From a virus (Duplodnaviria; Caudoviricetes): a DNA stretch of 64,000 bases. The DNA is taken from the IMG/VR virus record IMGVR_UViG_3300005438_000120, positions 33,467-97,466 of that record; one strand, given 5' to 3'. Positions 1 to 64,000 of this stretch are shown one piece after another. How positions within the stretch are numbered: position 1 is the first letter of the stretch; every line of letters starts with the position of its first letter. The position numbers and the translations under genes were made by a program. Under the pieces are notes generated by a model. The model did no database searches. It worked only from the letters and a program-made list of their open reading frames with translations, and was not told the origin of the DNA.

Positions 1-252
1 GTGCTTAACCTTGCGGCGCTTTGCTTCGAACGCCTCTGTATTGCCGCGCCCGATGATTCCGCGCTCTTCGAGCATCGAGACGACGGCGAGCAGATCGGTC
101 AGCTCGCCGGTTATCCGTTCCGCGTTCGTCAACCCCTGCTCAGGCTGAACTTCGTTGATCCCGAATCGAAGCGCCTTCATCACGCGCTGCGAAACTTCGG
201 CGCATTCTTCAGCGAGACACGCGAGTAAGTGGTCCGTTTCGTTGATCGCCAT
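1..252 (-). CDS. MazG-like nucleotide pyrophosphohydrolase (3'-partial, runs off window)
   Basis: Not in ORF track; manual translation MAINETDHLLACLAEECAEVSQRVMKALRFG...GELTDLLAVV has the EExxE...ExxD pattern; ATG overlaps the upstream stop. Confidence 0.7.
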   Translation of the reverse strand, partial: MAINETDHLLACLAEECAEVSQRVMKALRFGINEVQPEQGLTNAERITGELTDLLAVVSMLEERGIIGRGNTEAFEAKRRKVKH

Positions 253-800
253 TATTTTGCCGCCTTCGATTCTTTGATGACCGTGATCCGTCTGCGCACG
301 ATCTCGACATCCCGCTCTAGTTGGCGCAGCCTCGTCGTCCAATAGTGCGACGAATGCTCCAGATTCTTCCGTTTGCTCGATAGGTTGACGATCTCCTGCC
401 GCTCCGCGTTCGCCCGGTATTCCGCATTGCGAGCCTCGCACGCGACAGCACATGCTTCCCGATCCTCGAAAAGCTCGCTCGCTGCGTACGTCTGATACGC
501 TAAAGCGTCGGGACTAGATTCGGAGTAGCGGAACTCGCGTCCGGACATCTCTACACGCTTGGGCGTGAACGGTGTTGGCTGGCAATCGAACGTCACTTCT
601 CGAACGACGCCACGCGGTGACTCGCATCCCGGCGCGCAATAGTTGCACGAGAGTTCGACGATCTCACCGCTACCCTTCACCAGCGTGAGAACTTTCGTTC
701 CGGCGCATTCGGGGCAGGTAACCCATTCTTCGTTATGACCGTTGCCGATAGCCCAAAGCTGCTGACCTATGGCGAACGGAATAGAAATTGTCGCACTCAC
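252..800 (-). CDS. Hypothetical protein with CxxC pairs and C-terminal coiled coil
   Basis: GTG start at 800 overlaps stop of next gene; CPECAG and CNYC. Confidence 0.6.
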   Translation of the reverse strand: MSATISIPFAIGQQLWAIGNGHNEEWVTCPECAGTKVLTLVKGSGEIVELSCNYCAPGCESPRGVVREVTFDCQPTPFTPKRVEMSGREFRYSESSPDALAYQTYAASELFEDREACAVACEARNAEYRANAERQEIVNLSSKRKNLEHSSHYWTTRLRQLERDVEIVRRRITVIKESKAAK

Positions 801-1099
801 GACTTCCTCCACGATGCGATCAGCGCGTGAATCTTTTCCGCGTCCACGTAGACGCAATGCGCCGAAATCGCGAGATTTGACGCGGTGATGTGCCGGTCGA
901 TATCCGCTCCCGCCAATCCGAGGATGCTTCCCGACGCCGCAGACTCGGCGTACCGGATCAACCAATCCGCGATTTCGTCAACGGCCTCATGCATCGCGGC
1001 GCGGCGCAGAACGAGATCACGATGTAGCGCGGCCTGCGCCTCATGCCTGCGCGAGCATTCGGCTAGAGTCGTAGCGTGACACTGATCGCAGCTAAACAT
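797..1099 (-). CDS. Hypothetical phage protein
   Basis: MFSCDQCH start, coupled to neighbours. Confidence 0.5.
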   Translation of the reverse strand: MFSCDQCHATTLAECSRRHEAQAALHRDLVLRRAAMHEAVDEIADWLIRYAESAASGSILGLAGADIDRHITASNLAISAHCVYVDAEKIHALIASWRKS

Positions 1100-1406
1100 C
1101 CGCCGACTCCGTTTTCGTGAACAGTTCCGCGATGCGCGCATTTGCGCGATCCGCCATGTTTCCGCGCCTCACCGTATAGTCTTCGGGATAGAAATCGACG
1201 TACGGTATACCTTGGCGGTTGCTGTTGACTCTGCACTTCCCGCCAAATCCGAGGTCACCCTGAAAGCGAAACTCCTTCGGGTAATCATCGCTAATCATGT
1301 AGCGTACGAACGATTCGCGCTGTCGGTTGTCGGCGTAGTCGTTCGCTCCGCACTCCTCAACCAAGATCGTGTAGATCGAGTCGGCCTGCTTTCGGGTGAG
1401 GTTCAT
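1092..1406 (-). CDS. Hypothetical phage protein
   Basis: Coupled ORF; EFRFQGDLGFGGK motif typical of small phage proteins. Confidence 0.6.
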   Translation of the reverse strand: MNLTRKQADSIYTILVEECGANDYADNRQRESFVRYMISDDYPKEFRFQGDLGFGGKCRVNSNRQGIPYVDFYPEDYTVRRGNMADRANARIAELFTKTESADV

Positions 1407-1858
1407 CGCGACACCTCAACAACGGCGTCAGGAAATTCTTCGCAGGCCGCAAGATAGTTAGCAACGAACGCCACGAGTTGTTCGTACTTGCCCCATCCAT
1501 TTTCGGGGTTGAACTTCCTGAAGTAGTCAGGATCAACACGCAGCCGCGCCAACCCTTTGCGCAACGGTTCGATAAGCTGGCCCGCCCTCGTTACTCCGCA
1601 TTCGTCCGGTCGCCACAGATGCTCATAAAGCCCGCCCGCGTGATCCGCCATCGTGTTGAGGTTGTGCGTGATGTTCGCGCGGTAAACACAATCCGTTTCG
1701 CTGTCGTCGCGAACAACCTTCACCGGCTCACGATCGGGATTGCGGCGATTCCATTCCTCGGCGCTAATCTCGATGGTTGCCCCGTTTTCGCGGATGAAGA
1801 TTCCTGAACCATGCGGTACTTTGGCATCAGGCATTCTGAGGTAAACATCTAGCGACAT
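1403..1858 (-). CDS. Conserved hypothetical phage protein
   Basis: MSLDVYL...NITHNL...LWRP...NPENGWG; ATGA coupling. Confidence 0.65.
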   Translation of the reverse strand: MSLDVYLRMPDAKVPHGSGIFIRENGATIEISAEEWNRRNPDREPVKVVRDDSETDCVYRANITHNLNTMADHAGGLYEHLWRPDECGVTRAGQLIEPLRKGLARLRVDPDYFRKFNPENGWGKYEQLVAFVANYLAACEEFPDAVVEVSR

Positions 1859-2412
1859 TACCTAGCCCCCGTGTGCGCTTCGCGCAACTTCGTCACCACC
1901 GCCCGCGCTCGCGCCCAATACTCGCGATCGTATCGGCGCGTCTCCGCGCGCGTCGGCACCGCCTCTCCGGTCAGTTTGCGAAACCCGCGACTGTCGATCA
2001 GCACCGAATCAACGAGATCGCCTTTCGAATCGTGCATATCAACGAGAAACGTCGCGCGAGCCTGCGGCACTTCGCAGCGCTTGGCCTGTTCGAAAAGACG
2101 TTTCGTTTCGGCGTAATTGACGCCGACTGCGCCGTGACCCGTCTTGAAACATTCACCGCCGCGAATGTCGAGAATGGTTACTCCGTGCTTCGCGGCTTTC
2201 GGCTTCGCTTCCTTCACGGCGCGTTCGAACTTTTTGCGAAGGTCGTAGGTGTCGCCATCGCGCAGAGTTTTCGATCCAAAGCGGATCGCGTAACGATTCT
2301 TCCGGTTCGGCGCACCATCGACGAACCGCGCGTGATCTTCGAAGTAGGCAAACAGCTCATCTTTCGAGAGCCGCTGAAGCTCTTCCGGCGTTTTCGTGGC
2401 GGGCAGGCTCAC
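1858..2412 (-). CDS. Hypothetical phage protein
   Basis: GTG at 2412 overlaps upstream TGA. Confidence 0.5.
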   Translation of the reverse strand: MSLPATKTPEELQRLSKDELFAYFEDHARFVDGAPNRKNRYAIRFGSKTLRDGDTYDLRKKFERAVKEAKPKAAKHGVTILDIRGGECFKTGHGAVGVNYAETKRLFEQAKRCEVPQARATFLVDMHDSKGDLVDSVLIDSRGFRKLTGEAVPTRAETRRYDREYWARARAVVTKLREAHTGAR

Positions 2413-2660
2413 GGCTGCGCCCCTTCGGTACTCGCCGTGCGCGTATCGGCGATTACGCCCCACACTTCGATATCGCTCACGTCTTTCCGGCGTGCGCACT
2501 CGAAGTAGCTGGCGCACCTCAGCACGTCACCGTGGATGACGAAATCCGAATCACTCAGCGAGGCGTGACCACATTCCGAACAGAACATTGGTACCGCGTA
2601 GAACTTGCGGAGCGCGGCGGTCAGGCGTGAGGAGTTGAGAGCGAATTGTGCGTAGGTCAT
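2409..2660 (-). CDS. Small zinc-finger protein (resembles 8031..8240)
   Basis: CSECG...RCASYFECARR. Confidence 0.55.
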   Translation of the reverse strand: MTYAQFALNSSRLTAALRKFYAVPMFCSECGHASLSDSDFVIHGDVLRCASYFECARRKDVSDIEVWGVIADTRTASTEGAQP

Positions 2661-2668
2661 CGGGTGTC

Positions 2669-3250
2669 CTATTCCGGCGAACTCGTTTGCTGCGCTTCGC
2701 TGATAGCCGCGTCAACCGCGTCGCGGATTGCTTCCTTCACGGCCCCGGCGATCTCTTCGTCAGTCGGCGCGTCCGCTCCGGCATCTTTCGCTTTGGTGCG
2801 CAGGTCTGTCGCTACCGCATCCTCGTCAACCTCTTCAACTTCGATAGCGTCCAACTCATCCGCCCACGCTTCGCATGCATCGCGGCGTTCTTCAAGCAGT
2901 TGGCCGGTGTCGCCCTGCCGCAATCCTTCCGGCATGTTGTCGAACTTCTCGCCCTGTTCCTCGCCAAGCGCGCGAGCCTCCGACGCGATATCCTCCAGAT
3001 CGGATTTCAGGTCGTCGGTAGTCTCGTAGTTTTCAGCCTTCATGTCGGCGAGGCGATCTTCTAAATCGTAGACTGCCGCATAGAACTCGCTCTGCGTCGT
3101 CTGTGATCGTCTCGGGTACGTTTTCGAAACGCGCTTCGCGCCGCCGCGACCACCCACCATGAACTTCCACCAAAAGTACGGATCGCCGACTTTGATTCCG
3201 GCAGACGGGATCGCCTTGCGTGCGTGCTTAACCTCGTGAACTTTTGCCAT
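2669..3250 (-). CDS. Hypothetical protein, basic N-terminus and acidic helical C-terminus
   Basis: 193-aa ORF directly downstream of a leaderless promoter. Confidence 0.65.
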   Translation of the reverse strand: MAKVHEVKHARKAIPSAGIKVGDPYFWWKFMVGGRGGAKRVSKTYPRRSQTTQSEFYAAVYDLEDRLADMKAENYETTDDLKSDLEDIASEARALGEEQGEKFDNMPEGLRQGDTGQLLEERRDACEAWADELDAIEVEEVDEDAVATDLRTKAKDAGADAPTDEEIAGAVKEAIRDAVDAAISEAQQTSSPE

Positions 3251-3354
3251 GCCGACAATCTAGCATCGCCCGATTCGGAATGCAAGGAAATTCTTTGCAC
3301 GATCATAAAGAAACAGTTTGACATTCGGATTCGGAGAGCCTACCGTGTCTGTCG
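3251..3354. promoter_or_regulatory. Divergent sigma70-type promoters with operator-like motifs
   Basis: Minus: TTGCAT(3285-3280)-N17-TAGATT-N6-ATG. Plus: TTGACA(3318)-N17-TACCGT-N8-ATG. GATTCGGA occurs in both spacers. Confidence 0.7.
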
Positions 3355-3639
3355 ATGAACAAGCCGAAACGAGTTCCGAAGAGTAGCGACGATCCGATTC
3401 GATGGATGATCGACCATGATGTTTCGGCGGCAACGATGGCCGAAGACTGGGGTGTCACGTCATCGTATGTCTACATCCTTCAGAAGTTCGCGAACATGCC
3501 GAGCTGGAAGTTGGCGGCCAAGATGGCTCGAACGTTCGGATGGGAAATCGTTGGCGTGATGGTGCTGTGGGCTGCGCGTGTAACGCCGACACGCGAACAG
3601 GCGAAGCGGAAGCGCGGCGCGAAACGGAGGTCGTCGTGA
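3355..3639 (+). CDS. Cro/XRE-like helix-turn-helix regulator
   Basis: SAATMAEDWGVTSSYVYIL...PSWKLAAKMA HTH pattern; first gene after divergent promoter. Confidence 0.6.
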   Translation: MNKPKRVPKSSDDPIRWMIDHDVSAATMAEDWGVTSSYVYILQKFANMPSWKLAAKMARTFGWEIVGVMVLWAARVTPTREQAKRKRGAKRRSS

Positions 3640-4892
3640 GGGGAGCTATCCTTTGCGCATACAAAACGGAACTTGATCCGACTTGCAAACAAGTCACGGC
3701 GCTCCTTCGTCACGCTGGAGCCGCGCGTTGGGTGTTCAATTGGGGGCTTGCGCGCAAGCAGGAGAGCTATGCCGCGTGGGTTGCTGACGGGAAGTGTGGC
3801 AAGTGCGTAGTGCCGTCATCGGTTGATCTCAGCCGTGAACTGACCGTCCTCAAAAAGACGCCGCACGGGGGCGGTGGCGTTCCGTGGCTGTGCGAGGTTT
3901 CGAGTCGCGCGCAGGGGCACGCACTCCGGAACCTCGACCGCGCCTACTCCGACTTCTTTCGGCGATGCAAGGATGGATCGAAGCGCAAAGGCTTCCCGAA
4001 ATTCAAATCACGGAAACGCGGAATTGGTAATTTTACTCTCCACGAGAGCACTTTGCGTGCAACAGAAACGCACATTCGTTTGCCGAGACTCGGCTCGATC
4101 AAACTGAAAGAGCGCGGCTACCTGCCGAGTAACAGCGTTCACGTTCTGAGCGCGACCATCTCCGAAAAAGCCGGTCGTTGGTTTGTTTCGCTGAACGTTG
4201 AGCAGGAGTGTGAGTTGACGCCTGCGCCGAAACGTTTGCTCGGCGTCGATGTCGGCATCAAGAGTCTCGCCGTGACAAGCGACGGAGAATCGTTCGCGAA
4301 TCCGAAAGCGCTCCGAGCGGCAGAGCAGCGTGTGCGGCTAGCCCAAAAATCCGTCAGCCGAAAGAAGAAAGGATCAACTAACCGCCGCAAGGCCGTACGC
4401 CGTCTCGCGCGTCAACATTACCGAGTCTCATGCGTTCGAAAAGATGCGATCCACAAGGCAACGTCTGCGATAACCAAGCAGGCGTCAGTCATTGTGATCG
4501 AATCTTTGAACGTGGCGGGAATGATGAAGAATCATCATCTCGCTCGCGCAATCAGCGATGTCGGGATGTCTGAATTCCACCGGCAGTTGAGGTACAAAAC
4601 AGCGTGGCGCGGCGGAACGGTAATCGAAGCGGATCGCTTCTTTCCGAGTAGCAAGATGTGCTCACAATGCGGCAACGTGAAGGAGTTGTTGTCGCTTTCG
4701 GAGCGCATCTACATTTGCGAAGCGTGCGGCCTGACGATCGACCGCGATCTGAACGCATCAATCAACTTGAAGAACTTGGCGGGTAGTTTGCCCGTGTCAG
4801 CCTGTCGCCCCGGAAGCGCTGGCCGTGGCCGTAAGGTTGCGGCGAAACTTTTGGTTGGGCAGGAACCGAGAAGGGAGGATCAGCGTGCCTGA
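3636..4892 (+). CDS. tnpB: RNA-guided endonuclease TnpB (IS607-type)
   Basis: AYKTELDP...AGAARWVFNWGL, GFPKFKS, RuvC-I GVDVG, RuvC-II IESL, Zn finger CSQC/CEAC, RuvC-III DRDLNASINL; GTG at 3636 overlaps upstream TGA. Confidence 0.93.
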   Translation: MRGAILCAYKTELDPTCKQVTALLRHAGAARWVFNWGLARKQESYAAWVADGKCGKCVVPSSVDLSRELTVLKKTPHGGGGVPWLCEVSSRAQGHALRNLDRAYSDFFRRCKDGSKRKGFPKFKSRKRGIGNFTLHESTLRATETHIRLPRLGSIKLKERGYLPSNSVHVLSATISEKAGRWFVSLNVEQECELTPAPKRLLGVDVGIKSLAVTSDGESFANPKALRAAEQRVRLAQKSVSRKKKGSTNRRKAVRRLARQHYRVSCVRKDAIHKATSAITKQASVIVIESLNVAGMMKNHHLARAISDVGMSEFHRQLRYKTAWRGGTVIEADRFFPSSKMCSQCGNVKELLSLSERIYICEACGLTIDRDLNASINLKNLAGSLPVSACRPGSAGRGRKVAAKLLVGQEPRREDQRA

Positions 4893-4934
4893 TCTTGTCC
4901 GCTTCGGAGAACGGATTCCTGATGCGGAGTTCGC
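4775..4934 (+). ncRNA. Predicted TnpB omegaRNA: scaffold ending GGAGAACGG at 4914, guide ~4915-4934
   Basis: Hairpin 4779-4795 (GTT loop), GCCTG...CAGG pairing, terminal hairpin 4866-4907, IS607-like right-end AGAACGG; 5' boundary approximate. Confidence 0.65.
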
Positions 4935-5010
4935 GGCGCTAGCAACGGTTAACGACGCGACCGAATACCTGATGCTCAAAACCGGCTATGCGGAAAGAGC
5001 GGATGCGTGA
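4885..5010 (+). pseudogene. C-terminal remnant of an acyl carrier protein-like gene, started from within the IS right end
   Basis: IPDAEFAALATVNDATEYL resembles the ACP C-terminus (IPDExAEKITTVxDAIDYI); no DSL serine motif; GGAGG+GTG lie in the omegaRNA hairpin. Confidence 0.5.
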
Positions 5011-5620
5011 AACCGTTTCGCGCCCGCTTGATAGCTGCCGCCGTTGACGCACTGCGCGACGGCAGAGACGTGATCGTTCGCGCCCATTCATCGCGCGAGA
5101 CGGCGCAACTTCGAAACGCGATTCTGCGCGAAGCAGGAGCGAATGCTATCGAGTGCTGGAACATGGAAGGAGCGGATGAGGACGCGCCGATTGTTCGCGC
5201 GCTGCCGTTCGGTTGCGTCCCGGCTGGGGTTGACCGGCTCATGCTGCCGCCAGTCGTTTTGTATGATCTGACGACTTGCTTCGAGCGCGGCAACGTCCGT
5301 GAGCCTGCAATTCGGAGCGTGTTCGCGTGACCGACTTCGAGGCAGTCATCCGCAATCTCCCGAAGGCGCAACGCCGCGCACTCGATAACCTTTCATGCGG
5401 CCTGTCTGCCGGAGCTAGTCAGCGGACGTTGGCGGCGCTAGCGGATCGCGGTCTGATTGTTGGTCAGGAGCGAACGTCACGAGACCGTTTCGGAGTCATG
5501 ACGTGGATCGAATATGAAGTTCCGATACCTGTTCACATGGCATGGTGCGCGGTCTGCGCCGAAGAATGGGATGCGCTCGCGCCGGAAGAGCGAGCCGCGA
5601 TGGAGGCACCTGACGCATGA
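5007..5620 (+). CDS. Two coupled hypothetical proteins (5007..5330; 5327..5620, winged-helix-like)
   Basis: GTGA/ATGA overlaps; RTLAALADRGLI in the second. Confidence 0.55.
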
Positions 5621-6240
5621 GCGCAGCAAAGAAACGGATAGAGCTGGTCGTTACATCGTCGCCGGTAGACTCAACCGCCGCGCGAGTGATGCGGCAAGGC
5701 GATAACTTCGAATCGGCTAGACGGATACCGCCTACGCGCTTTCACTCTGACACGCCAACGCAAACCTATCCCTTCATCGGCTTGCGCGAACACGACATGA
5801 CCGGAGTGCGATGGGGATCGTTCGTCGTCATCGGATGGGTAGGCAAGCTGAATCCGAAAAAGAAAAGCTGTTGGTTGGTACGGTGCCTCTGCGGCAGGTA
5901 CGAAATGCGCCACGCGAACGTGATGGCGAAACCGCCCTCGACTGGCAGCCAATGTCACCATTGCGAAACAACGCTACAACTCCGCAGTCGTTCGTCAAAG
6001 TCGCAAACGAACGTCCGGCAGTTCGTTCCGCCAGAACTTCGATGCGAGCATGGTCGCGACAGCCGTTCGTGTAGTCGCTGCACGGCTACGTCATTTTGTG
6101 GATGCTGCGGCAATCCTTGCTCCGTTAATAGTTGGTGGTGCAAGCTGTGTAAGCCGCATGTCAGCCACGAGGGACCGCTCGCGGAGCAAACCTACTTAGC
6201 GCAACACGGGACCGCTTGTCCGTTCACGGAGGCGTACTGA
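5617..6240 (+). CDS. Cys-rich zinc-binding protein
   Basis: GVRWGSFVVIG...WLVRCLCG module typical of homing-endonuclease N-termini; several CxxC. Confidence 0.55.
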   Translation: MSAAKKRIELVVTSSPVDSTAARVMRQGDNFESARRIPPTRFHSDTPTQTYPFIGLREHDMTGVRWGSFVVIGWVGKLNPKKKSCWLVRCLCGRYEMRHANVMAKPPSTGSQCHHCETTLQLRSRSSKSQTNVRQFVPPELRCEHGRDSRSCSRCTATSFCGCCGNPCSVNSWWCKLCKPHVSHEGPLAEQTYLAQHGTACPFTEAY

Positions 6241-6440
6241 TGACGCGCAAGGCGCGCGAGCGCAGGTACCGCGCGGCGCCCATGCGGTCGGAGGGCTTGT
6301 GATTCACGTCATCCCCGACAGCTCCGTTTGCGCGAAGTGCCACGCGAAAGTAACGGACGCAGAATGGCGGGCGCACTTGCTCGCCTGCCAAGGAATCGAC
6401 TTGCCGGAACATCCGCGCGTGTTCTATAACGGCGTAGAGA

Positions 6441-6857
6441 TCACGATACCGCGCGCCTATGCCACTCTTCCCGCAATCTCCAACACGACATCCACAGGAA
6501 AGCGATAACCTGAAACGGCAGCGTTTCGGTATCTAAGGCGTCGTGATGGAACGGACACAGAGGGATGCAGGAAGCATCGGACCCTTTGATTCCAGTTCCA
6601 CCGTGCTCTAAATGTGCCGCCTCTATCGGCGCTCTGTCGCCGATCGTGCCGCAAGGCTTTTCGAATCGCGCAAGCAAGCATGGCTTCGTTCGAATCCACG
6701 CGCGATACGCCGCGTCCCTGAGGTAGCGTTCTTTCGGTAACGCTAATCCATCGAATTCGATGCGGCCTTCGGTTGGGCGATACTTAGATTTCGGGAACGC
6801 CAACTTACTCGCCGGTTCGTCAGGATCAATCTCTGGCCTTAGCTTGCGGCGAATCAC
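6441..6857 (-). CDS. DUF968-like / HNH-like zinc-binding protein
   Basis: YRAWIRTKPC...EAAH...KGSD...CIPLCPFHH. Confidence 0.6.
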   Translation of the reverse strand: MIRRKLRPEIDPDEPASKLAFPKSKYRPTEGRIEFDGLALPKERYLRDAAYRAWIRTKPCLLARFEKPCGTIGDRAPIEAAHLEHGGTGIKGSDASCIPLCPFHHDALDTETLPFQVIAFLWMSCWRLREEWHRRAVS

Positions 6858-7280
6858 GCGATGCGCGCCTCGGGAAACCTTCCGCGCGATTCGACAAACG
6901 CCATTATCTCAAACTCGGCGATCTTGACCATGGCGCGGAAACACGGCACGCAGAAGTTGCGTACGCTGACTACGGATCGCGGCGTTAACTGTTGCCGCGT
7001 TGCGATCACGTCACCTTCCGCTCCGCAGGCGTGGCAGAGCGAGTCGGTTTCGATTTCGGCACTGACGCTCATGCGCTCGCCTTCATAACTCGCACTACCG
7101 CCTCATCAAATTGATCCTGCGTCGTCACGATTTCGCATATTACGCAGCCGATCTTCGAACCTTCCATAAACGTGACCGGCGAGTCAACGTAAAAAGCAAT
7201 GAACCGCTGAAGATGACGGCATAGCTCCTTTGGGTCGGAGTCGCCGACGATTGCGGCCAGAAGCCGCTCCTCCGCCGCGT

Positions 7281-7865
7281 TCATGGCGTTGCCTGCTGAG
7301 CCGGAAACCGAAACGACGCGAAGTTGCCGCCTTTCGCCTTGTGCTGCCGGAGCGCGGCGGTAACGACGAATCCGCGTTTCGTAATCGTGACTTTCTTTCC
7401 GAGATCGGGTTCGCCGCGCGTCGCGAGAATGCCCGCCGCAACTAAATCCTGCACGCAATCCCAATCGCAATGCCGATCAGCGAAGCGGCCATCGGCGAGC
7501 CGCGTCGGGTACCTGTTGTCGCCGTCGATCTTCACGCGCCCGAACAGATTCTCTTTCGCCGGAGCTGATTGCGCGATGCGCCAACAGCGGCGGCATGTCC
7601 GCATGCGCGGATCGCCCTTGATCCGGAACTCGCGGTGGTCAACGATGCGCATTTCGATATACGCGAGAGTTGACCAGTGATCTTTGCCGAACAACTCAAT
7701 CGGCACGTGCGCATCAGCGAATTCGGACGTGTGCCCCGCGCCGCATCCGCATGACGGCAGCAATTTCTCGCCGCCGCCGTCCTCCAGCGGATTGCCGTGA
7801 ACGCAACGGGGGAGCGGGTAATTCGTTTCGGCCCATTCGATCGCGAGTGCGAGTGCGTCACTCAT
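7281..7865 (-). CDS. Conserved hypothetical phage protein
   Basis: GKDHWSTLAYIE...YPTRL...HCDWDC; coupled to flanking small ORFs 6854..7072 and 7069..7284. Confidence 0.6.
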   Translation of the reverse strand: MSDALALAIEWAETNYPLPRCVHGNPLEDGGGEKLLPSCGCGAGHTSEFADAHVPIELFGKDHWSTLAYIEMRIVDHREFRIKGDPRMRTCRRCWRIAQSAPAKENLFGRVKIDGDNRYPTRLADGRFADRHCDWDCVQDLVAAGILATRGEPDLGKKVTITKRGFVVTAALRQHKAKGGNFASFRFPAQQATP

Positions 7866-8030
7866 TGCTCACTCCGATCAGGCGAACCGTGTGCGCGCTG
7901 GCGATTTGGCGACGCAGATTTTCGATATCGCTCCCGCGATCATCGTCGCCGTTGTCTAAGGCGTGCGCAGCAATCTCATTCAGGCCAGCGATCAGCATCA
8001 GCTTTTCATTATCAGTGAGCGTGTAGTTGT

Positions 8031-8240
8031 TCACGATTGTGCCTTCCCATATTTCTTCGCCACATCCGCCTCATCCTGCCGACGTGAGCACGCGAAGAAC
8101 TTCACGCATCGCGTCCCGCCAAGCTCCACAAAGTCTGCCGCGTCGCGCGAGCTGAAGCCGCACTTCGTGCAGACGATAGGCTCCGCGAGTTCGAACGTGG
8201 TCCGCTTTTCCGTGGTGCGTGCGCTGTCTGCATTTGCCAT
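8031..8240 (-). CDS. Small zinc-finger protein, leaderless
   Basis: TTGACA(8275-8270)-N17-GATACT-N6-ATG; CTKCG...RCVKFFACSRR. Confidence 0.55.
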   Translation of the reverse strand: MANADSARTTEKRTTFELAEPIVCTKCGFSSRDAADFVELGGTRCVKFFACSRRQDEADVAKKYGKAQS

Positions 8241-8281
8241 AGAGAGAGTATCGGTTCGCGGCTGCGCGATGTCAAGACAAT

Positions 8282-8629
8282 TCATGAGCGACTCCTGCGT
8301 TCGCGATATTCTGCGAGGTCAAGTTCAAGAGTTTCTTTCGGTGTGGGCCATTCTCGCCACTGATGTCCGGCGCGCGCATCATCGTGAAGATGTTTCGAAA
8401 TCGAGCACCGAACTGGCATGCCCGGCGTTCCTGCGGTCAGATGTCCACAGCACTGCCGTCCTCGTTGGTACTCATGAAAGCGCGCCTTGCAACCCTGACC
8501 TACGCCCTGATCGTGCGGCGGGTAGCAATCGAGGCAGAGCCGCGCGTGACCAGACTCCATGAAGGTCATCGCGAATCCCCAACAGCAGGAACACGTAGAA
8601 GGCTTCTCAACTCGGCGGAAATCGCTCAC
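8282..8629 (-). CDS. Cys/His-rich hypothetical protein
   Basis: GTGA-coupled ORF. Confidence 0.5.
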   Translation of the reverse strand: MSDFRRVEKPSTCSCCWGFAMTFMESGHARLCLDCYPPHDQGVGQGCKARFHEYQRGRQCCGHLTAGTPGMPVRCSISKHLHDDARAGHQWREWPTPKETLELDLAEYRERRSRS

Positions 8630-9690
8630 CGGCTCACTACCTTGACCACATCACGCGGCGCGAGGAACGGCTTACCTTCCGGCCCCTTCACGAACGGAGC
8701 GATATAGATCAACCTCACGACCCATCGATGCTGCCATTCGCGCTCCGTTTCGCCGGTCTCTCGTTCGGCGTACACGCGGCGCAACCGCACGACCATCACT
8801 TTCGGGAGCGGCTTGTTGGCGCGCTGCGCGGCGCGAGTAGCCTGACGCGGCAATCTCGCTGACTCGCGCTGCACGACTTCAAGCTCCATGAAGCCAAGCA
8901 ACGCTGCGATGTCAATCCAAAACTGCCCCTTGTTGTAATTGATCTCGCCGCGCGGGATGTTTTTGTCAATCCACTTGTCAGAGCGCAAAGCGAGCAGTTC
9001 GCCGCGCCGGATGTGCGTTGATCCGATCTGAAGTGGCTTCCGTGCGCCACGAGTCCAGAACGCCACGGCGTAGCATTCGGTCTCGCCGATCGAGAGAATC
9101 ACCGCCATGTCGCTCAGCAGAAGAATCGAGGCGCATGGCTTCGCGTCGAATGGCATTCCGACAAAGGCATCAGCACCGCGAAGCGCTGCCCGCTGCAAGT
9201 CAGCATCCCACGCGATGATCTCCGCGTTGGTAGCTGCGCGCATCTGCTCAACCGGAATCCTTTCGTCCGTGCCGGTGAAAAACTCACCGAGCAACGCGTC
9301 TCGGGCCTCGATTGCATCGAACGGCGTTCGTGTGGCGTTGTGGAGCTTTTCGATTACCCGCGCGAGTCGTGCTCGCTGAGGAATGACCTTAGAATCGTTG
9401 CACTTGTTGCAACATCTTCCTTCGTACGGGGCCGCGCTATTACCGCATAGGATCACTTCGCCGCCGCAGAGGTCGCAGACGTGATAGCCCTTCGCGACGA
9501 TGCCGCTCCTTCCGCAAACATGCTCAGCGGCGTTGCGTACCGCGAATGCACCTTCGTCCCCATCTTTCGGCATCGTGCCTTCGAGCATCAGTCGATTGCC
9601 GTCCGGTAGGTCTACGGTGAATTGATCGTCCGTACCCTCAACCGGCGACATCGGCAACTCGATATCGTTCGTCTCGGCATCATCGCTCAC
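8626..9690 (-). CDS. Hypothetical phage protein with central Zn ribbon and C-terminal WVVR...IAPFVKGP motif
   Basis: GTG at 9690 overlaps stop of the ATPase gene. Confidence 0.6.
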   Translation of the reverse strand: MSDDAETNDIELPMSPVEGTDDQFTVDLPDGNRLMLEGTMPKDGDEGAFAVRNAAEHVCGRSGIVAKGYHVCDLCGGEVILCGNSAAPYEGRCCNKCNDSKVIPQRARLARVIEKLHNATRTPFDAIEARDALLGEFFTGTDERIPVEQMRAATNAEIIAWDADLQRAALRGADAFVGMPFDAKPCASILLLSDMAVILSIGETECYAVAFWTRGARKPLQIGSTHIRRGELLALRSDKWIDKNIPRGEINYNKGQFWIDIAALLGFMELEVVQRESARLPRQATRAAQRANKPLPKVMVVRLRRVYAERETGETEREWQHRWVVRLIYIAPFVKGPEGKPFLAPRDVVKVVSR

Positions 9691-11117
9691 GGTCCCGCCT
9701 CTCGGTACATCTTCGCGAGCAACGCCCCGAGTCGGCAGCACTCCTCGTGAAACGAATTACTCAGGTGGTCCGACACGCGATCGTGCGCGAGTTCGTGCAA
9801 CAGCAACTCATTCAGCGCGTCCTCGTCAAGCGTATCTTCGCGCAGCGTCGGCACGCGCGGCACATTGACGATCAGTTCCGAATCTCCGTAGCAAGCGACG
9901 AAGGGCCAATTGCGATCGTTTGCGAAATGCACGGCGATCTCCTTGCCTATGATCCGTTCCGCTACACGCTTCGCATGACTCCGCGCCCGCAGCATCACTG
10001 GGGTCTCCACGTCTACCATCTTCAGCGGCTTCCCTCCGGGCTTGAACGGTTTCGGCGATGGTGTAACCTTCCCGGCAGGCAGCAACGCTGCCGCGCTCCG
10101 TACGTTCCGCCACGCATCAGCAGAATACGCGCCGCCCGGAACGACGGTGAATCCTTGCGTGACGGCGATCTTCGTCCCTTCGGTGTCCGATGGATCGTTG
10201 ATTACTGCGCGATCTCCGAACTGAAGTTTCACGACAGCGCGTACGGCATCCTGCGAAACGTCGGGATCTTCCATCGCGTTGCGAACCCACGGCGCGCGCG
10301 AATCGTCATCACGAAGCTCGCCGAACGTCGCCGACAGAACGACCGCTCGGAGTTGCTGAAGATACGCAGACGTCACGTTATCGCGATTCATGTTCAGCGG
10401 TATTTTCTGATGGACGTTGTAGTGAAACTTTTCGCCGGTAGCGACTACCGGAATCCCCATTTCGAAGATGTGCGCTTCCTCGCCTTCACGGACACGCCAG
10501 ACCGCAACCAGCGTCTTTCGAAGGGAGCGGCGCAGGATGCCTGTGCCGTCGCTGATTTCTGTCGGCAATGTCGCCGAGGGCGCAGCAATGAGGTCCGCGT
10601 AGTCGCGTTTGATCGGAACGTCATTAAGCGTCACTGCAATCTGCGTCGGCGGGATGATGAGGCGCAGGAGATCGCACGCGGCGCGGAGTTCGTCGCGCGT
10701 CATCGAAATCAACGCGGAGAATCGCGAGCCTTGTTTCGTTTTCTCGCGCAGCCGATGACGGCCTTGCGCATCGAAACGAACAGCGCCAGTGGTCGTCGTG
10801 ATTGTCGCTTCACGGCAGAGCGAGAGGATCAGCTTCTCGCCGAGATTGAAGCGCCCGCGCTTCTCAGGGTTCGCTTTGCGGCTTGACTCCGCGAACAACG
10901 TCCATGCGTGTGCGAGATTTTCGAAACCGAGAGGCGAGTCATCCGTGACGGTCAGTAGCGCGGTTGCTTGATTCGCGATCGGATGCAGCACCAAATCTAC
11001 GCGCGTCGTTCCTTCGGCATCGAAAGCATTCTGAGCGAGTTCCAGAATCGCCGCAGACTTGCCGCGCGCATCTAGCAGCTTGCGAAGTCCTTCCTTGTCC
11101 ACATCGAACCAGTTCAT
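9687..11117 (-). CDS. GHKL (HATPase_c-type) ATPase with C-terminal HExxH domain
   Basis: ELAQNAFDA, DDSPLGF, RGRFNLGEK, then LLHELAHD...H...F. Confidence 0.75.
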   Translation of the reverse strand: MNWFDVDKEGLRKLLDARGKSAAILELAQNAFDAEGTTRVDLVLHPIANQATALLTVTDDSPLGFENLAHAWTLFAESSRKANPEKRGRFNLGEKLILSLCREATITTTTGAVRFDAQGRHRLREKTKQGSRFSALISMTRDELRAACDLLRLIIPPTQIAVTLNDVPIKRDYADLIAAPSATLPTEISDGTGILRRSLRKTLVAVWRVREGEEAHIFEMGIPVVATGEKFHYNVHQKIPLNMNRDNVTSAYLQQLRAVVLSATFGELRDDDSRAPWVRNAMEDPDVSQDAVRAVVKLQFGDRAVINDPSDTEGTKIAVTQGFTVVPGGAYSADAWRNVRSAAALLPAGKVTPSPKPFKPGGKPLKMVDVETPVMLRARSHAKRVAERIIGKEIAVHFANDRNWPFVACYGDSELIVNVPRVPTLREDTLDEDALNELLLHELAHDRVSDHLSNSFHEECCRLGALLAKMYREAGP

Positions 11118-11602
11118 GACTTCACCTTGCGCGAAGCGTCGAGAACGAACCGCACCACATCGGCAACGTCAACGCCAGCCGCGAACGACGGAGGATCGTC
11201 CTTCGTGAACGCGACGATCGGATTGAAGTCCGCGCCGTTCGTTCGCCAGCCACCGAAGCAACGGAAGTTTTTCGTGACGGCGGTAACGATTGCGGCGACT
11301 ATATCGACTTTCGGCGCTCGCTTTTTGTCGGCGATACGAACGACAGGAAAGCTCCATCCGCGCGAAGGATTCTCGTTCCATCCGACCGCGTAACCGTTTT
11401 CGAGTTCGTACCAAGTCAGCACGAATTTTTCGCGACCCGGCCACGGCTTGACGCGGCCATCATGCGCGGCGGTTACGATGATGTGCGCGAATCGACGCGA
11501 ACGTTCGCCGCTAAACTCAAAACCTGAGAACTCATGCGGGAGCGCGTCACCGAGCGTTTTGCCGATTTTGTAATCTAGGTTCATCATTTGCGTTGCCTCC
11601 AT
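11114..11602 (-). CDS. Hypothetical protein, first gene of leftward operon
   Basis: Starts MEATQMM; WYELENGYAVGWNENPSRGWSFPV. Confidence 0.6.
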   Translation of the reverse strand: MEATQMMNLDYKIGKTLGDALPHEFSGFEFSGERSRRFAHIIVTAAHDGRVKPWPGREKFVLTWYELENGYAVGWNENPSRGWSFPVVRIADKKRAPKVDIVAAIVTAVTKNFRCFGGWRTNGADFNPIVAFTKDDPPSFAAGVDVADVVRFVLDASRKVKS

Positions 11603-11682
11603 TTGCAAATCATACTACCGCGCAGGCGCGATGTCAAGCGTTGACTTTTCATCCCGCCCGCGCGTACGATACCCTCTCGATG
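11600..11682. promoter_or_regulatory. Back-to-back divergent promoters
   Basis: Minus TTGACA(11637-11632)-N17-TATGAT-N6-ATG; plus TTGACT(11641)-N18-TACGAT, ATG at 11680. Confidence 0.7.
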
Positions 11683-12060
11683 GGACTTGACGAAGCAACA
11701 ATCCAGCAAGCGCGATCCGAAATCGGCAGACGTGGCGCGGTCGCGCTGAACAACAGCCGCACAAAAAAAGAACGCAGCGCAGCCGCGAAAATAGCCGGGG
11801 CAGCGGGCATCGAGTCGCGGAAGAAATGCCGACACCCGAAACACCGTCGCGAGATCGCCTGCGGATTTTGCGCGCGAACTTTGGAGCGGATGGTAGACGG
11901 AGAAATGACGCGAGTTGAGATTCGCGCATCGAACGTTGCACCGACTGCCGCGACTCTCGCGTGCGTCATCGCTCGGATGGAATGCAAACACCCGAAGGCG
12001 AGGCGGCGCGTAATCTGCGGATTCTGCCGTAAGCCGGTAGGCGCGAAGCCCGTAAGCTAG
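11680..12060 (+). CDS. Basic protein with duplicated CxHPKxRR...CGFC zinc module
   Basis: CRHPKHRREIACGFC and CKHPKARRRVICGFC. Confidence 0.6.
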   Translation: MGLDEATIQQARSEIGRRGAVALNNSRTKKERSAAAKIAGAAGIESRKKCRHPKHRREIACGFCARTLERMVDGEMTRVEIRASNVAPTAATLACVIARMECKHPKARRRVICGFCRKPVGAKPVS

Positions 12061-12097
12061 TTCACTATTTCGCGGCAGGTGCGAATCGCCGAGTCGG

Positions 12098-12445
12098 TTA
12101 CTTAGTCAGCGGCGTGCCGTAGACGCTCGGTGGCGTCGGCGGCGCTTCGCTGAAGTCAATGTAATACTCGATCCCCGGCTTGAAGAACTCGGCGGCGCTC
12201 GGGTTGTTGATGGTCATCTTCAGTTCACCGTTCGGCGTCGCATCCCAAAACGATTTGTTCTCATGCTCGGGGTTGGTCGAGTAGACTGGCTTCAAGGTGA
12301 TCTGTCGTTGCGGCGGGTTGATTGAGTAGACGTTAATGTCCGAGACGAAGAACTTGGCGCGGACTTGGGAAAGCGCGTTGGGTTTGGTGCACTCCGGGCA
12401 ATCGACGTGGCCGGAATCGTTGATCGGAAGAGTAATGTTAGACAT
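12098..12445 (-). CDS. Conserved hypothetical phage protein
   Basis: AAGGAG RBS; VRAKF...ENKSFWDATPNG...YYIDF. Confidence 0.7.
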   Translation of the reverse strand: MSNITLPINDSGHVDCPECTKPNALSQVRAKFFVSDINVYSINPPQRQITLKPVYSTNPEHENKSFWDATPNGELKMTINNPSAAEFFKPGIEYYIDFSEAPPTPPSVYGTPLTK

Positions 12446-12745
12446 TGAGTCGCTCCTTTTGTGATGCGTCGTGCTTCTAACTGCGTTGAACTGCTCGGCG
12501 ATTCGCAGTAAAAGTGTAGCACGCGCCCTACCTTTTCTTCGCTTCCTTGTCTCATCTTTCATGAGAACAGTTGACGAAGCCTACGCGGAGTTCCAAGCCG
12601 TCTACCATCCCGACGCCCTGCTAGATGTAACCCTCGCTTCCGGCGAAACGTGGCCGCGCAAAGACGTGCGAGATATCGTCGCCAGAATCAAGCGGCGCAC
12701 GGATCGCGGAGAACGTGTTGAGATCGTGGCCGTTGCGCCGTCTGA

Positions 12746-12805
12746 ACAAATAGCTTGACATCGCGCGGGCGCGATACTATTGTTCCGCTCATGGAGGCCA
12801 ACATG
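12746..12805 (+). promoter_or_regulatory. Early promoter with dual start
   Basis: TTGACA(12755)-N17-TATTGT-N7-ATGGAGGCCAACATG; ACAAATAGCTTGACA identical to 21151-21165. Confidence 0.75.
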
Positions 12806-13093
12806 GAAGCCAACGAAACGGTAGCAACGCAGCGCGACGTAGATTACCGCCAAGTGCGCATCGAACGAGTCAAACCGCAATGCTTCGAAGCAATCGAGAC
12901 GATGCGCCGCTTTCTCGACGACGCGACGCGCGAGATATCCCGTGATTCTACGGGGCCGGAACAGGCGATCAGCGTTACAACGACAAAACTTGCGTGGGGT
13001 TTCGCTAACGCGAGCGGTTGTCTTTCGAACGCACTTGTGGCGCTCGAAGACGCACGGAAGATCGGTGAAAATAGATCGCTGCTTCGCGTGTGA
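12791..13093 (+). CDS. Hypothetical helical protein
   Basis: First gene after the promoter. Confidence 0.6.
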   Translation: MEANMEANETVATQRDVDYRQVRIERVKPQCFEAIETMRRFLDDATREISRDSTGPEQAISVTTTKLAWGFANASGCLSNALVALEDARKIGENRSLLRV

Positions 13094-13261
13094 TCGTAAG
13101 ATCGGGAAGCGAGGACCGTGCGATGCAGATACGCGTGACGATCAAATCGTTTACGTCGGCGAGGAGTGCGCGAAGAAAATTCGCGCGGCTGGTGACGCCG
13201 GGTATCAGCCGCCGCTCGGTGGACCGAAACTTTACCCGATGCCGCAGATGTGGAGCGCATC

Positions 13262-14185
13262 ATGAAAACGGATCGCAGAGCAACGCACGCAGGCCAATGT
13301 CAGGCCTGCGGTTCAACGCAAAAGCTCCCGCTCGGCGTACTTGCGCAGCATGGCTATGAAGTCAAGTGGCATCAGTTCGAGGGCGTCTGCGTCGGCCACG
13401 GTCATCTTCCGTACGAACTGAGCGCAGAACTTCTGCCGGGACTGATCGAAGCCGCGAAGGTTCGACGCGAGCGGATGCTTGACGCGCAACGCGACCTTCG
13501 CATCCCAACTTCGGAGAATCGCGTTGATTACGTCTTCAATCGCTACGACCGTCGATTCGCTTTCGGTGAAGCAGCACACGTTGAAACTGAAACTCGCGCG
13601 AGGGGCGATCATTCGTGGCTGCTGTACTTCGCCGTAGCCGAACGTGACGGACTTCGCGAAGGCGTTCCGAGTTACCTGACGCCCGCCGAAGTGACGGACG
13701 CGCTGTCGCTCGTGAATCACCTGCGCCAGCGTAACGCTGATGACATTGAGCCGCGCATCCTTGCCGAAACTTCGTACATCAAGTGGCAGACGAAACGCCT
13801 TGCCGATTGGAAGGTTCGCCCGCTACGCGAGGTAGTCGAAATCGAAGCGAAGGAAGCGGAGAAAAAGAAAGCGGCGCTAGACGAGAAGCGTGCGGCGCGT
13901 GACGCGAAGGAACGGGCGAAGATTCTCCGCGATGGCGAACGTGCGGCGCGACTGATTGCGAAATTCGAAAAACTCGTTCCTGCCGATATTCGCGCGAGTC
14001 TCCCGCGCTACACGCACGAAAGTCTCCAGAAAGAGTTGCGGCGGCGCAACCTTGAACGATTGCCTTCGACTGTAGGCTATCTTCTTTCCGATTGCCTGAG
14101 TCAAGCGATCGGCGAAAAAGGATTCCGATTCGTTCCGGACCCTTGGAAGCAAGTTGAGGCCGCGAACAAGCTGCGCGAGCAATAG
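13262..14185 (+). CDS. Hypothetical phage protein, N-terminal Zn ribbon and coiled coil
   Basis: GQCQACG...HGY...CVG; ATGA overlap with 13065..13265. Confidence 0.65.
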   Translation: MKTDRRATHAGQCQACGSTQKLPLGVLAQHGYEVKWHQFEGVCVGHGHLPYELSAELLPGLIEAAKVRRERMLDAQRDLRIPTSENRVDYVFNRYDRRFAFGEAAHVETETRARGDHSWLLYFAVAERDGLREGVPSYLTPAEVTDALSLVNHLRQRNADDIEPRILAETSYIKWQTKRLADWKVRPLREVVEIEAKEAEKKKAALDEKRAARDAKERAKILRDGERAARLIAKFEKLVPADIRASLPRYTHESLQKELRRRNLERLPSTVGYLLSDCLSQAIGEKGFRFVPDPWKQVEAANKLREQ

Positions 14186-14210
14186 CGCTCGCGCGAAAGG
14201 AACCAAAATC

Positions 14211-15799
14211 ATGAACGACGACACACACGAACTGGCAGACGGCTTCCAATTCACACACAAGCGCGGCAACACGATTTCGGTTGAGGATGAGGAAGGCAAC
14301 GAACTTTACTGCGTCACGCTTGATGTCGATCGCAACCTGAAATCCATCCTGAACGCGACTCTACACGCGTATCATCGCGGCTACGGTCTCGGCAATGCGT
14401 GCGGTCGTGACGGGCTCGCTCGGGAGTTGCGCCATTTGCTCGTAGCAGCCGAAGAGAAGGACGCGCTTTGAGCGAACCAGTCTCCCCTGCTATTCATGGC
14501 GATGCGCAAATGGCGGCGCACTGCTGGCGAACGCGCAATCGGCATTTGTCCGCGCTTGACGATATCCGCATCATCATTGATGCGCATCCTCCGCGAGTCG
14601 CCGCGTACATCGCTGCCTATGTCGCGCTCGCCGATCCTGATTTTGTTGATTGGCTCGGCGACGGAATGCCGGATAGCGCAAGGAAGTCATGAAGTCCAAT
14701 CGCATGAGGGCCAGCGAGCCAACCGTAACCCTCCACGTCGAACTCACCGCCGACGAACTCGACGTGATCTGCGCGGACTTGTTGCATTGCGCGGAACTCA
14801 GCTACGCCAGGCCGAAACTACTGACCGACTCACAGGCGCTTGCGCATCGAATTGCACGGGGTGATATGCGCGTAGAGCTTGCTGGCAGGATTCGTCGCAT
14901 TGCAATGGGCGGTGAGCCGTGAGCCGCTGTAAATGCTGCGAGATCGAACTCACGCCCGAAACCGAAACGGATTTCGGCGAGGCGCCGCTCTATAAGCCGT
15001 GCAGCCGTGAGGCATGGCGCGGTTTCGAATCGGCTAAGTCATGGCAAACCGAATGGCCCGATGGCAGCGCTAACGACCGTCAATGGTGGTGGCTGTACGC
15101 GCGTTGTTGGGGCGACGCGGAGCCGAAGTTGTACTCGGTCAATGTGTGGAAGATCGCGAATGGTACAGCGTGGGTTGCGAGCGGCCATTTCATATTTCCG
15201 CAGGATGTCGAAGGACCACCGGCACTTTGGCAGCGTGCGACGTTGCCGGAACTTCCAAGCGACGAGGCATCCGAATTGACCGCGATTCGCGCGTCAGGAC
15301 CGTGCGCCTGCGGTGAAGTTGAGATCATGGTTGGACGAATCGCAACAGTTACCGGCGTGCATACGCTTCAACATTGCATCAGCCATGAGGGTATCGAAGG
15401 GCTTCGCAAGCTGGGAATGATCTCCTCTAGTGATGCCGATGCGCTTTCTGCGATTCCATGGAAAAGTGTGACGCGATGACTCGGCATCGTCACGACTCGC
15501 TGCCCTCTGACGCCGAACAATCGGTCCTCGAAATCTTGAACGGATCAGCGGAGTCGCTGCTTCCGGCTCAGCTTGCGGAGCAACTATGGCCGCAGGCGCG
15601 CGGATGGGATGTCGTGTCGGGATGCGGAAACCGGAACACAGCGCGACGCGGCGGGCAGATGGGCGCGGCGGCGGGAACTATCTTGTGGCGCTTGCATCGG
15701 CGCGGACTCGTGACGTACGACTACTATCACGGAACGCGCAGACGGTGGTGGATCAGCCGCGATGGGCAGCAATTGCTGCGCGAACTTCACGTCATCTAA
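14211..15799 (+). CDS. Run of five coupled small hypothetical genes (14211..14471, 14468..14692, 14689..14922, 14919..15479, 15476..15799; last is winged-helix-like)
   Basis: Consecutive stop/start overlaps. Confidence 0.55.
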
Positions 15800-15945
15800 C
15801 CTTTCGGCCACACACTAAACAGATACGCCAGTGCTAGGCAGAGCTGCCCTGCCGGTGAGAAGCGGAAGTGCGCAGGCTCCTGCGCTCCAAAAGTAGCTAG
15901 ACCGAAAAACACTGCCGCAAGCAAAATCAACGCGAGTGTCACCAT
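15796..15945 (-). CDS. 49-aa membrane protein
   Basis: Not in ORF track: MVTLALILLAAVFFGLATFGAQEPAHFRFSPAGQLCLALAYLFSVWPKG; GAAGGAG RBS. Confidence 0.6.
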   Translation of the reverse strand: MVTLALILLAAVFFGLATFGAQEPAHFRFSPAGQLCLALAYLFSVWPKG

Positions 15946-16039
15946 GCTCGAATCTCCTTCCGCTAATCATGCCCTCGCTTTCGTTCTACGTCAAAACTTT
16001 CGCTTGACTTCGCGGCGGCGGGGTGAAATGATTGAGCAC

Positions 16040-16372
16040 ATGAAAACGGCGCGAAAACTCGGCGGCACACTTCCCGAAACTACGGAGCTTGAGCGCGGGA
16101 TTCACGCGGAGCATGTACGGCTCGCGAATGAGATTAACGGAGAGACCATCAGGCTTCAGCAAGCGGAGATTTCGAAGCAGACCGCGCGCGCGAATGAGGC
16201 GGAGCGCGCCATCGCTGACGTTATTTGCGCGGCGTACGCATTTGACAGCAACCCGCTCGGTCTCTACGAAGCGATACGCAAGTTAGCGTTGCGCTACGCG
16301 TCGGACGAACGAGACAAGGTCGTGCGCCTCATGGACATCGAACGTAGCCGACAGCGCAAGGAGTCGAAATGA
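16040..16372 (+). CDS. Hypothetical coiled-coil protein, leaderless
   Basis: TTGACT(16004)-N17-AATGAT-N7-ATG. Confidence 0.6.
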   Translation: MKTARKLGGTLPETTELERGIHAEHVRLANEINGETIRLQQAEISKQTARANEAERAIADVICAAYAFDSNPLGLYEAIRKLALRYASDERDKVVRLMDIERSRQRKESK

Positions 16373-17148
16373 CGACAGTTGAAGTAGCTACCAAGCGAGA
16401 CTTATCCGACTCCGGCGCGCAGGAAAACGCAGTCGAGTTGCGCGACACACTTTTAGGCGTGATCGCACGCGCCGCTTCCGACCCGAGCGTTGACGTAGCG
16501 AAGATGGAGCGGTTGCTCGAAATGCAGATGACGGTCATGGCGCGTTCCGCAGAATCGTCATTCAATCAGGCGCTCGCGCGTCTTCAGCCGCGACTTCCGC
16601 GCATCACGAAAAATGGTGCGATCGTGCTGAAAGATGGAACGACCAAAATCAAATACGCGCGCTACTCGGATATTTGTGACGCGATCATGCCCCTACTCAC
16701 AGAAGAGGGATTCACGATTTCGTACAGCTCGGATTTGGTTCCTGCCGGAAATTTGTTGAAGATTACTGTGACCGTACGTCACATTGACGGCCATCAGGAC
16801 TCAGGCTCAGTGTTCCTCCCGCTCGCTGACGACACTGGCGCCAAGAACAGGGTGCAGGGAGCTGGCTCAATCTACAGCTACGGTAAGCGATACGCGCTAA
16901 GTCAATACCTGAACATCGTTACGGAAGACGAGGACGATAACGGTATGCAAGGCGCCGGATTGCCAATCGACGATAAAAAAGTCGGCACTATTCTCGACTT
17001 GATCGCCGATATCAAAGACAGCGGAAAGACCTTCAACGATGACGGTTTCCTGAAACTCATGAAGGTCAGCCGCATCGAGGACATCACGAACGGACAATAC
17101 GATACGGCTATATCAGCGCTCAATCAGAAACGGAAGAAGTCACAGTGA
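16369..17148 (+). CDS. ERF-family single-strand annealing protein
   Basis: DVAKMERLL...KYARYSDI...H..GH...QGAGSIYSYGKRYAL...EDEDDNG. Confidence 0.88.
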   Translation: MTTVEVATKRDLSDSGAQENAVELRDTLLGVIARAASDPSVDVAKMERLLEMQMTVMARSAESSFNQALARLQPRLPRITKNGAIVLKDGTTKIKYARYSDICDAIMPLLTEEGFTISYSSDLVPAGNLLKITVTVRHIDGHQDSGSVFLPLADDTGAKNRVQGAGSIYSYGKRYALSQYLNIVTEDEDDNGMQGAGLPIDDKKVGTILDLIADIKDSGKTFNDDGFLKLMKVSRIEDITNGQYDTAISALNQKRKKSQ

Positions 17149-17840
17149 AGCGTTTTGATATGCAGCAGGGTAGCGCTGAATGGCGATTAGCTCGTGCAGG
17201 CGTGCCTACGGCGTCATCGTTTCATCGGATCATCACGCCTAAAACAGGGAAGCCTAGCGAGCAAGCGAAAGCCTACCTGCACGAACTCCTAGCCGAAATC
17301 ATGCTCGGCAGGCCGCTTGATTCGCCGTCGTATCCTTGGATGTCGCGAGGCTTAGAGCTAGAGGAGGACGCGGCGAATTGGTACGAATTCGAGCGGGACG
17401 TTGAAATCGAAACGGTCGGATTTTGCACGACTGATGACGGGCGGTTCGGGGCGAGTCCGGATCGGCTAGTCGGCGAGGATGGCGAACTAGAATTGAAATG
17501 CCCTTCGCCTGCTGTGCATCTTGGATATTTGCTCTATCCGCAACAAGGTGTGGATGCCGTATACAAATGCCAAGTGCAAGGACAGTTACTCGTCACGGAA
17601 CGCAAGTGGGCTGACGTTGTGAGTTATCACCCTGAACTTCCTAAAGTCATTGTTCGCGTAAATCGAGACGAAGATTACATCGCCCTGATGCGCGCCGCGC
17701 TTGACGACTTCTGCGCGAAACTGGCGGAGGGCAAGGCGGAACTTGAACGTCGCGGACTGCTGGCAACTTCGGACTCGAGTGAACGCAAAGAATCACTATC
17801 GACTAGCGACGCGATCAATCAATTTCTACGCGGAACATAA
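17145..17840 (+). CDS. YqaJ / lambda-exonuclease family protein
   Basis: QGSAEW...R.G..TAS, RGLELE, GASPD, LELKCP, QVQGQL. Confidence 0.92.
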   Translation: MKRFDMQQGSAEWRLARAGVPTASSFHRIITPKTGKPSEQAKAYLHELLAEIMLGRPLDSPSYPWMSRGLELEEDAANWYEFERDVEIETVGFCTTDDGRFGASPDRLVGEDGELELKCPSPAVHLGYLLYPQQGVDAVYKCQVQGQLLVTERKWADVVSYHPELPKVIVRVNRDEDYIALMRAALDDFCAKLAEGKAELERRGLLATSDSSERKESLSTSDAINQFLRGT

Positions 17841-17887
17841 TCTTAGCGAACGGCACATCTGCCGCGCGTTGGAGAGCGACAACTACC

Positions 17888-18700
17888 ATGAGCGAGGAAC
17901 AAAGGAGACGATACGTGAGACGATTCGACATTGAACAACTGACCCGATTCAAAAAGTACACCGAGGATGACATCACGGCCACGCAACAGGAAATCAAGTC
18001 GGCGGAAGGTGAAGCCTTCGAGACGGCATGCGAGAAACGGAACTCACTGAAAGATCAGGCCGCGTTGATCGATCAGCACATCGCAGCCGGGACGAAGGAA
18101 GAGGAGACCAGCGAGAAAGAGCAGACTCCTGCGCAAAAGCGCGCCGCCGCTAAGGCTGCGAAAGACGCCGCCGCTGCTTCGGCGAATCAGTAGTCACCCC
18201 TCTGTTGTGGCGACGTAGCGGCGATTGTCGCTGCGTCGTTAGAGCATGGAGGCGTCATGGAATTCAATGTCACACACGACATCACAAGCGAGTGGGCAGC
18301 GTGCAGAGTTGCCGAGATCAGCGCGCGCGCAACACGATGCCGGTACGCCGCCGACTTCAAGGAAGCGGCAGAATGCGAACAGGACGCCGACGCTTTCAGA
18401 GTCTTGTCTGACATGTTGCGTATGAACATGAGCGCAGCTTTGCCGCAATCGTTGTCGCCTCCGCTGGCCCCGGCGTTTTGGCTCGTCTGGCGTGAAGGCG
18501 GACGATTCGCCGAAAACATCCCCGAATGCCGCCATTTCGAAATAGCCGCAGCCAATGCCGAGGCCGAACGGTTGGCAAAGAAACATCCCGGCGTCAGATT
18601 CTTTGTCGTTCCCGTTCGCGACTACGCGCTTGCCGCGATTATGCCGGTCGCGTGGGGATCGGTGACGCGCGACGACATAGAAGTGGAAGTGCCGTTCTGA
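17888..18700 (+). CDS. Two hypothetical proteins (17888..18193; 18257..18700)
   Basis: Second has GGAGG RBS and AEAERLAKKHPG..FFV motif. Confidence 0.55.
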
Positions 18701-20115
18701 TGCTCGCGCCGCGTGCAGGAGTAGCGAACGATTACCTGTCGTTCCTCGAAAGGAAAGCGCAGCTAGGATCGGATGATGGATTCAGCCCTAGCTGGATGCC
18801 TGACTTCCTTTTCGATTTTCAGTCGGCACTGACAACGTGGGCGCTTCGCAAGGGCCGCTCAGCTTTATTTGAAGATTGCGGACTCGGAAAATCGGTTCAG
18901 GAATTGGTGTGGGCGGAGAATGTCACTCGCCGCAAGAATCGGCCCGTTCTCATAGTGACTCCGCTTGCCGTCAACGCGCAAATGACTCAGGAAGGCGCGA
19001 AGTTCGGTATCGATGTTCGCCGTTCTGACGACGGCACGGCACGCGCCGGATTGAACGTCACAAACTACGAACGCCTGCACCTGTTCAACCCTAACGATTG
19101 GGCTGGAGTCGTATGCGACGAAAGTTCCGCTATTAAATCATTCGCAGGAAAGCGACGCAAAGTAGTCACAGAGTTCATGAGAAAAATCGAATTCCGGCTC
19201 TTGGCGACTGCGACCGCCGCCCCGAATGACTTCGTAGAACTAGGAACTTCAAGCGAAGCCCTCGGACAACTCGGCCACATGGACATGCTGAATCGTTTTT
19301 TCAAAAACGATCAGAACACTAGCGACACTAGCAAGAAATGGCGCACTCACGGCGGGGGCGGCGATAAGTGGCGGTTCAAAGGTCACGCGGAGTCCCACTT
19401 TTGGCGATGGGTTTGTTCGTGGGCAAGGGCTATCAGAAAACCGTCCGATCTTGGTTTTGATGATTCTAGGTTCACCCTCCCGCCGCTGATTGAGAATCAG
19501 CACATCGTGAAGGCCGCTCGCATACCTGATGGGCAACTTTTCGAGACGTACGCTCAAGGGCTTTGGGAGGAACGAGAAGAGCAGCGACGCACGATCGCGG
19601 AGAGGTGCGACACGGCGGCGGAACTAGTTCGCCACACGAATGAACCTGCCGTGTTGTGGTGCCACCTGAACGACGAAGGAAAGATGCTCCGCAAGTTGCT
19701 GCCAGAGGCGCGCGAAGTTAGCGGCGCAGATAGCCCGGAGCGCAAAGAGGAGACGTTCGCGGCGTTTGCTAACGGCTCCGCAAGGCTTCTTATCATCAAA
19801 CCTAAGATCGGCGCGTGGGGTCTGAACTGGCAGCATTGTGCGCATACTGTAGCCTTCCCTAGCCATAGCTACGAACAGCGGTACCAATCGATTCGGCGAT
19901 TCTGGCGATTCGGCCAAACGAAGCCGGTAGTAGTAGACACCGTTACGACCGAGGGCGGCATGCTTGTTCTCAAAAATCTCCAGCGGAAAGCTAAACAGGC
20001 TGACGATATGTTCACCGCTTTAGTTTCGGAAATGAACAATTCTATTAAAGTTAACCGCGCGGCTCAATTCGACCGCGAGAGTGAGGTTCCTTCGTGGCTA
20101 TCTTCGATCAAGTAA
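18700..20115 (+). CDS. SNF2-like SF2 helicase
   Basis: DCGLGKS, NYERL, CDESS, ATATAAPND, GLNWQ, QSIRRFWRFGQ. Confidence 0.88.
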   Translation: MLAPRAGVANDYLSFLERKAQLGSDDGFSPSWMPDFLFDFQSALTTWALRKGRSALFEDCGLGKSVQELVWAENVTRRKNRPVLIVTPLAVNAQMTQEGAKFGIDVRRSDDGTARAGLNVTNYERLHLFNPNDWAGVVCDESSAIKSFAGKRRKVVTEFMRKIEFRLLATATAAPNDFVELGTSSEALGQLGHMDMLNRFFKNDQNTSDTSKKWRTHGGGGDKWRFKGHAESHFWRWVCSWARAIRKPSDLGFDDSRFTLPPLIENQHIVKAARIPDGQLFETYAQGLWEEREEQRRTIAERCDTAAELVRHTNEPAVLWCHLNDEGKMLRKLLPEAREVSGADSPERKEETFAAFANGSARLLIIKPKIGAWGLNWQHCAHTVAFPSHSYEQRYQSIRRFWRFGQTKPVVVDTVTTEGGMLVLKNLQRKAKQADDMFTALVSEMNNSIKVNRAAQFDRESEVPSWLSSIK

Positions 20116-21128
20116 TCACAGACAGGTACGCTCTATATAACGGAGACTGCATCGAAGTTTTAGGAGCTATGCCAGATTGCTCGGTTCATTTGTCCGTGTA
20201 TTCCCCGCCGTTCGCTACAGAGAGCGGCGGTGCGCTGTATCACTATTCATCGAGTGACCGGGATTTGTCGAACGCAGGCTCGTACGATGAATTCTTCGAG
20301 CATTACGAGTTCGTCGTGAAGGAACTTCATCGCGTGACGCTGCCGGGGCGAATGACGGCGGTGCATTGCGCGGATGTAGCTACCGGCAACACCGGATGCG
20401 ATTCGCTTGCCGACTTCCCCGGCGACATTATCCGGCTGCACCGAAAGCTAGGGTTCGCATACGTCGCGCGATACCACGTGTGGAAAGAGCCGTTGGCCGT
20501 CCGTAACCGTACGATGACGAAAGCCCTTTCGCATCGCGGCATCGTTGAAGACTCGTCACGATGCACCGTAGCCTCTGCTGACTACTTGTTGGTATTCCGA
20601 AGGAGCGGCAAGAACACGATCCCGATTGCTCACCCTACCGGCCTGATGGAGTATTTCGGAGAGAGAAAGATTCCGGAGGGGCTGCTACGGTATCGCGGTC
20701 ATACTGGAAATCAGATCGAGAATCGGTACTCGCACTGGATTTGGCGTCAGTACGCATCGGCGTTTTGGGATGACATCCGAATCGGTCGCGTTCTGCCATA
20801 CCGCGAGGCGCGCGACTCCGAGGACGAAAAACATGTTCACGCCCTGCAATTAGATGTCATCCAACGCTGCGTCACGTTGTGGAGCAATCCGGGCGAAGTC
20901 GTTCTGACGCCCTTTGGCGGCGTCGGGTCTGAGGCGTTCGGTGCCGTAGAGTTAGGACGCAAGGCCGTACTTGTTGAGCTAAAGCCTAGCTACTACAGGC
21001 AGGCCGTCAAAAACATGGCTTTAGCCGGAGTGAAGCCGGAAACTCGACAGCCGTCCATCTTCGATGCGCTATCGCCAGTCGAAGGCGAAGCCGTCGCGGA
21101 GGACGACGCGGACGCTATCGATCTCTGA
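20094..21128 (+). CDS. DNA amino-methyltransferase (N4-C/N6-A, beta class)
   Basis: GDCIEVL, SPPF catalytic motif, KH...LQLDVI, TPFGGVGS, ELK..Y. Confidence 0.9.
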   Translation: MAIFDQVITDRYALYNGDCIEVLGAMPDCSVHLSVYSPPFATESGGALYHYSSSDRDLSNAGSYDEFFEHYEFVVKELHRVTLPGRMTAVHCADVATGNTGCDSLADFPGDIIRLHRKLGFAYVARYHVWKEPLAVRNRTMTKALSHRGIVEDSSRCTVASADYLLVFRRSGKNTIPIAHPTGLMEYFGERKIPEGLLRYRGHTGNQIENRYSHWIWRQYASAFWDDIRIGRVLPYREARDSEDEKHVHALQLDVIQRCVTLWSNPGEVVLTPFGGVGSEAFGAVELGRKAVLVELKPSYYRQAVKNMALAGVKPETRQPSIFDALSPVEGEAVAEDDADAIDL

Positions 21129-21150
21129 AGAAATCTTAGGCTCTATGTTG

Positions 21151-21210
21151 ACAAATAGCTTGACAATCCGAGCGGGCGGAAGTATCTTGCTTCGTATGGA
21201 GGCAACGATG
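21151..21210 (+). promoter_or_regulatory. Early promoter with dual start
   Basis: TTGACA(21160)-N17-TATCTT-N7-ATGGAGGCAACGATG. Confidence 0.75.
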
Positions 21211-21443
21211 CAGACTGGCAAGGCGACAATAACGAACGACGCGCACGGGCGGACTCTGGTGAGCAACGGATCAAGAGTTGCGGTCATCAGCGATAACGGC
21301 CAGCCAAGCTGACGGAGACGGACGTGGCGACGATACGGAAGGCCTTAGCGCGCGGGGTACCGCCCGCGACCGTAGCGCGGGAGTATGGGGTGAGCAGACA
21401 GGCGATCGGAGACCTTCGGGATGGGTGGACGTGGAAAAAGTAG
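21196..21443 (+). pseudogene. Frameshifted small HTH protein
   Basis: First frame ends DNGQPS*; second frame from ~21303 reads AKLTETDVATIR...VAREYGVSRQAIGDLRDGWTWK; one added base restores DNGQAKLT. Confidence 0.6.
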
Positions 21444-21522
21444 TAGACATGACAACCGGCGAGTGATATCTTAGGCGTAACGCATTACTCCTCACATAAG
21501 ACGCTAAGGAGCACCCCGCCGA

Positions 21523-21705
21523 ATGAGGCTGCGCAAAGCCCTAAAACTCATCCGCACCGTCGAAGGACTCTCTCTCCGCGATCTCGCTAAAGAGATCGGA
21601 GTCAGCTCCGCAACCCTCTCACGAATCGAGCGCGGCCTACCCTGCGATATGGCATCTTTCGGGCGCGTGTTCGTTTGGCTGCTGAACACAGACGGGGCAG
21701 CATAG
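21523..21705 (+). CDS. XRE-family HTH regulator
   Basis: GLSLRDLAKEIGVSSATLSRIERG. Confidence 0.88.
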   Translation: MRLRKALKLIRTVEGLSLRDLAKEIGVSSATLSRIERGLPCDMASFGRVFVWLLNTDGAA

Positions 21706-21706
21706 A

Positions 21707-22177
21707 ATGCCGATACGGGAGGGTACTTACGCGGCGCTTCTGCGCGACCCGCGATGGCAGCGTCGCCGACTAGAAATCATGTCGCGTGATAATTTCGCGT
21801 GTCGGGATTGCGGAAACGACGAAGAAACACTCAACGTTCACCACCTGTATTACCGATCTAGCTTTGCTCCGTGGGAATACTCGGATTCCGCGTTGGTGAC
21901 GTGGTGCGAACCGTGCCACGAGTATTTCAGCTTGACCGGAGAGCGGCGAACGAAAACCGAGCTAGCGAACGATTGGCGACTCGGTGAGGACTTGATTTAC
22001 GAAGCGTTGTGCGAGTACGGCGCTACGCCACCGTCGCCATCCGTCATCGCCGAATTTCGTCACCTGTTGCCGGAGTCCGCTATCCTCGCGGTGGTTAACC
22101 GTCTCGCTTGGGATGGGCGGCTCAACGAATCGGGCGCGCTCGTTTCGGCTGTTCAGATGGAGGCTGGGCGCGCATGA
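21707..22177 (+). CDS. HNH-type endonuclease-like protein
   Basis: LRDPRWQRRRLEIMSRDNFACRDCG...LNVHHLYY...CEPCH. Confidence 0.8.
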   Translation: MPIREGTYAALLRDPRWQRRRLEIMSRDNFACRDCGNDEETLNVHHLYYRSSFAPWEYSDSALVTWCEPCHEYFSLTGERRTKTELANDWRLGEDLIYEALCEYGATPPSPSVIAEFRHLLPESAILAVVNRLAWDGRLNESGALVSAVQMEAGRA

Positions 22178-22986
22178 GCTATGGGCGAATCCACCGGTCA
22201 TTTTTCGATTCGTCCATCAACGACACCGAACCAGAAACGAGGCTAGTTTTTATTTACATGATCGTCTCCAGCGACCGAGAGGGGCGAATCGACATCACGC
22301 GGTCGTCTCTCGCGCGAAGGTTGAACCTTCAGGCTACTGCCATCGATCGCGCCATCGAAGTGCTTGGTGCGCCAGACGAGCGTAGCCGGACGCCAGATCA
22401 CGAAGGAAGGCGAATCATTCCTATCGAAGATCGGCGAGATTGGGGATGGATCGTGGTGAACAAAGAACAGTACCGAGATGCGGGCGAACCCGATGACGAA
22501 GCGGACAGGGCAGCGGCGAGAGATCGAAAACGGAAACAAAGAGAGCGCGATAATTCAAATTCTCTTTCACGGGGTTCTAATTTAGATTCTGTATCTAATA
22601 CAGAAGAATCTAAACACACACCGAGCGTGACCGTCACGCCGAGTCACAGAAAAAATGTGACATGGTGTGACGCGACTTTCGCGGAGTGCTGGAAACTTGT
22701 CCCACGAAAAGAGGGTAAGCGCGAGGCGCGAAAGCACTTCGATGCGTTCGTGAATGCGATCACCAAGCGCGGCGGCACGGATGAAGATTTGGAAGCGTTC
22801 GCTTTGGATTTGGGGCGCGCCATCTCAAACTACTCGCGGAAGGTTGAAGAGGAACGAATCGAGCCGCGATTCGTCAAGATGGGATCAACGCTGATTTTCA
22901 ATTACGAAGACTACATCGACTACCGACCGCTGACGCGCGCCGCCGAGAAGCCGCGCAAGCCGGGACGAATGGGCGTAGTGATCTGA
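22174..22986 (+). CDS. Phage replication initiator (lambda O-like organisation)
   Basis: N-terminal wHTH-like region, R.RK..QR linker, W..VPRKEGK C-domain; directly upstream of primase-helicase. Confidence 0.7.
   Translation: MSYGRIHRSFFDSSINDTEPETRLVFIYMIVSSDREGRIDITRSSLARRLNLQATAIDRAIEVLGAPDERSRTPDHEGRRIIPIEDRRDWGWIVVNKEQYRDAGEPDDEADRAAARDRKRKQRERDNSNSLSRGSNLDSVSNTEESKHTPSVTVTPSHRKNVTWCDATFAECWKLVPRKEGKREARKHFDAFVNAITKRGGTDEDLEAFALDLGRAISNYSRKVEEERIEPRFVKMGSTLIFNYEDYIDYRPLTRAAEKPRKPGRMGVVI
22550..22675. other. Putative replication origin inside initiator gene
   Basis: AT-rich imperfect palindrome 22581-22614 followed by five GTGAC/GTCAC copies (22627, 22633, 22643, 22657, 22667). Confidence 0.55.
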
Positions 22987-24758
22987 TGGTCGCGACTCTG
23001 GATGATGTTCTTGCTCGGTTGCCGTCGCATCGAAAATCAGGCGGAGGATTTATCGCGCGATGCCCTGCTCATGACGATAGGCACGCATCGCTTTCCGTAG
23101 CGGCGGGCGGCACGGTGCCGGTGGTGTTGAGTTGTAAGGCCGGTTGTGATTTTGAATCGGTCTCTTCGGCTCTCGGCTTCGCGAAGGGTGAGCTGACGAG
23201 AGATTCTGATTCCGACTCGAAATCAAAAGCGTCGCGCCCGCGTCGCCACGTCGCAACCTACACTTACCGCAATCAAGACGGGTCTGTGTTCGCACGAAAG
23301 GACCGCTGGTTAGACGACGAAGGACGAAAGACGTTCGTGTGGTCGCGGCCTAATCCAATAGTTGAGGGAGATTGGCTGACCGGAACGGACGGGTACATTC
23401 CGCTTTATCGGTTGCCGGAACTCTGCGGTGCGCCGCAGGAAACAACCGTGATCGTAGTCGAGGGAGAAAAGGATTGCGATCGGCTGGCGTCTCTCGGGTT
23501 CGTGACAACGACGACTCCGAACGGGGCCGCTTCAAAGTGGCGCACGGATGACTCGCGATTTTTCGCCGCACGCCGCGTATGCATCATTGCGGACGACGAC
23601 GATCCCGGTCGAAAGATGGCGGAGCGGTTCGTATCTGCGCTAAAACCTGTCGCGCTCTCTGTCGGATTCGTGACGATGCCGAATCCGAACGGAATCAAAG
23701 GATTTGACACTTCCGACTTTTTAGAATCGGGAGGGAGTATCGCGGAACTAACCGCGATCGTAGAGGGATTCGACAAGCCGAAGATTCCGGCAGAAGTGGT
23801 GTCGTCGTCCGATCTGAAAGAGCGCGTGCTTCAGCTTTGGGAGGAGGGCGACCATCCCGGAGTCTTTCCAGGTTGGGATGTTCTTCGTGAGCTGTACCGC
23901 CCGCGCGCTGGAGAGCTAACGATTATTACCGGCGCGCCGGGGGCTGGTAAGTCGAACTTTTTAGACGACATGATGGTTCGTATTTCGCTCGGCGACCAAT
24001 CATTCCAAGGGGAGATGAGGGCTGGATGGAAATGGCTAATCTACTCGCCTGAAAACTTCCCGCCACAGCGACACGCCGCCGCGCTGCTGCGGAAGTTTAT
24101 CGGCAAGCCGTTCAACCGAGGGCCTAATCCTCGAATGAGCGAGGCGGAGATTCACCATTTCTGGCATCTCATCGAAAAGCACTTTACGATTCTCGATCCG
24201 TCATTCAACGGCTGTAACTTAGATCGAATTTTAGAAGTCGCTCGGATTGTGAATCAAGCGAAGGGCATCGACGGGCTAGTAATCGATCCGTACAATGTCG
24301 TCGCGGCCACGTCACGTACGCGCGGGCAGAGCGAGCATGATTTCGTGAACGAGGCGCTGCAAAAAATTAAGCTGTTCGCGCACTCTGAAAACGTTCACGT
24401 GATGATGGTCGCGCATCCGACAAAACTTAAGCGCGAGTCGTCTGATGACGAGTATCCAGTGCCGCGCCCGTGGGACATCTCTGGCTCAGCTTCGTTTTTC
24501 AACCATCCCGACGCGATCATCAGCCTGTGGCGTTCGCTTCTGAATGAGGACCGAATCAACTCTGGCGAAGTTGAGATCCATTCGCAAAAAATTCGATTTC
24601 AACCTGAATGCGGAACACTAGGAATGGCGCTCCTCTATTTCGACCGCATCACTACGCGCTTCATGGAGCAACCTCATGAAGGGTTCGCGCGCCGCGTGAC
24701 CGATGGTTCGAAAACGCAAAAACGCGGCGAACGAATATTAGGGAGGGACCGGTGGTGA
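22986..24758 (+). CDS. Bifunctional primase-helicase (TOPRIM + SF4 helicase)
   Basis: CPAHDD..C..GC Zn domain, VEGEKD, ADDDDPG, GAPGAGKS, VIDPYN, VAHP.K, DISGS. Confidence 0.9.
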   Translation: MVATLDDVLARLPSHRKSGGGFIARCPAHDDRHASLSVAAGGTVPVVLSCKAGCDFESVSSALGFAKGELTRDSDSDSKSKASRPRRHVATYTYRNQDGSVFARKDRWLDDEGRKTFVWSRPNPIVEGDWLTGTDGYIPLYRLPELCGAPQETTVIVVEGEKDCDRLASLGFVTTTTPNGAASKWRTDDSRFFAARRVCIIADDDDPGRKMAERFVSALKPVALSVGFVTMPNPNGIKGFDTSDFLESGGSIAELTAIVEGFDKPKIPAEVVSSSDLKERVLQLWEEGDHPGVFPGWDVLRELYRPRAGELTIITGAPGAGKSNFLDDMMVRISLGDQSFQGEMRAGWKWLIYSPENFPPQRHAAALLRKFIGKPFNRGPNPRMSEAEIHHFWHLIEKHFTILDPSFNGCNLDRILEVARIVNQAKGIDGLVIDPYNVVAATSRTRGQSEHDFVNEALQKIKLFAHSENVHVMMVAHPTKLKRESSDDEYPVPRPWDISGSASFFNHPDAIISLWRSLLNEDRINSGEVEIHSQKIRFQPECGTLGMALLYFDRITTRFMEQPHEGFARRVTDGSKTQKRGERILGRDRW

Positions 24759-25045
24759 TCCGGGCCACTATTCCGATTCGCCTCTCAACACGCATCGCGT
24801 ACTTCCGTCACGCGGCAGGGCTAACGCAATTCGAAGTCGCGCGGCGTTCGGGTATCGGACCGAAGTCGATTGGATCATGGGAGACGGGTCACGCCGAGCC
24901 GCGCATAACGCAACTGCTCCGCATCCTGAAAGCGTGCGGCGTGACGCCTGCCGAATTCTTCGATTGCGATCTGCGTCTAGCCGAATCCAGAATAAGAGTC
25001 CCCGGTCATCGCGAAGTCATCGCGCACGAAAGCGTCGCCAATTGA
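24752..25045 (+). CDS. XRE-family HTH regulator
   Basis: GLTQFEVARRSGIGPKSIGSWETG..EP. Confidence 0.85.
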   Translation: MVIRATIPIRLSTRIAYFRHAAGLTQFEVARRSGIGPKSIGSWETGHAEPRITQLLRILKACGVTPAEFFDCDLRLAESRIRVPGHREVIAHESVAN

Positions 25046-25360
25046 ACTGCGCTCGATGCGACGAAGGCCATCACGAGCGCTGCAAGCAGGCGGGCTGTAG
25101 TTGCCGCGCCCCGCATCTCGGACGGTGCGAGCTTTGCGGGAAGGTGAACGTCAAGCCCGATCCGCTACTGTCGGGGCGCGAGATACTTTGCCCACCATGC
25201 CTCGTCACGTTCGAGGAGCATCCGCCGAGCGCGGAACTCGATTGGGAGTCGGCGTTCGATCGCAACATCGCGGCGGCGCGGTTCATAGCCGAAACATTGA
25301 CTTCTCAGGCTCGCAAAAATAACGCTTGACATTGCCGGAAGCATTGCGGATGATGTGCGC

Positions 25361-25630
25361 ATGGCAACAACACATGAAGAGCGAAGTGTACTGGCGCTGA
25401 AGGCTGCACGCGTCCGATGGGCGGATCACGTCAAGCGCCACGAATTGCTCGGCGTCTCTCGCGCATCGTATCGGCGTTACATGCTCCCGAAGGGTCATCC
25501 CGAACGCAGGAAGATGCCGCGCGACGTGCGCGCGAGATTCGAAGCGTTGCGTGAGCAACAACGCAACCGGAGGTACGCACGGAAGCTCGATCCGTCATGC
25601 GTCGAAAAAGCGAAGATGAGGAAGTCATGA
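25361..25630 (+). CDS. Small basic protein, leaderless, first gene of clamp operon
   Basis: TTGACA(25326)-N17-GATGAT-N6-ATG; LLGVSRASYRRY HTH-like. Confidence 0.55.
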   Translation: MATTHEERSVLALKAARVRWADHVKRHELLGVSRASYRRYMLPKGHPERRKMPRDVRARFEALREQQRNRRYARKLDPSCVEKAKMRKS

Positions 25631-26742
25631 GTGCATCCGCAATCTTCAACGGTGCGGCCCTTCTAGCCGAGCTTCGTTTCGTCGGTCAAGTATGCCAGAA
25701 GCGCAGCACGATCCCGATCCTACGGAGCGTTCTGATTGATTTGATGGGGACGACAGCTACGCTCACAGCGACAAATCTAGACGTAATTGCACGCGCTGAA
25801 TGCGTGACGCTGTCCGGCGATGCGCGCGTCGCTACCACCGCGCCTGCTGATCTCTTAATCTCGGCGCTCTCTGGGCTGATCGGCGATGACGCGGAAGCAG
25901 CAATCGAATTTCGCGTACACGATGGCCGCGTTAATCTAGCTTACGACGGCTGCGTGATGAAGATCGACGGGCAGCCTACGGACGATTATCCGACGTTACC
26001 GGAGTTCACGCCTGATCTACCCGCATCTATCGAGACGGCGGAATTTTTAACAGCAGTCCGCAGCACAAAGTTCGCTATCACGCGTGAGGAGATACCTTTC
26101 CAGCTCAACGGCGCGTTGATGAACATCAGCCGATCCGCAGTCGAGATCGCGGCGACTGACGGACATCGGCTCGCGATAGCGACATTTAAAACTGACGCGA
26201 GAAATCCCGACGGACATAGCCTAATCCCGCGTGTAGCCTTGGATACGCTTTTGTTGTTCGATGGGATCGATCCCGTCATCACGTTCGGCGAGCGGGATTT
26301 CTATCGGCATTTCGTCTGCGGTCACCGCCGTATCGTCTCGCGCGTGCTTGATGTCAACTTTCCGAACTACCGAAAAGTCATCGCGAAAGATTTAGACCGC
26401 ACGGCGATAGTCAACGCTGAGGCGATGACTTGCGCGCTCACTCGCGTGATGCCATTAGTAAATCTGAGTACGCGCTCTGTGCGGTTGATGTTCAGCGTCG
26501 ACACGCTGCGGCTCAATGTCGTCAATCCTGAATGCGGAGAGGCATCGGCAACAGTAGCCGTCAGTTACTCAGGCCCTGATATGTTCGTCGGAATGAACGC
26601 CACTTACTTGCGAGATTTCTTTGCACAGTTTAGCGGCGATGTAAGCGTGACGATGCGAAACGAGAACTCGATGGTCGTTTTCCGTCCGGTTGATCGTGAC
26701 GGCGAATACACGTACGTTCTGATGCCGATGAGGCTCGCATGA
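25627..26742 (+). CDS. dnaN: DNA polymerase III beta sliding clamp, copy 1
   Basis: STIPIL, ATNLD, DYP.LP, LNG, ATDGHRLA, FPNY..VI, N..YL, VLMPMR. Confidence 0.93.
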   Translation: MSASAIFNGAALLAELRFVGQVCQKRSTIPILRSVLIDLMGTTATLTATNLDVIARAECVTLSGDARVATTAPADLLISALSGLIGDDAEAAIEFRVHDGRVNLAYDGCVMKIDGQPTDDYPTLPEFTPDLPASIETAEFLTAVRSTKFAITREEIPFQLNGALMNISRSAVEIAATDGHRLAIATFKTDARNPDGHSLIPRVALDTLLLFDGIDPVITFGERDFYRHFVCGHRRIVSRVLDVNFPNYRKVIAKDLDRTAIVNAEAMTCALTRVMPLVNLSTRSVRLMFSVDTLRLNVVNPECGEASATVAVSYSGPDMFVGMNATYLRDFFAQFSGDVSVTMRNENSMVVFRPVDRDGEYTYVLMPMRLA

Positions 26743-27878
26743 CCGCCATCACCGTCCCGCGCGATGCCCTCGCATCCGAGCTAACCTTCTGCGGTTCGGC
26801 AGTCAACAAACGTCACCACATCGAAATCCTGAAGGGCGTTCTGTTTTCGGTCCAGAAGGCGAACCTGTTCATTCGTGCTACCGATCTTGAATTGACGGCG
26901 TTCGCGTCGGTGCTCTCGGTTGAAGATTCGGCAACGAGCGACGGCGAATTCACAACAGAGCTAAGTCCCGTGTTGGACTTCGCGCGCCGTGCTCCTGAAG
27001 ACACGGTTACGTTTGATGCGAGCAAGGGTTACGTCACGCTGTCGTCAGGCGGGGCGAAACTGAAGCTGCCCACGCTGCCAGCCGAACTCTTCCCATCCGA
27101 TCCGCGCGAAGTCGTTGCTGATGATCCAGAAATCGAAATGGCGCGGCTGCCGGTTGCGTCCCTGCTCTCCATCGTTCGCGCCACATCGTCAGCAATCGGA
27201 GAGGAGAAAATCCGCTTCGATTTGACGGGCGCGTTGCTGACGGCAGGCAAGGGCAAATTCGATTCTGTAGCTACAAACGGAGTTCGAATCGCTTACGCCA
27301 GCGCACCAGCGACGACAGAAGATGGCCGTCGCGCCCAACTCGGCAAGCGAGCGCTCGAAGGCATCGTGAAGATTGCCGATGACGGCGAAGCGCGGATCAC
27401 GGCTACCGAGAATTGGACGGCGGTAACGGTAGGTGAGCGGACGCTGATGTCTAGAGCAGCGGACGTGAACTTCCCCGCGTGGCGTGAAGTGATTCCGAAG
27501 TCGTACGCGGTCGCAATCGAGATGCGCGCGGATTCTTTGTTAGGCGCTGTGCGCCGCGCGATGGTAGCTGCCGACGAAGGCTCGAAAGAGTTGAAGCTGT
27601 CGCTGACGAAGGGCGGAATCACGCTGTCTGCCGTCCATGCCGCGCGGTCTGCTGACGACCGACTCGCCGTCGATTATTCGGGCGAAGATTTCACCGTGAG
27701 CGTGAACGGCGGTCACTTCTCGGAAGCCTTGAGCGCGATGGGTGATTGCGTGTTCAAGCTGTCGTTTACTCAGCCAACGGGCGGAGTGTTGACGAGCGGA
27801 ATGATGCGGCTAGAACCGGTTCCTGATCCCGATTCCGACTTAGAGCAGATGCATTTGATCATGCCGATCGTGAGGTAG
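26739..27878 (+). CDS. dnaN: Beta sliding clamp, diverged copy 2
   Basis: ILKGV, ATDLE, RFDLTG, ATNGVRIA, NFPAWREVIP, LIMPIV; full three-domain length. Confidence 0.85.
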   Translation: MTAITVPRDALASELTFCGSAVNKRHHIEILKGVLFSVQKANLFIRATDLELTAFASVLSVEDSATSDGEFTTELSPVLDFARRAPEDTVTFDASKGYVTLSSGGAKLKLPTLPAELFPSDPREVVADDPEIEMARLPVASLLSIVRATSSAIGEEKIRFDLTGALLTAGKGKFDSVATNGVRIAYASAPATTEDGRRAQLGKRALEGIVKIADDGEARITATENWTAVTVGERTLMSRAADVNFPAWREVIPKSYAVAIEMRADSLLGAVRRAMVAADEGSKELKLSLTKGGITLSAVHAARSADDRLAVDYSGEDFTVSVNGGHFSEALSAMGDCVFKLSFTQPTGGVLTSGMMRLEPVPDPDSDLEQMHLIMPIVR

Positions 27879-27880
27879 TC

Positions 27881-28691
27881 ATGAAGAGAACCTGCAAATT
27901 GATCGAGGCGTCGTTTGAACCGCGCGATAACTTCCGTGTCGGGAAGATGCCGGAGCGACCGTCAGCGCCGAGTTTTGTTGACCGATCACCTGACACGGTA
28001 GATTACGACTTAGCGACGGTTGACGGAGTCGCACGATATGTATCCGCAGTCAAAGATTTTGCCCGCAGCGTTGAAGCGTTTGAGCGCGAAGTCGATGACT
28101 TTGAAGGGGAAGTCGAAACCTATGCTGACGCTGTCGATGATGCGTACGATAACGCGGACACGCCGGAGCTACTGAAATCGTTCACTGGCGGGGACGTGCA
28201 CCGCGAGATCGATCAGGCCGGAGTTTTGCCGGGGGACGAGGTCGTGATGCTTTTGCGGGGCGATTACGACCGCCTAGTCCGCGCTGCGAACGAAGAATGC
28301 GCGTGTGTGTTCGATAGCGCCGGTAAGTGCATCCATCGCGGCTGTGGGCTCACGACGGCGGATTGGGATGAATCTACGCCAGCGATGGATTGGGCGGAGG
28401 CCGCGCATGGCTGAGAAACGAATCGGGATCGGAAAGAAAATAGCGTTCTATCTCGCTTCCCTCCGCGCCTCCGATGAAGCGCCGAAGTTGGGTGACATCA
28501 TGGATGCGCTGAACCTGCGAACCGGCACGGCCTGCGGAGAGCGTTTACGCGAGTATCGGCAGCGTCATGGCGTTCCGATCACCTGCGATCTCCGAACCTA
28601 CCGCTACGAGATGCCGATGAAGCAACGCCGCGAGATTCGAAAGACGGATGAATACCGAAAATGGAAGCGCGGATTTCTGACTCCTATGTGA
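27881..28691 (+). CDS. Two hypothetical proteins (27881..28414 acidic; 28407..28691 basic, HTH-like)
   Basis: Coupled ORFs. Confidence 0.55.
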
Positions 28692-28720
28692 GTCAGATTT
28701 CGAGAAAAACGGAGGGAACC

Positions 28721-29008
28721 ATGAGCATCAACGAACTACGGGTCGCGACGGATCGGGCAGTGGCGGCAGAGATCAACAGTATCGAGACGCGGTTGGCGGT
28801 TTTGCGGGGCGAGGTGCCGGTGCCGATGTTCTTTGCATCTGCGGCGACGGTCGCGCCTCACGTCACGCTTTCCTTCGTGAGCGCAGCTAAGCCGAAAGCC
28901 AAGCGACGCAAGGTTTCGCCGCAGCAGGCCGAGTCGCGGCGGATTCAGGGCAAGTTCTTGAGCCTCATTCGGACTCCGATTCGACGCAGACATCCGAGAG
29001 TCAATTGA
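28721..29008 (+). CDS. Hypothetical basic protein, 3' end probably at a deletion junction
   Basis: GGAGG RBS; last ~13 codons overlap MTase-coding sequence. Confidence 0.55.
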   Translation: MSINELRVATDRAVAAEINSIETRLAVLRGEVPVPMFFASAATVAPHVTLSFVSAAKPKAKRRKVSPQQAESRRIQGKFLSLIRTPIRRRHPRVN

Positions 29009-29930
29009 TCTCCCCGCCATCGACGTTCTCACGGGCGGATTCCCGTGTCAAGACCTCAGCGTCGCAGGAAGGCGAGCCGGTCTGGCCGGTGGCAGAAGTG
29101 GGCTTTTCTTTGAACTCGTACGAATTTTGGAGAGCACTCACCCAGAGTGGTTTTGCTTCGAAAACGTTCCCGGTCTACTGTCAAGCAATTCCGGCAGAGA
29201 CATGGGAGTCGTTCTCTCCTCGCTGGTCGAATGCGGGTACGGCGTCGCGTATCGGGTTCTCAACGCACAGTTTTTCGGAGTCGCCCAACGACGCCGTAGG
29301 GTGTTCGTTGTCGGACATTCTTCAGGAGACTACAGACGTGCCGCAGCGGTTTTATTTGAGCGCCAAGGCGTGCGCTGGAATTCTTCGCAGGAGCGCCAAT
29401 CGGGGCGTAGCCCTTCCGTCTTCTCTGTCGGAGGCTTTGGAGGCTACCGTGACAACGGACAAGATGATGGTTCGAAACTTGTCGTCATTCCGATCCAATA
29501 CGCCGAGCAATGGGGACGAGACAAACGGCAGAACGGCACTGGCATCGGAGACCCAGGCGGTCCCTCCTACACGCTTGACCGAAGCTATGAGCACGGCGTT
29601 ATGGTCTCGCATACGTTGCGCGGCTCCGAAGGTTTTGACGCGAGCGAGGACGGCACGGGGCGCGGAGTTCCTGTCTTCGCTTTCAACCATCAGAGCGGCG
29701 GTAGCAAACCTAGGATCGGAGGATCAAATGAGTTCTCCGACGCTCTTAGTAGATCGCAAACCTCCGCTATCTACAGTGCGTCGATTGACACCTCTAGAAT
29801 GCGAAAGACTTCAGGGGTTCCCCGACCATTGGACGTGCGTGAAGTTGCCGAAAGTTCGGAGATCACCGACGAAGAATCACCCGAAGTGGGCGCCATTGAC
29901 GCGCTTGAAAAGAGCGCGGCATCGCAATGA
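28962..29930 (+). pseudogene. C5 cytosine methyltransferase, catalytic frame lacking motif I
   Basis: Frame open from 28962: DADIRE..IDVLTGGFPCQDLS (IV), ENVPGL (VI), QRRRRVF (VIII); in-frame stop at 28959-28961 and no FxGxG. Confidence 0.75.
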
Positions 29931-29934
29931 ATGA
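29005..29934 (+). CDS. Overlapping-frame C5-MTase partner polypeptide carrying motif IX
   Basis: SLSDIL...FYLSAKACAGILRR and RRLTPLECERLQGFPDHWT. Confidence 0.7.
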   Translation: MISPPSTFSRADSRVKTSASQEGEPVWPVAEVGFSLNSYEFWRALTQSGFASKTFPVYCQAIPAETWESFSPRWSNAGTASRIGFSTHSFSESPNDAVGCSLSDILQETTDVPQRFYLSAKACAGILRRSANRGVALPSSLSEALEATVTTDKMMVRNLSSFRSNTPSNGDETNGRTALASETQAVPPTRLTEAMSTALWSRIRCAAPKVLTRARTARGAEFLSSLSTIRAAVANLGSEDQMSSPTLLVDRKPPLSTVRRLTPLECERLQGFPDHWTCVKLPKVRRSPTKNHPKWAPLTRLKRARHRNE

Positions 29935-30132
29935 ATACGGAGGTACCCGCCGCTTGGCTTACGACTTCGGAGATTCAATCGGCATGGCTGTTTTTGTGCC
30001 CGTCTGCGAAAAATGCTCTCGGTTCGTAAAGGCGGGAACGGTGCGCGCGGGAGAGGGCGGGTTAGCTGATGAGCCGAACGCGGAGTGTTCGCGCCATGGG
30101 GCCATCAAGATGCTTTTCGAGGGATTCATGTG

Positions 30133-30552
30133 ATGGTCGCGAACTCCGTCACGCCTGCCGAATACCGCCAATTGCTGACGAGTCGCGCGCCGAAGGGAAA
30201 GAAAATCTACGCGCTCGGCAGGTTGAAGGCCGGAACGATGAACGGGCTGGAGTCGCGGTATGCCGCTCATTTGGAGTTGCGAAAGGCTGTCGGTGAAGTG
30301 GCGTGGTGGGAGTTCGAAGGCATCAAGCTAAGGCTCGCCGACGCTACATTCCTAACCGTCGATTTCGATGTGATGCTCGCGGACGGAACGATAGAGCTGC
30401 ACGATACGAAAGGCGGACCGATCGAAGATGATGCCGCCGTGAAGATCAAGCTCGCGGCTGAAAAGTACCCCTTCCGGTTTTTTGTGGTCCGTGAAAACCG
30501 GAAACGCGACGGCGGCGGGTTCATTTTGAAGGAAGTCAGTGAAGGGCTTTAG
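30133..30552 (+). CDS. PD-(D/E)xK nuclease, DUF1064-like / putative resolvase
   Basis: MNGLESRYA...LRLAD...VDF...HDTKG...VKIK.AAE.YP. Confidence 0.7.
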   Translation: MVANSVTPAEYRQLLTSRAPKGKKIYALGRLKAGTMNGLESRYAAHLELRKAVGEVAWWEFEGIKLRLADATFLTVDFDVMLADGTIELHDTKGGPIEDDAAVKIKLAAEKYPFRFFVVRENRKRDGGGFILKEVSEGL

Positions 30553-32268
30553 ATGGCAAATCGCCGCATAGAAATTGGCCGCACCGAGAGCCATCCGCTC
30601 TCGATTGATCTGATGACGCTGGTCGATACGCGGCTGCTAGTGCAGGCCAACAGCGGTGGAGGAAAGTCGGGAACGCTCCGGCTGATCGCGGAACGTGCCT
30701 CGCCGCACATTCAGACCATCATCCTCGATAACGACGGCGAGTTCGCCACGCTTCGCGAAAAGGTAGACATGCTACTGATCGGCGAAGGCGGCGAAGTCCC
30801 GGCTACGGTTCGCTCGGCAGGGTTGCTTGCTCGGCGACTTTTAGAAGCGCAGGTGTCGGCGGTAGTCGATATGTACGAAATGGGGTTGAACGAGCGGCGC
30901 GATTTCGTAGCCGAGTTCCTGAAATCGCTGATATCCCTGCCGCGCAGTCTGTGGCGTCCAACGTTGATCGGGCTTGACGAGGCGCACCTGTACGCGCCGC
31001 AGAGCGGTGAGGAATCATCTAGCGAGTGGGTTGCAGCGCTTCTAGCGCAGGGGCGCAAGCGGGGATACTGCGCGATCGTAGCGACGCAGAGGCTTTCAAA
31101 ACTGCACAAAGATGTAGCCGCTGAATGCAACAACGTCCTTATCGGTCGTACGTGGCTTGACGTAGATCAAAAGCGCGCGGGAGACATTCTCGGCATGTCG
31201 AAAGCGGACAGCGTCGCGCTCCGCGATTTGCCGCCGCAAACATTCTACGGATTCGGTCCCGCGTTCTCGGTGAATGGCGTTTTCAAGATGCGGACGGATG
31301 ATGTCGCTACTACGATGCCGAAAGCCGGACATCGTTTCGACGTGGCTGTTCCTCCGCCATCATCCAAGGTGCGTTCGATTCTCGCGGCGGAATTCGCGAA
31401 CCTTCCTGCTGAAGCGGAAGAGCAGGCGCGTGACTTAACGGACGCACGGCGCAAGATTGTCGAGTTGCAACGGCAGCTTCAAGCTAAGCCGTCTGCCGCA
31501 CCTAGCGGCGCTGATCTTCTGCGCGCTAAAACCGAAGGCAAGCGCGAATCGGATGCGGTATGGAAAGCTACGACCGCTGCGCTTGAAGCAGCACGGCGCG
31601 ATGATCGTTTCCGGTTCGAACGACTACGCCGCTTACTCGCGAAACTTGCGCCGATGTTTTCCGACTTCGCGAAAGAGCTTTCCGTCGAACTTCCTGATGT
31701 GAAGATGCCGGAGGCGGTTCCGGTACCGCCGTCGCACGGTCACGCTACACCGTCGCGCCCTCTCGTTCGTGAGGTTGCGCGCAGGGTCGCACCATCAAAC
31801 GGTTCGTCAGCGGACGGCGAATTGCCGCGCGGAGAAAAGGCGACGTTGATCGTCTGTGCTCAATATCCGGACGGGGCAACTCGTGAACAGATGACCGTGC
31901 TGACCGGTTACAAAAGGTCTACGCGAGATGCGTACATCCAGCGCCTGCGCGAAAGGGGTTACGTAGATGTGCGAGGCGAGCTTATTCTCGCGACAGATGA
32001 GGGTGTCGCGGCTCTCGGGAGCGATTTCGAGCCGCTGCCGGTTGGCGCAGATTTGCGGGCGTACTGGCTTGCCAAACTTCCGGGCGGCGAGCGTGCCGTC
32101 CTTCAGGTGTTGATCGATGCTCATCCTGACGCGGTTGAGCGTTCGGAGATAGACAAGGTGACCGGATTCAAACGCTCTACTCGTGACGCCTATTTGCAGC
32201 GATTGCAGGTGAAGCGGCTCGTGACTTCGGATCGCGGCGAGGTGCGGGCGAGTGAGTTACTTTTCTGA
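30553..32268 (+). CDS. HerA/FtsK-like ATPase with two C-terminal winged-helix repeats
   Basis: ANSGGGKS, DEAH..AP, GRKRG...ATQR; two TG(Y/F)KRSTRDAYxQRL repeats. Confidence 0.8.
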   Translation: MANRRIEIGRTESHPLSIDLMTLVDTRLLVQANSGGGKSGTLRLIAERASPHIQTIILDNDGEFATLREKVDMLLIGEGGEVPATVRSAGLLARRLLEAQVSAVVDMYEMGLNERRDFVAEFLKSLISLPRSLWRPTLIGLDEAHLYAPQSGEESSSEWVAALLAQGRKRGYCAIVATQRLSKLHKDVAAECNNVLIGRTWLDVDQKRAGDILGMSKADSVALRDLPPQTFYGFGPAFSVNGVFKMRTDDVATTMPKAGHRFDVAVPPPSSKVRSILAAEFANLPAEAEEQARDLTDARRKIVELQRQLQAKPSAAPSGADLLRAKTEGKRESDAVWKATTAALEAARRDDRFRFERLRRLLAKLAPMFSDFAKELSVELPDVKMPEAVPVPPSHGHATPSRPLVREVARRVAPSNGSSADGELPRGEKATLIVCAQYPDGATREQMTVLTGYKRSTRDAYIQRLRERGYVDVRGELILATDEGVAALGSDFEPLPVGADLRAYWLAKLPGGERAVLQVLIDAHPDAVERSEIDKVTGFKRSTRDAYLQRLQVKRLVTSDRGEVRASELLF

Positions 32269-32332
32269 GATAATCGAAAAGCGCGAAGATTTTTCTTGAC
32301 AGAGCCAAGCGTATGCCTACACTTAAGCCAAC

Positions 32333-32815
32333 TTGGGAAAAGTGTGCGTTGCCGAAGTCTCGGAAAAGATTGAAGATTCTGAGGCAATCGAAGATAGATT
32401 TCGCGAGCGGCGCGCCGCTACTATCCTGAACCAATTCAAAAAGTTACGCTCGCATCTAGCGTCGGCTAAATCGCTGATGCATGAAGAGCGCGACCCGGCA
32501 AAGACGCGGGATTGGGTTTTGGATGTTGACCTAGCCTGCCGCCGCGCGTGCTCAAAAGCGAAGCTCCGAAACGTCAATACGCTGATTGAAAGCCTCACGG
32601 CTCGAAACACAACGTATGGAGCGCAGTTCACCTTCGTGCTAGATTCGTTCCTGTCTGAAATGGACAGACTGAATCGGCTCGGCACCCCTGACGATTACGA
32701 CGACGAATGGGGCGTAGAAGCCGCCGAAAGGTACGAACGAGAGCGAGTTACGCGCTACGTGCGGACAATCAGCGGAAGTCAGAAGGTAGAGATGCGCAAC
32801 CCGCGCCTGCGGTAG
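32333..32815 (+). CDS. Hypothetical protein (late-regulator position)
   Basis: Preceded by TTGACA...TACACT; sits just upstream of terminase genes. Confidence 0.45.
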   Translation: MGKVCVAEVSEKIEDSEAIEDRFRERRAATILNQFKKLRSHLASAKSLMHEERDPAKTRDWVLDVDLACRRACSKAKLRNVNTLIESLTARNTTYGAQFTFVLDSFLSEMDRLNRLGTPDDYDDEWGVEAAERYERERVTRYVRTISGSQKVEMRNPRLR

Positions 32816-32817
32816 AT

Positions 32818-32973
32818 GTGACGCAGTATTTCACCTGCAAACATTGGAACGAAAACACCCGACTCTGTAACGCTTACGAATCGCGTCCGGGGATGTGTCG
32901 CAAGTACCCGTATGAGGGCAAGGCGTGCGACTTCGGATGCGGGATAAATCGGGAAGCGTCATCCGCCGCGTAA
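32818..32973 (+). pseudogene. C-terminal fragment of a YkgJ-like cysteine-cluster protein
   Basis: YFTCKHW...RLCNAYESRPGMCRKYP; N-terminal Cys cluster absent. Confidence 0.5.
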
Positions 32974-33030
32974 GTTGCGACGGAGCAACGAAATAGGCCG
33001 TGCATGTTTTCTAGTTTCCAAACCTAGTCT

Positions 33031-33555
33031 ATGAGTTACGCAGGAACTAAGCACGCAGGTGGGCGCCCGAAAGGAAGCAAGAACCCCGCAACGATCGAGC
33101 GAGAGCGGGTTGCGGCTGAGGTTCAGCTTCGCAGGTACAGAACGGCTCACCGCATCTTCAACGCGCAGCTTCGTCTCGCGGAAGGTTGCAACTACGTTTA
33201 CGAAATCATCGAAACGGGCGAAGGCAAGAACAAAAAGCGCGAGCATGTCCTCGTCACTGACCCTGAGCGCATTCGGCAGTTTCTCGATAACGGAAACGAG
33301 GAAGGCAACGGCGAGAACTACATGTTCATCACAACCGAGAAGCCTGACGGTAAGATGATCGCCGATATCTTCGATCGTGCATTCGGAAAGCCGACGCAAG
33401 CAATCGAGGTGACACGCACGCCTGATTCGGATGTCCGCGACCTAGACGATGACGATATCGATCCCGAACTTGCCGCCCTCAGAGCGGCTGAGCTGGATTC
33501 GCGAGAGAGAGAAGGCGCTACTTCGGGAGAAACTCCGAAGGAAGGCATCAACTAG
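33031..33555 (+). CDS. Terminase small subunit
   Basis: GGRPKGSKN, DRAFGKPTQ; precedes large subunit. Confidence 0.75.
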   Translation: MSYAGTKHAGGRPKGSKNPATIERERVAAEVQLRRYRTAHRIFNAQLRLAEGCNYVYEIIETGEGKNKKREHVLVTDPERIRQFLDNGNEEGNGENYMFITTEKPDGKMIADIFDRAFGKPTQAIEVTRTPDSDVRDLDDDDIDPELAALRAAELDSREREGATSGETPKEGIN

Positions 33556-35167
33556 CCTCTACCAGTTCGTCGCGCAGGCGTGGCCGATCATGCGGCCCGC
33601 TGTTCAGTTCAAAGATAATTGGCACATCGGGGCCATCTGCGAACACCTTCAGGCTGTCAGTGAAGGTCAGATAACTCGGCTCATCATCAACGTTCCCTTT
33701 CGCACAGCTAAGTCCACGATTTGCAGCGTCGCATGGCCTGCGTGGGAGTGGATTCATCGCCCTACGATCAAGTGGTTGTGCGGTTCGTACGCTGAGAAGC
33801 TGGCAATTCGCGATAACCTCGCGATGCGTCGGCTGATTCAGTCGAATTGGTATCAGGAGCGTTGGGGGCGTGGATACAACCTAACCGATAACTCGGATTG
33901 GGGCGACCCTGATGGTTTCGAGCTAACCGGCGACCAGAATCAAAAGGTCAGATTCGAAAACGACCGCAGCGGCTACCGAATCGCGTTCGGTGCCAGCAGC
34001 GGCGTGATGGGCGACGGCGGAGACCGCGTCCTAATCGATGATTGGCACGACAGGCAGGGGGCGCACAGCGACAAAGAGCGCGAAGCGTCGCTCGTCACCT
34101 TCGATGAAGCGGTATTCACGCGGCTAAACGATCCGATCGTTGATCCTATCGTGATCGTGATGCAGCGACTTCACGAGAATGACTTGTCGGGGCATTTGCT
34201 CGCTGCGGGCGGGTATCAGCACCTGCTCATCCCGATGCGGTATGAGCCAGAGCGCTCGAAAGTAACCGTCATCGGGTGGAAAGACCCGCGCAAGGTTGCC
34301 GGGGAGCTGATGCATCCGGCTCGCTTCCCGGAAGCGTACGTCGCCGACATTGAACGTAAAAACCCGTACATGGCGGCGGGGCAGCTTCAACAGCGACCCG
34401 CGCCGTCCGAAGGCGGGATTCTCAAACGCGCGTGGTGGCAGTTCTGGGATGATCTCCCCGCGAAATTCGATGAAGAGATTCAGTCGTGGGACTTGGGCGG
34501 GCGCATCGTAGACACTCACCGATCTAAATCGTCTCGCGGGTCCGGTAGCGATTCGGCTAACTACACGGCTGGTCAGGCGTGGGGCAGAGTCGGCGCGAAC
34601 TGCTACATGAAGCCTGAGCAAGTTTACGCGCAGCTTGATTTCGCGCGTGAAGTTGAAAAGATTCTCGATTTCTCAAATCGGCATCGCGGCGCAATCCTGA
34701 TCGAAAACAAGGCGAACGGACCGTCCGTAATCGCTACGTTGAAGGATAAAATCCCCGGAGTGACACCTGTCAATCCTGACGGCGATAAAACGGCGAGAGC
34801 GCAGGCCGTATCGCCGTACATCGCTTCAGGAAATGTGTGGCTGCCGAATCCGTACGACGCGCAGGGGAACCCGCGCGCTGACCGTGAGTGGGTTCTGCTG
34901 TTCATCGAAAATTGCGCGTCGTTCCCGAACGGGTCAAATCCTCCGGGGTCACACGGCGACGACGTAGACGCGATGACGCAGGCGATTCACCACCTGCTAC
35001 ACGCAAGAGGTGAGGCCGGAACGGCAATCGAGTTCCTACGTCTCCGCGCCGCAAAGATATTCGAAAACGAACACGCAGAGCGGCACCGCAACAAGCAGAC
35101 CGAATGTCCCGGCACGGAATGTCAGATCATCACGGAGATCATGAAAGAGCGGGGACTTGCCGCTTGA
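33449..35167 (+). CDS. terL: Terminase large subunit
   Basis: INVPFRTAKS Walker A, LIDD Walker B, MQRLHENDL, QQRP.P, QSWD, IENKANG, FP...DDVDAMTQA. Confidence 0.93.
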   Translation: MTISIPNLPPSERLSWIREREKALLREKLRRKASTSLYQFVAQAWPIMRPAVQFKDNWHIGAICEHLQAVSEGQITRLIINVPFRTAKSTICSVAWPAWEWIHRPTIKWLCGSYAEKLAIRDNLAMRRLIQSNWYQERWGRGYNLTDNSDWGDPDGFELTGDQNQKVRFENDRSGYRIAFGASSGVMGDGGDRVLIDDWHDRQGAHSDKEREASLVTFDEAVFTRLNDPIVDPIVIVMQRLHENDLSGHLLAAGGYQHLLIPMRYEPERSKVTVIGWKDPRKVAGELMHPARFPEAYVADIERKNPYMAAGQLQQRPAPSEGGILKRAWWQFWDDLPAKFDEEIQSWDLGGRIVDTHRSKSSRGSGSDSANYTAGQAWGRVGANCYMKPEQVYAQLDFAREVEKILDFSNRHRGAILIENKANGPSVIATLKDKIPGVTPVNPDGDKTARAQAVSPYIASGNVWLPNPYDAQGNPRADREWVLLFIENCASFPNGSNPPGSHGDDVDAMTQAIHHLLHARGEAGTAIEFLRLRAAKIFENEHAERHRNKQTECPGTECQIITEIMKERGLAA

Positions 35168-35177
35168 GGAAATTTGA

Positions 35178-37199
35178 ATGGCGCAATCCCCGAACGGATA
35201 TCGAAACGGAGCGGGAGTGCCATTCAACCCGCAGGATGTAGTTGCGGCGGGGCGTTTAGGGTTTACGGACAAGCTCCGCGCGACCTTCAACGTTTGGATG
35301 GGGGCTGGTGCGCCGCCTGTCGCTCAGGCGCCGGCCAACGAACGTCCGCGTATCTTCGATTACATCCCCGGCTTCAACGCATTTCGTTCGCCGGATAACG
35401 TCAAGCAGCAGGATTCGGGCGGGGTATCGTTCCCGAACCTTCGGTTGCTCGGTGGGCAGACGGTAGTCAACGGGGCGATCTATCACGCTGCTGAGAAGAT
35501 CAAGAAAATCGAGTTCACATTTACGTGTCTCCCGAAAGCGGGCGAGACTCCGCAACAGACACAGGAGAGGTCTGGCAAAGACCCGCGCATCACCGAGCTT
35601 CGAACGTTCTTCGAGTCGCCTGACAGAGATCAGGATTACCCGGAGTGGATTTCGGATGCGTGGGTTCAGATTCTCACGTGCGATAACCTCTCGCTCCTCC
35701 GGTGGGACTACGAATACGGCGGGTCGAAACGAGGACCGTACGCGATCAACGTCATTGACGGCGATCACATTCAGCCGCTCATCGATGACACTGGTCGCGT
35801 TCCGATCGGGCTCGATGAAGTAGCTTACGAACAGTGGACGCGCGGGGTACCTCGAAAAGAGTTCACGCGTCGGCAGTTGATGTACCGCATGTGCTGGCCC
35901 TCAGCGCAGAAGGTGATGGGGTGCTCTCCCGTAGAGCGGATGTGGTTCTACCTGAACATCGCCCTGCGCCGGGACATGACGAAGCTCGGCTGGTACACGG
36001 AAGGAAACATTCCGGCAGGTATCTGGCCGGTGAGTACGCAGCATTGGGGTCCGAAGGACATCTCGCAGGCGCAGGACTTGCTCGATTTAATCACGTCGGG
36101 GCAGGGCGCGAAATCGAAATTACTTCTAGTCCCTTCGGGCGACGGGAATCCGATTTTCCCCGCCGAGAAGTCGCTCATCGATCCGTTCGATGAGTACCTG
36201 ACTCGGATGGCGTGCTACTTCATCGGCGTCCCGCATTCGGCGCTGATTAAAGAGCAGAACAAGGCCACCTCCGAAAACGCGCGCGACAACGCAGATGAAG
36301 AGGGGGAGCTGCCGAGAATTGATTTCACTCGGCGGCTTCACAACCGCATCGTACGGCAGTGGTTCGGGTACGAAGATATTGTTGCTCTGCCGTCCCGAGA
36401 CGTAGAGCTGGATGCAGGGCTTCAGAGCGAGGTCAACGATCGCGGGATTCGCACCGGCCTGCGGCAGATTGACGAGGTACGGAAAGAGAACGGGGACGCT
36501 CCTCTCGGCCTGCCGCCCGGATACCTCAGCGATAAGCGGGGGTATCGGACATTCGAGGCGGATTTGGCGGACCTCGCACGCGCGGCAGCAGCGCCGGTTA
36601 CTCCGGCCCCTGATGCGCCGCAAGCTCCTAGCGATGACGTGCAGCCGGACGCGATTGTAGACACGTCTAAGATGGATGGTCCCTTCGAATACGCGAGCCT
36701 TCAGGTGAATATCATCGGCTCGGTAGCGCAACAGCTTCTCGATATGGCCGCGTCGATTCCCGATGACGCGCTTGCGGAAAAGGGCCGGGAAACCGATCCC
36801 CATGTCACCTTGAAATTCGGAATCGAACCGAAGGTGACCATTGAAGAGATTCGCAGTGTGCTAGGCAAAGACATAAGCGGCACGATGAAGTTCGGACCAA
36901 CCGCGTTCTTCGCCGCCGAAGATTACGACGTTGTTTTCGTGATGGTCGAAAGCGATGATTTGAAAGGCTTGAACTCACTCATTACGGAAGGCGTTGATAC
37001 GACCGAAACGAAGCCTAACTACGTGCCGCACGCAGCGCTCGCATACGTCGAATCGGGACGCGGGCATGAGTTCGCTGGAATGGGAACGTTGAACGGTGTC
37101 GAGTACCCCTACTCGGCGGTTTGGTACTCAGACCCTGATGGCAAGCTCACGAAGTTGCAGACGGTGAGAAGTCACGTCAGGGCGAAGGCGGTAGCGTGA
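35178..37199 (+). CDS. Portal protein with C-terminal 2H phosphoesterase domain
   Basis: Follows terL; GCSPVE, WYTEGNIP, DEVRKENG..P; after a Pro/Ala linker PHVTL...PHAALAY. Confidence 0.85.
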   Translation: MAQSPNGYRNGAGVPFNPQDVVAAGRLGFTDKLRATFNVWMGAGAPPVAQAPANERPRIFDYIPGFNAFRSPDNVKQQDSGGVSFPNLRLLGGQTVVNGAIYHAAEKIKKIEFTFTCLPKAGETPQQTQERSGKDPRITELRTFFESPDRDQDYPEWISDAWVQILTCDNLSLLRWDYEYGGSKRGPYAINVIDGDHIQPLIDDTGRVPIGLDEVAYEQWTRGVPRKEFTRRQLMYRMCWPSAQKVMGCSPVERMWFYLNIALRRDMTKLGWYTEGNIPAGIWPVSTQHWGPKDISQAQDLLDLITSGQGAKSKLLLVPSGDGNPIFPAEKSLIDPFDEYLTRMACYFIGVPHSALIKEQNKATSENARDNADEEGELPRIDFTRRLHNRIVRQWFGYEDIVALPSRDVELDAGLQSEVNDRGIRTGLRQIDEVRKENGDAPLGLPPGYLSDKRGYRTFEADLADLARAAAAPVTPAPDAPQAPSDDVQPDAIVDTSKMDGPFEYASLQVNIIGSVAQQLLDMAASIPDDALAEKGRETDPHVTLKFGIEPKVTIEEIRSVLGKDISGTMKFGPTAFFAAEDYDVVFVMVESDDLKGLNSLITEGVDTTETKPNYVPHAALAYVESGRGHEFAGMGTLNGVEYPYSAVWYSDPDGKLTKLQTVRSHVRAKAVA

Positions 37200-37630
37200 C
37201 GGCGCATTTGACATCGGAAGAAGCTCCGACAGCCGAGACGCGCATGACGCATGAACGCGTCATCGAGCTAATTGAGAAGTGGCGCGGACTGCTACTCCTG
37301 AACGCGCATCACATTGACGTTTGCTTCGGTGATGAGCCTTGCCCTACAGACAGGCTGTGTTGCGCCGAGATCGCTGTTAACACGCCGTATCTGAGCGGTC
37401 ACCTGCTCACGATTCATCCGCGCTTTTTTGAGAGTAGCGACGACGACAACCGGGAGCGAAGGATCGTTCACGAGTTGACGCACATCATCACGCACGAAAC
37501 GAAGTTGGTTCTAAAGCGCCTGCTAGTTGAAGAGAAGTTCACGACATGGCGGGAAGCGAAAGAGGCGGACGAGCGGGTAACGGATTACTTCGCCAACGTC
37601 GCCTACGCGCTGGAGTCAAGAGACAAATGA
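37196..37630 (+). CDS. Zincin-like HExxH protein
   Basis: IVHELTHI...E. Confidence 0.65.
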   Translation: MTAHLTSEEAPTAETRMTHERVIELIEKWRGLLLLNAHHIDVCFGDEPCPTDRLCCAEIAVNTPYLSGHLLTIHPRFFESSDDDNRERRIVHELTHIITHETKLVLKRLLVEEKFTTWREAKEADERVTDYFANVAYALESRDK

Positions 37631-37805
37631 GCACCTACACCCCGGACTCCCGCCGCCGTGACAGCGAGGGGCGTCTCTACCTTCAAGATACGAAGGGAAC
37701 GCTGCGCCGCGTCGCCGTTTTGGATGACGGCATTCACTTCATGAAGCCGATGAACAAGGCGGATCGGAAAGCGGCGAAGCGAAGAATTCAGAGAGTCAGA
37801 AAATC

Positions 37806-39401
37806 ATGAGTTTCTTCACGGTATCGCGCAACTTTCGCGACGAAGTAGTCCCGAATGCGGAAGGACTCGTAAGCGCCGAAGTCTTCTTTCCGGTGCAGAA
37901 GTTCGATGAGCGCACCGGCAGATTCGAAGCGTGGTCTACGGTTGAGGAAATCGACAATCACCGCGAGATTTGCGACGTAGAGAAAAGCTGGCCAGCTCTC
38001 GTCAAGTGGTCCGAAACGATCAGCGATCTTTCGGGCGGAAAGAGCGTCGGCAACCTACGCATTCAGCATCGCCGGGACACAATCGGCGGGCAACTCACGC
38101 TAATGGAGCGCCGCGACCGCGACGGGAAACCGGGAGTCTACGTTGAAGGACTCATCAGCGACGAAACAGCGAAGGCGGATACGGCAGCGGGAAGAATTAC
38201 TGGACTCTCCGCGCGCGGCCTGACAAAGAAATGGGCGGACCCGGACAATCCCGGCGTCACGCGGTACGCATTCGTGGATGTGGAAGAGAAGTCTTTGTGC
38301 GACCGGCCCGCCGTGCCGCACGCTCTGATCGAAGTTCTGAAATCTGACGGAGGAGTCGAAATGGTTCAGGCAACCGGGCGCACCATCGCGCAGTTCTGGG
38401 ATTGCGGCGTAGAAGGCTGCACGACGCGTCACGCCCTGAAGGGTGAGGCGGTCAAGTGCGAGGGCGTTGCGAGTGAGGTAGCTGTCCCGCGCCGCGTGGA
38501 AGCGAAGGTAATCAGCGCGGAAGTCAGCAAGTCGCTCTGGCACGTATCGGACGCCATCGCCGTTCTCTCCGGCCTGCTCTGTCTCGTGGACAACAAAGAG
38601 TACGAGGAGACGTGGGAGGCCATCAACAACGGCAACACGGATGGCCTGCCGATCGTGCAGCAGCTCAAAGGACTCGCGCGGCAGATGTTCGATGCGCTCT
38701 CGGCGATGATTGCCGATGAGCGCGCCGAACTGGACGAAGGACTCACTTCCGAAATGGCGATGTCGTACGCAATGCGCTCGCTCGCGAAATCGGAAACAGC
38801 GAAGCAGCTCATCAAATCGCTTCACGTGCCAACCGGAGACGGCGGCAACGGGGGCACAACGAAGGAGAAAACCGTGAACGATCAAGAAGTTGGGAAACTG
38901 GTTTCAACCGCCGTGGCCGAAGCGATCAAGAAGTATGATGACGACCGCCGCGCGGAAGCATTGAACGCCGCCAAGATCGAAGAGACGGCAAAGGCAGCGG
39001 ATGCAGCAACCGATGCGCGCATTCGCAAGCAGCTCGCTCCGCTCGCAAAAGCGCTCGGCGGGGACGAAAACGCGACGGATATCGTCGGCGAAGTCGCCAA
39101 GGCGTACACCAAGCAAGCTGAGACCGCAACCGAGCTGGCCGCGAGCGTCGCGGAAGTTGAGAAGGCAATCGGCGCGCTCGTACACGCTACCGCACTCCGC
39201 TCCGGCGTCGAAGTTCCCGAGAACGCGACCGCCGACGAAGTTTTGAAGGCGATGCTGAACAAGCCCGCCAAGCCGGTCGCGAATCTTCGCTCCGTCACCA
39301 AGCTCGAAGACACGTCCACTACAACCACGGACACATCCAAGAGCACGGACAAGGGCGACCCGTTTGCGAGCGCGAATCTTCAGGCGCGGCAGATCGGGTA
39401 A
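37806..39401 (+). CDS. Prohead protease-scaffold fusion
   Basis: IDNHRE, LRIQH, GRITGLS.RG, SLCDRPA.P.A, then Ala/Glu-rich helical C-terminus. Confidence 0.8.
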   Translation: MSFFTVSRNFRDEVVPNAEGLVSAEVFFPVQKFDERTGRFEAWSTVEEIDNHREICDVEKSWPALVKWSETISDLSGGKSVGNLRIQHRRDTIGGQLTLMERRDRDGKPGVYVEGLISDETAKADTAAGRITGLSARGLTKKWADPDNPGVTRYAFVDVEEKSLCDRPAVPHALIEVLKSDGGVEMVQATGRTIAQFWDCGVEGCTTRHALKGEAVKCEGVASEVAVPRRVEAKVISAEVSKSLWHVSDAIAVLSGLLCLVDNKEYEETWEAINNGNTDGLPIVQQLKGLARQMFDALSAMIADERAELDEGLTSEMAMSYAMRSLAKSETAKQLIKSLHVPTGDGGNGGTTKEKTVNDQEVGKLVSTAVAEAIKKYDDDRRAEALNAAKIEETAKAADAATDARIRKQLAPLAKALGGDENATDIVGEVAKAYTKQAETATELAASVAEVEKAIGALVHATALRSGVEVPENATADEVLKAMLNKPAKPVANLRSVTKLEDTSTTTTDTSKSTDKGDPFASANLQARQIG

Positions 39402-39471
39402 CGCATGTCCTACGTTTTCCTATGCAGCTTTCCGCAGCCTGCGGAGAGCCCTACCGAGGAGGTAACCAAAG

Positions 39472-40986
39472 ATGTTGAGTCAGGAAATGATCGCAGCAAC
39501 GCAGCAGATGCTGGCGAACGCACGCTCGGAATCAGTGAAAGCGACGTTCGTGCAGCCGTCATCGGGGACGAGCGGTCTCCAATACGTGAACATCTACCCG
39601 GCAGTTCTGACGATGTTTCCGTTCGCGGAGACACCGTGGCTGAACGAGACGCCGACGACGGACGGCCAATGGAACGTCCAGTCTTCCTACAAGGCGATCA
39701 CCGGAACGAACACCGGAAAGATCACCGCCGGAATCCCGGAAGGAAACCGTAACGGGCAATTCGACTTCGCGATGAGCGAGTACACGGAATCGTTCAAAAC
39801 GATGTCCATGGAAGGAAGCGCGACGCTTCAGGCCGAACTCGCCGCAGGAGTCAACGCAGCAATTCCGTATGACGACGTCGCCGCGCGCGCCCGCCGTTAC
39901 GGGACCGTCAATCTGCTCGTTGAAGAGGAGTGGGCGCTGCTCGGCGGAAACACGACTTCAACCGGCATCGCGCTCGCAGCGCCGACGAACGTCGCGATCG
40001 CCGGAGCGTCAACCGGTGGAGCGATCTCGACCGCCGCTGTTTTCGTCAAAGTCGCCGCGCTCACGCTTGACGGTGTTCGTCAGGCAAACGCAACGTCGGC
40101 GGGCACTCAGCGCACCATCACGCCGTACGGCGGAGGTTCGTCGTATCAGGTCAATCTCGGCACCGGCATTCTGTCATCGCAGGTCACGGTTGGTTCGCTG
40201 ACCGGCGCCACGAACAAAGCCACCGTCACGTGGGACCCGGTTGTAGGTGCGGCGGGTTACGCCGTGTTTGCCGGTAGCACCACGGGCGACGCAAACCTGT
40301 TCTTCGCCGGGATCGTGTACGTGAACAACATCGTTCTCACCGCGCTCCCCGCGAACACGAATCAGGCCGCGACCTCCATCGCTGCGAACTACTCGCAGAA
40401 TCAGTACGTGTTCAACGGCTTCATCACTCAGGTCAGCCGCAACGACCCGAACACGTCCGCGCAGGCTGGGTACGTCAAGTCGCTGCTCGGTGGCACTCTC
40501 ACCGCAACCGGTAAGGGCGGCATCGTCGAAATCAACGATTGGCTTACGCATCAGTATCTCGCGTGGGGACTCGACGACTACGAAATCTGGATCGGCGCAG
40601 GGATGACGACGAACGTCTCCAACAAAGCGCTTACCGGATCAACCTCGACTCCGTTCATGGTGCAGGTTGACGCCGGGGCCGTGAACCTGACAACTGGTCA
40701 GACGGTCAGCGGCCTGACGCATCCGATCACCGGGCGCAAGCTCGCCATCCGCCATCACTTCATGCTCCCTCCCGGCCTGATCCTCTTCAAGCTGCGCAGT
40801 CTCCCGGCGCGTTACGTGAACGACAACGTTCCCGCCGTGTTCCGCATGGCCCGCCGCATGTCGTACGCGTCTTTCGAGTTCCCGATGACGACGTTCCGCA
40901 AAGACGTAGCCGCCGTCGTGGACGAGCTGTATCAGAACTTCGTTCCGTTCGGCAGCGGCATGCTGACCGAAGTCGCAATCGGATAA
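39472..40986 (+). CDS. Major capsid protein with inserted beta-rich domain
   Basis: GAGGAGG RBS, biased codon use, EEWALLGGN, position after protease; insert LAAPT...VTWDPVVGAAGYAVF. Confidence 0.8.
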   Translation: MLSQEMIAATQQMLANARSESVKATFVQPSSGTSGLQYVNIYPAVLTMFPFAETPWLNETPTTDGQWNVQSSYKAITGTNTGKITAGIPEGNRNGQFDFAMSEYTESFKTMSMEGSATLQAELAAGVNAAIPYDDVAARARRYGTVNLLVEEEWALLGGNTTSTGIALAAPTNVAIAGASTGGAISTAAVFVKVAALTLDGVRQANATSAGTQRTITPYGGGSSYQVNLGTGILSSQVTVGSLTGATNKATVTWDPVVGAAGYAVFAGSTTGDANLFFAGIVYVNNIVLTALPANTNQAATSIAANYSQNQYVFNGFITQVSRNDPNTSAQAGYVKSLLGGTLTATGKGGIVEINDWLTHQYLAWGLDDYEIWIGAGMTTNVSNKALTGSTSTPFMVQVDAGAVNLTTGQTVSGLTHPITGRKLAIRHHFMLPPGLILFKLRSLPARYVNDNVPAVFRMARRMSYASFEFPMTTFRKDVAAVVDELYQNFVPFGSGMLTEVAIG

Positions 40987-41044
40987 ACCCTTCGGTGGCG
41001 CGGGCCGTTAACGTGAGGACGGCGCGCTGCCGGATTGCAAACCA

Positions 41045-41593
41045 ATGCTCATCACTGCCGCCCAAGTAGCCGACACTCTGCCCGGCCTATCGCCGACTGA
41101 CGCGCTTCTAGTGCAGAAAGTCCGAGAGGCTGATGCATGGGCCAAACTAGCCTTCGGGCGGCAGTTTGAGCGCGGCGTGTACGCTCTCAAGCCGAGAGTG
41201 TATGGAGCGCCGTACGTTCTTTTGCAGGAGTCGCCGATTCGTGCTGTCGTGTCGGCATTCTCTGATCCCACAGGACTCTTTCAAGCCTCTACGCAAATCC
41301 GCGACGTATCCAAATTCACCTTCAACCCTCTGCCGGGTGATGATGACAACCGTCTCGATCTCGGCGGCTACGCTTTGCCGCAGGGAGTTGGTACGTTTCT
41401 TCTAAATGTAGAAGCGGGATGGTGGCCTGCCGATGACCCTGTTCACGAGTCCGACATCCCGGCAGATTTGAGCGGCGCTCTCATCAAACGCGCGCGTGTT
41501 GAATTCAAGCGCGCGGTAGGCGTGAGTGACGAAGAAACGAAGCAGTTCACGGACGAAGTAATTCTGAACAGTCAGCGCCGCTACCGGCGCTGA
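41045..41593 (+). CDS. Head-tail adaptor protein
   Basis: MLITAAQV...GRQF...L.ESPI...EAGW...IPADL...RYRR. Confidence 0.7.
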   Translation: MLITAAQVADTLPGLSPTDALLVQKVREADAWAKLAFGRQFERGVYALKPRVYGAPYVLLQESPIRAVVSAFSDPTGLFQASTQIRDVSKFTFNPLPGDDDNRLDLGGYALPQGVGTFLLNVEAGWWPADDPVHESDIPADLSGALIKRARVEFKRAVGVSDEETKQFTDEVILNSQRRYRR

Positions 41594-41614
41594 CAAACAT
41601 TCGAGGAGAATCAA

Positions 41615-42034
41615 ATGAACAACGCAGACACCGCCCGCGCCTTTCAGCTCATGGTCGAAATCTCCACGCTTTACACGCACGGCGGAGACTCGACACTCAT
41701 CATCGACAAATGGAACGAGTTGAACGAAATCTACCACCGCAACGGCGGCGCCACGCCCACGGAAGCGCAGGTGAAGGAGCTTCTTCCGAAGCAGCCGCCG
41801 AGCGATCAGGCTTCGAAGTCCGCGCAGTCCGAAGTGAAGGCGGAGGCGAAATACGGCACGCCGACGAACGGAACGATCCCGAACGACGACGACCTGAAGT
41901 CCGGCAGCCGCAACTTCCAGACCGGCGACGTGAAGATCAAGAGCAACACCCCCGGCGCTCCCGCGCAGTGGGCCGTCATCAAGCGCGGCGACCCGATCCC
42001 GGCTGGCTTCGAGTCCATCGGCGCAATCGCGTAA
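41615..42034 (+). CDS. Probable virion-associated protein, shares C-terminal domain with 43391..43822
   Basis: GAGGAG RBS; YG...P.DD.LK...F..GD.K...W.V.KRG..P.GF. Confidence 0.6.
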   Translation: MNNADTARAFQLMVEISTLYTHGGDSTLIIDKWNELNEIYHRNGGATPTEAQVKELLPKQPPSDQASKSAQSEVKAEAKYGTPTNGTIPNDDDLKSGSRNFQTGDVKIKSNTPGAPAQWAVIKRGDPIPAGFESIGAIA

Positions 42035-42057
42035 AAGCTGAATTCTCGTTCACGAAT

Positions 42058-42087
42058 GGGGCGCGTCGAAGGGCGCGCCCCTCTTTT
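42058..42087 (+). terminator. Rho-independent terminator
   Basis: GGGGCGCGTC-GAAG-GGCGCGCCCC then TCTTTT. Confidence 0.7.
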
Positions 42088-42092
42088 GACCG

Positions 42093-42920
42093 ATGCTCAC
42101 AGCCGACGAAATCACACTCCTGCGCCGCACGTACCTGCGCGACCTGTGGGTAGCGCCCGTTCCATCTGTTTCTCAGGGCGTCGGGCTGAGCAACTACAAC
42201 CGCGAAGTAAAGGCAAACTTTTTCAGCGACGCTGACCTCCAAGCGAAGGCTGATGAAGCCGCCGTGAAGTATTCGTACGAACTCCCGAGCATCTACGCGG
42301 CGGAACTCGATTGGCAGAAAGCTATCGGAACCGACACCACGCCGTACCTGACCACCGCGCAGGGCGGCAACAAGGACTTGACGTTTACTGCGGTCAATGC
42401 GGATGACGACGTGACGATCGCGTACGTGGTAAGTGGGGCTTCAACGCCTCTCACGGTAAACGTAAGCGGCAAGTCAATCGCGGTTCACGTAGCTACGACT
42501 TCTAGTTCTGTTGCGGATTCGACGGCGAATCAGATCAGCGCGGTGATCGGAGCAAGTGCTCCGGCCCTCGCGTTGGTCACTCCGACTCTTCCGAGCAACA
42601 GCGACGGCACGGGAAAGCCGGGAGCAATGGCGGCGACGCATCTGACTAGCGCAGCGCAGCGTGCGGCTGAAGCGCTGCGGCAGGACGCGTTTTTTCGTGG
42701 AATTCGCAGCGCTGTTTTCGAGGACATGGTTACGGATGACGGATTCGTAGCCTACATCCCGACCGACTCACGCGCTACTCGCATCGCTGAGATGCGGACG
42801 CAGATTGCTGTTGACCGGCAATTCATCGCTGACAAGACCGTTCACGGACGTAGGCGAATCGCGGCAGGCTGGTCGCCGAAAACACCACGGCAGTACATCA
42901 TTGCGAATCCGAATCAGTGA
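42093..42920 (+). CDS. Virion structural protein with inserted beta-rich domain
   Basis: Neck region; DLTFTA...PLTVNVSG..I.V...STANQI module. Confidence 0.6.
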   Translation: MLTADEITLLRRTYLRDLWVAPVPSVSQGVGLSNYNREVKANFFSDADLQAKADEAAVKYSYELPSIYAAELDWQKAIGTDTTPYLTTAQGGNKDLTFTAVNADDDVTIAYVVSGASTPLTVNVSGKSIAVHVATTSSSVADSTANQISAVIGASAPALALVTPTLPSNSDGTGKPGAMAATHLTSAAQRAAEALRQDAFFRGIRSAVFEDMVTDDGFVAYIPTDSRATRIAEMRTQIAVDRQFIADKTVHGRRRIAAGWSPKTPRQYIIANPNQ

Positions 42921-42925
42921 TAAGG

Positions 42926-43345
42926 TTACGCGATCAGCTTCATGGCTACCCGCTCACCGGTATCGCGACGGAAGAGGGACATTTTCGTATCTGGTTTCGC
43001 TGAAAATGTCACAACGTACGGATATGCTTCGCTCGTGAGTGTAGTAAGCCGCCTGAAGGTAGCCCAGTCAATCAGCAGAGGGTTTTCTCCGGCTTCTGCG
43101 CGAGCGGTAAGGATCGTCTCGATGTCACGTAGTTCGGCGTAAGCGGATTCTCGTTTTATCCGCATAGCTTCGGCGTTTTCGCTCTCTCGCCTCTCGGCTT
43201 CTGCTGATCTCGCGGCTAGTTCCCGTTGTTCGCGTCTAAGCTGAGCGCTGATCGCGCTACGTATCCCAAGAAAAGAGCCGCCGCCTGCTGCTAGTACGGA
43301 TGCGGTAAAAAGGAAAAACTCTCGGTAAAAATCAAGCTCGTTCAT
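42926..43345 (-). CDS. Moron-like membrane-anchored coiled-coil protein
   Basis: Opposite strand inside structural module; TAGAAT-N6-ATG; N-terminal hydrophobic segment. Confidence 0.6.
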   Translation of the reverse strand: MNELDFYREFFLFTASVLAAGGGSFLGIRSAISAQLRREQRELAARSAEAERRESENAEAMRIKRESAYAELRDIETILTARAEAGENPLLIDWATFRRLTTLTSEAYPYVVTFSAKPDTKMSLFRRDTGERVAMKLIA

Positions 43346-43390
43346 GGCTGCATTCTAGTTCATCTTCAACTTCGAAGGAGCAACACGCAC

Positions 43391-43822
43391 ATGTCACTCG
43401 ACACAACCGTAGCGCAGAAACTCGTCACGGCTTTTCTCGAAAACTCACCGAACCCCGTCAGCGCGATCGGCATCATGAAAGACGCTGGCGTGACGATCGG
43501 CGAAATCACGCAACTCGCGATCAATCATCCTCCGCTGAAAACGCGGCTGAATGACATCGGCGTCGCGGTCAACAACTCGGGCGGCAGGTGGCCGCTCGCA
43601 CTGCCCGAACCGAAAAAAGCCAAGGAAGGTCCGGCATACGGCGAAACCGTGGTCGGCGCTCTGCCCACAGATGACGAACTGAAGGCCGCGCCGCACAGCT
43701 TCCTGCCGGGAGACATCAAGGCTACCAGCACAGTCGGCACGGATGCTGTGTGGACTGTCGTCAAGCGCGGAGAGGCTGTTCCGACCGGCTTCACGCAGTC
43801 AGGATCGATCGCGAGAGCGTAG
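43391..43822 (+). CDS. Probable virion-associated protein, paralog of 41615..42034
   Basis: AAGGAG RBS; shared C-terminal ~60 aa. Confidence 0.6.
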   Translation: MSLDTTVAQKLVTAFLENSPNPVSAIGIMKDAGVTIGEITQLAINHPPLKTRLNDIGVAVNNSGGRWPLALPEPKKAKEGPAYGETVVGALPTDDELKAAPHSFLPGDIKATSTVGTDAVWTVVKRGEAVPTGFTQSGSIARA

Positions 43823-44129
43823 TCATGCTGAAGTCGTACATGACCGAAGATTGGCCGGAGCGCATCATCGTCAACGCTCACGCCGATTGGACGAGGCGTG
43901 ACGTGGTGGATGCTGCGAGCAAACACACTCTCGCGAATGTGAAGAGCGCAACGATCACGGTCACGGCGGATGCGCTGATGAGGGTTTCGATCGTCGCCCT
44001 GAAGATGGATGCTAACTTCAATTGCGTTCGTGGCGAGAACGGTTTCGAAACGTTCGAAAGGGCATTCTTCGTAGCGCCAGATTCAGGGCTAGGCGTTGCG
44101 ATTCCGTGCGAATCCAGCAAGAAATAACC

Positions 44130-44597
44130 ATGCCCGTTACCGCCCGTTTCGTCGGTGCGCCGATTGGCCCACGACTGCGGCAGCTCCCCGCAATCGTAGC
44201 GTCGCTGAAATCCAAGTACCTGACTACTTGGGCTGGACAGATCGTCATCAGCGAGAAGATGAACATAGATGAAGGCGTGTCGCCGGACGGCGCGATCCAT
44301 CTCGCACTCAAGCGTCCGCGCCCAAAGGGTCACAATCAAGAGAATCACCCGCTGAAGGACTCGCTAGAACTTTACAACTCCATCAAGTTCACGCCGTTAG
44401 AGCCGACTGATTTCGTGCGCATCGGCCCGACTGCGGTTAGTAAAAGCGGCTTCCCGTATCCGTCAGCGCAGAACAAAGGAACGGACACAATCCCGCGTCG
44501 CCGCTTCATCGGCCTACGGAGTTCGGATCGCACGTTCATCCGCGAAAGCGCGATTGCGATGGCGCGTGAGGCAATGCAGATGGTATCCGCAGGATGA
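44130..44597 (+). CDS. Virion morphogenesis / tail completion protein
   Basis: SPDG...L...PLKDS.ELYNSI...Y...QN.GT..IPRRRFIG. Confidence 0.75.
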   Translation: MPVTARFVGAPIGPRLRQLPAIVASLKSKYLTTWAGQIVISEKMNIDEGVSPDGAIHLALKRPRPKGHNQENHPLKDSLELYNSIKFTPLEPTDFVRIGPTAVSKSGFPYPSAQNKGTDTIPRRRFIGLRSSDRTFIRESAIAMAREAMQMVSAG

Positions 44598-45109
44598 CCG
44601 ACTTCATCACGACGCTTGGGGCAAACTTCGTCTCTCTGCTCACGTCCGGAATGACGTACCTAGACCCGACGCGGGGCGGCACTTGCCAGACGGCTACGGA
44701 CGCGAAATCCGTTTTCGATCTAGGACAACTTCGAACCCCGGCCATAGTAGTCGTCCTCGTCAACATGACCCCGAACGGAGCGCGCAAAACGCCTCTCGGG
44801 AGAATGGTCACAGAAGTAACGCTGACATGGAGGCTTTACCTAGTCGGCGCGAACTTCAACAGGGCAGACGGCGACGGGCGCGAAGGTGTACTCGGCGAAC
44901 CCGGAACGAATCAGATGATTGCCGATGTCATCAAGTTCTGCCACGGAAAGTACGTCGTAAATCCGCAGGACCAACTACCCGACGCGCGATTGTCCCCTAG
45001 CACTCTCGTGTGGATGGGCGACACGAACAGCAGAATCATCTATCAATTTGACTGGCAGCACGGCTTCGTCCTTCAGGAAGAGGGAACGGGCGCGTGGGCA
45101 GTCCCTTAG
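44594..45109 (+). CDS. Putative tail terminator
   Basis: Position directly before tail tube; size. Confidence 0.55.
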   Translation: MTDFITTLGANFVSLLTSGMTYLDPTRGGTCQTATDAKSVFDLGQLRTPAIVVVLVNMTPNGARKTPLGRMVTEVTLTWRLYLVGANFNRADGDGREGVLGEPGTNQMIADVIKFCHGKYVVNPQDQLPDARLSPSTLVWMGDTNSRIIYQFDWQHGFVLQEEGTGAWAVP

Positions 45110-45130
45110 AAATCGACAGGAGAGAAATCA

Positions 45131-46411
45131 ATGCCCGATCCGGTTCAAGGCTCAAATACCTCAATCCGCATCATCCCTCAGACGGCAAAGGATGTCGTAG
45201 GAGCTGACGGCAGCGTTATCAGTGCGTCCGCGCCGAGCTTTAAGCCCGAGGCTTCGAACTTCGTTGATGACGCCCTGACCGGTCGCCCGCAAGCCGGGGA
45301 AGTCGTTCGCGGTAAGCAGAAGTCGTCGGGCGATGCGACGTACACCGTGAACCGCTCAAGTATCCTGCCGATGGCGCAGGCGCACTTCGGCGGGCATCGC
45401 GTTCGCGGCGCATCCGGATTCTTCGTTCACGAATACTGGTACGACACGATGCAGTACCAAGCCTTCGAACAGAAGATGACGAACGACGCGGGGTCGATGT
45501 ACCTCCAGTTCATCAACACGCTGGTGGGAACAACGCGCTTCAGCCTCAAAGAGCAGGACTTGATGAAGGCTATGTTCGGAATCGTCGGCGGGAAGCAAAT
45601 CGCGCCGATCCCAACGACCTCCCTCATCACCGGCACCCTGACGGATCGAACTGGCAAGCCGCCACTCTCCTATCTCCGCGCGTTCGTGAAGATAGCCGGG
45701 ACGAAAGTCGCCACCGTTCAATCGCTAGACATCAACTCCGATCGCCACGCGGACACGTACGCGGCGATGGACGAAACGTCGTATGTCGCGGGAGCAATCA
45801 CCGGCAAGCCTACGTGCGCTGGTACGGCGAAGATGCTGCTTGATGTGCCGACGTACACGAATCTCGGGCTTGATCCTGACAACATTCAGTCGCTGGAGGC
45901 GGTCGTTCCGCAGGGCAATTTTTTCGGCGTCGGGATCGAAATGCCGAACGTGAAGTTTCAACTTCCCCGCGTCGGAACGAACGGGTTGCTTCTGCACGAT
46001 CAGACGCTGGACTTCGATGCGTCTGGACCGGTCGGAAGCGCTGATGTAGCCGCGCAGCTCCGTTCGAAGTTCTTCACAACCCCCACCGATCTCGGTGGAC
46101 TCACGCTCATCTTCACGGTAACGGGAGCTGGCGCGCAGACGATCACGTTTGCGAGCGGAGACAACACGCCCGCTCTGGTAGCCGCGAAGATCAACGCGAC
46201 CGCTACCCTGCTCACCGCCTCCGTGGAGCGTATGTTCGGCGAGACGGGCGGCAGCGTCGTTCTGAAGACGATCGCGAAAGGAACAGGCGTTACACTCACC
46301 ATCGGTGCGGGCACGGCGAACACGGCGCTCGGATTCACAGATACGACACCCACGACTGGCCTTGATGGTCAAACGATCGTTCTGCGCGTGTTCACGGACG
46401 TTGCAGCTTAA
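45131..46411 (+). CDS. Major tail tube protein with C-terminal accessory domain
   Basis: AGGAG RBS; Thr/Gly-rich beta pattern; precedes chaperone genes. Confidence 0.75.
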   Translation: MPDPVQGSNTSIRIIPQTAKDVVGADGSVISASAPSFKPEASNFVDDALTGRPQAGEVVRGKQKSSGDATYTVNRSSILPMAQAHFGGHRVRGASGFFVHEYWYDTMQYQAFEQKMTNDAGSMYLQFINTLVGTTRFSLKEQDLMKAMFGIVGGKQIAPIPTTSLITGTLTDRTGKPPLSYLRAFVKIAGTKVATVQSLDINSDRHADTYAAMDETSYVAGAITGKPTCAGTAKMLLDVPTYTNLGLDPDNIQSLEAVVPQGNFFGVGIEMPNVKFQLPRVGTNGLLLHDQTLDFDASGPVGSADVAAQLRSKFFTTPTDLGGLTLIFTVTGAGAQTITFASGDNTPALVAAKINATATLLTASVERMFGETGGSVVLKTIAKGTGVTLTIGAGTANTALGFTDTTPTTGLDGQTIVLRVFTDVAA

Positions 46412-46459
46412 ACGCAGTCGGCGTAGAATCCGCTGACCGCGAAAGGAGCCGCCGTAACC

Positions 46460-46708
46460 ATGAACTACCTAAACTACATCCTCATCGCCGCCGCAATCGC
46501 TCAAGCTGTGCAGACCGAGAGCGCGCCGGGCACCGAAAAATCAGGCCGTCGCGCGCGCGCCATCAAAACGGTGCTGACCGCCATCACGCCGCTGATTCCG
46601 GCAGTTGCCACGCATCCCGAAGTGGCTGAGCACATCGGGGCGCTGATTGACGACTTCGTAGCGCTCGGCAAAAAGGTTCCGGCAACAAACCCGGCACCAG
46701 CCGTCTAA
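46460..46708 (+). CDS. Small hydrophobic protein (holin candidate)
   Basis: AAGGAG RBS; hydrophobic N-terminus; function unproven. Confidence 0.4.
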   Translation: MNYLNYILIAAAIAQAVQTESAPGTEKSGRRARAIKTVLTAITPLIPAVATHPEVAEHIGALIDDFVALGKKVPATNPAPAV

Positions 46709-46747
46709 GCGGCACAGAACGATCTCAAAAAAACCGAAGGAGCATGA

Positions 46748-47634
46748 ATGAGTGACGAAGTGAACATCCCTGCCGAGACGCCTGCGCCGCCGAGCAACGC
46801 CACCGAGCCGCCGCAGGAAACATACGTCGTAAGCCAAAAGGAAATCGGCTCGCGCGTATTCGAACGCCTCGTTCCGAATCCCATGCGTCCGAATTCATGG
46901 GTAACACTCCGCCGCATCACGGAAGCGCGCAAGCGGCAGATCAACGACAAGTACAACGTCACGTTCGGCAACAAGCCGATGAACGTGAAGTTCGGAAACT
47001 CCTTCCAGCAACAGCAGATGGAGAGCTTCGTTGACATGGGCGGATGGAGCACGGCTCCCGGTGTTCCGCTCGCAGCGACAGCGGAGAACTTCGTGGAGTA
47101 CGTCGCGTCGCATCAGTTCCTTTTCGAAGGTGAGCCGACTACGGTTTGGACCCGCTGCGAAGCACTGATTGACGAAAAGCTGTTCGGTGTAGAAAAAAAC
47201 TCCTAGCCGTCATCGGGTACGCGTTTGACCTAGATGGCGGCGGCACGGATGCGGATAGGTGCCGAGCCTGCAAATCTTTTCGCCAATCAGACGAAGATAG
47301 CACCGGCATTCCGTGCGCGGATGAAGACACGGACGAAGAAGACAAGCCGTGCCGCGATTCGGGCTACACACAAACGTGCCTGCGCCCAGAGCCCAATATG
47401 CTGCCAGCCGTGCAGAATGTCTGGAGTCTTTGGTTGCGTACGCGCGGCGGAGGTTTCACGCGGTTCGTTTCAGGCATGACTATCATCCCGGTTGGCAAGA
47501 TTCGCGAAGCCGTCATATCGGAGGCGAGGGCGATGGGCATACCGTGGGACGACAACAACGCGCGCTGGTACGGGATGGTCGAAGATGCGTGGCTCGCGGA
47601 CTTGGCTCACAAAAGAGAGCGCAAAGGTCAATAG
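46748..47634 (+). CDS. Tail assembly chaperone G (46748..47206) and -1 frameshift product GT (to 47634)
   Basis: A AAA AAC slippery heptamer at 47194-47200 two codons before TAG; -1 frame open and in frame with ORF 47398..47634. Confidence 0.85.
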
Positions 47635-49493
47635 CGACGCAGCCAACCGGTACCGCCGCAATCAGGGCAGTCTTTGCGGTGCGCGCAAGCGGCGATGTGC
47701 TCTTTCATGTGGAGCGCCGCAGAGCCGCATGAGCAGTGAAGCGTCTGCGAGATGAGCGGCGTGATCGTTATAGTAACGTTCGTCCCATCGAAAACGATGC
47801 TTTCGATCAGCGTGAGTGCTTCGCCGTCATCGGCGCAAACGTACCGCGTGACGCCGGGATGCTCTTCGTAAACGTACATGACGATGCTGGTCGTATGCAG
47901 TGCGTGGACGCTCGACGTGATCCATTCGTCCAGCAAACGCTCCGTCGCAGACGCTATCGTGTTGCGGGTGAAGCTCGCGGCGGCATCGCGCAAGTCATGA
48001 ACGTTGTCATCTACGGACGGCAGAGCGATCCCGAAATCACGCGGTTCTTCCGCGCGGGACATGCACTCCAGCAACTTCGATTCGATCACCGCTGCCGCAT
48101 TCGGCAGTTTGCGCAGGAAGGCGATTATGTCCGTGCGCAGCGCGACGGTGTAGCGCTGTTTCGGCTCGCCGTTCGGAGCGGTTGGCTTGCGTCCGCGCTT
48201 CACCGTAGCGCCGTCCCGAGATCGAGCATCTTGCGGAACGTGGCGATGCGCTCAACGCTATTCGGGTCGGTAGGGCGAATGGCCTTGATCGCGCTCTCAA
48301 CTTCGGAGCGGGCAATGAACCATGGATGGTAGTCGCCGCCGCGCGGCTCACCGAGCCGGAGTTTCATGATTCGACTCCGCGTCCGCGCAGCTTCGTAGAG
48401 ACGCTGTACACGCCAGCGCCGAGACTCCTTTGCGTGATGTCGTAGATGCCACCAGCAAGAATCAACTCGCCGTCTGTCCGCAGCATGATTTCGCGTAGTT
48501 GCTCACGGGTGACCGACCCGTGCGCCAATCCCGGCATGCTCGCTAGGAAGCTGAGAAAGAGTTCTGCGAACGCTTCTACGGCGGAAGTTGATGACTTTGT
48601 TTTCATTTCCGCTCCTTCGAAATCTCATTCGCGATGCGTTCGATGTGAACGGCGAGCTTGAACCTGTTCGCGTCAGGCTTGCGCAGTTCTGCGGCGATCT
48701 CGCGCAGGCGGTCCATGCGCGCCTGAATCTCCACGAACAGATCGATGCCGTTCATATTCAAGCGAATCAGGTCAACGTTCTGCGGCGGTTTCGATACAAC
48801 CGCTAAGGCGGGTATTGTTGGTCCCGTGAGGCATTCGGAGCATGCGCGGCGCTTCACGGCTAGCGCTCTCGACCGCGCTGCGTTCGTGTGTTTCTTGGGT
48901 AGCGTGACCGATGTTGAATGTCCGCAATCCAGTTTGTAGTTGATGCGCGTGCGACCCGTGATCGATTGACTAGCGTTGCTTGATACGACACTGCTGAACT
49001 TCTTTCCGGTAGTCGTCATCATGGTTGTTCCTGTTTCGGCGTGATGCGTCACGCCGTGTTCCATTCAAAGAAAACGAGAAGCGTTCCGGTGGAGTCGATA
49101 ACGTTGCCGCGATGCTTCGTCGCCTTCGGTCCGTGGATGCCTAGGCAGGAAAATAGAACGCCGTTGACCTTGACGGATTCGGCGCAAACGAATTTGGCGC
49201 TCATGACTTCACCTTTGCGGGCGGCTCCGGCAGCGGCATCCAATGCGTGACGCCCCAGTCATCAATCGCGTTTCCATGGAAGCCCGGAACGGTAGCAACT
49301 GGTTCCATCCGGTCGGAGTACATCGCGACGGTGCCGATGACGATTCCGAGAACGGGGCTATACAACAGAGACTTCGGGAGACTGCCGTCGTTCGGCATCG
49401 TCACAGGGTGACTTTCGATCGGCTTCCACTCGTTCTTGGTATTCATCGTTGCCTCCATGCCGACAAGATACGTCCTCTTCAGAGTTTATGCAA
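47628..49493 (-). other. Leftward accessory cassette: 49201..49458 (DUF551-like), 49049..49204, 48603..49022, 48364..48606, 48200..48367, 47628..48203 (N-terminal RHH/BrnA-like)
   Basis: Own promoter TTGCAT(49493-49488)-N17-TATCTT-N6-ATGGAGGCAACGATG; coupled ORFs; WKPIE...THWMPLPEPP. Confidence 0.7.
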
Positions 49494-49560
49494 GCACAAA
49501 TAGACACTCCCCGGCACAATTTTTCGTAAGTTACTGAAAACAAAGGAAAGATAACCGCAC

Positions 49561-52500
49561 ATGGAAGGCGACGGCATCAACGAATCAGTAATCCTGAATT
49601 TCGCAGTTGAGGGCACGGAAACAATCGTCGCCGCTGCCGAAATTCAGGACGGCTTGACGGCGAGCGTGGAGGCTTTCGCCTCTAGCGCCACGTCTGCGTA
49701 CGCGAAAGCCAACGCCGCGCAGAAGTCCATCATCGATGCCTACATGCAGCAGGCGCAGGCCGCGAAAGAGTCAGGCGCGAGCGCGATGCGTCAGAGTGCG
49801 GACATCAAGGCCGCAATTGCTGACCTCGAAAAGTACGCGATCTCATGGGCGCAGGGCGCAAACGCATCCATCACCGGCTCAGCGGCGGCTGCTGAAGCGG
49901 CGGGAGTCCTTCGCGTAGAACTCGCGCAACTCGCCGCAGCGCAGGCAGCGCAGGCGGCAGCAGCGAAGGCGGCAGCAATTGAACAAGCCGCTCTCGCTAA
50001 ACTTGCCGGAAATCCTGCCGCAGTTGAAGGCTACCTTGCACAAGCTGATGCCATCGTTACATCGAATGTCGCGCTCGGACTTCAACAGGTGCAGCTCCGT
50101 ACGATCGCGGCAGAACTTCAGAAAGATGTAGCCGGATTCGCAGCGCTCGGTGATGCAGGAATTGCGGCGGCGGAAGAATCATCGGAAGCGCTGACCGTGG
50201 TCCGTGCTGCGCTCGCGTCAATTGCCGCGGAGCAGAAAGTTGTCATGGATGGTATGGCCGGAATCGCTGCCGCGTCGGTAGTCGCTGGCAACGCGGCAGA
50301 AGCCGGGATAGGCAAGGAGATCGCGAGAGAGGCGGCGAAGCTGGCCGGAGTCGAATCAGGCATCATCAGTATGGCCGGAAAGATGGCCCCGCTAGCCGCA
50401 GGAATTGGACTCGTCATTCTGGCGAAGGATGCGACCGAATACGCGGCGTCTCTTGAACACATGCACGAAAAGTTAGGCATCGCTACCGAGACGCTTTCCG
50501 TATTCGGCGTTGCCGCCCGCCAGAACGGGATGGAAGTTCAGGACATGAACCGCTCTATCGCGATGCTGTTCAAGAACATCGATCTTGCGCTACATCAGGG
50601 CGGGAAGAAGCAACTCGTTAACCTGAGCGAGATGCTAGGCATGAGTCAGGAAGACACTATCCGATGGGGGAAAACAGCCGACGCGACAAAGATTTTGCTG
50701 GATACGATCACGGCGATCGACGCGATTCCAGACCCCGTTACTCGTCTCGCTAAAGCGCAAGAGCTACTGGGCCGCACGGCTGGCGCTGGACAGCTTCTGA
50801 ACACCATTCACCAACTCGCAGGAGCTGGGTTCGAACAAGTCACAAAGCAAGCCCGCGAACTCGGAATGGTAATCGACGAGGAGACAGCAAGGAAGGCTCT
50901 TGAATTCGAGCGATCGTGGGCACGCATGAAGTTGGCACTGATGGGTTTCGGTACGCAGTTGATTCCTATCGTTAGTGCGCTAGGTCAACTTCTGGATGTA
51001 ATTATAAAGATCAAAAACCTGACCCCAGAATCGGGTGCTGTTGGTTTTGCGTCTAGCGCTACCCAGGCAGTCATCAATCCGTTAGTGCAGTTACAGTTGA
51101 TCCAACGCGCGTACGCGACTACCCGTGACGCTGCCGAGAAATGGATCAGCGAGCATAGCGGACGCGCGCTGAACGCGCTAGGTGTAGGCGCATGGGGCGT
51201 GTCTGGCGTTGGCGTTGATAGGGGACCAGCACCGCAACAATCTTTCGAAGAGCACATGCAAGCGGCGATCGACCGGACGCCACCACTTACGGCTGAACAA
51301 AAACTGAAACAGGAAGAACTACTTAAGCTGGCGCAAGATCAGTACGACATCGCCGAGAAGCAATATCTAGTAGCTGTCGCCCGCAATGTCGTCGAGAAGC
51401 AACGCGCAGACTATGCATTGAGAGTTTCCGAGATCACAAAGGAGTTCGACAAACAAAAGGCCACTATTGAGGAGCAGCGGAACAAGAGAGAAATCACGCC
51501 TGAAGTGGCCGCTGCCGCTATCGCTAAAGATCAGTTAACCGCGCAACTGAAGCTGAACAAGGAAAAGGCTGACTACAACGTTCAAGCCGCCGAAACTAGA
51601 CGCGACGAAAACGAGGCTCTGCGCGTTCTTTCTGATCAGCTCGCGATTCAACGCCTGCAAACCTCTGTGGCAGGAGGTACGTCCGCGATCGTGAAAGAGC
51701 AGGTTTCGTTCGCCGAGAAACAACTTTCTATCCAAAACGATCTCGCCGCTGCCGAGCGCCGCATCACGGCCCCCGGCCCCAATGCGTTGCCACAGGAAGA
51801 GCAGCAGAAACAGCTCGCTTTGGAGCGCGCGAACGTGGAGCAAAAGACAGTAGCGGCGCTTTTGGATCACCTCTCCGTAGCGATGCGCATCACGGTCGCG
51901 GAAGCGGCGACTACCCGCGAGATGAACCTCGCCGCCGATGCCGAAGAACGCAATCTTCAGATCGCACGCAACTCTATCGCGTTGGAACTCCTGAATCAGC
52001 ACACGATCCAAACGACGTCCGACATTCAGCGCGGTCTGGCGTTGGAGCGTCAAAACGCTCTCACAAGCCTCGCGTATAAGCGCGCCCAGATTGATGAAGA
52101 GGAGCGTAGGGCGCTAGAGGAGCAGAACTTAGCCGTAGCTGACGCGATGGCAAAAGCGATGCTCCTTGGCGTTGACGATCCCGCCGCGATAGAGGCTGCC
52201 TTCGCGCGTATTGCGGCTATCCGCCGCAAAGCAAATTCGGAGCGCGTGCAGGCGGAGCTTCAAACGCAATCAACGATCGCGAACGGGGAGTTTCAGTCCA
52301 TACAGAAAACGAATGAAGCGTGGGCAGAGGCGCGCTATCAGAAAAGAATCATGGACGCGCAGGCGATGGCGAACGCCGCGCAGGACATGGCTACGATCTT
52401 CGGCGACCCCATGATGAAGGTTGCCGCTGATTTCCTTCACGGCATCGTTGACGCTATGAAGAAAGCCGCGGATCAGGCTAACGAGATTTGGCGAACGGTC

Positions 52501-54450
52501 GGCGAAAACATCACGCAGGGATTTTCGACGCTGTTTTCCGATCTCGCGCGCGGCGGCGGATTTTCAACCGCCTTCAAAGACATGGGGCAGCAGTTCGAGT
52601 CGTCGTTCGGCGGCATCGTAGAGAAGCGAATCAAGGTCTGGTCGGACGAACTTCAACGTGTAGCGCAGGGCAAGCCGCTTCTCGATCAGCAGGGTAACGC
52701 AATCGCTGGAACTACGCCTACCGGTCCGGAGCAGAACAGCGCGCAGCTCAAGCTCGGCGGATTCATGGCGGCACAGGCCGGACTCGCCGGATATTCGGCG
52801 GGATCGGGACACGGGCAGGCTACTATCAGCGCTATTTCTGCTGCTACCTCCGCAGCGATAGCCTTCGCCGAAACAGGCCCGTATGCAATCTTAGCAGCCG
52901 TGATCGCCGCTGCCGCTTCCGAGATCGGCTCGGCGATATCGACAGCTCAAAAACAATCCGAGTACCTCTACGGCGTCCCGGTATTCACCAACGGCAAAGC
53001 CTCGATCGGCGCCGAGCGGAACATCAACGCCCAAAAAGATCAGGAGATGGTCGCAAAACTCCAAGATACGTTCGATTCGACTTGGAACGGATTCATCGCG
53101 ATCATGGGCAAGCTGGGCGGCATCAATCCGCAGATGCCAGACCGAATATTGGGCGGGTTTCAGCCTGCTCCGTCCGCGAATTGGGAGAAGCATTTTCAGC
53201 AATACCTTACCGACACCTTGCCGCTCCAGATCGCCGCTTTATTCAAAGCCGGAATGGAGAAGAGCTTCGTTTCAAGCGGCGTCACCTCGGAAGCCTTCGA
53301 TAAGTTTTGGGCGGAGGCGAACGCACTTGATCCTCAGAAGCGCATGCAGTTCTGGCAGGATTTGTCAGACGGCATCGTATCGTTCGCGCATGCTCAGGCA
53401 GTATTCGACGGCGTGAAACGGCTTGGTGGAGACTACGCAGGTTCGAAGTTCGACGCGCAGGGCAACCCTCTGCTCGGCGGCGATAACGACTTCATATCGG
53501 CACTGCGGACGGGGGCGAAACAGGTATTCGACATCGCCCGCAATATGGTGAGCTTGACCGGCCCAGACCGCATCGCGGCGTTCAAGCAGATGGGCGCTTC
53601 GGTTGATCAGATCGCGGCCTCCTTCGCGCAGTTCATTCAGCAAGTCGGCGCGTCGCTGAAGAATGTCAAACAGCAGTTCAATGACGCTTACCTCCAACAC
53701 AACCTCGCCGCCGCTGGTGAGGTTCGGGATGCGAACGGCAACATCATCCACCAGAACGACCCGAACGCGCAGGCGCGGCTTTTGGAGCAAGCCTACAATC
53801 AGAACCTATACAAAATTCAACACGCCTCTTCGCTCGGCCTGAATCCGCAGGACATCGAAGCTCTGACGCAGCAAAGCATCAATTATCTGAATCAAATCTT
53901 AGCGCTTGATCCCACTAAGGAAGCGAACGATTGGTGGATGAAGCAGATGTCCGCGCTTCAGACTTCATCCGAAGCCGCGCTGAAGCTGATGGGTGATGTC
54001 GCGACTGATGAGATGCAGAAGTTCCTTGACAGCATTAAGCCGTTCAAAGATTACATGCTCGGAATGCCGGTTGAGATCGACCCGTCGATCGTTGCGCTCG
54101 AAGCCGAGTTTGACGGTCTAGCGGCTGCGATTGCCGCGCTGACGGTGTCAATCACAAACAACACCTCCGACATAAACGGCGGCACGGGCACAGGCACGAA
54201 CGGCGGGACCGGCAGCGAGCCGCATAGCGGGAATCCTAACTATCGCGACCCGAACGACGGCGGCGTCAATAGGCCGATCATTCCCGGAGTAGGTGACTCG
54301 AACGGAAACAGTATCGGCGGTGGCGGAACGGTCATCATCCAGTTCAACGGCGGCGTGTTCGTCGGCATGGAGGAGTTTCAGCAGGCGGTCAACGACGGCG
54401 TAGCGTTAGCGAACAGAGAAAGCCCGCAGAAGTTCTTGCCAGTGTTCTGA
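49561..54450 (+). CDS. Tape measure protein
   Basis: 1629 aa, Ala/Gln-rich helical; A..LG...LGR, ARELG.VID tape-measure pattern. Confidence 0.9.
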   Translation: MEGDGINESVILNFAVEGTETIVAAAEIQDGLTASVEAFASSATSAYAKANAAQKSIIDAYMQQAQAAKESGASAMRQSADIKAAIADLEKYAISWAQGANASITGSAAAAEAAGVLRVELAQLAAAQAAQAAAAKAAAIEQAALAKLAGNPAAVEGYLAQADAIVTSNVALGLQQVQLRTIAAELQKDVAGFAALGDAGIAAAEESSEALTVVRAALASIAAEQKVVMDGMAGIAAASVVAGNAAEAGIGKEIAREAAKLAGVESGIISMAGKMAPLAAGIGLVILAKDATEYAASLEHMHEKLGIATETLSVFGVAARQNGMEVQDMNRSIAMLFKNIDLALHQGGKKQLVNLSEMLGMSQEDTIRWGKTADATKILLDTITAIDAIPDPVTRLAKAQELLGRTAGAGQLLNTIHQLAGAGFEQVTKQARELGMVIDEETARKALEFERSWARMKLALMGFGTQLIPIVSALGQLLDVIIKIKNLTPESGAVGFASSATQAVINPLVQLQLIQRAYATTRDAAEKWISEHSGRALNALGVGAWGVSGVGVDRGPAPQQSFEEHMQAAIDRTPPLTAEQKLKQEELLKLAQDQYDIAEKQYLVAVARNVVEKQRADYALRVSEITKEFDKQKATIEEQRNKREITPEVAAAAIAKDQLTAQLKLNKEKADYNVQAAETRRDENEALRVLSDQLAIQRLQTSVAGGTSAIVKEQVSFAEKQLSIQNDLAAAERRITAPGPNALPQEEQQKQLALERANVEQKTVAALLDHLSVAMRITVAEAATTREMNLAADAEERNLQIARNSIALELLNQHTIQTTSDIQRGLALERQNALTSLAYKRAQIDEEERRALEEQNLAVADAMAKAMLLGVDDPAAIEAAFARIAAIRRKANSERVQAELQTQSTIANGEFQSIQKTNEAWAEARYQKRIMDAQAMANAAQDMATIFGDPMMKVAADFLHGIVDAMKKAADQANEIWRTVGENITQGFSTLFSDLARGGGFSTAFKDMGQQFESSFGGIVEKRIKVWSDELQRVAQGKPLLDQQGNAIAGTTPTGPEQNSAQLKLGGFMAAQAGLAGYSAGSGHGQATISAISAATSAAIAFAETGPYAILAAVIAAAASEIGSAISTAQKQSEYLYGVPVFTNGKASIGAERNINAQKDQEMVAKLQDTFDSTWNGFIAIMGKLGGINPQMPDRILGGFQPAPSANWEKHFQQYLTDTLPLQIAALFKAGMEKSFVSSGVTSEAFDKFWAEANALDPQKRMQFWQDLSDGIVSFAHAQAVFDGVKRLGGDYAGSKFDAQGNPLLGGDNDFISALRTGAKQVFDIARNMVSLTGPDRIAAFKQMGASVDQIAASFAQFIQQVGASLKNVKQQFNDAYLQHNLAAAGEVRDANGNIIHQNDPNAQARLLEQAYNQNLYKIQHASSLGLNPQDIEALTQQSINYLNQILALDPTKEANDWWMKQMSALQTSSEAALKLMGDVATDEMQKFLDSIKPFKDYMLGMPVEIDPSIVALEAEFDGLAAAIAALTVSITNNTSDINGGTGTGTNGGTGSEPHSGNPNYRDPNDGGVNRPIIPGVGDSNGNSIGGGGTVIIQFNGGVFVGMEEFQQAVNDGVALANRESPQKFLPVF

Positions 54451-54642
54451 GGTAGAATCGGCGCATGAAACTCATACTCTACGGCAAGTGGGTCGAAATA
54501 GCCGAGTGCGAGCGCGCGACCCCGCAGCAAGTAGCTGACCAGATCAACGCGGCTGCCGATTGGATGATCCCTGCACGCGTAGAGAACGGGTGTGTAATTA
54601 CTCCGCTTCCGTGGCCTTCGATTAGCTCGATTCAGGTGATGC

Positions 54643-55209
54643 ATGTCGCGTGATCTATCTGTTTTTGGATCGCTTCACGCCGAAGCTAGTCAAATCTCGC
54701 TGAGCCTCATCGCGGTCGATCTCCCGACGCTTCCTATCTTCGCTACGACGATCGACACGACGGTCTATGTGAATCTCACTACCGGCGCCACACGGGTATC
54801 GCCCGCTACCGGCTTCACGGCCTTTCCGCCGTACGCGGGCCTGAAGATTCCCGCCCTGAAGCCGATGGACCCGATGCAGATCGAGTTCTCAAACGCGGAT
54901 GAGTTTTGGGGCGGAGTGAATGCGGCAGGCGGGTACGTCGATCGCGCCGTGACGATCTGGCAGGGGCAGGTAGACGCGACGGACGAAGTAGACCCTGACG
55001 TGTTCACGTTCACCGATGCCGTGAAGTTCTACGTGGGGCAACTGAAGAACATCATTCGCGCGTACGACACCGCGACGCTGAAGGTTGATCCGCATCCGAA
55101 CGCGAACACGATTCGGCTGCCACGTGAGCGGTACGATCAGGTTCGTTTCAGACGATGCCCGGTGCCGGGTACGGAGTTAGTTACGGGGTACACAGTTCGG
55201 GTGCTATAG
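54643..55209 (+). CDS. Tail-tip / hub-like protein
   Basis: After tape measure; IEFSNAD...VTIWQG...FYVG...LPRERY. Confidence 0.55.
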   Translation: MSRDLSVFGSLHAEASQISLSLIAVDLPTLPIFATTIDTTVYVNLTTGATRVSPATGFTAFPPYAGLKIPALKPMDPMQIEFSNADEFWGGVNAAGGYVDRAVTIWQGQVDATDEVDPDVFTFTDAVKFYVGQLKNIIRAYDTATLKVDPHPNANTIRLPRERYDQVRFRRCPVPGTELVTGYTVRVL

Positions 55210-55460
55210 GCGGTCAATACCAAGTGCCGGAGTCGAGTTTCTTGATTCGTTCGGCAGCCCACTCGCGAGCTTCTTTCGCGTCCGTAACCGTGACGCTCTT
55301 TGACAGCTTGATTAGCCCATCATCTCCGCCGCATCCGATCAGCAATATATCGAGCGCGATGCGGATAGCTTCTAGGCGCTTGCGGGTGAGGTTCATTTCA
55401 TCGCCCCGACGTCTAATCTGGGCGTTACCTTCTTATCGGACACAAGCCATCCCTTTCAAC

Positions 55461-55491
55461 GGCGATCAGAACCTCTGCGCTTGACTAAAGC
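55461..55491. repeat. Left arm of inverted repeat
   Basis: GGCGATCAGAACCTCTGCGCTTGACTAAAGC; reverse complement of 56145-56176 apart from one extra G there. Confidence 0.95.
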
Positions 55492-55501
55492 GGGTGTTAG
55501 A

Positions 55502-56116
55502 TTAACGTACGGCGATAGCCGCTGTGGGTGACTTCGTGGGTTTGTGCGGCATGACGGGAATCGCGCCGGGCTTCAATTCGCGCCGAGGATCACCGTGAGC
55601 GACAATGCGGTTGAACTCTGCGCGGAAGGCTTCGAGCCGCTTTTGTGCAGCGACGTTGTAAGGCTGCCCGCGCAAAGCGTAGTCGGTCACGGCGATGAAG
55701 TCATTCAGGTCACCGTCAGGGACGCGGCCAGTCAACCGCAGGAACGACATGATCTTTTCGGCCTGAACTTCCACCGAACGGTTGTCGCTCTCGTTGTTGG
55801 ACGCGTTCCACAGGCAGTAGGAACCAAGTTCCAAGCAGTAGTAGATTTCGGGGGTATACGGCCCGGGAGGCGTGTACATCGGGTGACACTCACTCACTCC
55901 GTATGACATTGACGACCCGTGCAGGTCCAACAGATGCGCCACGCAATGGGACCCAGTGTTCTGATTTCCTTCGCAGGTGTAGCAGGCGCCGAATCCGCCC
56001 CCCATGTTCCCGTAATCGGGGTAATCCACGCCGTAGTCGTTTTGCGCGAACGCACCGACGCTGGCCAGCGCGAGAAGTACTGCTAGAAAAATCGTTAACT
56101 TTTTCATTGGAGCCAT
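55502..56116 (-). CDS. Secreted protein with six-cysteine N-terminal domain
   Basis: AGGAGG RBS; MKKLTIFLAVLLALASVGAFA-Q signal peptide; six Cys in the next ~75 aa. Confidence 0.8.
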   Translation of the reverse strand: MAPMKKLTIFLAVLLALASVGAFAQNDYGVDYPDYGNMGGGFGACYTCEGNQNTGSHCVAHLLDLHGSSMSYGVSECHPMYTPPGPYTPEIYYCLELGSYCLWNASNNESDNRSVEVQAEKIMSFLRLTGRVPDGDLNDFIAVTDYALRGQPYNVAAQKRLEAFRAEFNRIVAHGDPRRELKPGAIPVMPHKPTKSPTAAIAVR

Positions 56117-56144
56117 TCCCTCCTGTTGTTAAAAAGTTGAAATT

Positions 56145-56176
56145 GCTTTAGTCAAGCGCAGAGGTTCTGGATCGCC
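56145..56176. repeat. Right arm of inverted repeat
   Basis: GCTTTAGTCAAGCGCAGAGGTTCTGGATCGCC; 25-bp perfect core 56145-56169. Confidence 0.95.
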
Positions 56177-56336
56177 TCCGCTGTGATGCGCGAACCGTTC
56201 TGGGGCTATATCCTCGTTCCGTCCCCACACTCCCGCGCAACACAGCGCAGACTACCCGTTAAGCCTCTTTATGCTGCGGACGACGCAAGTAATGCGGTGC
56301 GAACCATCTCTCTGCCTCTTCGTGACTCCGATGCAG

Positions 56337-59300
56337 TCAGGTGTCCGATATTCCGATTGTCGCTTGGGTAGCGTCGTTTGGTTCATCCCGCGCGTCGGCG
56401 CGCATCGCCTCAGTAAAAATCCAAACTTCGTCCCCCGCGTCGGCATGGTCAATATCGCCGTGCGTGGACGGATCGTAGGTTACGCGCTCCACGTAGCCGT
56501 ATTTCGCGAGCAACGCGCACCACTCCTCGCTCTCTTCTTTTTCGAAGAAACTGCGATCGTTCAGAATGTGACGGAGGACTGCGCGCCCGAACTTCGCGCG
56601 CGGTGACGAATTTGTTCCGAACAGATCGTGAGCACAGTTTTCTTTTTCGCTCGCCATTACGGTCGCTCCTCAACCTCGAATTTGTGGTATGCCACAACCC
56701 ATCCGTCGTATCCGCGCGCCCGTGATTCGGAATCCGCGAAGTCGTCAAGCAACTTCTGCGACTCGCTATCCTGAAGCGGCCACGGATCGGAGACCATCAG
56801 GAGATCAAGCAAGGCGCGGAAGGTCGCATCGTCCATGCCGTGTTTAGCGACGCATCGCACCGTTACGCGATGAGCGTTGCTGAGCATGCCCGCGAGCACA
56901 GACGCGCCTATGTCGAAAACTTCATCGCCACGCACGAACAGCTCTAGCTCGCCGTCTTTCGGAAAATGCGCACCGTAGTTGACGTTTGAGGTTAGATACT
57001 CAGAATCCATCTTTCATTACCCTTCGGCGCGCTGTGCGCCTTCGCCGATTGCCGGAAACGCATCCGCGAGCGCGTCTCGCAGAGAGACGCCGCCGCGCGT
57101 CCAATTTGCCAGCATGAACGAGCGAACGGGGTCATCGGAATCGAATGCGACCTCGCTCACGACATTCTCTGGTTGAATCTTCAGCTTCGTCAGCATCTCC
57201 TGAAGATGTTGCTGCGCTCCCGCGAAATCGTCCGCTCCGGTCGTGTGGTGCATCTTTGATTTCATCCGCAGAACTTCGAGCGTTTCAATATCGCGGATCG
57301 GTCCCGGCATCGGATGCTCTTCCGTGAATACAACGTGGTAGCGATCATTCGGCAGCCGCAAGATGTAAACGATATCCGATGGCCCGCAAAAGCAAGTGCC
57401 GTCTCCGTTGTCGATCAACATCGTCATCTCCTCGCGTCGCGCCATGCGCCGCAGTTTGTTCGCTGAGCAAGCCCAAGATTCCGCAGCCGACGCAACGCGC
57501 CGACGACAGCCTGCGGAGTGAGTAGAACCGCAACACGTACCGGCAGCCTGCGCCGAAGTTCGCGACCGATCATCGCCGAGCGCATACCTTCAGTTTTGAA
57601 CACGCCGCGTGACTCGCGCAGAACCATCAGCACGGCAGCCGCTACCGGGTCAAGAGTTGCGTGGAGGGGACGCGGAGCGAAGCAGAAAAACTGACGTGGC
57701 GCGTTCATCATTCGGTCCCGTTGAATGCGTCCGGCGGTTCCGGCAACGGCATCCAATGCGTGAGGAAGTTCTCTTTGTGCCCGAACTTGTTGCGCCACGC
57801 ACCCTTCCCCGGCGCGTTCGGATGGAAGATTTCGTAACGAACAGTGCGAGGATGTGCGCCGATATCCGAACGGTCCGCGTAATTGTGGCAGGCAAGAATT
57901 GGCGTGCCGTCGCGCGGGGCAATTTCAATAGGTCGCCACCCGGAAGCTGCTTGTGGGTGTTTCACGATTCTTCTTCCGTAATCGGATCGCCGATGTAGCG
58001 CGGGATGTCGCGATCGAAACTCCAGCCGCAAGCGTCGCTCGCGCACTCGAATGTTTCCGTTGCGCCGAATTCCGTGCGCGTAGTATCCGATCCGCACTTC
58101 GGGCATGCGTCAACGAAGTAGTTCAACGACTGCGCGAACGGCGCGAGTTCGTCTCGGTTCCTCATAGCGGCTCGTACCCCTCGCGCCCCGTATGACGCTT
58201 CACGAACTCCAAAACTTCGCGCCCGAAGTCAGTCGGGATCGCGCCGTGACCGTAGCATTCGTGGCAGTGATCGGAAAGGTGACGGCGGTCCTTGCCTTTG
58301 CCGCTCCAATGTTCAGCGACTGCGCATCCTTGCCGAGAAAGGCAACCGAATCCAGCGTCGGCGGGAACGCAAAACTTGACCCGCGTTCTGCCGCCGTAAT
58401 CGGCGACACAGCAACAGGAGCATGGTTCTTCGAGCTGGATATCAAACGTCGGCACGGCTCACCTCATCTAGCGGCTGGTACTCCTGCTCGAAATCTTCGC
58501 GGCTCATCGCCCACGATTGTTTCTGTTCGTTTGTCACGACGACGCAGCCATCCCAAACGCGCTGCACGTTGCCGCATCCTCCCGGATTGACGCCGAGATA
58601 ACCGGCAGGATCGCCGCCGTACGAAGCTGGAGTCCAGTACCGCTCAACCGGCCCACCTTCGCCCGTTGCTTCTGTCCAAATGAACGCGGTGAAGTTGCCG
58701 CGTAGACGATAGAGCGGCGCGAGTTCGTTCGTTTTAGGTTTCGGCTCCGCCATGAACTGACCGCGGCTTCCGCTAACCGGCCTCGTAGTCTCCCAATAGA
58801 ACCCCAGCTCGTCGCCGATTTCGCGCCACGCGACACGGGCATCTTCCGCCAACGCGATGCGATGAAACTGCTCGTCGGAAAGTTGATACATTTTCCTGGG
58901 CATCACTTCCGGCTCCGCTTCTTCAGTGACGCGCGCAAGGCTTCAAGCAATTCAGGATTAGTCGGCTGCTCTAGCGGCTCGCTCGCTTCAGTCTCGCCTG
59001 CCGCGTCTACCCACGGCGGCAGAGAAGTGCGGACTTCGATCTCGCGCACGCTCCCACCCCAAACCCTGTTCGCGTGAGAATCGGCTAACGCCTTGTCCGA
59101 ATACGCGATACCGGAGCAAACATCGATCGCGTCACCGTCCGTCTCGGCGAATTCGAAAACAGCGAACACCTTCGAGGTCGCATCGCTCATGACTCGTTAC
59201 CTTCCCGCGCCGCTTCGTCGCGAGCGGATACGCAGTTTTCATCCTTGCAGCAGTCGGCGCACACGTCCGCGTTGCCGTCGATGCACTTCGCTTTGCCGCC

Positions 59301-59664
59301 TTCGACATTCGGTGCATCGCTGATGAAGATTCCGCACTCGCGGCAGATCGGGCCATCGGGGATGTTGAAGTAGTCGTACTCGGCGCTCATGAATTCACCG
59401 CCGCATGTTTCGCGTAGCTGATGAAGTCACTCATTTGGCGAGGAGACGGAAGGCGCGTGATCCGCTCATCCTGCGTACGAACCTGAAGGACTGCGTCCGT
59501 CACGATCTGGCGGACGTTGCGCGGTCCGCGCGTAACTGAAGAGAGGATGATTGCCATCACGTCACACCGTTGAACTTCGGTCATTCCGTAGCTGTTCACG
59601 TTCATGGTTGCCTCCGTTGCGGTTTTCATGTTGACACTATAAGTCCGACTCGGAACAACGTCAA
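56337..59664 (-). other. Leftward accessory operon of ~11 small genes (59387..59629, 59187..59390, 58903..59190, 58442..58906, 58162..58455, 57962..58165, 57708..57965 DUF551-like, 57424..57711, 57017..57427, 56657..57010, 56337..56657)
   Basis: Promoter TTGACG(59664-59659)-N17-TATAGT-N6-ATG; consecutive stop/start overlaps. Confidence 0.7.
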
Positions 59665-59717
59665 GAACTATTTTGACTCTAGCTTTCCTAGCCCGAATGA
59701 TGTAGACTGTCTCGCTG

Positions 59718-60459
59718 ATGGATTCCGAGAAGCGCCGTCTCGCGCACCTAGCAAGAAAAGGGCATGAGCCTGACTACGATCCTCGCTACGGAGGCAACTG
59801 CCGAACCTGCAACCTAGCGAACAGCGCGCGCATCTACGCGACGAGCGAAGACCGCAGGAAGCGACATGCGATCTCCGCGCGAGATTCGAGGCGGCGGATC
59901 GTAGCGGCGGCGAAACGGAAAGCGAAGAGGCAGAAGCGATGATTGACAAGCTCAGATGTGAGGACGAAGCGTGCCCCGAACCTCATGTCACCGTAGCCGC
60001 GATCGGCGTGCGTTGTCATGTCGTCCCGTTCGCCGACGAAGAGGTTGAGAGCATCAAAGGCGAAACAACCGTCGCGCTCGGAAATCCTGACAACAGGGCG
60101 TGGGGTGTAGACATCCTCATGCTGCGGCTGATCGCGCGAATTGAAGAGGAGTCTAGATTCCGCGCGTCACTCCTGAAACTCACGTCGCCAGTCATAGCGG
60201 ACAGCGAGCCGATCATTGGCAGCCGAAATCCGAGCGGCATCATTCGTGGAATCAGGGAAGTATGAGCGAACTCGCACGCCTTGCCCGTTCTGCCGCGAAG
60301 CTCCTAATTCGTGATCTCCGCCAAGGGTGCGGCGATAACTCCTGCTACTTCAAAACTCCGTCTGGCGTGGGTACGAATGGCGGGTGTCGTTGTGTTGAGA
60401 AAGTTCAAGATTGCATAGAAGAGGTCGCGAACGATTACGCGGCCCTTTGCCGTCAGTAG
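59718..60459 (+). CDS. Three coupled small hypothetical genes (59718..59942, 59939..60265, 60262..60459)
   Basis: ATGA overlaps; divergent from leftward operon. Confidence 0.55.
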
Positions 60460-60665
60460 CTTCAAAAAGTTATGACCATTCGAGCCAAACAGCAACGCAA
60501 GCAACGATCGGCGATCGGGCGCATGGCTAGAAATCCGCTTTCGAATTGGCATATCATTCTGAATCGCGGATACATCGCTTGGGTTGTGTTTAAGGTGGTG
60601 CTCACAGAAGTGTGCGCACAGGAAGAGAACATTATTCTCAACGGAACCAACCAGCGAGCGTGGTC

Positions 60666-61301
60666 ATGACCGCAATCACGCGCACCCAGCTCTTGAAACT
60701 CGCGCCTCACGCGAACACTGCTTACCTCGCCGCATTCGATCTTGCGCCCGTTGTCCTGCCGAGGTACGGGCTTATCTCGGCCCTGCGCATTTCGCATTTC
60801 GCCGCTCAGTGCATGCACGAAAGCGGCGGACTAACCATCCTTCGCGAGTCTCTTAAATACACGCACGCCGAACGTTTGATGGCCGTGTGGCCGACGCGGT
60901 TCAAGACGTTCTCCGATGCTGCCGCGTACGTCTACGACGCCGACACGAACCCGCATGCGGACGAAGCGCTTGCGAACAAGGTCTACGCTAACAGGCTCGG
61001 AAACGTCAACCCCGGCGACGGCTTCCGCTACATCGGCAGGGGATTGCTTCAGATCACCGGCAGAGCAAATTATCGCCGCTACGGAAAGCTGATCGGAATC
61101 GACTTAGAAGCGAATCCTGACCTCGCCGTTGACCCGCGCTATGCGCTCGAAATAGCAGCCGCAGAATGGCGGATGAGCGGTTGCAATCAGTTGGCCGATT
61201 CGGACGACATCAAGGCGGTCACGAAAGCAATTAACGGCGGATTCGTCGGTCTGAACGAGCGGCGCGAATGGCTGCGCAAGGTGAAAGCGGAGTTGGGCTG
61301 A
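60666..61301 (+). CDS. Endolysin, glycoside hydrolase family 19
   Basis: HFAAQCMHESGG, ANKVYANRLGN, GDGFRYIGRGLLQITGRANY, VTKAINGG. Confidence 0.93.
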   Translation: MTAITRTQLLKLAPHANTAYLAAFDLAPVVLPRYGLISALRISHFAAQCMHESGGLTILRESLKYTHAERLMAVWPTRFKTFSDAAAYVYDADTNPHADEALANKVYANRLGNVNPGDGFRYIGRGLLQITGRANYRRYGKLIGIDLEANPDLAVDPRYALEIAAAEWRMSGCNQLADSDDIKAVTKAINGGFVGLNERREWLRKVKAELG

Positions 61302-61350
61302 TGTTTCGCTGTTTTGCTCTACCTACCTCAGAACTCGCGGAGATGTGGCG

Positions 61351-61680
61351 ATGACGCTTCTCGAAAAAGTCACCGCGCACGTCCGTGGCGTTCCTGCTGG
61401 CGTCGTAGTTGACGAGGCCGAAGTAGCTGAGGCTCTACGTGCACCGCTCGATATCGTGAGGCTTGATCTAGTTCGACTAGTTGCCGATAGTATGCTGCGG
61501 GTCCATCTGCGATGGATTTGCCCCGAAACCGACAAGGTGATCGCGGCGGCAGATCACATCACCGATATCCCGTGGCGCATCGAGAAATGCCGGTACTGCA
61601 CGGCTGAGCATTTCTCGGAAGAATCGCACATTGAAGTGCAGTTTGTGCGCACGGAAATCGAGGCTACTAGTGCCGCATAG
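61351..61680 (+). CDS. Hypothetical winged-helix plus Zn-ribbon protein
   Basis: EVAEAL...L..LV, CP...C.YC. Confidence 0.5.
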   Translation: MTLLEKVTAHVRGVPAGVVVDEAEVAEALRAPLDIVRLDLVRLVADSMLRVHLRWICPETDKVIAAADHITDIPWRIEKCRYCTAEHFSEESHIEVQFVRTEIEATSAA

Positions 61681-61693
61681 CTACATCTCTCCC

Positions 61694-62338
61694 ATGTCGT
61701 GGCCGATCACGCGTGGACAGTCGTACGAACGCTTCCCGCTCGCCGAAACCCTGCGCTCTCCCGAAACAACAACGGGAGATTTGCGCACCGCTCTCCGTCC
61801 GCTTGGAAGGTGGGGATTCCGGCTCGGATGGGATTTCCTTTCGCCCGCCGATTGCGCGGACATCGAAGGCGCGTTCACGTTCTGCGCTGGCAACTGGCGA
61901 TCATGCCCCTTCCTCGAATGGGACACGATGACGCATGACGTTCTGCTGTCCGCATCGTGGAGCGGTTCCTCGTTTACCAATGTCCCGTTTTCGTTCTATG
62001 AAGCGCCGTCGATCACCGGCTATCTCGGCAGCGTTCCGCTCGGCGCGGTACTCGGCCCGAACGCGGCGCGTCCCTTCGGCGGCATCACGGAAGTCCTCAA
62101 CTATTGGCCGGAACTCGGAACGGTCAGCGTATCAGCGGCTACGATCACGGCAGCCAGTGGAGTCGCAACCGATCCCGTTTGGCTGCGCGTAGTAGGCAGG
62201 GCGATCTACCCGAAGGTGCGCATGGATCGCGGCTCGATCACGTTCACGGCGCGCCCGAAAGACCCGCTGTTGCCGTCTAATGGTGATGGACTTTGGCAGT
62301 GCAGCATCACGCTGCTGGAAGATGAGGTGATTTCGTGA
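61694..62338 (+). CDS. Distal-tail-like protein
   Basis: W.FRLGW.FL...F...G....PF..W; KVRMD...SITLLE. Confidence 0.5.
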   Translation: MSWPITRGQSYERFPLAETLRSPETTTGDLRTALRPLGRWGFRLGWDFLSPADCADIEGAFTFCAGNWRSCPFLEWDTMTHDVLLSASWSGSSFTNVPFSFYEAPSITGYLGSVPLGAVLGPNAARPFGGITEVLNYWPELGTVSVSAATITAASGVATDPVWLRVVGRAIYPKVRMDRGSITFTARPKDPLLPSNGDGLWQCSITLLEDEVIS

Positions 62339-63002
62339 GGCGCATTCGAAAACAAGTTGAGCGCGAGCAGGAAAAGGCGCTTCCTGACACCCTTCAGAAC
62401 TTCCTGAAAGAGCACTCCATGCGCATGAACGCGGAAGGCGACCAGCGTCGCGTCATGGTGTCAATGGCCGTGGCGCAATCGTTTCTAGGATTACATGCAG
62501 AATTGTCACGCGCGGCAATGCAAGGTGCGGCTCTGAATGCGGGCGCAGCGCTAACGGCGGGCAAGTCTTTCGAGGAAGCCGTTGACCCTGATGGGATGCT
62601 TGATGCGGTGCAATTCGCGTACGAATTCCTCGCCGCATGTTCAGCTCTCGTTCTACGCGAGGCTACGGCGACGGTTGGCGGTAACGTGAACGCCTTCCCT
62701 GATCTTGACGCCTACGTCGCCGCATTCAAAGCAAAGCGTTGGGGCGAAGTCGGCGACGCCGGAACGGTGAACTAATGAGCGAACGACTCGTCAACGTTCT
62801 GACGGTAGCTGGCGAGCCAAAGATTCGCATCCCTTGGACTATTCACGTCCAAGCGTACGAGCAATACGCGAAACGCTTCAGAGGACAAGACGCCGAAAAA
62901 ATCGCCGCGAGAGGCGGTTTCGCGCCCAACGAACTAGATGAGTTTCGACCGGGATGGAGAGACATCATCGCCGAGCGAGAGATCGAGCGGTCGCCTCGAT
63001 AG
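62335..63002 (+). CDS. Two hypothetical proteins (62335..62775; 62775..63002)
   Basis: Coupled ORFs; second has IPW..H..AYE.Y...Q.AE.IAARGGF. Confidence 0.55.
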
Positions 63003-63047
63003 GCGCTGCCGTAGTATCATCATCCGCAAGAGATGGTCGGATAGCCG

Positions 63048-63620
63048 ATGTTCCCTACCACAATCGGAGACCGCTACTCCTTCACGATCTCCTATCCCGC
63101 CAATTTTCAACTCCAGACAGGCCAAGGCTTCACTTCAAACGATCGCAAATTCTTCCGTCCGCGCTACACCTTTCAGCTCGGTTGGTCGTACAAAAAACGC
63201 GCGGATGCTGAAGCGTTTCGCGATCACGTCATCCAGCAAACCGGCGGCGTTCTCTCCTTCCCGTTCGTCACATGGAAACCTTGGTGGTGGAGATTCGCGC
63301 AGGTAGGTACCGGCGACGGCGCTACGGTCACATTCGATTTTCCCGGCGTCGAGACTACGGATCAGCAACTCACCGTGCGCGGGACGGTACTTGGCGCGAA
63401 TGTAGCGCGCGGACTCGGAACGAACGGCGCCGACTTAGCGACACTTTTTTCGCCGCCCGCTTTGAATGATCCGATCGTCGCGTCATTTTTCGGCAAGAGA
63501 ATTTTAACGGTTTGCTACGCAGACGATTCGGAGCCTAGAATCGCGCGGGATTTGATGACGGGAAGGTACACCGTGAATGTGGCGCTTACGACAGATCGCG
63601 GCAACGGGGTTCGGCTGTGA
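63048..63620 (+). CDS. DUF2460-like distal tail protein
   Basis: PRYTFQL...G...SFPF..W...GTGDGATVTF...PPA. Confidence 0.6.
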   Translation: MFPTTIGDRYSFTISYPANFQLQTGQGFTSNDRKFFRPRYTFQLGWSYKKRADAEAFRDHVIQQTGGVLSFPFVTWKPWWWRFAQVGTGDGATVTFDFPGVETTDQQLTVRGTVLGANVARGLGTNGADLATLFSPPALNDPIVASFFGKRILTVCYADDSEPRIARDLMTGRYTVNVALTTDRGNGVRL

Positions 63621-63973
63621 TACGATTGTCGCATCAAGCGAGGACGCCATGATGCGCTGCCGATCAAGACGAACCGCGAAACGACGCGGCATCATTGAAG
63701 GCATCGAGCCGACGCCGTGGTAATGGTCGGTTACGACTACGCTGCCGCCGAGCGAGCGCGCGCGAGCAGGGCTGCGCGGCGAGAGTCAGATGGCGCGCGC
63801 TGGCCGTTTACCTTTCGCACCGAGATTGAATTCGAAGCGGTACGGGAGCACGGCTGCCTACACCGTAGCGACGGCAGCGTGTGCGCTGAATGCTTCGAGC
63901 TGCTATGGCAGATGCTGGTCCGCGACTGCGCTCCTTAGGAAGGTTGAGTCGTCGGGTACGATCTTCGTCGTGA

Positions 63974-64000
63974 CCCCCCCCCCCCCCCCCCCCCCCCCCC
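63974..64000. repeat. Terminal poly-C run, probable sequencing/assembly artefact
   Basis: 27 consecutive C at the window end. Confidence 0.7.

Follow-up and report, generated by a model that had tools for sequence, protein, structure and literature searches.

The second gene of a rightward operon in this phage genome encodes an intact TnpB nuclease that, together with an omegaRNA overlapping its 3' end, forms a tnpA-less, IS607-derived cassette (3642..4914, + strand; right boundary firm, left boundary uncertain within 3631-3648), which on balance the phage lineage has probably kept as an RNA-guided homing or competition nuclease directed against cassette-free alleles. Cas12 evolved from TnpB, a nuclease whose known role in nature is to prevent the loss of transposons. 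The stretch of DNA analyzed here, which we call the window, comprises 64,000 nt, from base 33467 to base 97466, of a linear 97-kb virus record in IMG/VR with an estimated completeness of 71%. No close phages were found by blastn against 50,697 phage records, and IMG/VR scans with three neighboring proteins (107, 193 and 94 aa) returned no relatives. Among the contigs of one sequencing run that carries the locus, probably the source rhizosphere metagenome, it is present on a single contig, and no joint bypassing the cassette was seen.

A leftward operon ends at 3250, and the rightward operon begins at 3355, its genes overlapping one another via GTGA or ATGA. Beginning from its 5' end, the first gene (3355..3639, + strand) encodes a 94-residue XRE/Cro-like helix-turn-helix (HTH) protein that has no match in Pfam and resembles the HTH_3/XRE/CI families by protein-language-model features and an Atlas model (score 0.93-0.94, TM 0.52-0.60); its alignment-free model was of low confidence (pLDDT 64) and was set aside. 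Two paralogues lie elsewhere within the same phage (L002). Its 15 homologues are distant (81-183 aa, mostly 81-106 aa; plus one 914-aa repeat protein), a search of all representatives giving none above 40% identity, too far removed for the recovery of a cassette-free allele. A tnpA remnant was considered for this gene and rejected, BLASTP against IS607 TnpA finding no similarity and an nhmmer profile finding nothing either; it is a phage gene, outside the element. The tnpB gene (3636..4892, + strand) follows, its GTG start overlapping the TGA of the HTH gene (GTGA), exactly as an earlier note on this DNA had described. Conserved HTH-tnpB synteny, also envisaged there, did not emerge: the genes upstream of tnpB in its relatives are unrelated to the HTH gene, and by sequence comparison the pairing is local to the phage of the window. 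The gene after tnpB (5007..5330, + strand) encodes a 107-aa protein with no relative but itself in any database searched, large protein databases included, and a scan detected no terminator-like site across 2900-5400.

Upstream of the HTH gene, 3318..3357 (+ strand) conforms to a promoter design of TTGACA, 17 nt, TACCGT, 7 nt and ATG. There are 5 instances of the general form of this motif, TTGAC-N17-19-TANNNT-N5-8-ATG, in the window where 0.11 would be expected, and this repetition speaks for the phage promoter that the earlier note had placed here; a generic sigma-70 scan does not, rejecting the site on a -10 box that matches at only 3/6 positions. As designed, such a promoter would give the HTH gene a leaderless or near-leaderless start.

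The 418-residue TnpB contains the Pfam domains HTH_OrfB_IS605, OrfB_IS605 and Cas12f1-like_TNB (E 2.9e-13, 2.6e-25 and 2.8e-21, respectively), scores 289 bits against the NCBIfam guided_TnpB model (NF040570, cut-off 100), and has as its best natural match among solved structures ISDra2 TnpB (8H1J/8EXA, E 1e-64). Alignment to the latter pairs the RuvC D-E-D residues (GVDVGIK for the first D, IVIESLN for the E, DRDLNA for the second D) and retains the CxxC...CxxC zinc finger, so that the three acidic residues and the finger initially read from the translation are borne out. The NCBIfam models specific to IS200 and IS607 TnpBs score nearly equally (308 and 295 bits, both under their strict cut-offs). 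The closest proteins in a collection of 5.8 billion are two at 78-79% identity, followed by many at 60-69%. Several relatives at 57-69% identity lie directly 3' of a serine recombinase of 163-187 aa (mostly 186) whose stop overlaps the tnpB start; a serine-recombinase tnpA is present in L012, L013, L122 and L125, and the nearest outgroup of the clade containing the window's TnpB shows the same arrangement. The lineage is therefore of IS607 type and not IS605 type; the cassette descends from IS607 elements and encodes a member of the TnpB family, and it is not an autonomous IS607.

The absence of a serine recombinase or Y1 transposase, previously remarked upstream of tnpB, extends across the entire 97-kb record: there is no Resolvase match, no tblastn hit with the TnpA of a relative and no PF01797 match, and tnpB is present in a single copy. 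The left end is missing as well. In relatives it carries a recombinase-binding sequence (GG followed by GTKAYMAMCAG) that is lacking here; left-end homology is absent, a profile of the tnpA 3' and tnpB 5' regions (nhmmer) aligning only from 3649, and DNA homology with the two closest relatives (L009 and L010) and with tnpA-bearing relatives starts at ~3644-3649 and stops at 4914. Because the upstream gene overlaps tnpB there is no space for a left end, a point on which the first reading was correct. The ATG start of tnpB in L012 aligns with ATC in the window and in L010 and with ATT in L009, and the GTG start used in the window comes from flank sequence. In all three phage copies tnpB shares an NTGA stop-start overlap with the preceding same-strand gene, whichever gene that is.

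The five bases preceding the left end in tnpA-bearing relatives are AGAGG, GGAGG, TGAGG or CAAGG. IS607 target-adjacent motifs (TAMs) are published as G-rich (PMC10690162; PMC13565253), and IS607-family TnpB cuts joints that carry a TAM and match the flank, sparing its own right end (...CGG) via the base at -3 (PMC10690162); the four pentamers fit both of these. In the window the corresponding left flank would end in the TAM-like TGAGG at 3637..3641 (+ strand), with GGAGG at 3626-3630 as the alternative. With a TGAGG boundary the locus without its interruption would have the sequence GTG-AGG-ATT-CCT..., forming a 33-codon ORF that overlaps the HTH stop at its start and the next gene at its stop. 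An ORF of this form agrees with the style of the operon. With a GGAGG boundary the HTH protein would instead carry a 31-residue tail encoded by the flank ORF. Such a tail agrees less well with the 81-106-aa length of most HTH homologues.

The omegaRNA scaffold (4773..4914, + strand) overlaps the 3' end of tnpB, closes with the hairpin GATCAG-cgtgc-CTGATC and ends in GGAGAACGG. This right end (4906-4914) terminates in GG, as IS607 ends do, and is kept in ~25 relatives, with the DNA diverging immediately past it; L011 and L012, copies of one element that occupy different sites, likewise diverge right past GGAGAACGG. An RNAalifold consensus of 14 relatives contains 36 pairs, 21 of them with compensatory changes; 95.6% of cells are paired, and the covariation of 0.556 compares with 0.245 for column shuffles (0/500) and 0.09-0.17 for slid partners. 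A covariance model built from 15 relatives has one match in the window, at 4773-4914 (132 bits). Rfam, scanned over 3000-5600 with E as high as 10, yielded no omegaRNA or RAGATH-18 family and one chance 18-nt match. With the omegaRNA end at 4914, the guide begins at 4915 and the RNA is expected to carry the first 16-20 bases of the 3' flank; the predicted guide template (4915..4934, + strand), its position set by the conserved right end, is ATTCCTGATGCGGAGTTCGC. Fold, end and guide start are as the earlier note had proposed, and the TnpB-omegaRNA cassette is apparently functional. The lack of a second guide match, originally stated for the window, holds across the record with as many as 4 mismatches allowed, and an exact match is absent from IMG/VR. 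Nothing points to the host as a target, which had been one suggestion: like any TnpB element, the cassette takes its guide simply from the 3' flank.

The guide lies at the start of a short reading frame for which a more specific role had been claimed, namely that it derives from an acyl-carrier-protein (ACP) gene and aims a regulated nuclease at intact ACP genes in competing phages or the host. A 41-codon ORF (4885..5010, + strand) bridges the tnpB stop and the next start (GTGA, 5007-5010); over bases 4915-5006 it is the sole open frame, with codon-position GC like that of neighboring genes, and it probably represents the remaining tail of a disrupted phage ORF and keeps translation coupled to the gene that follows. 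Its product carries an ACP-like motif (IPD..E.....TV.DA..Y) and matches five NCBIfam ACP models at positions 50-78, the best at E 5.6e-4 and 19.7 bits against a cut-off of 84 (scores of 14.6-19.7 bits against cut-offs of 70-146 over the models). Residues 6-10 of the match (RFGER), worth ~5 of the 20 bits, are encoded by the conserved right end of the element, and the flank part alone (4915-5007, 31 residues) reaches only E 0.02 and 14.6 bits, whereas an ACP domain is a four-helix fold of ~75-90 aa with a DSL phosphopantetheine serine. Pfam PP-binding (PF00550) has no match in the 41-aa ORF or in a six-frame translation of the record, an ACP N-terminal half or phosphopantetheine site was found nowhere in the record, and the protein collection holds no longer homologue of the ORF. 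The origin of the guide in an ACP-like gene was accordingly not upheld, and the ACP-like label for this ORF was dropped as unjustified, the similarity being marginal and coming partly from the element's own right end. With no second match to the guide, and with the guides of sister cassettes lying in unrelated genes, we regard an ACP-directed nuclease as very improbable.

The two TnpBs at 78-79% identity, on a 124-kb contig (L009) and a 19-kb contig (L010), are likewise solo and lie in same-strand phage operons. Proteins flanking the L010 copy are 60-90% identical to products of genes at 87-96 kb of this phage record, which marks the L010 phage as a close relative; the L009 phage is a more distant one. 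In a quick tree the three phage TnpBs form one clade (SH-aLRT 100), with the tnpA-bearing elements outside it. The conserved solo clade occupies three different sites in these related phages, and the cassette is therefore not immobile on an evolutionary scale, contrary to the first reading. Pairwise dN/dS between the window's TnpB and these two relatives is 0.10-0.12 at dS 1.2-1.4, so neutral decay of tnpB among relatives, named beforehand as an outcome that would count against a maintained nuclease, was not what we found. Part of this purifying selection could predate capture of the element by the phages.

These observations bear on whether the locus is simply an inert relic, an IS607 copy that lost tnpA and its left end and rides as an inconsequential passenger on operon read-through. 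Genomes commonly contain solo tnpB genes (PMC10691335), the record holds a single copy and no transposase, and neither a cassette-free allele nor a target was found, all of which a passenger would explain. A passenger would hardly be expected to keep ORF, catalytic residues and omegaRNA pairing all intact, to show a dN/dS of ~0.1 in a clade that lacks tnpA throughout, or to preserve exact stop-start coupling in three copies though the start position of their relatives has been lost; we consider this explanation unlikely.

A three-way alignment locates an empty site for the L010 sister cassette within the window (59183..59210, - strand), at the junction of a gene for a 67-aa zinc-finger protein and the next gene, and the 16-nt guide of L010 matches 59204-59189 (minus strand) with 2 mismatches. 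The L010 right-end motif occurs as two copies 24 nt apart, giving candidate right ends at 7249 and 7273, so the RNA end there is ambiguous. The target sequence, single in the window, flanks the L010 cassette on both sides: copy 1 lies directly past GCGGG and directly before tnpB, restoring the end of the zinc-finger gene, and copy 2 lies directly past the right end. L009 has an 11/12 repeat at the same two positions. IS607 elements are described as lacking target duplications (PMC6188088; PMC13565253), and the L010 and L009 repeats possibly reflect one-sided repair after a TnpB cut, or imprecise excision followed by reintegration. The best similarities to such a flanking repeat around the window cassette are not significant (p 0.08-0.15), and a general test for flanking target repeats in other solo loci gave no signal.

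We therefore arrive at the following picture of homing or competition. The TnpB-omegaRNA complex would cut the cassette-free locus (a G-rich TAM such as TGAGG or GGAGG, then ATTCCTGATGCGGAG...) in a related phage during co-infection; the carrier would be protected, since the scaffold end ACGG, standing before its own target copy, does not serve as a TAM; and carrier-templated repair would place a copy of the cassette at the cut, or else the cut genome would be lost, as with a free-standing homing endonuclease gene. The main support for this reading is that the site filled in L010 is empty in the window and matches the L010 guide at all but 2 of 16 positions. It is supported further because the nuclease is intact and the omegaRNA covaries, with a 3' end fixed by relatives; because tnpA and the left end are absent from a solo clade under purifying selection; and because NTGA coupling occurs in all three copies, downstream in the window of a repeated promoter and in a region free of terminator-like sites. 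The homing reading is weakened because the window guide has no exact IMG/VR match, because no close relatives of the flanking genes turned up, and because the left boundary, on which the TAM depends, is uncertain; a cassette-free allele of the window's own tnpB site was found neither through IMG/VR guide matching nor through flanking-gene searches. Of the regulated nuclease originally envisaged, directed at co-infecting phages or the host, what survives as the best explanation is this homing or competition role, and the immobility, the ACP target and the host target do not.

Same-site homing alone could not have produced three sites, and at least two relocations therefore need another mechanism. 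One candidate, which we put forward tentatively and think rather unlikely, is spread without a transposase, in which one-sided repair of a TnpB cut copies tnpB and the omegaRNA and joins them to the cut end. Such repair would remove the left end and tnpA, leaving before tnpB a 12-20-bp target stub, a 'spare gene end', that would restore the interrupted gene and supply start signals for tnpB. If true, one-sided repair would be a new route to fixed, operon-wired viral genes for RNA-guided nucleases.

The position of the cassette just 3' of an early-looking promoter and HTH gene might also suggest a domesticated effector that does not home and that regulates the operon through its guide, or attacks host or rival DNA via a partly matching site; there is precedent in TnpB relatives domesticated in prophages as TldR repressors (bioRxiv 10.1101/2023.11.30.569447). 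The nuclease residues are intact here, unlike those of TldR, the guide is local flank, as for mobile elements, and position and neighbors vary among relatives, all of which makes an effector of this kind distinctly unlikely. The finding of interest is that phages have retained an entire clade of intact TnpB-omegaRNA cassettes that lack a transposase, are under purifying selection and lie at differing operon gene junctions. Homing or competition by RNA-guided nucleases between phages is treated as theoretical in reviews (PMC13565253), and the cassette has the layout expected if such nucleases serve as homing or competition genes between viruses. Between them, the window and L010 provide a filled site, its empty counterpart and the corresponding guide, a set open to direct test, and for genome editing, compact TnpBs whose guide-RNA end is defined are of interest as scaffolds.

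Among known systems, the cassette has the same nuclease architecture as the IS607-family TnpB/omegaRNA of the Clostridium botulinum CboIStron (PMC10690162), and shares with it an omegaRNA with a ...CGG terminus and overlap with the tnpB 3' end, a guide taken from the 3' flank and, as proposed here, a G-rich target motif and avoidance of self-cutting via the -3 base. Unlike the CboIStron it has no tnpA, left end or intron. Sister elements carry a serine-recombinase tnpA with its stop overlapping the tnpB start; the phage copies differ in that the start position of their relatives is lost, translation is borrowed from a phage gene, and every member of the clade is solo and carried by a phage. 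ISDra2 TnpB of the IS200/IS605 group (8H1J, 8EXA) has the same catalytic residues and zinc finger; its element uses a Y1 transposase and a TTGAT TAM, whereas relatives of the window gene have a serine recombinase and GG ends. TldR (bioRxiv 10.1101/2023.11.30.569447) is also a phage-borne TnpB relative without a transposase, but it has lost its RuvC residues and guides against a host promoter, whereas the window TnpB keeps all three acidic residues and a local-flank guide. TnpA-independent spread of an IS605 element has been reported in plasmid populations (PMC11870625, as summarized in PMC13565253); according to that summary, this gene drive and the proposed cassette would share cutting of the insertion-free copy by TnpB and spread without transposase activity, and they differ in that the drive involves a plasmid replicon and an IS605-family element with both ends kept. 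A further parallel is offered by the free-standing homing endonuclease genes of T-even phages (Seg, Mob; reviewed in PMC13565253), which likewise lie between conserved phage genes without a transposase and whose presumed action on relatives in the same infected cell leads to repair-mediated copying or exclusion. Seg and Mob read their targets by protein and the window cassette would do so by an RNA guide; Seg and Mob carriers are protected by substitutions in a nearby gene, whereas the protection of the window cassette would be the insertion itself.

Some solo cassettes, those lacking a transposase gene, have repeated sequence on both sides. In the close phage relative L010, about 14-20 bp of target lie on either side of the cassette (L010:5965-6030 and L010:7236-7320), and the same stretch is present once in the window, at 59183-59210 (-), the empty counterpart of that site; the cassette of L009, a second related-phage contig, has an 11/12 repeat at the same two positions. 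IS607 elements are described as leaving their target unduplicated. The L010 cassette end (L010:7241-7273) contains CGGAGAACG twice, 24 nt apart, and the position of the RNA end depends on the evidence consulted: the covariance model built in this analysis prefers the first copy, and length together with flank homology favours the second.

The window contains five instances of the promoter design TTGAC-N17-19-TANNNT-N5-8-ATG (3318, 11637 (-), 12755, 21160 and 59664 (-)) against 0.11 expected, and two of the five operons so arranged are those in which a solo tnpB cassette sits, in the window's phage for one and in L010 for the other. The 94-aa HTH gene upstream of the window's tnpB has two paralogues in the same phage, outside the window at ~17.5-18.2 kb of the 97-kb record G000 (L002:1435-1683 and L002:971-1642, both (-)), one of which is joined to the C-terminal end of a protein of 223 aa with an HNH-like CxxC...HH region.

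A solo TnpB (protein P0055, L014-L021; 61% identical) is found on contigs of up to 485 kb, where its gene adjoins a second, convergent tnpB and is followed by a BrxC/BrxD-like gene; the GenBank record LR745208.1, an uncultured phage of 485,034 bp, has 67% DNA identity to part of the window's tnpB.

An ATG follows the right end GGAGAACGG at a distance of 2-5 nt in several relatives (L012:1993-2010, L042:1583-1600, L122:2022-2040, L124:2705-2720), and gene calls place the start of the next gene on it in L122 and L124. The GGAG at the element's end may be a substitute ribosome-binding site for a downstream gene whose own site would have been taken as the G-rich target.

The JGI metagenome contig L048 encodes a TnpB 52% identical to that of the window, in a tnpB-like gene at L048:2501-3730. 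Downstream of it, at L048:3802-4170, the final 28 nt of the guide-RNA scaffold are present in five copies, each ending GGAGAACGG, plus a degenerate sixth, and the spacers between these repeats are 34-36 nt long and each unique. This is a CRISPR-like array within an IS607-type clade, and may represent an intermediate between TnpB and Cas12.

What the first reader, a model, noticed from the sequence alone, without database searches (positions are those of the whole stretch)
25326..27878. Two tandem, coupled, diverged beta sliding clamps with no polymerase or loader in view
Seen: two full-length DnaN genes overlap by ATGA in an operon with its own promoter. Copy 1 keeps ATDGHRL and MPMR; copy 2 has ATNGVRI and MPIV. 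Known: bacterial clamps are homodimers and these segments line the pocket that binds QL(S/D)LF-type motifs. Inference: a 1:1 heterodimeric clamp with asymmetric pockets (analogous to heterotrimeric crenarchaeal PCNA), or a decoy that mixes with host DnaN to redirect the replisome.
Basis: partly seen in the sequence, partly recalled or inferred. Interest (0 to 1): 0.72.

Follow-up and report, generated by a model that had tools for sequence, protein, structure and literature searches.

The report
Two coupled sliding-clamp genes in phage
An uncultured large phage carries two adjacent, very different but intact copies of the bacterial DNA sliding-clamp gene and no DNA polymerase in the 97 kb held; none of about 240 other phage clamp loci checked has a second copy, and whether the two proteins share one ring is untested.

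Summary
Copy 1 runs 25627-26742 (371 aa; this ATG is the better start than 25597). Copy 2 runs 26739-27878 (379 aa). They overlap by ATGA and are 27% identical. Each passes all three Pfam beta-clamp domains and folds confidently (pLDDT 91, TM 0.87-0.92 to E. coli beta).

They are the middle of a four-gene coupled cassette (89-aa basic protein, dnaN1, dnaN2, 177-aa acidic protein). It sits after the initiator and primase-helicase genes of a phage record of at least 97 kb, estimated 71% complete. No A, B, C or Y family polymerase or clamp loader is in that record.

A second dnaN is rare: 0 of 101 GenBank phage records and 0 of 160 IMG/VR dnaN loci have one.

Both copies branch beside Acidobacteriota host DnaN but are not sisters (AU p 0.038).
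- Copy 2 belongs to a tiny family seen on other large contigs, mostly with no copy-1 partner detected.
- Copy 1 has one relative, apparently on the same contig as a copy-2 relative.

Copy 1 keeps the canonical pocket but lost the basic dimer-interface residues of its host-like kin. Copy 2 keeps conserved interface edges but has an altered pocket.

Heterodimer against two homodimers could not be settled. The decoy reading is unlikely. This scan earlier noted fused two-protomer clamps on other phage DNA.

The parts
25326..25354 (+). Promoter-like site TTGACA-17 nt-GATGAT in the gap before the cassette
   Evidence: 10 of 12 matches, the best in 22000-30500, but the count of such sites is at chance level. 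Function not shown.
25361..25630 (+). 89-aa very basic small protein, first gene of the cassette. Its stop overlaps the copy 1 start by ATGA.
   Evidence: No Pfam or PHROG match. Reading the LGVSRASYRRY stretch as a helix-turn-helix is my guess only.
25627..26742 (+). dnaN copy 1 (371 aa): beta sliding clamp with a canonical peptide pocket (TDGHRL, MPMRL) and a diverged dimer interface
   Evidence: Pfam, phrog_947, AF2 pLDDT 91.6, Foldseek TM 0.87 to E. coli beta, residue map. Nearest relatives are P0022 at 48%, then Acidobacteriota DnaN at 37-39%.
26739..27878 (+). dnaN copy 2 (379 aa): beta sliding clamp of a rare family, with an altered pocket (N173, V175, I177, H323, I364, V365, R366 in E. 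coli numbering)
   Evidence: Pfam, phrog_947, AF2 pLDDT 91.0, Foldseek TM 0.88-0.92 to E. coli beta, family alignment, residue map, family size.
27881..28414 (+). 177-aa acidic protein of unknown function, last gene of the cassette, starting 2 nt after the copy 2 stop
   Evidence: No Pfam, PHROG or Atlas lead.
22108..24758 (+). Context: replication initiator-like gene (22108-22986) and primase-helicase (22986-24758; zinc ribbon, Toprim, DnaB_C/AAA_25)

Best explanation
Both genes encode working beta sliding clamps that the phage makes together, from one coupled four-gene cassette in its replication module. The clamps ride on phage DNA, probably loaded by the host clamp loader and used by host Pol III, since the 97 kb held encodes neither. 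I think the most likely arrangement is two separate homodimeric rings with divided labour.

Copy 1 keeps the canonical cleft and would serve the host loader and polymerase. Copy 2 is the hallmark clamp of this phage lineage. In this phage its cleft has changed, so it would serve a different, still unidentified set of partners or resist something that targets the canonical cleft.

Shown: two intact, diverged, co-oriented and overlapping genes; their fold; their pocket and interface residues; their rarity as a pair; their separate ancestry. Inferred: expression, loading by the host, homodimer state, division of labour.
For: - Both are full-length with all three domains and give confident models matching E. 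coli beta.
- Both have GC and GC3 values inside the range of the other phage genes, and each has a GAGG 5-6 nt before its ATG.
- Each has relatives conserved over its full length: copy 2 at 94, 58, 57, 47, 36 and 36%, copy 1 at 48%. Neither is therefore decaying.
- No copy-1-family partner was detected for copy-2 relatives P0002-P0005 and P0141. The profile search finds only P0021 and P0022 before dropping from 726 to 297 bits.
- The two interface edges of copy 2 (GGAKLKLPTLP and AARSA[DE][DE]) are nevertheless almost unchanged across its family. This fits self-closure.
- Copy 1 keeps T172, D173, G174, H175, R176, L177 and M362-L366; copy 2 changes seven pocket positions.
- Single phage dnaN genes are annotated in GenBank phage records, for example Rhizobium phage 16-3 and Aurantimonas phage AmM-1.
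- A lambda small RNA that enhances translation of host dnaN and affects phage DNA replication suggests that clamp supply matters to phages (section headings of bioRxiv 10.1101/2024.10.31.621285).
Against: - The absence of copy-1 partners in relatives rests on a word-indexed protein search and on contig lengths. The contigs themselves could not be read.
- Copy 1 lacks the basic domain-I interface residues of its host-type kin, so its own homodimer is not assured.
- No phage protein in the replication module carries a recognisable clamp-binding motif, so copy 2 has no identified client.
- Both copies have fewer basic residues on the inner helices than host clamps: +6 and +8 against +13 to +14.
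- The record is about 71% complete, so a phage polymerase may exist in the missing part.
Confidence: 0.4

Rival explanations
1. The two proteins form one heterodimeric ring, obligately or as an option, with two unlike clefts. Copy 1 supplies the canonical cleft for the host loader and polymerase. Copy 2 supplies the ring-closing interfaces and a private cleft. Such a ring would load and support synthesis but be poorly unloaded, staying on phage DNA as a landing pad.
For: - The genes are adjacent and overlap by ATGA.
- The copy-1 family has just two members. P0022 and the copy-2 relative P0006 are each recorded on a single Logan contig of 124,492 bp, so copy-1-type genes are seen only alongside copy-2-type genes.
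- The copy-1 family replaced K73, R74 and K/R105 of host-type clamps with D/E, L and V/T. Copy 2 keeps K105 and K107 and has an invariant R300 with acidic 303 and 304, so the charges could be complementary (interface positions from PMC12269063).
- A natural 806-aa DnaN-DnaN fusion with halves 40% identical recurs in five assemblies. Earlier scan notes report fused phage clamps.
- An engineered E. coli heterodimer with one cleft loads and supports Pol III normally but is poorly unloaded (PMC2685083).
Against: - No copy-1 partner was detected for five copy-2 relatives, although their interface is unchanged.
- Four-base overlaps occur at six or more junctions in this window.
- In the P0022/P0006 pair both clefts are canonical, so cleft asymmetry is not the ancestral reason for the pair.
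- The charge argument rests on an alignment, not a structure of the complex.
Confidence: 0.33
2. Decoy: one copy mixes with the host DnaN or soaks up host clamp partners, shutting down or redirecting host replication.
For: Copy 1 keeps a canonical cleft and is closest to Acidobacteriota host DnaN, so it could compete for the host loader and polymerase.
Against: - It is only 37-39% identical to host-type clamps and lacks their basic interface residues.
- Beta dimers are very stable (PMC12269063), so subunit mixing is unlikely.
- A decoy needs no second full-length clamp.
- Both copies keep R24, and both give full, confident three-domain clamp models.
Confidence: 0.07
3. Redundancy: one copy is a recent extra capture with no distinct role, on its way to loss.
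For: No copy-1-type gene was detected even for the 94% relative of copy 2 (P0002). Phages acquire dnaN repeatedly: an unrelated single dnaN sits in a record whose TerL is 39% identical.
Against: - Copy 1 is intact, folds confidently and has phage-like composition.
- It is 48% identical to P0022 across its whole length, which shows long retention.
- Neither copy has a frameshift or truncation.
Confidence: 0.08
4. The clamps belong to a complete phage-encoded Pol III-type replisome whose polymerase and loader lie in the roughly 29% of the genome that is missing.
For: CheckV completeness is 71%. Copy-2 relatives lie on contigs of 72-124 kb, so genomes of about 120 kb or more are plausible.
Against: The replication module (recombinase, exonuclease, SNF2 helicase, initiator, primase-helicase, clamps, resolvase) is contiguous at 16-31 kb and holds no polymerase. 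The whole 97 kb gave no match to PF07733, PF00476, PF00136, PF00817 or PF13177.
Confidence: 0.12

Closest known systems
Single phage-encoded DnaN (phrog_947, 'DNA polymerase processivity factor'), e.g. Rhizobium phage 16-3 p081, Aurantimonas phage AmM-1, Salinibacter and Paracoccus phages
   Same: A bacterial-type three-domain beta clamp carried by a phage.
   Different: All 101 GenBank phage records with a match have exactly one place. Here there are two copies, 27% identical and overlapping.
Bacterial chromosomes with a second dnaN paralogue (e.g. the griselimycin self-resistance clamp of Streptomyces; from my own knowledge, not checked here)
   Same: Two diverged clamps in one genome, one with an altered pocket.
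   Different: Those are unlinked chromosomal genes with a resistance role. This is a coupled pair in a phage replication module.
Engineered E. coli beta+/betaC heterodimer (Scouten Ponticelli et al. 2009, PMC2685083)
   Same: A ring with one working cleft and one altered cleft. It loads and supports Pol III but is poorly unloaded.
   Different: It is a laboratory construct from one gene. Here there are two natural paralogues, and no evidence yet that they pair.
Heterotrimeric PCNA of Crenarchaeota (from my own knowledge)
   Different: A different clamp family (two-domain subunits, trimer). Assembly is shown there and not here.
Single-chain DnaN-DnaN fusions (P0160 here; earlier scan notes e1-5673849 and e1-3808984)
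   Same: Two diverged beta-clamp protomers that must share one ring.
   Different: They are fused in one polypeptide and only 23-25% identical to the window's copies. P0160 is chromosomal (contigs of 3.2-3.4 Mb).
Clamp use in phage late transcription (Mu MuC with host beta, PMC12867686, whose Discussion draws the parallel with T4)
   Same: A possible non-replicative role for a clamp left on phage DNA.
   Different: No MuC/Mor-type factor and no clamp-binding motif was found near this cassette.

Membership tests
Bacterial beta sliding clamp (DnaN) | Three tandem domains PF00712, PF02767, PF02768 in about 370 residues | tested here: met
   Both copies exceed all three curated cut-offs.
Bacterial beta sliding clamp (DnaN) | Six-fold pseudo-symmetric half-ring fold | tested here: met
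   AF2 pLDDT 91.6 and 91.0, pTM 0.86 for each. Foldseek TM 0.87 (copy 1) and 0.88-0.92 (copy 2) to E. coli beta.
Bacterial beta sliding clamp (DnaN) | Canonical hydrophobic cleft (E. coli T172, G174, H175, R176, L177, P242, V247, M362, P363, M364, R365) | tested here: met
   Met for copy 1 at every listed position. Copy 2 departs at 175 (V), 177 (I), 364 (I) and 365 (V), and also at 173, 323 and 366. The list of cleft residues is from my memory of the published structures.
Bacterial beta sliding clamp (DnaN) | Head-to-tail homodimer closed by domain I - domain III contacts | not testable with these tools
   Only monomer prediction was available. The alignment shows diverged interface residues in both copies.
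Bacterial beta sliding clamp (DnaN) | Loaded by a DnaX-type clamp loader and used by a C-family polymerase | not testable with these tools
   Neither is encoded in the 97-kb record. Use of the host's is inferred.
Heteromeric sliding clamp (as in crenarchaeal PCNA1-2-3) | Distinct paralogues that assemble only with each other | not testable with these tools
   There are hints only: co-occurrence of the two families on two contigs and possibly complementary interface charges.
Heteromeric sliding clamp (as in crenarchaeal PCNA1-2-3) | Both paralogues retained together in relatives | tested here: inconclusive
   The pair is apparently kept on the 124,492-bp contig (P0022 and P0006). No copy-1-type protein was found for P0002-P0005 or P0141. 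The contigs could not be read.

The most novel reading that the evidence does not exclude
A natural heterodimeric bacterial-type beta clamp. Copy 1 gives the canonical cleft that the host loader and Pol III need. Copy 2 gives a private cleft. The asymmetric ring loads normally but resists unloading, marking replicated phage DNA for phage-specific partners.
Probability: 0.3. Interest if true: 0.8.

Novelty: new variant of a known kind. Interest (0 to 1): 0.55.

Why it matters
All characterised bacterial beta clamps that I know of are homodimers with two identical clefts. How one ring shares its clefts among polymerases, the loader and repair proteins has so far been studied with engineered heterodimers.

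A natural pair of diverged, co-expressed clamps would give either a ready-made asymmetric ring or two clamps with separate partner sets in one cell. Either would show how a phage without its own polymerase takes over the host replisome. It would also yield a natural variant cleft to compare with the canonical cleft that clamp-directed antibiotics bind.

Tried and rejected
- **Relatives' contigs:** Synteny rests on contig lengths only.
- **Copy-2 profile scans:** IMG/VR gave nothing. The metagenome and genome scans returned only host-type DnaN at 23-28%.
- **Copy-1 profile scan of IMG/VR:** nothing.
- **TerL relatives (26-40% identity):** one of five records has a single, unrelated dnaN.
- **Related primases:** none of 77 loci has a dnaN within 7 kb.
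- **Clamp-binding motifs:** the scan of phage proteins gave no convincing hit.
- **Flanking proteins:** Pfam, PHROG and Atlas gave nothing for the 89-aa and 177-aa proteins.
- **First 33 kb of the record:** I first took it for host DNA because of giant TIG, PKD and NHL proteins.
- **Recent in-phage duplication:** weakly rejected (AU p 0.038).
- **Literature:** five searches found no report of tandem dnaN in a phage.
Full report
**What is there.** Two ORFs on the + strand, 25597..26742 and 26739..27878, each pass the curated Pfam cut-offs for the N-terminal, central and C-terminal domains of the DNA polymerase III beta subunit. Both match phrog_947, 'DNA polymerase processivity factor'. They are 27% identical over their full length. 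The junction reads ...ATGCCGATGAGGCTCGCATGACC, so the start of copy 2 overlaps the stop of copy 1 by ATGA.

The better start for copy 1 is ATG 25627 rather than 25597. It follows a GAGG, it overlaps by ATGA the stop of an 89-aa basic ORF (25361-25630), and the database gene call also has 371 residues. A 177-aa acidic ORF starts 2 nt after the copy 2 stop. The unit is therefore four coupled genes. The three junctions look alike (TGAGG, 5-6 nt, ATG). At the ends of the two clamp genes, the Arg codon AGG of the conserved C-terminus supplies the ribosome-binding site for the next gene.

A promoter-like TTGACA-17-GATGAT sits at 25326-25354, but the count of such sites in the region is at chance level.

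**Both proteins look functional.** AlphaFold2 models built with alignments have mean pLDDT 91.6 (copy 1) and 91.0 (copy 2), each with pTM 0.86 and the full three-domain pattern of strands and helices. Foldseek puts E. coli, Pseudomonas and Thermotoga beta clamps on top, with TM 0.87 for copy 1 and 0.88-0.92 for copy 2. GC and GC3 values of both genes lie inside the range of the other phage genes. Neither gene has a frameshift or truncation.

**Setting.** The window is the last 64 kb of a 97,466-bp IMG/VR virus record, linear, estimated 71% complete. Upstream of the cassette lie:
- an ERF recombinase and a YqaJ exonuclease;
- an SNF2 helicase and an N6/N4 methylase;
- an HNH nuclease and an initiator-like protein;
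- a zinc-ribbon/Toprim/DnaB-type primase-helicase and a Cro/CI-type HTH protein.

Downstream lie a C5 methylase split over two frames, a Holliday-junction resolvase, a HerA-like ATPase, the large terminase, the portal and the tail genes.

I first took the first 33 kb of the record for host DNA, because it encodes giant TIG, PKD and NHL-repeat proteins. That fits those domains and makes the whole record phage.

Searches of the whole record with Pol III alpha, Pol A, Pol B, Y-family and clamp-loader profiles found nothing. 'No polymerase or loader in view' therefore holds for 97 kb. With about 29% of the genome missing, it is not proof of absence.

**Rarity.**
- tblastn of copy 1 against 50,697 GenBank phage records found 101 records with a dnaN, each with exactly one place. 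Copy 2 found 48 records, again one place each.
- Two samples of IMG/VR dnaN loci with 4-5 kb flanks (160 loci, 141 distinct clamp sequences, 139 with at least 1.2 kb on both sides) contained no second DnaN ORF, even a fragment.
- None of 84 metagenome and genome loci had one either.
- None of 77 viral loci with a related primase has any dnaN within 7 kb.
- Of five records whose large terminase is 31-40% identical, one has a single, unrelated dnaN.
- Five literature searches gave no report of tandem dnaN in a phage.

**Ancestry.** Copy 1 has one close relative, P0022 (48%). After that come roughly two thousand Acidobacteriota and Thermoanaerobaculia DnaN proteins at 37-39%. A profile of the two finds nothing else before dropping from 726 to 297 bits.

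Copy 2 belongs to a very small family:
- P0002, 94% identical, contig 17.4 kb;
- P0003, 58%;
- P0004, 57%, contig 72 kb;
- P0005, 47%, contig 115.5 kb;
- P0006, 36%, contig 124.5 kb;
- P0141, 36%, contig 120.8 kb.

In a full HMMER search of 1.84 billion representatives, scores then fall steeply into ordinary DnaN.

A maximum-likelihood tree places Acidobacteriota host clamps next to a group of long-branched, unnamed clamps (support 94/89). This group holds the copy-1 family and, further in (97/83), the copy-2 family among others. Forcing the two families into one exclusive clade costs 8.3 log-likelihood units (AU p 0.038). A duplication private to this phage lineage is therefore weakly rejected. 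Both copies descend from Acidobacteriota-type dnaN by separate routes. This also points to an Acidobacteriota-like host.

**Is the pair kept?** P0022 (copy-1 type) and P0006 (copy-2 type) are each recorded on a single Logan contig of 124,492 bp. This is almost certainly the same contig, so the pair has survived divergence down to 48% and 36% identity. No copy-1-type protein turned up for the contigs of P0002, P0003, P0004, P0005 or P0141.

The absence therefore rests on a word-indexed search and on a lower length limit of about 200 residues. Taken at face value, copy 2 is the constant clamp of this phage group and copy 1 is an accessory seen only beside it.

**Residues.** I aligned both families, four Acidobacteriota clamps and E. 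coli beta.

Copy 1 and P0022 keep every cleft residue I checked apart from peripheral positions. Copy 2 and P0002 have N173, V175, I177, H323, I364, V365 and R366. P0003 and P0004 keep DGHR but have PIVR and PIER. P0005 and P0006 keep both DGHR and MPMR. The altered cleft is therefore a recent change inside the copy-2 family, not the original reason for having two clamps.

At the dimer interface (positions from PMC12269063), host-type clamps have K73, R74, K/R105, F106 and R107 facing I/L272, V273, E298, D301 and E304.
- The copy-1 family has D/E73, L74, V/T105, M106 and D109, with a less acidic domain-III edge.
- The copy-2 family keeps K105 and K107 and has an invariant R300 with acidic 303 and 304.
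- Its two interface strands (GGAKLKLPTLP and AARSA[DE][DE]) are almost unchanged across the family.

Both copies carry fewer basic residues on the inner helices than host clamps: +6 and +8 against +13 to +14.

**Reading.** I take it as well supported that both genes make working clamps for phage DNA replication, most likely with the host's loader and Pol III.

The state of assembly is open. In favour of two homodimers:
- copy 2 seems to stand alone in most relatives, with the same interface;
- every characterised beta clamp I know of is a homodimer;
- four-base overlaps occur at six or more junctions in this window, so the ATGA is not special.

In favour of a heterodimer:
- copy-1-type genes are seen only beside copy-2-type genes;
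- copy 1 lost the salt-bridge partners of its kin in a way that copy 2 might complement;
- nature does build rings from two diverged DnaN protomers. P0160 is an 806-aa fusion whose halves are 40% identical. It is conserved at 91-99.6% in five assemblies, on contigs up to 3.4 Mb. This scan's earlier notes also describe fused phage clamps (unchecked).

If a heterodimer forms, published work on an engineered one-cleft E. coli clamp predicts normal loading and synthesis but poor unloading (PMC2685083). Such a ring would stay on phage DNA. A possible use would be recruitment of phage factors, as Mu does with the host clamp (PMC12867686). I found no clamp-binding motif in the phage's replication proteins to support that.

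The decoy idea is weak. Both copies are far from host clamps at the interface, and beta dimers are very stable.

**Verdict.** This is a rare variant of a known thing (a phage-borne beta clamp). I put two separate rings at about 0.40, a heterodimer at about 0.33, and the remainder on the decoy, redundancy and missing-polymerase readings.

Noticed in passing
P0160 (protein; not in the window): A natural 806-aa single-chain DnaN-DnaN fusion. Its halves are 40% identical to each other. Five full-length versions at 91-99.6% identity occur in independent assemblies, on contigs of up to 3.2-3.4 Mb, so it is chromosomal in some bacterium. The nearest single clamps are Proteobacteria-type at 31-34%.
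   Followed up: partly
window 29005-29934 and 29127-29930 (+): A C5 cytosine methylase is split over two overlapping frames. Pfam positions 99-165 fall in one frame and 255-295 in the other. This is a frameshift, a sequencing error or a broken gene.
   Followed up: no
window 25361-28414: The three junctions of the cassette share the pattern TGAGG, 5-6 nt, ATG(A). At the ends of the two clamp genes the Arg codon AGG of the conserved C-terminus (MPMRL, MPIVR) doubles as the ribosome-binding site of the next gene.
   Followed up: partly
window 9687-11117 (-) and 8626-9741 (-): A 475-aa protein with a weak GHKL/HATPase_c_3 match, followed by a 370-aa protein with no match, on the opposite strand to the phage early genes. 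This may be a defence or counter-defence pair.
   Followed up: no
window 30553-32268 (+): A HerA/DUF87-type ATPase of 571 aa lies between the resolvase and the terminase region. It is not an RFC-type clamp loader, and its role is unknown.
   Followed up: no
P0225 (protein): A fluorescent protein-E. coli DnaN laboratory fusion is present in the public protein collection: a reminder that the collection holds engineered sequences.
   Followed up: yes
L260:9722-10870 (IMGVR_UViG_3300005529_000029): A 75-kb phage record whose TerL is 39% identical carries a single dnaN with ATDAHRL instead of ATDGHRL. It is unrelated to either window copy (23-29%). This shows that phages of this broad group capture dnaN repeatedly.
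   Followed up: partly
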